Positions 1-64,000 of a DNA stretch of 64,000 bases are shown here, one piece after another. The stretch is taken from positions 42,656,001 to 42,720,000 of the forward strand of contig OZ024756.1 of assembly GCA_964016885.1 (NCBI GenBank), in the 5' to 3' direction. A program made the position numbers and the translations under genes. How positions within the stretch are numbered: position 1 is the stretch's first letter; each line of letters starts with the position of its first letter. A model generated the notes under the pieces. The model did no database searches, was not told where the DNA came from, and saw only the letters and a list, made by a program, of their open reading frames with translations. The DNA is from Eledone cirrhosa (taxonomy: Eukaryota).

Positions 1-29050: not shown

Positions 29051-29451
29051 GAGATCAGCAAAATATTCTCTCCACCTTTACCAACAAAGATCTGTCTTTT
29101 ATATTGTATACATACATGTGTGTGTGGGTGATGGTGGTGTAAACCATCATTTGACTCCATGGAGACGCTGGTTGCAAAACACGTGTATCATTGACAACGC
29201 AGAAAGAATCCCTTATGGTTGTCTGCCAATCTACTAGAAATAGCAGTCAGGTTGGTTATCACACCTATGATGTTTTTCTTCTTCTTTGATGTTATAAAAT
29301 GTGCATCAATAAACCTTTCTGGGTATGTACCTTTATTCTATTGGTGTACTTACTTTTCAATTGTCAGTTTTCATTTTTGTATGTGTGAAGACTCCAACCA
29401 ACAAACATCTTCCTCTTATAATATGTATATTGCTTCATATTAACTATACTG

Positions 29452-29532
<81 letters not shown>

Positions 29533-29679
29533 AAACAGAATATGTTCTCCATTGTGAATTTACTGATCACTATATATAAACAATCCCTGAGTGTTGTAAT
29601 AATTGACCCAAATATTAGGTGTCAGGAAGGGCATCCAGCTCTAAAGCATTGCCTCAAAAAATCCCATACAATGTGTATA

Positions 29680-31280
29680 AGGCAAAACACAACCAAAATA
29701 GATTTCATCCTCATCAGAAAGCAAGATAGAGTGATGATCATAAACACAAAGTCCCTCCCATGTGAGGAATGTACTACTCAACACAACCTAGTAGTCAGTG
29801 GCTTGCTAATTAAAGCTAAACCAACTTGGAGACAGAAGGCAACTTAGAGGATTGTAGGACACAATCTGGGATGGTAGGACACACCATATTGTAAACCAAG
29901 CATTACAAAATGTTGCCAAACCCAATGACTGGCATAGTATCATCATCAACAACTGCTACAAGAGCAAAGGTGATGCACTAGAGTAACTATTGTGGCATCA
30001 AATTGATGGACCAGGTCATGAAAGTTACAGAGTTATTGTACAACTGATTGGGAATCGAATTAACCTAGATAAGATGAAGTTTAGATTTATGCCAGGAAAA
30101 AGTAACATGGTTGCTCTCTTCCTTGTGAGGCAACTGCAGAAGAAGTACCCCATGAAAAGCAAACTCCTCTACTTGGAATTTGTCGACCTAGAGAAAGCTT
30201 TTGACAGGATGCTCTGTTCTGTAATCTGGTGAATAGTTAACAAACCTGAAGAAGCATAGTGGCTGGTAAGGGCCATGTACAGAGATGTTGTCAGCAAGGT
30301 TAAAATTTATAATGACTGTAGCGAAGAGTTTAGCATGCAAGTTGGGGTCCACTAAGGCTCCATCTTTAGCCCTCTCCTGTTTATTACCGTCCTCCAGGCT
30401 ATAACAAAAAAGTTTAAAACTCTTGGGAACTTCTGTATGCTGATGATCTAACCCTCATAGCTGAATCTATGACAGAACTAGAGAAAAAATTCCTAACCTG
30501 GAATCAAAAGGTCTTAAAGTCAATTTGGCAAAGACCAAAGTTCTAGTAAGTAGTAAGGAAAACAAGACCCTGCTCAGTGTATAAGAAAGGGTGAGTAGAA
30601 ATTCCATCCTCTGTCCCAAATGCTGACTATTGGTACTCAAGAGATGTAGTAGGATCTCAAGTAGGTTAGCTAAGAACATAGAATTTATATGCGGTCATTG
30701 CACAGGAGCAGTAAGTAACACACACCCACATGAAACAAGTGCTATCAAATTATTGAAAGGTTTCATAAAAGCACTTGACAGCTTCTATTACCCTGGTGAT
30801 CATATCAGCAATAGAGATGGTTGCTCTGAATGTACAGTAACCAGAGTGAGAATGGGATGGTAAAAGTTCAGGCTGCTACTACCACTGCTAGCTAAAAAGG
30901 GTTTTCCTTCAAAATGAAAGGCAGATATGATGCATGTATATAAACAACAATGTTACATGGTAGTTAGATGTGGGCGCTGTGTGTAGAGGACCTATGAAGA
31001 TTGCAAAGAAATGAAGCTAGCATGCTTCAAGTTATGTGTAATAGAAATATACATGAATGGCAAAGCATAAATGAACTGAGAGAATCTGGGCATAAGAAGG
31101 ATCAGATGAAATGTGCAGGAAGGGAAATTTTGTTGGTATGAACATGTGATGCATATAAAGGAAGACAGATAAATAACAAGGTGATGAGCGCTCAAAGTTG
31201 ATGGAAGCTAAGGAATAGAAAGACCTAGGAAGGCTTGGGGTGAGGTGAGAAAAGCTGATCTCGCACAATTGCACCTCAAA
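29680..31280 (+). mobile_element. Heavily degenerate RTE LINE
   Basis: FVDLEKAFDR; homologous to 42540-44516. Confidence 0.85.
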
Positions 31281-32235
31281 ACAAGAATTTACCAGCATCA
31301 AAACAGTTTCAGAAACCAGGCTTGGAAAAAGACCATGACACTATCGAGCTGTGTATGGGACCTGAGTGATAAAATACACCTTTCAAGTTGTAATTAAATA
31401 TCTTGAGAAAGGCAAAACTGTACACTGGAGGAGGCCTTACATGCAACCTCTTCTTCCAGGAGACCATAAATATATTTTGTGCAAAGGAATAACTACTCCA
31501 CAAAAAGGGCCAACTTGCTACATCATGTAAACACAGGATATACAAAACTTGCCTCAACCTCAACCTCTTGCATAATCCTGAAGTGATGACAATGGAAGAT
31601 GTAAATATACCAGCAACACAATAGCACTTCACAGTAGTCAAACAAATTATTTCAACAATGGACATAGAAGGTATACATACAGACGACTGAACACATAATA
31701 CTAACTACCACCCTATTGTGTCTACATTGCCAAAAGCTTTCCTGTAGAATAAGGTATACATAAAGATAGGTAGGTCCTCAAACTGTTTGCTTTGTCCTTT
31801 ATTGCAGGTCCTCAAGCAGTGTATGTACTCTGTCCTTTGTTGCATGTCCCAAAACAATCTCTGTATTCTGTCCTCTGTTGCAGGATCTCAAACTGTTTAC
31901 ACTGTCCTTTGTTTCAGGTCCTTCAACTGTTAGCTTGTTCCGTCCCTTGTTGCAGGCCCTCATATTGTCTCTGTGCATTGGAACGTTTAGTCTCAAAAAA
32001 TATCTAGTCAGAAAAGAGCCATTCTTTTAAAAAAAATATAACCTGATCTTGTGTATTAATTGGTTCATATGAAAATTTCACCTTTTAAGGTAATTAAAGA
32101 TTTGGTATTGCCATTGTTGTGAGTTGTTGTTGCAGGTATTGTTGTTGCCATTGTTGTTGTACTTGTTGCTGTTGTAATAGTAGTTGTTGTTGTTATTTTC
32201 TTTCCTGTAAGGTTTTTATCTCATGCAACAGTCAC

Positions 32236-32401
32236 TTACTCAACCCTTTTGGAAGGTTCAGCAGTTCCTTTCCCAGCATGCTTGGGACTTACAGCAGTTA
32301 TTTTCCCAACATTCTTGTTAGATTCGGAAATTATTTTCTCAACATTCTTGTGAGATTCGGTAATTATTTTCCCAACATTCTTGGGAGCTTCGCCGTGAAC
32401 C
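32236..32401 (-). CDS. Ig-cluster copy B, terminal coding exon: cytoplasmic tail with an 11-aa repeat
   Basis: Acceptor tttcaacag; (G)VHG-EAPKNVGKIIT-ESHKNVEKIIS-ESNKNVGKITA-VSPKHAGKGTA-EPSKRVE*. Confidence 0.75.
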
Positions 32402-33849
32402 CTGTTGAAATATAAGCAAAACAGTTGTCAAATATGTTGTCTCTACTGCCGCACACTGTAAGAAACAATCTCTCATTCTGGTGCTCTCTCTCTGTCACTC
32501 TCTCACTATCTGTCATGTATATATATATATCATCATCATCATCATTTCATTTAACGTCTGTTTTTTCCCTGCTTGCAAGGGTGGGACGGGAACTGATTTT
32601 GGCTTGGTTTCTACAGTTGGATGCCCTTCTTAACACCAACCTCATTTACAGTGAGTGCTGGGTGCTTTTTTGCCGTGGCACCTGCACGACCACTTTGTAG
32701 TGGAATGATATGGACCCCAGTCCCTATCATCTCATTTCTACAGCTGAGTAAACTGGAGCAATGTGAAATAAAGTGTCTTGCTCAAGGAAACAACACATCA
32801 CCCGGTCTGAGAATTGAACTCACAACCCTTCGATTACAAGGCCAATGCTCTAACCACTAAGCCATGTGCCTCCATATATATATATATATATATACTGAAT
32901 TCATGACTTATTTAAGTTCATGGTACTAATAGTTTCATAGACTGACCTGTTTAACTATATACAAGGCAATATCATCTGGAAATCAAGACATATCCCCTGA
33001 GCAAGATAACATCTGGAAGTTAAGACTCATCCCCTGGGATGGATCACATCAGGAGGTTATGACACCTCCCCTGGGCTGAATAACATCTGGAGGTTAAAGA
33101 CTTGTTCAGTGGATCACTAAGATCTATACGTTCAAACAGGAACAATTCCAAAGCAATAAAATTGTCTAAAAAAGTGGAATTTTAATTACAATTTCATGTT
33201 TTTATATTGTATATCATGATTTAGTAAATTCTTAGAATGTTCAGGTGACATTTTCTTACTTATACTCCTACACCTGGGCTGAATTTGAAAAATGTGACAT
33301 TAATTATAAAGCTAAGTTTCAATTCTAAAATATAGAACTGTCCAATAGGAAAACTGCTATTCAAATTTCCCATAAACCATTGTTTCAAAGTATATAATGT
33401 ATATATAAAGACTGACTGGGTAAAGTAGTTTGGCATGAAGTCTGTTATTATTGAACCCCAAATCAACCCTGAATAAGTAAGCTTGTTATCAAATATATTT
33501 CTGTTACAACCATGCCACCTTTTTTAAAATCTATGTCTACACTAATGTCTTCTTTCTTGTTTTAAAAGTGGTGGGTGTGATTTGAGAGAGATTTGGCTGC
33601 TATTTTTAACTGATCAAGTGATAACATAGGTATGATATTATTGAGTGTAATTGAGGAAGGTGTGAACAACAAGCAGAGTTAGTACACACTACAAATAAGT
33701 TGTGGTAGGGTGTGAAGGTTGAGGAGGAAGTAAAGTTATAAAAGCAGTAAATGTGACAAAAATGAGGAGAAATAGCTGAGTAGAAGGAAATATTAATTTG
33801 AGGGTTACTCAGATAAAAAGGTAAAAAAGAAAAGAAGAGAATTACTCAC

Positions 33850-33895
33850 CCATTTGTTCCTGTTCCTGATGGTTGCCAAATGTTTTCTTTAAAAC
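33850..33895 (-). CDS. Copy B, 46-nt cytoplasmic exon
   Basis: Acceptor tttcactattcttctag, donor gtgagt; FKENIWQPSGTGTNG; phase 1 to 2 links the TM exon to the last exon in frame. Confidence 0.75.
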
Positions 33896-35138
33896 CTAGA
33901 AGAATAGTGAAAGAAAAATATTACAGGGAAAATAGTTCTAGGTGCTATATAATAATTGTTTCTACATTTGGCACAAGGCCAGCAATAATCCAGTGCATTA
34001 CTGGTACTTTATTTTATCGACCCCGTAAGGGTGAAAGGCAAAGTTAACCTCGGTGGGATTTGAACTCAGAATGGAAAGGGCCGTAACTCTATGCATCAAA
34101 GCATGGCGTCCGACACTCTACCGATACTGCCAATCCATCGCCCTAGGTGATATATAATAATGGTTTCTTATATAGGCACAAAGCCAACAATTTTGGGCAT
34201 GGGGAAAGTTGATTAAATTGACCCCAGTGCGTAACTGGTACTTTATTTTATTGACCCCGTAAGGATGAAAGGCAAAGTTAACCTTGGCAGGATTTGAACA
34301 CAGATCATAAAGGGCCGTAATAGATGATATATAATAATGGTATCTAACATAGGCACAAGGCCAGAAATCTTAGGGGGAGAAAATTAATTATATTCATTAT
34401 AGTACTTTACTGGTATTTTATTTTATTAACCCCAGAAGGATAAAAGGCAAAGCTGACTTCTGTAAAGGTCTAGAATAAATACTGTCAAGTTTTTGTTCAA
34501 CATTGACAACTCTGCCAGTCCAATGTATTGTTATATATACATAATGTCAAGCTATTGACAATATCATCATCATCACAACCATTTTATGTTTATTTTCCCT
34601 TCTTTCATGGTTTTAATGGGTTGTTATATTCTGAGGCTAGACAGGTAGGTCAGATAAATGTGTCTTACTCATACTTTCCATTTTGGCAGGGTTTATATCA
34701 TTGGTTGCCTTTCCTAAAGCCAACCACTTCACAGCATGACCAAGTTCATTTTCTCATGGCACCATCAATACCATCTGATAGGGTCAAATGGATGTTTAAG
34801 GGAAAGTTACATAAAATGAGATAAATATAAGTTAAGGACTGTATATTTGAAAATGTTAAATATATTTATTGTAGATATAACCACATTTTTTAATTAGAAG
34901 CCTTGCTGTGAAAGTAATAAAGTGTCAATTCACTTTCCACTACTCCTGATATGCACAGAAAAACATAAAAGACAAGAGATATATCCCAGTTTTTAGGATA
35001 GGTACACTGTATCTCAGCATGTGGTAACTAAAAAGATTGACGTCAGGAAGGGCATCTGGATGTAAAACATTGTCACAAAACATCACATACAAACAATGAT
35101 AGATCGAAAAGTGAACATAAAAACGATGATGTACTTAC

Positions 35139-35173
35139 ACTTCCTTCTCTTCACAAGACTTCTAATTAAAAAA
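35139..35173 (-). other. Copy B candidate 35-nt micro-exon (FLIRSLVKRRK if entered in phase 2)
   Basis: actacag acceptor, gtaagt donor; conserved as 36 nt in copy A (60142-60177). Confidence 0.55.
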
Positions 35174-35244
35174 CTGTAGTTATATTTACATTAAATTTAT
35201 TTCAAATTACTAAAGGTTGTTAAATCTGAAAGTTTATTACTAAC

Positions 35245-35361
35245 CTGCTGATTCATTTGATTGGGAAATACCCAAGAACCAAAGGAAAAGCATAGCAAGT
35301 AGGATAGCCCCTAAAACTCCAAGGATGGCACCAATAATAACTCTACCCACTGGTACAATAA
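35245..35361 (-). CDS. Copy B, transmembrane exon
   Basis: tcttgatag acceptor, AG|gttagt donor; VIVPVGRVIIGAILGVLGAILLAMLFLWFLGISQSNESA with a GxxxG motif. Confidence 0.82.
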
Positions 35362-36542
35362 CTATCAAGATAGAAAACAACAACAATAAGAAATGTTTCT
35401 AATATAGGTACATGATTTCAAATTAATGGGGAGAGTTTTAGGTCTGTAATAATTGAGCCAATTTCATTGAACAGTGACCTTATATGGTAGTGTACTGAAG
35501 CAAACTCTTTTGCAAATTTAAACAAAGTTTTAAGGTTGGTTTTCATATTTTATATAACCCTGGCTTCTCTTTCTTCCATCTCCTTTCAAAGGGGATGTTT
35601 GAATTCAGTCTGAATTTCAAGTAGTACACAGTTCAATTGTTGAGTATGTTAGGTAAAGATCCCCTGAAGTCAGGAAAAAGGAACAGAGAACGATGACAAT
35701 ACTGTATCAGAGCTTATAATATAATTGTTTGGATCACTCAATGTAGCTGCTCTCTTTGAAAAGAACCATTTCCATTTATACAATAAATACTATAATATGT
35801 CTGTGAGAGAACTACTACATAGCTGCAACATAAGGTTATGTCATAGCCACCTCTATGACAGCATGGACCCTATTTTAACAAATAAACACTGCACTGGGTA
35901 AGGAGGAAGCTTCTGTGGAATTGTTTAGTTGTAGATCATTCCTGATTAAGAACTGGGATTGATAGCATTTCTATGACTATATAAAATATGTTTTTCAACT
36001 GTCTGATTATGACCATTTACTGAAAGGGTTGGATGTGATTAGAAGGAGATTTGGCTGCTGTTTCTAGCAGGACAAATCATTTGCAGCTTAATCCATCTTA
36101 AAACTTAGTCATATAAAAATAATATTAACAGCAAGCTACATAATAAACTATTAGGTATCTGTCGTCATATAAACTCTAGTTCATTCCAAACTAAAATGAT
36201 AGTTGCTGTGGTTTAACTACAGATCAACTGTGATGGGACAGACCGATGACTAAAGACATTCCAGTTGTGACCATCCCATCATTTTCAGATTATTTAAAGA
36301 ATTCTGTCTTCCTTGAAGAGAATATGGTTATTTAAGCAAGTTGTATGACCATGTAAATATTTCCTATTTGGTGGCAGTGGTAATAAAGGTGGTAGAGTGG
36401 TTACAATGATGATGATGATGAACATGGTTGTAGTGGCAGTCATAGTGATAGTAGTTAAACTGATCAAGATTGTGAAAGTATAAATCCAAACACAAACACA
36501 GCAGTACAGAAACATAATATATATATACCACTGCTAGTATAT

Positions 36543-36607
<65 letters not shown>

Positions 36608-38376
36608 CTAGTAGTGGTACCCGGCGTTGCAAGGGATAAGGTATTTTTGGAACGCGGGCCGGCGTCAGACCTAATCGTGGAAAAACTGCATGCCTGGACA
36701 ATATGTAAAGAAAATAAACCGAATACCCTGATGGCTAGATAATTTTAAGCAGGAAAAATGCAGGTTTTCACCTAATGCAGGCCCTAAGGGATCAAGAAAA
36801 TAATATTTTTTTATATGCATAATATGCTTTGAAATTTCGGGAAAATCGGCTAGACGTAACGCCTCCAAAAAGCCTTAAAAAGCTGAATAAATGAAGTTTT
36901 TCACCTAATGCGGGCCCTAAGCCATAAAAAAGTTTGATTTTCTTTGTTCACGGTATGAAGAAGAGACTGACTAATACATAGTTACAATTTCAAGGAAATC
37001 GGTCTGACGTAACACCTCAAAATACTCCTAAAAAGCTTAAAAAACGCAGTTTTTCACCTAATGCGGGCCCTATGAGATGAAAAAGTTGAATTTTTTATGT
37101 GCATAACACTCCCTGAAACATAAATAATCCAGATGTAAAGTTTGAAAAAAAATCGGTTGTGTACTTCTCGAGTTTTAGGGATTCAAACTCAGACACACAC
37201 ACACACATACACACATACGGATATCCTCAGAGAAGTGACGTAATGCAGACAGCAGACATACAGAGAGCTATTATAAGGGCGCGACGTTATATGTATGTAT
37301 CTATCTAAAAAGAGAAAGACTAAGAATTATTGAGAGAGGTCGCTAAATTACCTTGAAATTGTTGATGGTTACCCTCCTTACTGGAGTGTCAGTGAACGGC
37401 TTACAAGGCCCTTTTAAGGGCCTTTGAAATAACCGATGGCGACCCTTTCGTTTAGGGCTGCCAGTGAACACGCACACGCCTCGGGGCCCATTTTATTGCA
37501 CCATTCCTCTCTAAATTGGTTAAATTATACCCACAGTTTGGTAAACGTTTGTCCAGTTGCGTTTACTTACTAAGGTGCGGTGGACTCCTTGGAGAAGGCT
37601 CCACATGCTGTCCGATTGCACGTCATGCCTTGCTCAAGCATTGCAGACTTCCCTCTGACATAAGTGGTGACATCTGTCCTGCTGACTCATGCCACTTTAT
37701 TAAAGTACAAAAGCACCAAGCCGATTTTCTCCACGTGGAAGGAGAAGCAAGCATACCTAATATTAATTGCATCAGAGCATTCGGTTTATTTTCTTTACAT
37801 ATTGTCCAGGCATGCAGTTTTTCCACGATTAGGTCTGTTGGCGGCCCGCGTTATGTTTCAGGGAGTGTTATGCACATAAAAAATTCAACTTTTTGATCTC
37901 CTAGTAATTAGGTGAAAATCCGCGTTTTTTCAGCCTTTTAGGGTATTTTGAGGTGTTACGTCAGTCCGATCTCCTTGAAATTGTAACTATGTATTAGTCA
38001 GTCTCTTCTTCATACTGTGAGCAAAGAAAATCCAATTTTTTTATGGCCTAGGGCCTGCATTAGGTGAAAAACTTCATTTATTCAGTTTTGGGGGTCTTTT
38101 TTTAGGCGTTACGTCTAGCCGCTTTTCCCGAAATTCCAAGGCATATTATGCACATAAAAAGAATTCATTTTCTTGATATCCTAGGGCCTGCATTAGGTGA
38201 AAACCTGCATTTTTCCTGCTTCATCGAGGAAAATCTTAAAAATTATCCAGCCATCAGGGTATTCGGTTTATTTTCTTTACATATTGTCCAGGCATGCAGT
38301 TTTTCCACGATTAAGTCTGTTGGCGGCTCGCATTCCAACATACCTTATCCCGTGCAACGCCGGGTACCACTGCTAG
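36608..38376. mobile_element. Two oppositely oriented Helitron-like copies forming a long inverted repeat in an intron of copy B
   Basis: CTAG termini at 36608 and 38376 with a CCCG..CGGG hairpin; about 36608-37120 is the reverse complement of about 37850-38376. Confidence 0.8.
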
Positions 38377-38929
38377 TATATATATATATATATATCTGTG
38401 TGTGTGTGTGTGTGTATTATATACACAGTGTATATATAATATATAATATATGTGTGTGTATTATATATACATTGTATATATAATATATATATATTTATAT
38501 GTGTGTGTATTATATATACAGTGTATATCTAATATATATATATGTGTGTGTGTAATATATAGACAGTGTATATATATATATATGTGTGTGTGTATTATAT
38601 AGACAGTGTATATATTAGTTGTAAGGTGCCAAGCTGTAGCTGTCTTAGGTCCCCCTCATGTTACCCCAGTGACGTCATGTTGGTCAGACAGATTATATAT
38701 TAGATAATTATATTATTAATTGGCAGTAATCGGTAGAGCGTCGGACACCCATGCTTGGCGGCATAGAGTTGCGGCTCTTTACCTTCTAAGTTCAAATCAC
38801 GCCGAGGTTAGCTTTTACTTTCATCTTTACGGGTGTCGGTATGATAAAGTACCAGTAGCACACTGGGGTCGATTTAATCTGCCCCCCCCCCCAAAAAAAT
38901 TGCTGGCCTTGTGTTTAAATTATTAACAA

Positions 38930-39407
38930 TCTCTATATATAAAGTGGCAGTTCCTGTTTGTTCACGAACTCCTCTTATGGTTTTGTAGATAGACCCCCAT
39001 AACCACATATATTATGAAACTAGATTGCACAGGGTACTTGGATAAGTATATTTCACTATAATCAAACGGTTCCCGGGGGTACAAACCCCCGATGAAAATG
39101 TTTTCCCTTCGATTTATATGAAATTTAAACCATAGGTAATTGACAAGATATGATGCCTATTCACAAAAGAATTGATATTTTGAAAAACATTATTTACAAG
39201 AAACAAAAAAAGAATAAGATTTAATAATGTTATTTTGATTACAAAAAATAATGTTTTCCAATTTTTCATGCATTACATTTTACACTGAGTAATATTGAAA
39301 TGCAGAGTTTTTCTCCATAAATTATATCACTGATTTAGAATCAATCATCATTTTATTACAAAAAAAAAAATGTGTGAAACGCAGCAAGGCGCGGGTAATT
39401 CGGCTAG
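38930..39407 (+). mobile_element. Non-autonomous Helitron
   Basis: A|TCTCTATATATAAAG 5' end and ...GCGCGGGTAATTCGGCTAG|T 3' end; inserted between A and T. Confidence 0.75.
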
Positions 39408-39560
39408 TATATAATATATATATTATATATATTATATATATATATATTATATATATATATAATATATATTATATATATATATATATATATTATATATATT
39501 ATATATATATATATTATATATATTATATATATATATATTATATATATATATAATATATAT

Positions 39561-39592
<32 letters not shown>

Positions 39593-39701
39593 TATATATA
39601 TATATTATATATATTATATATATATTATATATATTATATATATATATATATTATATATATTATATATATATATATATTATATATATTATATATATATATA
39701 T

Positions 39702-39733
<32 letters not shown>

Positions 39734-39969
39734 ATATTATATATATATTATATATATATATATTATATATATATATATATATTATATATATATATATTAT
39801 ATATATATTATATATATATTATATATATATATATTATATATATATTATATATATATATTATATATATATTATATATATATATATATATATTATATATATT
39901 ATATATATATATATTATATATATATATATATTATTTATATATATTATATATATATATATATATTATTTA

Positions 39970-40009
<40 letters not shown>

Positions 40010-40859
40010 ATAATAATATATATATATATATTATATATAATATATATATATATATTATATATATATATATATATATTATATATTATATATATTATATATA
40101 TATATATATTATATATTATATATATATATATATATTATATATATATATATATTATATATTATATATATTATATATATATATATTATATATATATATATTA
40201 TATATATATATATATATATTATATAAATGAAAGGTATAGAAAACATTGTAGCAAAAAGCCAACAGTATTCCATAATATATATATATATTATATATATATA
40301 TTATATATATATATATTATATATATATTATATATATATGTGTAAATGAAGTAATTCCGTCGGAAAAGTCCAGGAAAAAAGAGTGCTCTATGTAGGTAACA
40401 GAGCCTAATAGTTATGTAATAAACAACGTAAGGCAATTATTTCATTTACCAGTGGTTTCTTAAAAGCAAAAAAAATTTTGCTTTCACTTATCAGAATGAA
40501 AAAATCCTAGGATTACACACGCTAAGGAACCGAGGTTATTCCATTTCTGTCAGCAAATGACTGGCGAAACAGATCTCTTTGGATTTGTACGTGTGTTATA
40601 TAGTTATAGAGGTATTTATTTACGCTTTAATTTATATTTTTAATTATCGTGTCTATTGTCTGCCTTTCATAGGTTATAGATTCCATACACTGGTGGTTTT
40701 TTCCCTGTTTTATTGATAGCGCACTGTATATCTCTCTCTAGTGTGTTAACTTTTCAACATATTGTATTTTAAAGAGCTCAGGATTTCTTCTCAATTGTGC
40801 ACATTATTTACAGGGAATGGCGAGGCTCTATGGCTCCGTTAATTTATCGGTATATATAT

Positions 40860-41830
40860 AATCATCATCATCATCATCATCACCGTTTTACGTCCGTTCT
40901 TCCACGCTAGCATGGGTTAGACGGGTTGTCCTGTTGTGGGCAGTGTCTGTTCGGCTGACAATGCCTTGCTCATACAGGAACTGATTTGGCTTGATTTCTA
41001 CAGCTGGATGCTCTTCCTAACACCAACCTCATTTACAGTGAGTGCTGAGTGCTTTTTCGTGGTGCCTACACGTCCACTTTACAGTGTGGGCTGGGTGCTT
41101 TTTTGGCGTGGCACCTCCACGACCACCTTGCAGTGGGAGGGTGTGGGGGCATATTGTCTATATGCTTCAGCTTGTACCCATGGGAGGTCGGGTACTCTGT
41201 ATTACTGCGTGACGCCAGAGGTCACGGTCGTGTGTCATCGCCTTTGAGAGGTGTAATTGGGTAAGGTCGGCTTTTATCACCTCATCCCAGGCCATCTTGG
41301 GTCTCCCCACTCCGCGGTTTACATCGACTTCTAGTGCTCTGCACCTTTTTATGCAGCTGTCATCCTTCATACGCATCACATGTCCATACCAGTGCAACTG
41401 CCTCTCCTGCACACAGCATTTGATTCCTCTTATGCTCAGTCTCTCTCTCAATTCATTTATGCTTTGTCGTTCACGTATATTACTGTTACACATCCATCGG
41501 AGCATGCAGGCTTCATTTCTCTCTAATCTACGTAAGTCTTCCACCTTCACCGCCCAGGTCTCACTACCATGCAACATCGCTGTTCGGATACACGCATCAT
41601 ACAGTCTGCCTTTCATTTTGAGGGAGAAGCCTTTTGCAGCTAGCAGTGGTAGTAGTTCCCTAAACTTCTTCCATCCCGTTCTTACCCTAGTTATTGTACT
41701 TTCTGAACACCCACCTCCGCTGCTAATTCGGTCACCTAGGTAGCAGAAGCTGTCTACTGTTTCTACAGAGCCCTCCCAGAGATTGGTGGTACTTGTTTCC
41801 TGTGGCTGTTTGCTGCTTGCTGTCCCAGCA
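40860..41830 (-). mobile_element. RTE LINE 3' fragment with (GAT)n tail
   Basis: KGRLYDACIRTAMLHGSETW, WYGHVMR, GRPK; CAT repeats at the 3' end. Confidence 0.9.
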
Positions 41831-41860
41831 CAGCTGCTGCATATATATTATATATATAAT

Positions 41861-42011
<151 letters not shown>

Positions 42012-42024
42012 TATATATATATTC

Positions 42025-45000
42025 ATCATCATTCATCATCATCATCGTTTAACGTTCATCTTCCACGCTTGCATGGGTTTGGACAGGAGTTTTCCCACTT
42101 GAGGCAAGATTTGTTGTCTTGCTCGTATAGGACTGTCTGGCGGGTTTTCTACGGCTGGATGCCCTTCCTAACACCAACCACGTTTACAGTGTGGACTGGG
42201 AGGTTTTTACCGTGTTACCTACACGGCCACATTACAGCGTGGACTGTGTGTTTTTTTTGTCGTGACACCTACACGACCTCATTTGTTTCAGACTGGATGT
42301 TCTGGTACCAACATAACTTTACATTTAAAGGGGTGGTGTAGATGGGGTGGGGGTAGTGGGATGGGGGTGTATTTTGTTAGAGGTGCCTACTGACTGTAGT
42401 AGGTTTCACTTTGTACTTAGGTATTACTGTGTAGCGCCAAAGATCTCGGTCCAGTGACATTGTCTTGGAGAGGTGTAAGTGTGTGAGGTCGGAATTTATC
42501 AAGTCGTCCCAGCTTTTTCTGGGTCTGCCTACTCCGTGGCTACCGTCTATTTTTTATCGCCCTGCATTTTTTTATACAGCTGTTGTCTTTCATGTGCATC
42601 ACGTGACCGTTCCAACGTAGTCTTCTCTCGAGTAAACAGCATCTGATCCCTCTTATTCCTAATTTCTCATTTAGTTCATTTATGCTTTGCTGTTCACGTA
42701 TATTACTATTACACATCCAGCGGAGCATGCAAGCTTCGTTTCTCTCCAGTCTGCGTATATCCTCTGCACACAATGCCCAGGTCTCACTGCCATGTAACAT
42801 TGCTGTTCGTATGCAGGCATCATACAGCCTGCCTTTCATTTTTAGGGAGAAACCTTTAGCGGCCAATAGTGATATAAGCTCTCTGAACTTTTTCCATCCC
42901 GTTCTGACTCTGGCTACTGTACTTTCAGAGCACCCACCACGACTGCTGATTTTGTCACCCAGGTAACGGAAGGTGTCCACTATTTCTATAGAACCATCTG
43001 GGCAATGGAAGGAGTTAGTATCCTGTGGGTACTTGCTACTACTTATTGCACCTGATCACCGGCCACATATAAAATCTATGTTTTTGGTTAGTTTACCTGT
43101 GATCCCACTACTTCTTTTATGCACCCATACTTTGCATTTGGGACATAAAATAAAGTTTCTGCCTACTCCTTTCCTACACACTGAGCATGGCCATTTCCCA
43201 GAGGGGACCAATGTCCTATTTTCCTTCCTACATACTAGAACTTTAGTCTCAGACAAGTTAAGTTTAAGGCCTTTTGATTCTAGTCCTTGCTTCCAAGTTT
43301 GGAATTTCTTCTCTAGTTCAGCCATTGATTCAGCTATGAGCATTAGATCATCTGCGTATAGGAGTTCCCACGGGTAGCCGGTCTTGAACTCTTCTGTTAT
43401 AGCCTGAAGGGCAATAATAAATAGGAGGCGGCTAAGGATGGATCCCTGATGAACACCGACTTTTACGCTAAATTCTTCACTATATTCGTTGTTAATTCTA
43501 ACCTTGCTGACTGTTTCTTTATATATGGCTTGTATAGCTCTCATGAGCCATTCATCTACACCTAGTTTTCTAAGAGCCCACCAGATAATGGAGCGGGGGA
43601 CTCTGTCAAAGGCTTTCTCCAAGTCAACAAAAGCTAAGTATAGGGGTTTACTTTTAGCTAGGTACTTCTCCTGTAGTTGTCGTACAAGAAAAACAGCGTC
43701 TGTGGTACGTTTACCTGACGCAAACTGCATTTCATCTAGATCAATTCTGTCTCTGATTAGTTGCACTATAACTTTTTCTGTGACCTTCACGACCTGGTCA
43801 ATTAATTTAATGCCTCTATAGTTTCCCCTATCTAGGGCATCTTCTTTACCCTTGTAGCAGTTAATGATGATGCTGATACGCCAGTCATTTGGTATGACCC
43901 CATTCTGTATGACTTGGTTTACTATCCGGGAGACTATAGTGTGTCCCACCGATCCAGATGCTTTCAGCATTTCAGCAACTATATCCGAAGGCCCAGCTGC
44001 TTTGCCTGTCTTCATATCTTTGATTGCCTTACTTATACTACCTTCAACTTGCACTGCTGATCCCTCTATTGGATCGATTTGGGGCAGACTATCTTTTTCA
44101 CACTTATTCTCCTCATTTAGTAGCCTTTCGTAGTGACACTTCCAAGCTACCTTCTTATCAGCGTCAGTGATGGCAAGTATGCCATCATCATTACATACAC
44201 ACTTCTCCCCGACAATATCACGGTTTTCCTTGACACATTGCCTAGCAATCCTGAATACCTCACGTTTTTGGTCCTCGCGTTGTAGAACATGCTTGAACTT
44301 TCTTTCCTCTGCTTCCCTTCTTGCAAAGTACACTTGCCTCCTAGCTTCCCTCCTCGCCGTTTGATAGTCTTCTCTACTCCCCACATCCCGCCATACTTTC
44401 CAAGCTTGTTTCTTGGCCTTGATTGACTCCTCCACCTTACTGTTCCACCACCATGTTACTATCCTCCTGCCTATAGGTCTGCTCCAGCCACAGATTTTAT
44501 CTGTCGCCTTCAGCAAGTTTACTTTCAGGAATTCCCACTCTTCCTCTATACTGTACGTCTCTAATTGCTCTTCCTTACTGTCAAAAGCATCGAGTGGTAT
44601 GCTTTTAAATTTGTTACTGGTTGTGGGGTCCTTTAACTTCCATATTCTTTTTCTCAGGGTAGTCCTCCTCTGTTGTCAAGAATGTCTTGTCCTGACTATG
44701 AGGTCCCTAACTACGAGGCTATGTTGGGGGGTGCATTCTTCGCGGGGAGGGATTTAGTGTTTACAACCGACACTTTGTCACGTCTTCTGGTAAGGATATA
44801 ATCTATCTGACTGGCGTGTTCCCCTGATCTATAGGTGATCAAGTGATTGTCTCGTTTTTTGAAGTTGGAGATAGTTAGGTTATTTGCATCACAGAATTCC
44901 AGAATTCTGAAGCCTTCCTTATTTCTGGTACCAAACCCATAGCCTCTCTGGATTCCATCATAGCCGTCACAATGTTGTCCAACATGACCATTTAGGTCGC

Positions 45001-45640
45001 CAGCAATAATTATGTAGTCACTGTCGGTTGGTTGGGAGGTAGTGAGCATTAGCAACTCATAGAATCTGTCTTTTATAACGCCAGGCAGTCCAGATTGGGG
45101 TGTGTAAGCGGATATTATTGTCACAGTAGTTCTATTTAGGACAAGTCTTATTTTGATTATTCTGTCATTCACTCTATTTACGTTGATTACCTTATCTACT
45201 CATTTTTCTGCTAACATAATTCCTACTCCACCCAGCCCATTGTCATTTCCCACCCAGAAAAGTTTATAGCATCGTTTTTTACCCATAATGAATCTAGCAG
45301 ACCCACCCCTCCACCTAGTCTCTTGGACGCAACATGCATCAACTTCCTTACGTTCAAGCATCTCTACAACCTCGTTAGAGCGACCTTTTAAAGTGCCTAC
45401 ATTCATGGTACCAACTCTGAAGTTTTGGATTTCGTTTGATTGGTGGAAGGGATGGGATGGAGGTGTAGGGACGGGTGAGGGAGATGGGGTTATGTTTGCC
45501 ATCCGCATCTGAAATAAAGAGGTAACCTTGCATTTTCGTCCGGCCACATGAGGTGAATTAATCTTTATCTTTGACATTGTCATTTGAATCTCCAGATTCT
45601 TCGTTCTCTCCAGAATCCCACAGTCCATCTAGCATATCAA
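42025..45640 (-). mobile_element. Near full-length, frameshifted RTE LINE (AP endonuclease, RT, Cys-rich insert)
   Basis: VGTMNVGTL, CVQETRW, GDLNGHVG, SQIDYIL, FVDLEKAFDRVP, GVHQGS, YADD, CSVCRKGVGRNFILCPKC. Confidence 0.95.
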
Positions 45641-45887
45641 AGGCAACCAGGTTTAAACTTTAGGAGTGAATAGCCGAGGCGGTGGTTTTGTGTAAGAGTG
45701 TAAGAAATTGTTAAGAGAGATGAATAAGCCGCTGAATTATGATTGGACCATCTAATAATGGTGGCGAGTGGGGGCGGGGGGAAGGATATGGGGAAGTTAA
45801 CTAGAAGGTTATTTTTTTTTTTAAACCTATAAACGAACATATAACAGTAATTAGTGTTTAAATACGAGAAGGTTATTAAACGAACGT

Positions 45888-45958
<71 letters not shown>

Positions 45959-46045
45959 ATATATATATATAACAAACATCTCTCTTTTATAATATGCACA
46001 AAGAAAAGTAATACAGTAAAGAAAATAATAGAAAAATCTGCTTAC

Positions 46046-46357
46046 CTTCGCCTGAAATATAGATTATTATTGTACGGTTCATGCCATATATTGAACATGT
46101 GACAGATATATAATGATGTGGCCTAATTGTTATGTTATATTTCAGGTGTGACTCTACTGTACTATAACAAATGTCACTTTCTGGAATTGTCACCTTATCT
46201 AACCAAGTACCTAACATAATTTTTTTATGTGATATAACCCATTGAAACTGGACATTCTCTACATATTTTGGTAGATTTGCAGTACATGTGAATGTAGAAA
46301 GCTCTTCAGTTCTATGGTATTTGTTGTGAGACGTCAGATTTTTCAGAGAAGATTTCA
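46046..46357 (-). CDS. Copy B, exon 4: Ig-like domain 2 (312 nt, phase 1-1)
   Basis: Polypyrimidine-ttttcag acceptor, G|gtaagc donor; VKSSLKNL...STFTCTAN...QFQW...DICYSTVES...VTCS. Confidence 0.85.
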
Positions 46358-47442
46358 CTGAAAAGAAAAAGAAGAAAATGATGAAATAAATAATTGTTTC
46401 TACTTTTGGCACAAGGCCAGCAATCTAAAATCTTTAAATCTAAAGTATGAAACAGGAAAAATGTGATTAGAGGAAGATTTAAACATACATATAAATTTTA
46501 GGAAAATATATTTTCAAGATAGCTATTGTAATGGAATTCTTCTGTTTTACCTGGCGAAGATTCGAAATCGAATCTTCGCCAGGTAAAACTAGAAGAATTC
46601 CGTTACACTATGATAAAAATATAATAATTGTTTCTACTTTTGTCACAAGGCCAGCAATTACGCCAGTGCATTACTGGTACTTTGTTTTATTGACCCCGTA
46701 AGGATGAAAGGCAAAGTAAACCTCGGCAGGATTTGAACTCAGAATGGCAAGGGCCGTAACTCTATGCGTCAAAGCATGGTGTCCGATCCTCTACCAATAC
46801 TGCCAATGAAATGAAATGTTGGCTGGTTATATTAATAGAAACTACAACTAAAATGTTGAATGAGGAGATTGCTTCTGATAAGACACTGTGGAAGATATGT
46901 GTGAGAACTCTGCCCTGACAACACTCTCATGAAGAGGTGCTGGTCAAACAGAAGTAAGTTTAGTGCAAGAAGGAACAAAGTCTATATCACACTAACTACA
47001 CAAACACCAGTGACACGTACAAACATGTACTGCCATTCTGAGTTCAAATCCCGCCGAGGTTGACTTTGCCTTTCATCCTTACGGGGTCGATAAAATAAAG
47101 TACCAGTAATACACTGGGGGTAATAGCTGGCCTTGTGCCAAAAGTAGAAACAATTAATATGTCTATATATGTCATCAAGTATGAAATTTGTAGAAATTTG
47201 ATTTTTTTTTTTGTTATAAATTTCTACAAATTTCATACCTGACGACTCAGTACTTTGGGTATTAAAGAGGGTTAAAAATATATTGGGACTCCGATGGCTG
47301 AGCTCCTGCCGTTTCAACAGATATATATATTATGATTAATAACATGAAAAACAATAATCAAATAATCAAGTTTTCTAACTGAAGTGAAATAACAACAAAA
47401 GTGCTGAATGTTGACTAGAGAAATTACGGAATAAAACTTTAC

Positions 47443-47763
47443 CTTTCACAATCTGCGATGGTTTGGATGTGTTGCCACCAACTGTGCCACATTGATATCT
47501 TGTTGCATCATGGCAATCAGGGTTATCTTTCCAGCAGTGAACCTCTGCATTCCATCCACTAACTACTGGTATTTTACAGTCAAAATCAGGTTCAAAAGAT
47601 TCTTTTTTAAATATATTGCTCTCCTTTTCTATATATATATTTGCGAGCGAATAATTGTTTCTCCTGATGAACACCGGAAGAGTGTGACCAGTTACCTTAC
47701 ATGTTATATTTATTCTAGATGATGATCCAATCTCAAATTCAGGTGTTACAAATATCTCAAAAG
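47443..47763 (-). CDS. Copy B, exon 3: Ig-like domain 1 (321 nt, phase 1-1)
   Basis: ttccatattttag acceptor, G|gtaaag donor; FEIFVTPEFEIGSSSRINITC...FDC...HCWKDNPDCHDATRYQC. Confidence 0.87.
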
Positions 47764-48449
47764 CTAAAATATGGAAGAGGAGAAAATGATTAGACAAAGA
47801 TTTATTTTAAAAATAACATATATAATGGCAGGTAGAGAAAAGCTAAGACAGAGAAGAAAACAATAATAGAAAAAGGAGAGAAAATACAGTTGTGAATGGA
47901 AAAAGAAAAAGAAAATATAAAAAGAAAAAGAAAAAGAAAAAGAAAAAGAAAAAGAAAAAGAAAAAGAAAAAGAAAAAGAAAAAGAAAAAGAAAATAGAAA
48001 ATAGAAAAAGAAAAAGAAGAAGAAAAAGAAGACCAGGTTAAAAAATGCCCAGCTCCCCTCTCAAGGTTTAAGCACATTTCAAAAGCTGTTTGATTCAGCT
48101 CCCTTACTCAGGCTGAAAGATATTTTCAGAGGTCCCTTAGCTCCTTGGTTAGAGCACTCAACTGGTATCTGAGAGATACCAGTTTCGATTCCTATTAGCA
48201 GCAGCAGACAACTACTTTTTCTGTCTTTAAGTGTCTTTACCTTATTCGTAAGCTATTTTATAACAACAGAGTGTCCTTGCAGTTATTTTCTGCGCCTCAG
48301 TATAATACATTTTCTATATACTTTACGTGCTCAGTACTTCATAAGTTCGAAAACTTCAGCTTCGTACAGATGTTTAATTCAGCTCCCTTTTCCAGACGGT
48401 TAGATGTTGTCAGAGGACCCTTAGCTCAATGGCCCACTCTGTCATCTGC

Positions 48450-49510
48450 TAGGCACAAAGGAAGCTAGGCATAGATGAATGGTTACTGACGACTATGCAG
48501 GTCATATACAGAGGTGAAAACAACAAGGTAGCAGTTGGCAATGAGTACAGTGATGAATTAGAAGTGCTTGTAGAAATCCACCAAGGTTTAGTCATCAGTC
48601 CAGTCCTGTTTATCATTCTCCTTCAGTCCTTATCTGGAGAGTTTAAGACTGGCATTCCATGGGAACTCCTGTATGTTGATGATCTAGTCCTTATATCTGA
48701 ATCTACGGGAGAGTTATTGGCAAAATTCAAAGCATGGAAGAAAAACCTAGAATTGAAAGGCCTAAAAGTAAATTTAGCAAAGACAAAAGTCTGAAGTAGA
48801 AAGGAAGGCTAGAAGCTGTTACCATCAGGAAATTGGCCTTGTTCAATGTGTAAAAAGAGGGTGGACAGAAACTCGATAAGTTACATAGTGTTCCCTATGG
48901 ACACACAAGAAAAGTAATGAGATTGTAGGTAGGCTAACAGAGAAGATATGTTTTATGTAGTAGAGGTGTAGGAGGAGTAAGAACTAAGAAAACACGTGAA
49001 GTAGATTCACTCAATTGCCACGGCTTTCAGGTTGTTGACAGATTTTGTTATCTAGATAACCTAATCAGCAGTAGGTGAGGATGCTCTGAAAGAATGGTGG
49101 CTTGGATAAGAACAGGCTGGAAGTTTAGAGAATAACTACCTAAGCTGACAACAAAGGGCTTCTCTCTCAGAATGAAGGGTAGACTGTATGATGCCTGCGT
49201 GCGAACTGCAATGCTACATGGCAATGAAACATGGGCTCTGACTGCAGAAGGCCTACAAAGGCTAAAACTAAACGAAACAAGTATGCTCCGATGGATGTGT
49301 AATGTCAGTGTGCATGTGTGAAGTAGCATGAACGAGCTAAGAGAAAAACTTGGTATGAGATGAATTGGATGTAGAGTGTATAAGAGAAGACTGTATTAGT
49401 ATGAACATGTGATGTCTATGGAAGGTAGCAACAGAGAATCTATTGGAAGAGGTAGATCTAAGGAAACATGGCAGGAAGTAGTGAAGGCTGACCTTCAAAA
49501 GCCAGGACTG
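48450..49510 (+). mobile_element. Degenerate RTE LINE reverse transcriptase fragment
   Basis: EFKTGIPWELLYVDDLVL, GLKVNLAKTKV. Confidence 0.88.
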
Positions 49511-49946
49511 AAGGGAGTAGCCATATGCTGTACTGAAGACCTTCCTAATACTTTTTAATGAACAGAGAAGAGGTGTAGCCATTATCTTCAGGCTGAAAAC
49601 TTGTTACAAACACATACAAACTGACTGACATTTATAACACACTACATTCTTAAATTCAGATATTATTTACATGACGAAACCCGACTCTAGTTAAAGGAAA
49701 TAGTTAACTGATTTTATCAATATTTTAAAATACAGTTTTCAATGACACAATAGCATTACTACTATTGTTCTCAAACAGGTATTAATATACAAAGTTAGAC
49801 TAACAAGGGACGGAGCTGTAACTGATGAAAGCTGAACCATGTATATTTGGCTGGTAGGGCTAATGTCTTACCTGGGCATATATTGAGGGAGAGAGAGAGG
49901 GAGGGATGAGGCAGAGAAACATAGAGAAAAACTATTGCATAGGAGG

Positions 49947-50018
<72 letters not shown>

Positions 50019-50099
50019 AAGAGTAGTGGAAAGAATAAAGTTATTGTTTAGTCTTTTTCCTGCGCATGAGGCAGCAATTACGTGACGTCCACTAGGCAC

Positions 50100-51000
50100 T
50101 ACAACCAGTAGTGGTATTAGGGTGCGTGAGGTCCACACTCTGAGGTGGGCGGAGGTCCGGACACTCACTCAGTATATGTTCAGCAGTCTATTCTGGTAAG
50201 CCACATAGGCCAACTGCTGAGGAACTCAGTTCCCAGTGGTGCATGGCTGTATTGAATTGCCCGACAACTGTGCTTAAACGATTCAGGGACAACCACTCCC
50301 TAAGAGAGATACGTTGGTGCCTCGGAGAGCTGTATTTGTTTTTACATTGAGTTAAACAGGTCAAGATATGTTGCCAGGTAGATACCCATGTTAGAATTGA
50401 GGACAGAAACGGCGACCTTACATCAAGTGAAGTTGGTACAGTAGTTGAGAATCCCCTGCCATGTCTTGGTGTGGAAGTCTATTGAAGCCTTGGTTGCCAA
50501 CCTATGTGTGTGTAATGCTCTCTTTGAAGGGATACAGGAGTAATTCCCGAGAATACAGGTAGGGCGGAGACATCCAGTAATGAACCTGAAGGCTTGGGCA
50601 ATGGCGCGTAGTGTGGAGATGCCAACATCCCATGATGGGCCTGTCAAGCGACGTAAAAGGTTGTACCCCGTGGACACCTTTGCACGTAAGGACTAAAGGT
50701 TTTGTCTGTAATTCAGGTGTCGTTCCAATTTTAATCTGAAATAGCTCGGTGTGATGTTATATGGGAAGGGTGTGCCATCGAGGTTAATGGTGAGATGGCG
50801 ATTGGCTTTCTCGGTATTCAGATAGAATGCCATTGCCATCCCCAGCTTCAATCTCCAAGTCTTGAAATATGTTGCCAGTGGGGTCATGTTTACTGTTAGT
50901 ACGCTCTCTACGTTAGTCAAGACTCTATCGGAGTGGAGATGTCTAGTCATAACCTACAGGCTATTCCAATACGTCACCAACCTTCGGGGTAACACTTTCT
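50100..51000 (-). mobile_element. Ingi/Vingi-like LINE fragment
   Basis: YFKTWRLKL, STGYNLLRRLTGPSW, RFITGCLRPT; clade assignment is from recalled motifs only. Confidence 0.65.
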
Positions 51001-51182
51001 CCATTCTGTCACCTGGGGTCACAAAGCTGCCTGTACCAACTCTCCTACAAACCAGAGAACGCTACCCAACATTGTCTGGGCCCACATCGTTGGGGGTAGC
51101 GAATTTATGACAGTACTAAATTGTTTTTTTAAATATTTTCTTTCACTTTAGAAGTCATAATATATCTAAAGTAATTACTTAC

Positions 51183-51313
51183 TGGGTGGTTCGGAACGAG
51201 CCATTATCACAATCATCATCATCACCATAACTATTACCATAGTCCTCAACAGGTTGGGCAGAAAAAACCGCCGACTGCCCTCATCAACAGTTGTAATAAA
51301 ACAGCAAGACATA
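51183..51313 (-). CDS. Copy B, exon 2: signal-peptide exon
   Basis: MSCCFITTVDEGSRRFFLPNLLRTMVIVMVMMMIVIMARSEPP A|gtaagt. Confidence 0.82.
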
Positions 51314-51841
51314 CTATGATTCACGTAAAATATGAATTATAATAGAAACCAAAAAATATTTTACAAAAGTTTTTCTTATTTAATTAATGTCCGTGATGTA
51401 ATAAAATTAATTAAAAGAACTCTACAAATTATGAGGGAATTAAACAGGTTATCTAAACATAAATATTGTGTATATGTGAAGTTATGTATATATATATATA
51501 TATAATTGTGCGAGTGTTGTTAAATTGGGACGTTTTCTCTTCGAAATATCGAATAATGCACAATGGGACAAATAAAGTTGGTTTTTCTTGTTTTCTTAAA
51601 TCCTAGAACGAAAGTAGTTAAAATAATCCGTATGTTAATAAACAACACATATACCACATATATATTTCTCTAGAGTGGTGAGCGTGTATTAGAGCAAAAT
51701 ATATTTTGAAATGAAATCTAAAAACAAAAGAAGAACGACCAACTTTTAAAAATGGAACAAGTTGCAGGTAATATAGTAACAGGTTATTTTCCCTCAACTG
51801 ACTTGACTTGTAAGTTAGTAGCAGCACAAATACACACTTAC

Positions 51842-51888
51842 GTATGTAGCGTTCCAAATGTTATGATCAAAGAACGCCGTCTCATCAT
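51842..51888 (-). CDS. Copy B, exon 1 (MMRRRSLIITFGTLH)
   Basis: In-frame TAG immediately upstream of the ATG; AC|gtaagt donor; conserved in C and D. Confidence 0.65.
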
Positions 51889-52884
51889 CTAACTCTCTGT
51901 AACAGAGTTTAGTTATTTTTTCTTTTTAAAACCACAATAAAATTTTCCCTCTCTTCCTTTCTTTCCCTTTCCCTATTGTCATGTAATTTCCTTTTCTATC
52001 TCTCTCTCTATCTTGACATATCTTTCTTTTTCTCCATATTTCTCCCTTGGTATTTAGTTCTCTCTCCCCCCCTCTCTCGTACACCATCTATTTCTCTTAT
52101 CTAAGACTTTTACTCTCACATTTTTTCATCTCTCTGTCTCTATATTTCTCTTTTACTATCTCTTTCTCTCACATCCCCTCTCTTTCTCGTAATCATCCTC
52201 TACGTCCTTCTCTATACAATGGAGAAAGAGAGATAATTCCAAAACAAAATGGCCAGATTGTTTTTAAATAACAGGAAAATAAATAATATTGAATTCCATA
52301 TAAATTAGTTTCGTTTCATTTTTCTTCTTTCATATTTCCACCAATATTTGCAATGTTATTTATACATCTGTCAATTAATATATTGTCTGTAATTCTATTA
52401 AATTTTGTAATTACTATGAATTGGTTAGTTTTATATCGAATAATAATAATTGTTTCTACTTTTGGCACAAGGCCAGCAAATATTCAAGTTTATTACTGGT
52501 ACTTTATTATTTTTTTCGGTTTGATTCTATATTATTATGTGAAATATTTATATATATATATATGTTGAAACACGTATTGTTATAGTTTGGGAGGGCCATG
52601 CTGCCAATTAAAACACACACACACACCTGTTGGTTTTCACTTCAATTTATAAATTATAAACACACACAATCAAGGTGGTATAGGACAGAAAAAAGGAGAG
52701 ACACAAAATAACAAATGTTTCACTGAGGAAGTCACAGAATGTGTGATGAAAGAGCTTTGACAATAAACAAATAAATAACCATCTGGCTATTAAACTAACC
52801 GATTGGTAGTTTATAATAAACTGAAGTGAAAACTAACAGGTGTATGTGTTTTTATTGGCAGCATACGCTCTCTCAAAGTATAAC

Positions 52885-52950
<66 letters not shown>

Positions 52951-52979
52951 AAAGAATAGAGGTGTAACACACAAGTTAT

Positions 52980-53443
52980 TATATATTGGTAAACGGAATA
53001 GAAAATGCTGACAAATTGTTCACAGTTGAAAAATGGTTTAATTAGGAATAAAAGAGTATTAGTGATTGTATGGGTTAGTATTCAGTTATGGTTTTAAGTT
53101 TTTAGGTTTTTACCGGTTGCGTATTTCTAAATGCTTTTCAAAAATAATTTTGAGATAGAGTGTCCGTGCTGTTTGCTCTGATCTGATTAGTTTTGGGAAT
53201 TCTACCTGTTTTTATGTTAAAAAAGTGGCTCCAGCAAAAATTCTTGTGGTCAAAACAATTTTGATTGGTCGGTAGAGGTCATGTGAATAAAAAATTGGTT
53301 TTGCGCCAAGATTGAGAAATGACTCTTTCACAACAAATATGTGTGTGTGTGTGTGTGTGTGTGTGTAGTAGTAGTAGTAGTAGTAAGGTGTTCGATGTTG
53401 TGATAATGGTTAGCAGCGATGTGTGTCAAATGGCTATTAAGAT

Positions 53444-53536
<93 letters not shown>

Positions 53537-53728
53537 TGTGTATGTGTGTGTGTGTGTGTGTGTGTATAGCAGAGTGATTCGTGGTGGCAGGGATGGTCAG
53601 TAAGAATGTGTCTGAAAGCAATGGGGGGTATTTTAGCGTGTCAAAAGATATTTTTCAGCTTTTGTCTTATACGGAGAAGTGCGTGTGTGTGTGTGTATAT
53701 AAGTCTCTTTGTATGTTGATGTACGCGT

Positions 53729-53764
<36 letters not shown>

Positions 53765-53918
53765 ACCAGTATTTTTTTCCCCCTGGTGCAACCGGTAAAA
53801 ACTTAAAAACTTAAAACCACAACTGAATACTAACCCATACAATCACTAATACTCTTTTATTCCTAATTAAACCATTTTTCAACTGTGAACAATTTGTCAG
53901 CATTTTCTATTCCGTTTA

Positions 53919-53925
<7 letters not shown>
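52980..53925. repeat. Inverted repeat of about 140 bp (Penelope pLTR-like) around GT microsatellites
   Basis: 52980-53120 is the reverse complement of about 53788-53925. Confidence 0.8.
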
Positions 53926-53989
<64 letters not shown>

Positions 53990-54044
53990 GTGAGGTTTTT
54001 TTTACAAAATGAAAAATAACCGAGGTGTCCTCCACGAGTGAAAG

Positions 54045-54300
54045 TATAAAGAAAAAGAGATGAAATCGAAAATGCAACTGGAGTCTTATTTAAAAAAAAT
54101 ATATATATATTTATTTGGTTCCTTTACCGGTTTCGCAGTTCTTCTGCTTTTCAAAAGATGTGAGAAAAATCACAGACCCTCCATCTCAAATCACCTTTTG
54201 AAAACCAGAAGAACTGCGAAACCGGTAAAGGAACCAAATAAATATATATATTTAAAAAGAAAATAAGACTCCAGTTGCATTTTCGATTTCATCTCTTTTT

Positions 54301-54305
<5 letters not shown>
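54045..54305. repeat. Palindromic pLTR-like repeat with hammerhead-like motifs; related copy at about 26155-26300
   Basis: About 110-bp arms containing TTGAAAA-GCAG..CTGC-GAAA-CCGG-TA. Confidence 0.75.
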
Positions 54306-54357
<52 letters not shown>

Positions 54358-54559
54358 AGAGAAAGAGAGAATTACAGTATTATTCAATTTCCGTTAGTGT
54401 AATCAATTAATTTACGGAGTGTGTATAGAAAATTACAAAAATATTATTAAAAATATCGTGATTCAGATGAGTGGGAATAACATTTATTGCATATTCCTAC
54501 TGGATTAAGGTGTTTTTAATAATATTTTTGTATATATAGTAATAATAAATACGAAGATC

Positions 54560-55125
54560 ATAATTAGTTGAGCACTTCCTGTATCTGGGAGCAGAGGATG
54601 CTGTGGTTGAGAAGAAGAGCAAAGCCTGGGCGGCATGCCACAGTTTGAGATTGGTGTGGAAGTCAGACCTTCGTAAAGACCTGAAGATCCGTCTGTTCGT
54701 TGCTATAGTAGAGACTGTGCTGCTGTATGGGTCTGAGACTTGGACACTGACCAAGAAACTCACTGAGATGGTGGATGGGTGCTACACGAGAATGCTGAGG
54801 ATGGCTCTGAACATTAATCAGTATACACTGAGGATGACGAACTCAGAGCTTTACGGGAGCCTCCCAAAAGTCAGCTCGAGAGTGACACAGAGGAGACTGA
54901 GGTTAGCTGGACATGCTCACCGACATCCAGAGTTGACACTGCACTTAGTGCTCCTGTCAGAGCCCCTGCACGGACACACTGGAAGTGGAAGACTGAGGTT
55001 GAGATATGTTGATGCCCTGAGGACAGACACAGGTCTCTTGGAAACGCAGGACATGGCAGTGATGATGAGGGAGAGAGACCGCTGGAGAGAACATGTCCAT
55101 GGGTCTCGGGAATTTTACCCGCCCT
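54560..55125 (+). mobile_element. RTE-type LINE 3' fragment
   Basis: KIRLFVAIVETVLLYGSETWTL, RRLRLAGH. Confidence 0.88.
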
Positions 55126-55129
55126 ATAT

Positions 55130-55205
<76 letters not shown>

Positions 55206-55207
55206 TA

Positions 55208-55810
55208 TCATCATCATCATTATTTTACGTCCGCTTTTCCCTGCTTGCAAGGGTGGGCTGGGTCCTATTCAGCACAGTATCTCTCCATTCGTCATCTCCT
55301 CTGTGAGCTTCGGCGATCTAGGTCTGCTCTCACCACATCCGCCCATGATTTTCGTGGTCTTCCTCTACTATGTCTTCCTTCCACCAGGATTTCTTGGCAC
55401 TTCTTTACCCAGCGGTCATCCTCCATGCACATCACATGTCGATATCAACGCAGTCTTCTCGCCCACACCCTATAGCTTATCCCTCTGACACACAGTTTCT
55501 CTCTCAACTCGCCTATGCTTGGTCATCCACGTACATTGACATTGCACATCCATCAGAGCATGCTTGCTTAATTTCTCTCCAGCCGTCGCATATCCTCCAA
55601 AGTTGCTGCCCATGTCTCACTACCATGTACCATCGCGCATTTCACACAGGCATCATATAACCGGCCTTTCGTTCGTAGGGAGAAACCCTTCGTTGTCAAC
55701 AGAGGAAGCAACTCCCTAAACTTCTTCCAACCTGTCCTTATTCTAGATACTATGGCCTCGGAGCACCATCCTCCCTTACTAATCTGAACACCTAGGTACC
55801 GGAAGCTATC
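55208..55810 (-). mobile_element. RTE LINE 3' fragment
   Basis: DSFRYLG, KGRLYDACV, HGSETW; (CAT)n tail. Confidence 0.88.
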
Positions 55811-55881
55811 TATAAATCCTACTAGCATTTGAAAAAAATGTGTCTATCACTGCCACTTCTACTATGAAATTTCCATGAACA

Positions 55882-55921
<40 letters not shown>

Positions 55922-55954
55922 CACACACATATATATATATACACACACAAATAC

Positions 55955-55985
<31 letters not shown>

Positions 55986-55987
55986 TA

Positions 55988-56019
<32 letters not shown>

Positions 56020-56020
56020 T

Positions 56021-56095
<75 letters not shown>

Positions 56096-56229
56096 CACAT
56101 ACACACACACACTCATATATATATATAAATATATATACACATACTCATATATATATACATATACTCACACATATATATATACATACACACACACATATAT
56201 ATATACATACACACACACATATATATATA

Positions 56230-56321
<92 letters not shown>

Positions 56322-56339
56322 TATATATATATATATGTT

Positions 56340-57310
56340 TTCAGTAATCCTGATATGGCCGATCTGGGCTGTATCAGTGATATTAACCCCCAACACACTA
56401 TATCGGACATAATATTTGGCGCCCCTGATGTCTTAGCGGCAATAAACGAAATTAAACACAATTCAGCAGTAGTCCCCGACAGGTTCCCTGCTTGTGTTCT
56501 GAAGGTGTGTCGACACCAACTTGCATCTCCTCTTGCTAATCTGTAGAGGACCTCACTGTATACTGGCTATATTCCTGAAAACTTTCTGTCCCAGTCTGTT
56601 GTCCCAGTTTTCAAAAAGGGATATAGGTCTCTTGCAGTGAACTACCGTTGGATCTCACTCACCTCGCATATTATCAAGGTATTTGAGAGGGTAGTCAGAT
56701 CACAAATAACCCACTTTCTTGAAAGCAACAGCCTGCTTAATTCCAACCAGCTCCTGCATCACTTTGATGATGTTTTGAGAGCTTTGGGAGAGGGCTCCAA
56801 CACTGATGCCATCTACCTTGATTTCAGCATGTCTTTCACAGGGTTGATCATAAGATTCTATTGAAAACACTATCCAATATTGGTGTCTCTGGAAAATTAC
56901 TATAGTGGATCAAGTGTTTCCTGACAGACAGAGCCTAACATGTTGTAGTCGAAGGAGTAACATCAAGTCCAGCCAAAATCAGCAGTGGTGTCCCACAAGG
57001 CACTGTGTTGGGCCCATTTCTTTTCATCATCTACATTAATGACATTACTGACATCATTAAGCACAGTAACATAAGAATATTCGCAGATGATTCCAAGCTC
57101 CAAAGGGTCATCAATGAGGTGGTTGACCGGACTGGCTGTTATCCAATGTGCAGAAATGAATATGCTGTTGAATGAGGATAAGTTTGAGTTAATCCACTTT
57201 GGAAAAAAGGATGCCCTGAAACTACCATACTCTCTTCCTTCAGGTGAAATTCTCATGGCATCTAACAACATCAAAGACTTGGGAGTAATTGTGGACAACA
57301 TAAGCTGGTC
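56340..57310 (+). mobile_element. Degenerate CR1/L2-group LINE reverse transcriptase
   Basis: [38 protein letters not shown]. Confidence 0.88.
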
Positions 57311-57461
57311 TTTTTTTACAGGTCCTCAAAATGTCTTTGTGCATTGCAACGTTTAGTCTAAGAGAAAATATCTGCAGTCAGAAGAGCTATCTTTGTGTTT
57401 TAATACAACCTTGTTTTGTGTATTAATTGGTTCATGTGGATAGTTTCCCTCTGTATGGTAA

Positions 57462-59357
57462 TTAAAGAACTGTTGTTGCTTTTGTTGTTGGTAGTGGTGT
57501 TGTAGTTGACATTAATGGTGGTGGTGGTGGTGTTGTTGTTGTTGGTAGTGGTGTTGTAGTTGACATTAATGGTGGTGGTGGTGGTGTTGTTGGTAGTGGT
57601 GTTGTAGTTGTTGGTAGTGGTGTTGTTGTTGTTGGTAGTGGTGTTGTAGTTGTTGGTAGTGGTGTTGTTGTTGTTGGTAGTGGTGTTGTAGTTGTTGGTA
57701 GTGGTGTTGTTGTTGTTGGTAGTGGTGTTGTAGTTGTTGGTAGTGGTGTTGTTGTTGTTGGTAGTGGTGTTGTAGTTGTTGGTAGTGGTGTTGTAGTTGT
57801 TGGTAGTGGTGTTGTTGTTGTTGGTAGTGGTGTTGTTGTTGTTGGTAGTGGTGTTGTAGTTGTTGGTAGTGGTGTTGTAGTTGTTGGTAGTGGTGTTGTT
57901 GTTGGTAGTGGTGTTGTAGTTGTTGGTAGTGGTGTTGTAGTTGACATTAATGGTGGTGGTGGTGGTGTTGTTGGTAGTGGTGTTGTTGTTGGTAGTGGTG
58001 TTGTAGTTGTTGGTAGTGGTGTTGTAGTTGACATTAATGGTGGTGGTGGTGGTGTTGTTGGTAGTGGTGTTGTAGTTGTTGGTAGTGGTGTTGTTGTTGT
58101 TGGTAGTGGTGTTGTTGTTGGTAGTGGTGTTGTTGTTGTTGGTAGTGGTGTTGTAGTTGTTGGTAGTGGTGTTGTAGTTGTTGGTAGTGGTGTTGTAGTT
58201 GTTGGTAGTGGTGTTGTTGTTGTTGGTAGTGGTGTTGTAGTTGTTGGTAGTGGTGTTGTTGTTGTTGGTAGTGGTGTTGTTGTTGTTGGTAGTGGTGTTG
58301 TTGTTGTTGGTAGTGGTGTTGTTGTTGTTGGTAGTGGTGTTGTTGTTGTTGGTAGTGGTGTTGTAGTTGTTGGTAGTGGTGTTGTTGTTGTTGGTAGTGG
58401 TGTTGTTGTTGTTGGTAGTGGTGTTGTTGTTGTTGGTAGTGGTGTTGTTGTTGTTGGTAGTGGTGTTGTTGTTGTTGGTAGTGGTGTTGTTGTTGTTGGT
58501 AGTGGTGTTGTTGTTGTTGGTAGTGGTGTTGTTGTTGTTGGTAGTGGTGTTGTTGTTGTTGGTAGTGGTGTTGTTGTTGTTGGTAGTGGTGTTGTAGTTG
58601 TTGGTAGTGGTGTTGTAGTTGTTGGTAGTGGTGTTGTTGTTGTTGGTAGTGGTGTTGTTGTTGTTGGTAGTGGTGTTGTTGTTGTTGGTAGTGGTGTTGT
58701 TGTTGTTGGTAGTGGTGTTGTTGTTGTTGGTAGTGGTGTTGTTGTTGTTGGTAGTGGTGTTGTTGTTGTTGGTAGTGGTGTTGTAGTTGTTGGTAGTGGT
58801 GTTGTAGTTGTTGGTAGTGGTGTTGTAGTTGTTGGTAGTGGTATTGTTGTTGTTGGTAGTGGTGTTGTAGTTGTTGGTAGTGGTGTTGTAGTTGTTGGTA
58901 GTGGTGTTGTTGTTGTTGGTAGTGGTGTTGTTGTTGGTAGTGGTGTTGTAGTTGTTGGTAGTGGTGTTGTTGTTGTTGGTAGTGGTGTTGTAGTTGTTGG
59001 TAGTGGTATTGTTGTTGTTGGTAGTGGTGTTGTTGTTGTTGGTAGTGGTGTTGTTGTTGTTGGTAGTGGTGTTGTAGTTGTTGGTAGTGGTGTTGTTGTT
59101 GTTGGTAGTGGTGTTGTTGTTGGTAGTGGTGTTGTAGTTGTTGGTAGTGGTGTTGTTGTTGTTGGTAGTGGTGTTGTAGTTGTTGGTAGTGGTATTGTTG
59201 TTGTTGGTAGTGGTGTTGTTGTTGTTGGTAGTGGTGTTGTTGTTGTTGGTAGTGGTGTTGTAGTTGACATTAATGGTGGTAGTGGTGCTGTCGTTGATAG
59301 TGTGGTAGTCAACAGTAATGGTGGTGGTGTTGTAGATTTTGTTGTTGTTGTTACCAC
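57462..59357 (-). repeat. About 1.9-kb 21/18-bp minisatellite reading as (PLPTTTT)n, inside the terminal exon region of copy A
   Basis: Both flanks are homologous to the copy B terminal exon region (about 31965-32470); a TGA precedes the Pro/Thr frame just after the acceptor at 59407. Confidence 0.9.
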
Positions 59358-60265
59358 TGTTGTTCTTTTTGTTCCTGTATGGGTTTTATCTCAATTGATG
59401 CTCAACCCTGTTGGAAAATAAGCAAAACAGTTGTCAGATATGTTGTCTCTACTGCCACACACTGTAATAAACAACCTTTAATTTAGTCTCTGTCTTATCC
59501 TATATATATATATATATGGGTATCTATGAAAGCATGGAAAAGCCGTCGTAAAAACGATGATGCTGATTTCATGACTTTACTCAAATTCATGGTGCTAATA
59601 GATTCATTGACTGAGCTGTTTTTTCACACACACCTTCTATGTATATTTAACATGTGGAGGTTATAACACTTTCCTTTGGCTGAATAGCATCTGGATGTTA
59701 AAACACCTGCCAAGGGCTGGATATCACATGGGTGTTAAGTGTTCAAAAGAGAAGAGTGTGCTGGTATGGACATGTGATATGTATACCATTGGGTGAAAAA
59801 GTGCCAAGAAATCCCAGTCGAAGAAAGCTGCAGTAAAGGTAGACCAAGGACAAGCTAAGCAGAGGTGATTAGAGCTAATGACAATTGAAGAGAAAAATAA
59901 AACATACAGCAAGACATGTTTTTAAGGGAACAACTTAAAACAAGAAGTTAAAATTAACAAAATTGTTTAAGACTAGTGGTTTTAATTATATTTTCTTGTT
60001 TTAATGTTCTATATGATGTGGTAAGTGGTAACTAAATAATTGACATCAGGAAGGGCATCTGGATGTAAAACATTGTCACAAAACATCACATACAAACACT
60101 GATAGATGGAAAAGTCAACATAAAAACGATAATGTACTTACATTTCCTCTCTCTTCACAAAACTTCTAATTAAAAAACTGTAGTTATATTTATATTAAAT
60201 TAATCTGAAATCATTACAGCTTGTTAGAGAAAAATATTTAAATCTGAAAGTTGTATATTACTAAC

Positions 60266-60382
60266 CTGTTGACTCCTTTAACTGGTAAATAACAAAGAAC
60301 TAAATAAAAAAAAAGACAAGTACGTTAAATGCTATAACTCCAAGGTTGATACCAGCAGTAGTTCCACGACTTGATTCACCAG
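60266..60382 (-). pseudogene. Copy A, TM-homologous exon with TAG at 60300-60302, giving a GPI-signal-like end
   Basis: Ungapped 117-nt alignment to 35245-35361; TGESSRGTTAGINLGVIAFNVLVFFFI*. Confidence 0.7.
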
Positions 60383-61854
60383 CTATCAAGATAGAAAATA
60401 TGAGCAATATGTTTATTTCTAATATAGCCACATGATTTCAAATTTGGTGGGAAGGTTATAGTTGATTATATGAACCCCAGTATTTCACTGGTACTTTATT
60501 TTATCAATCCCAGAAAGGTGAAAAACCAAGTTGTCCTCAACAGGATTTAAACTCAGAAAGTATAGAAGCAGGACAAATACCACAAAGCATTTTGTCCAAC
60601 GTTCTAACAACAGAAATAATAATAATTTCTAACATTTCAAATAACTAGCAGAAAAACCACCCTTCGGGTAGTTTTCTGCTAGCTTGTGTAGTGTGCATAT
60701 TGATATTTTATGCAAATATATATACATGTAGATATACGTCAAATAAAATCTTAATTGACAATATTAACAGAAATTGAAGAGAGACTGTGTTACACTCTCT
60801 TCAGTAATCAGTGAAGTAATCCATGATACATTTAAAAAAGACGATATTATATATAAACTCCATTATGGTGAAATTTAATGAAAACGGAAAAGGAGAAAAT
60901 TAGCAACGGAAATATAAATGTTATGATATAACGATGCAAATATATGAATGTTTATATAAGTTACATTACATAGCTAATGGACACTAACTGGAAGTGTAGA
61001 CATTTAAAGATTTTAAAAGAAGTAAATCTTAAAATAAGCAATCATTAATAATAAGAATATTTATATTTCATCAACAGATACGAAATCTAGTACATAAATT
61101 ATGTAATATTCATTCATTATTTATTCAAAATAATCCAACTTATTTTACTAACGGGATACAAAAATATATTCAGGATACAGTCCCGCATTCCTCCCTTTAT
61201 TATATTATGATTCTTGATACAGGGCCAATAATATAGAGGAAGAGGAAAGTCTATTTTCAACCCCAATATTTATCTGGTACTTTATTTTATTAATCACAGC
61301 TTTAACACTACGGACATCTCATCAGAATGTCTCAGGAAATAATCACTGGACTGATTTTATGGGGGCAAAACTAAATGGAGAGAGACCCAAGTGTAGACAC
61401 CTAGCAAGATGTTTGGATAACATCCATGAGCTCAGCTGGTCTAGCTTGGAGATCCAGCCAAATCAGTTGGAAATAATTACTTCTGACATGAATACAACCT
61501 GCTAGATAGCATGCTTGAGAACTCTACCTCAACAACCCTCCCAGGAAGAAGTCGATGATGAAGAAGAAGAAGCATGGAGACTGATGGAGAGAAACAAGGA
61601 GAATGAGGTGGTGTGTGTGTGTGTGACAGTAAAATGTGTATCTCCTTTGTTCAATCTATGTTGGTATTGTAGTTCATATACTAAGGTTTCCAGCCAGTCA
61701 TATTCATCATCACCATTACCATCATTCCACTCTAGTATGTGTTAGATTGGTTGCCTCATTAGAGGTAAGTTGGGTCAGGTGACCATGCCTTGCACATATA
61801 GAACTATTTCTGGCTTGGTTTCTACAGCTGGATGCCCTTCCTAATGCCCACCAT

Positions 61855-62750
61855 ATTTGTAGTGTGGTGGGTACCTTTTGTTGTGACTCCTACATGACCA
61901 CTTTACAGTGTGGTGGGTACTTTTTGTTGTGACTCCTACATGACCACTTTACAGTGTGGTGAGTTCTTTTGGTTGTGACTCCTACATGACCACTTTACAG
62001 TGTGGTGAGTTCTTTTGGTTGTGACTCCTACATGACCACTTTATAGTGTGGTGGGTACCTTTTGGCTGTGGCTCCTACATGACCACTTTACAGTGTGGTG
62101 GGTACCTTTTGTTGTGGCTCCTACATGACCACTTTACAGTGTGGTAAGTACCTTTTGTTGTGGCTCCTACATGACCACTTTACAGTGTGGTGAGTACTTT
62201 TGGTTGTGACTCCTACATGACCACTTTATAGTGTGGTGGGTACCTTTTGGTTGTGACTCCTACATGACCACTTTATAGTGTGGTGGGTACCTTTTGGTTG
62301 TGACTCCTACATGACCACTTTATAGTGTGGTGGGTACCTTTTGGTTGTGACTCCTACATGACCACTTTATAGTGTGGTGGGTACCTTTTGGTTGTGACTC
62401 CTACATGACCACTTTATAGTGTGGTGGGTACCTTTTGGTTGTGGCTCCTACATGACCACTTTACAGTGTGGTAAGTACCTTTTGTTGTGGCTCCTACATG
62501 ACCACTTTATAGTGTGGTGAGTTCTTTTGGTTGTGACTGCTACATGACCACTTTACAGTGTGGTTGGTACCTTTTGGTTGTGACTCCTACATGACCACTT
62601 TACAGTGTGGTGGGTACCTTTTGGTTGTGACTCCTACATGACCACTTTACAGTGTGGTGGGTACCTTTTGGTTGTGTCTGCTACATGACCACTTTACAGT
62701 GTAGTGGGTACCTTTTGGTTGTGTCTGCTACATGACCACTTTACAGTGTG
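61855..62750. repeat. 46-47-bp minisatellite (about 19 units) derived from an RTE-associated 3' sequence
   Basis: Unit CTACATGACCACTTTACAGTGTGGTGGGTACCTTTTGGTTGTGACTC; preceded by TTTCTACAGCTGGATGCCCTTCCTAA, as at about 32610, 40995 and 42150. Confidence 0.92.
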
Positions 62751-63220
62751 TACTTGAAGAGTGTTGTTGTGTCACCTACAGCACCACATTGTTTTGAGTG
62801 GATGGTTGTGTATATGTAAGATGGGGAATGGAGAGCTGGCTCTAAGGTGAGACCTTAATTGTAGCTGTGATAATGAAGGTAGTAGAGTGGTTACAATGAT
62901 GATGATGATGAACATGGTTGTAGTGGCAGTCATAGTGATAGTAGTTAAACTGATCAAGATTGTGAAAGTATAAATCCAAACACAAACACAGCAGTACAGG
63001 AATATGTACACACTTAATCAAATATATGAATAATTATGTATTTCAAACATATACATATTCTCACATGGAAACATACAATCATGCATATATACACACATGC
63101 ATGTATTGATAGAGGCAGACATGTATATAAAAATAGGGAACCCCTCTCATCTATACATGCACACACATTCAGATATATATACACAGAAATGTAATACATA
63201 AAAGAAAATAATTTGCTTAC

Positions 63221-63528
63221 TTTTTTCTGTAGGATAGACTAGAAAGGCTAGTTTCATTTTAAATGCTGAACAGGTGATGGTTATATTGGGGTAGTCATCA
63301 ATTGTTACGTTGTAGTCAAACTGTGACTCTAATGAAACATAACAATTGTTAATTTTTGGAACATTCACAGTTTTTTTACTGACTTCTGTTTCGTTCCTTT
63401 GATGTGTTACACTCCATTTAAACTGGACAGACTTTTGCGAATTTGTGGCAACATTTGCACTACATCTGAAGGTAGATATCTGATTAAGTTGCAATTGTCA
63501 GACCACAGATTTTTCAGAGCAGATTTCA
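63221..63528 (-). pseudogene. Copy A, Ig-like domain 2 exon with a frameshift near 63495
   Basis: Same splice sites as B exon 4 but 308 nt long; VKSALKNLWSDN then a frame change to LQLNQISTFRCSAN...QFKW...NNCY...ITCS. Confidence 0.78.
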
Positions 63529-63877
63529 CTGAAAAGATAAAATGTAAATCTTAGTAAAATAAATAATTGTTTCTACTTTTGACACAAGGCCAGCAATTAC
63601 ACAGTACATTACTGGTACTTTATTTTATCGACCCCGTAAGGATGAAAGGCAAAGTTGACCTCGGCGGGATAATTTTCACATATATTGCAATACAATTTAG
63701 GAAATAAGGACACCAGTAGATAAAAATCAAGCTAATACAACCATGTACACTTTCATATATTTTACATACACACATCTAATGGTAACAAGAGCGAATGTAT
63801 AAAAATACATGATTCGATCTCTTAACCCCTCCACACTTACATCTAACGTAAAACTGATACACATATATATATTTATG

Positions 63878-63913
<36 letters not shown>

Positions 63914-64000
63914 CCAAAATCAGTTCTGTGAGAGCAAAACACGATCCTCCAACCTGGCTGTCTCACAACAGGATAGCACGTCCTACCCATGCTAGAGTGG

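What the first reader, a model, noticed from the sequence alone, without database searches (positions are those of the whole stretch)
59390..60382. Copy A appears to have switched from transmembrane to GPI-anchored form
Seen: the A exon aligns without gaps to the B TM exon, but TGG>TAG ends the protein at TGESSRGTTAGINLGVIAFNVLVFFFI*, with small residues, a spacer and a terminal hydrophobic run. A also lacks about 1.8 kb containing the 46-nt cytoplasmic exon (B about 33220-35020) and lacks the 11-aa tail repeats. Known: stop codons in TM exons created GPI-anchored CEACAMs. Inference: paired signalling and tail-less decoy forms. Caveats: A also has an Ig2 frameshift; one extra base in the A9 run at 60306-60314, or a weak donor TA|GTTCTT, would remove the stop and give a short tail ending FLIRSFVKREEMVEHQLR*.
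Basis: partly seen in the sequence, partly recalled or inferred. Interest (0 to 1): 0.7.

Follow-up and report, generated by a model that had tools for sequence, protein, structure and literature searches.

The report
Broken octopus two-Ig receptor gene copy
A duplicated cell-surface receptor gene has a stop codon that leaves a GPI-anchor-like tail, but an earlier frameshift means it is most likely a dying gene copy in a fast-evolving octopus immunoglobulin-type family rather than a working lipid-anchored decoy.

Summary
A's 117-nt membrane exon aligns to B's without gaps, with TAG (60302-60300) where B has TGG. A lacks 1,796 nt holding B's 46-nt exon and lacks the 11-residue repeats. Four transmembrane relatives (three named Octopus) have Trp there and continue FFVI in A's present frame. 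So the nine-A run is in register and the stop is a derived nonsense change; the extra-base and weak-donor caveats fail.

A 7-nt deletion in Ig2 stops translation long before this exon, so only skipping Ig2 reaches the tail. The GPI-like pattern is largely inherited: 3 of 3 relatives cut at the same Trp pass the same crude rule. B's tail has no tyrosine, and A and B share 30% of Ig2 residues, so this is no signalling/decoy pair. Nine relatives already end in GPI-like tails of a different sequence type.

Best reading: a disabled paralogue (0.68). A live or former GPI form remains possible (about 0.2): A's tail is less hydrophobic than its relatives', and one-Ig forms appear among relatives. The family itself is more interesting: uncharacterised, under diversifying selection, with ITIM-like and GPI-like members.

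The parts
63221..63528 (-). Copy A Ig2 exon (308 nt; B 312 nt): 7-nt deletion near 63494, premature stop at 63409-63407; splice sites intact, donor 5 of 7 consensus positions (B 6 of 7)
61861..62750 (.). 47-nt tandem repeat, 19 copies, in A's Ig2-TM intron
60266..60382 (-). Copy A membrane exon, 117 nt, phase 1-1, in register with transmembrane relatives
60300..60302 (-). TAG at the conserved Trp codon (TGG in B; Trp in 4 of 4 transmembrane relatives)
60306..60314 (+). A9 run (T9 on the coding strand, three Phe codons); length is in register with relatives
60142..60177 (-). 36-nt exon-like stretch (35 nt in B); probably intronic: weak acceptor, out of frame with the real donor, diverges at the intron rate
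60024..60025 (-). Junction where 1,796 nt present in B (35020-33225) are absent from A
57313..59407 (-). Copy A last exon (3' end not defined): lacks B's repeat block; carries a 21-nt repeat of 83 copies (57522-59266)
51183..51312 (-). Copy B signal-peptide-like exon
47443..47763 (-). Copy B Ig1 exon, open
46046..46357 (-). Copy B Ig2 exon, open
35245..35361 (-). Copy B transmembrane exon, open
33850..33895 (-). Copy B 46-nt cytoplasmic exon, absent from A
32236..32401 (-). Coding part of copy B last exon with 33-nt (11-residue) repeats; tail has no tyrosine
23635..25963 (-). Copy C: signal exon 25963-25843 and an Ig1 exon (about 23950-23635) with a frameshift and a stop; no Ig2 or membrane exon found
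11395..13568 (-). Copy D: signal exon 13568-13448 and an open Ig1 exon (about 11730-11395); later exons not found in the window

Best explanation
A is a disabled member of a tandem array of two-Ig-domain surface receptor genes (signal, Ig1, Ig2, membrane exon, tail) whose named relatives are all Octopus proteins. A and B arose by duplication of a transmembrane gene (shown by shared introns and a weakly supported sister position). Their exons were then driven apart by selection for amino-acid change, mostly on B's branch (shown statistically). A then lost function and took a 7-nt deletion in Ig2, a G-to-A nonsense change at the conserved membrane Trp, and probably a 1.8-kb deletion (lesions shown; order, direction of the large deletion and loss of function inferred). 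A full-exon transcript would stop in Ig2 and probably be degraded (inferred). The GPI-like end is a by-product: cutting this family's membrane exon at that Trp leaves Gly/Ser/Thr/Ala residues followed by a hydrophobic run.
For: The frameshift lies upstream of the TAG, with a stop after 39 codons of Ig2; it is not in a homopolymer. Trp and FFVI are in register in 4 of 4 transmembrane relatives. 3 of 3 relatives cut at that Trp pass the crude GPI rule. If A were neutral since the duplication about 2.3 disabling hits would be expected in its two visible exons; 2 are seen (P of 2 or more = 0.67). Neighbour C is also broken by a frameshift and a stop. A's last exon carries a 1.7-kb repeat expansion, and B's AATAAA at 31803 has no like counterpart in A, which has only ATTAAA at 57404. 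The family already has GPI-like ends of another sequence type.
Against: A's remaining tail is less hydrophobic (mean Kyte-Doolittle 2.46 over the last 16 residues) than relatives cut at the same place (3.67-3.89) and falls in the range of the family's natural GPI-like ends (1.16-2.73). Polarised changes on A's branch include Gly to Arg, Ile to Thr and Ile to Asn; 6 resolved plus up to 7 unresolved differences is more than the roughly 5 base changes expected from the intron rate (117 x 0.042, my arithmetic). All A splice sites in view are intact, and the Ig2 donor is one position weaker than B's, which would favour skipping. One-Ig versions of two-Ig proteins occur among relatives. A's promoter, signal and Ig1 exons lie outside the window. 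No expression data.
Confidence: 0.68

Rival explanations
1. A makes, or once made, a GPI-anchored protein: today a one-Ig form by skipping the frameshifted Ig2 exon (flanking phases are 1 and 1, so the frame is kept), or a two-Ig form in alleles without the deletion. GPI transamidase would cut after the Ser or Gly near the start of the membrane exon.
For: Omega candidates 21, 23 and 26 residues from the end with small omega+2 residues, inside the 20-30 residue span given in PMC7125958. Tail hydropathy has moved into the family's GPI-like range. P0023 aligns to P0009 without Ig2, and P0025 shares 124 residues with P0028 and lacks Ig2. Stops in transmembrane exons gave GPI signals several times in CEACAMs (PMC2832619). 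The stop is only 34 nt from the exon end.
Against: The pattern is generic for this exon (3 of 3 relatives). The hydrophobic run is about 14-16 residues with Asn, shorter than the roughly 20 described. Random change in a hydrophobic exon also lowers hydropathy. No stalk exon was found between Ig2 and the membrane exon in A or B. Three horse CEACAMs with stops in the membrane exon were not predicted to be GPI-linked (PMC5856374). The one-Ig relatives are predicted proteins of unknown support.
Confidence: 0.18
2. A is expressed as a secreted single-Ig protein: signal, Ig1 and a 39-residue remnant ended by the Ig2 frameshift. The TAG and tail losses are then untranslated decay.
For: This is the direct product of the assembled sequence. 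Truncation in a second Ig exon created apparently secreted CEACAMs in horse and bat (PMC2832619 passages).
Against: The stop lies 186 nt before the end of an internal exon, a typical decay trigger (rule recalled, not tested in molluscs). A's Ig1 cannot be seen. No sign of selection for the truncation could be tested.
Confidence: 0.07
3. Both lesions are assembly errors or rare alleles, and A is an ordinary transmembrane protein with a very short tail.
For: Tandem arrays rich in simple repeats are error-prone (general knowledge). Read through the stop, A's exon still has a hydrophobic run spanning it (best 19-residue window 2.77).
Against: It needs two independent errors, a 7-nt deletion and a substitution, neither in a homopolymer. 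The homopolymer next to the stop is in register. Two Asn sit inside the would-be helix.
Confidence: 0.04
4. UAG is edited to UIG (Trp) by ADAR, so A switches between a truncated and a membrane-spanning form.
For: TGG to TAG is a G-to-A change of the kind that restorative editing reverses in coleoids (PMC6881472); stop correction by editing is known in fungi (PMC7306014). Named relatives are all Octopus.
Against: The TAG lies in an unpaired loop and the 301-nt region folds no better than shuffles (z = 0.24; 56 of 100 fold as well). None of the 25 longest of 135 inverted repeats shown covers it. Median restorative editing levels in coleoids are below 2.5%. It still needs Ig2 skipping.
Confidence: 0.03

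Closest known systems
Primate and pig GPI-anchored CEACAMs (CEACAM5-8 and relatives)
   Same: A stop inside a transmembrane exon leaves a terminal hydrophobic run; tandem family with birth and death of genes and an ITIM-bearing transmembrane prototype (PMC2832619; P0032 has one ITIM-like motif).
   Different: No sequence kinship found. GPI CEACAMs have intact ectodomains and transcript or protein support; A has a frameshifted Ig2 and no expression data. B has no Tyr motif.
Horse CEACAM45, 53 and 54
   Same: Paralogues with a stop in the transmembrane exon (PMC5856374).
   Different: Those keep complete predicted helices, are transcribed and were predicted not to be GPI-linked; A's stop falls inside the helix.
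Uncharacterised Octopus two-Ig proteins (LOC115221679, LOC118766833, LOC106883640 and relatives)
   Same: Same domain plan and Cys/Trp pattern; A's membrane exon matches the transmembrane members at 15-18 of 25 positions.
   Different: Transmembrane members keep a basic cluster after the helix, a proline-rich stalk and, in three of four, Tyr-containing tails; A and B have none of these. GPI-like members end in a different C-terminal sequence with no match in the window.
Unprocessed pseudogenes of birth-and-death immune receptor clusters
   Same: Intron-containing duplicate with a frameshift, a nonsense change and an exon loss, next to another broken copy.
   Different: Lack of expression is not shown, and A's membrane exon shows some excess of polar changes.

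Membership tests
GPI-anchored protein | Open reading frame from a signal peptide to the C-terminal signal | tested here: not met
   With all visible exons translation stops in Ig2; met only if Ig2 is skipped
GPI-anchored protein | N-terminal signal peptide | not testable with these tools
   A's 5' exons lie beyond 64000; B, C and D have signal-like exons
GPI-anchored protein | Small omega and omega+2 residues 20-30 residues from the end | tested here: met
   Three candidates by my crude rule; definition from PMC7125958. The rule also passes 3 of 3 truncated transmembrane relatives, so it discriminates poorly
GPI-anchored protein | About 10 hydrophilic then about 20 hydrophobic residues, no cytoplasmic tail | tested here: inconclusive
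   Hydrophobic run 14-16 residues with Asn; mean hydropathy 2.46
GPI-anchored protein | Positive trained predictor score and PI-PLC release | not testable with these tools
   No GPI predictor or assay available
CEACAM family | Sequence homology to CEACAM N and constant domains | tested here: not met
   No such match in Pfam for 6 window exons or 10 relatives, nor in PDB sequences for B Ig2; 7 of 7 named relatives are Octopus
Paired signalling and decoy receptors | Very similar ectodomains | tested here: not met
   Ig2 identical at 27 of 90 positions; A's Ig1, the likelier binding domain, is outside the window
Paired signalling and decoy receptors | Partner with ITIM, ITSM or ITAM | tested here: not met
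   B tail has 0 Tyr in 70 residues; 1 of 4 transmembrane relatives (P0032) has an ITIM-like motif (motif pattern recalled)
Immunoglobulin superfamily | Beta-sandwich domains with Cys-Trp-Cys core | tested here: met
   Model of relative P0021 (pLDDT 83) has two all-beta domains and one helix; best fold matches are Fab chains and VCAM-1, E about 1e-7, TM-scores 0.3-0.5; A Ig2 Pfam ig E 0.0036, below cut-off
Unprocessed pseudogene | Frame-disrupting mutations in an intron-containing duplicate | tested here: met
   Frameshift and nonsense change
Unprocessed pseudogene | Neutral evolution on its own branch | tested here: inconclusive
   Lesion count fits neutrality, but A-branch amino-acid changes may exceed it
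Unprocessed pseudogene | No functional transcript or protein | not testable with these tools
   No expression data

The most novel reading that the evidence does not exclude
Octopuses have their own CEACAM-like system: a diversifying two-Ig receptor family with ITIM-bearing, tail-modified and GPI-anchored members, in which copy A is a second, independent origin of a GPI anchor, made by a single nonsense change plus polar substitutions in the membrane exon and expressed as a one-Ig protein by skipping its broken Ig2 exon.
Probability: 0.15. Interest if true: 0.65.

Novelty: new member of a known kind. Interest (0 to 1): 0.3.

Why it matters
As a pseudogene, A is ordinary. If the GPI reading were true it would be a transmembrane-to-GPI switch caught in a mollusc, parallel to the repeated switches in mammalian CEACAMs, and testable with one RT-PCR and one PI-PLC assay. 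Whatever A's status, the array points to an uncharacterised octopus Ig-type family whose exons change faster than their introns and which includes ITIM-like and GPI-like forms: a candidate pathogen-recognition or self-recognition system. Five literature searches on the family listed no paper about it.

Tried and rejected
Extra base in the A9 run: rejected, since the present frame continues FFVI as in 4 of 4 transmembrane relatives and the shifted frames do not.

Weak donor plus the 35/36-nt stretch: it gives an open, plausible-looking basic tail in B, which I first favoured. Rejected because relatives run 11 residues past the Trp in the frame of the 117-nt exon, the donor matches 1-2 of 7 consensus positions, the acceptor has 7 of 17 pyrimidines against 12-17 for the exons I accept, and the stretch diverges at the intron rate (2 of 35).

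A-to-I editing: no structural support.

Mucin stalk from the 57522-59266 repeat: 3 of 6 frames are stop-free across it, which its composition explains, and no good acceptor leads into the Thr/Pro frame (the one alternative acceptor scored there was placed a few bases off).

Stalk exon between Ig2 and the membrane exon: none found in A or B.

Empty searches: two word-index protein searches, Rfam, PDB sequences.

Dropped rows: 4 of 31 hits (P0007, P0011, P0019, P0029) gave no match back to the window and were left out. In one search the signal-exon row used wrong coordinates and the membrane rows used a gapped alignment; one search replaces the latter. Whole-exon NG86 ratios were above 1 in 7 of the 8 valid rows but significant in only one. 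One search stopped on an error; the remainder was rerun. A single-sequence model of A's Ig2 frame was of low confidence (pLDDT 66) and was not used.

Full report
Verdict. The stop codon and the missing segments are real. The claim that copy A has switched to a GPI-anchored form is possible but not the likeliest reading. A is most probably a disabled paralogue whose truncated membrane exon looks like a GPI signal by inheritance.

Anatomy. The minus strand holds four related units. B is complete and open: signal exon 51312-51183, Ig1 47763-47443, Ig2 46357-46046, membrane exon 35361-35245, a 46-nt exon 33895-33850 and a last exon from 32401. A is visible from Ig2 (63528-63221) onward; its signal and Ig1 exons would lie beyond the window. 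C has a signal exon and an Ig1 exon with a frameshift and a stop. D has a signal exon and an open Ig1 exon, and its later exons were not found.

Observation. A's and B's membrane exons are both 117 nt and align without gaps (76 of 117 identical). TAG at 60302-60300 faces TGG. B 35020-33225 is absent from A, and the 46-nt exon has no trace in A's intron. B's 33-nt repeat lies in a block absent from A. It has 90% matches between copies and I saw no counterpart in the relatives' tails, so it may be a gain in B rather than a loss in A.

Relatives. A profile of the Ig1 exons found 31 proteins; 27 match back to the window and 4 were dropped. A second search added two more and named seven, all from Octopus vulgaris, O. 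sinensis or O. bimaculoides and all uncharacterised or hypothetical. That the host is an octopus is inferred from these labels. A model of one relative shows two beta-sandwich domains and one helix, with antibody chains and VCAM-1 as nearest folds. Of the 29 family proteins, 4 have a membrane helix with a tail. I picked 9 by eye that end in a hydrophobic run, and all 9 pass a crude omega-site rule. The other 16 look partial or have no clear anchor.

What the relatives settle. All four transmembrane relatives have Trp at A's stop and continue FFVI, as A does in its present frame. So nine A's is the in-register length, the ancestral codon was Trp, and the stop is derived. The weak donor matches 1 of 7 consensus positions against 6 of 7 for the real one.

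The GPI outline. A's end has omega candidates 21, 23 and 26 residues from the stop, fitting the definition in PMC7125958 (passages). But P0032, P0016 and P0021 cut at the same Trp also pass; B does not. A keeps the ancestral exon better than B (15-18 against 9-10 of 25 positions), and 14 of 20 polarised differences fall on B's branch (p = 0.12). Decay would also do this, so it does not decide. My rule is not a trained predictor.

The frameshift. A's Ig2 exon lacks 7 nt near 63494 and stops after 39 codons. B and the relatives agree in length there. A transcript with all exons never reaches the tail. Skipping Ig2 keeps the frame; A's Ig2 donor is one position weaker than B's, and two pairs of relatives look like one-Ig and two-Ig versions. 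This is the only route to a GPI product from this allele. About 2.3 disabling hits are expected in the two visible exons if A had been neutral since the duplication, and 2 are seen; this estimate rests on 39 differences in 466 non-coding positions and 5 indels in 501.

The pairing. B's tail has no tyrosine, whereas P0032 has ten and one ITIM-like motif. A and B share 27 of 90 Ig2 residues. Paired CEACAMs are described as extracellularly very similar (PMC2832619, passages). A signalling/decoy pair is therefore not supported, with the limit that A's Ig1 is unseen.

Selection. Non-coding DNA differs at 39 of 466 sites between A and B and fourfold sites at 2 of 20, but second codon positions differ at 46 of 137 (p = 0.024). 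Whole-exon NG86 tests were mostly not significant. In Ig2, 23 of 33 polarised changes are on B's branch (p = 0.035), and the tree gives B a branch of 1.61 against 0.49 for A, as weakly supported sisters (90/88). This points to diversifying selection, mainly on B. Intron homogenisation by gene conversion is less likely because fourfold sites match the intron rate, though that sample is small.

Editing. A TGG-to-TAG change in a coleoid invites the idea of restorative A-to-I editing (PMC6881472 and PMC7306014, passages). The site is unpaired and the region folds no better than shuffles, so I give this 0.03.

Comparison. It works like the CEACAM route to GPI anchors only in outline, and it is not a CEACAM. 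Horse CEACAMs show that a stop in the membrane exon need not give a GPI anchor (PMC5856374, passages). I read passages of five papers and no supplements; the other papers were seen as listings only. Five searches on the family listed no paper about it; the library lacks most subscription journals. The ITIM pattern, the splice consensus and the nonsense-decay rule are recalled, not taken from a call.

Mechanism and odds. Shown: duplication, exon divergence above the intron rate, two frame-breaking lesions, a 1.8-kb segment absent from A. Inferred: loss of function and decay of the transcript (0.68); a GPI product by Ig2 skipping or in another allele (0.18); a secreted one-Ig product (0.07); assembly error (0.04); editing (0.03). 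Unchecked: raw reads, expression, A's 5' exons, and the sources of most relatives (could not be made).

Noticed in passing
whole array, 11395-63528: Exons diverge far faster than introns across the copies (A-B exons 31-35% against 8% non-coding; C-D upstream DNA 97% identical while Ig1 differs at 28 of 74 residues), including the membrane exon, which is unusual.
   Followed up: partly
35245-35361 and 32236-33895: B's membrane exon has been remodelled (several Gly-x3-Gly spacings, no basic residues just after the helix) and its tail is tyrosine-free with young 11-residue repeats; B, not A, is the fast-changing copy.
   Followed up: partly
proteins P0032, P0033, P0016, P0021: Transmembrane relatives; P0032 has a Tyr-rich tail with one ITIM-like motif, and P0033 looks like a shorter-tailed version of it.
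   Followed up: partly
proteins P0003, P0006, P0008, P0009, P0010, P0013, P0023, P0025, P0026: Relatives ending in GPI-signal-like tails unrelated to the membrane exon. P0008 and P0032 share a longest-contig length, as do P0013, P0033 and P0005, so both types may sit on one chromosome.
   Followed up: partly
57522-59266: 83 copies of a 21-nt unit in A's last exon; one minus-strand frame reads as a 642-codon Thr/Pro mucin-like stretch behind a single stop, and B has a short Thr-rich equivalent. Probably an expanded microsatellite.
   Followed up: partly
61861-62750: 47-nt tandem repeat, 19 copies at 94% matches, in A's intron.
   Followed up: no
62861-63005 and 36371-36515: 145-nt intronic block 95% identical between A and B, with no exon frame that fits.
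   Followed up: partly
35139-35173 and 60142-60177: Exon-like stretch with a strong donor that would encode a basic juxtamembrane segment in B only through a very weak upstream donor; it has the same length as the exon part it would replace (35 nt).
   Followed up: yes
59758-59947 and 56400-57300: A-only insertion in the last intron resembling a retroelement end, and a reverse-transcriptase-like fragment just past the point where A's 3' homology to B ends.
   Followed up: no
41200-45400, 27990-31280, 48400-49300, 55350-55810: Several related LINE-like copies; the one at about 42500-45400 keeps long open frames (539 and 171 codons) inside B's Ig2-membrane intron.
   Followed up: no
11934-13732 and 24336-26120: 1.8-kb block 97% identical between D and C, marking a recent duplication or conversion.
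   Followed up: no
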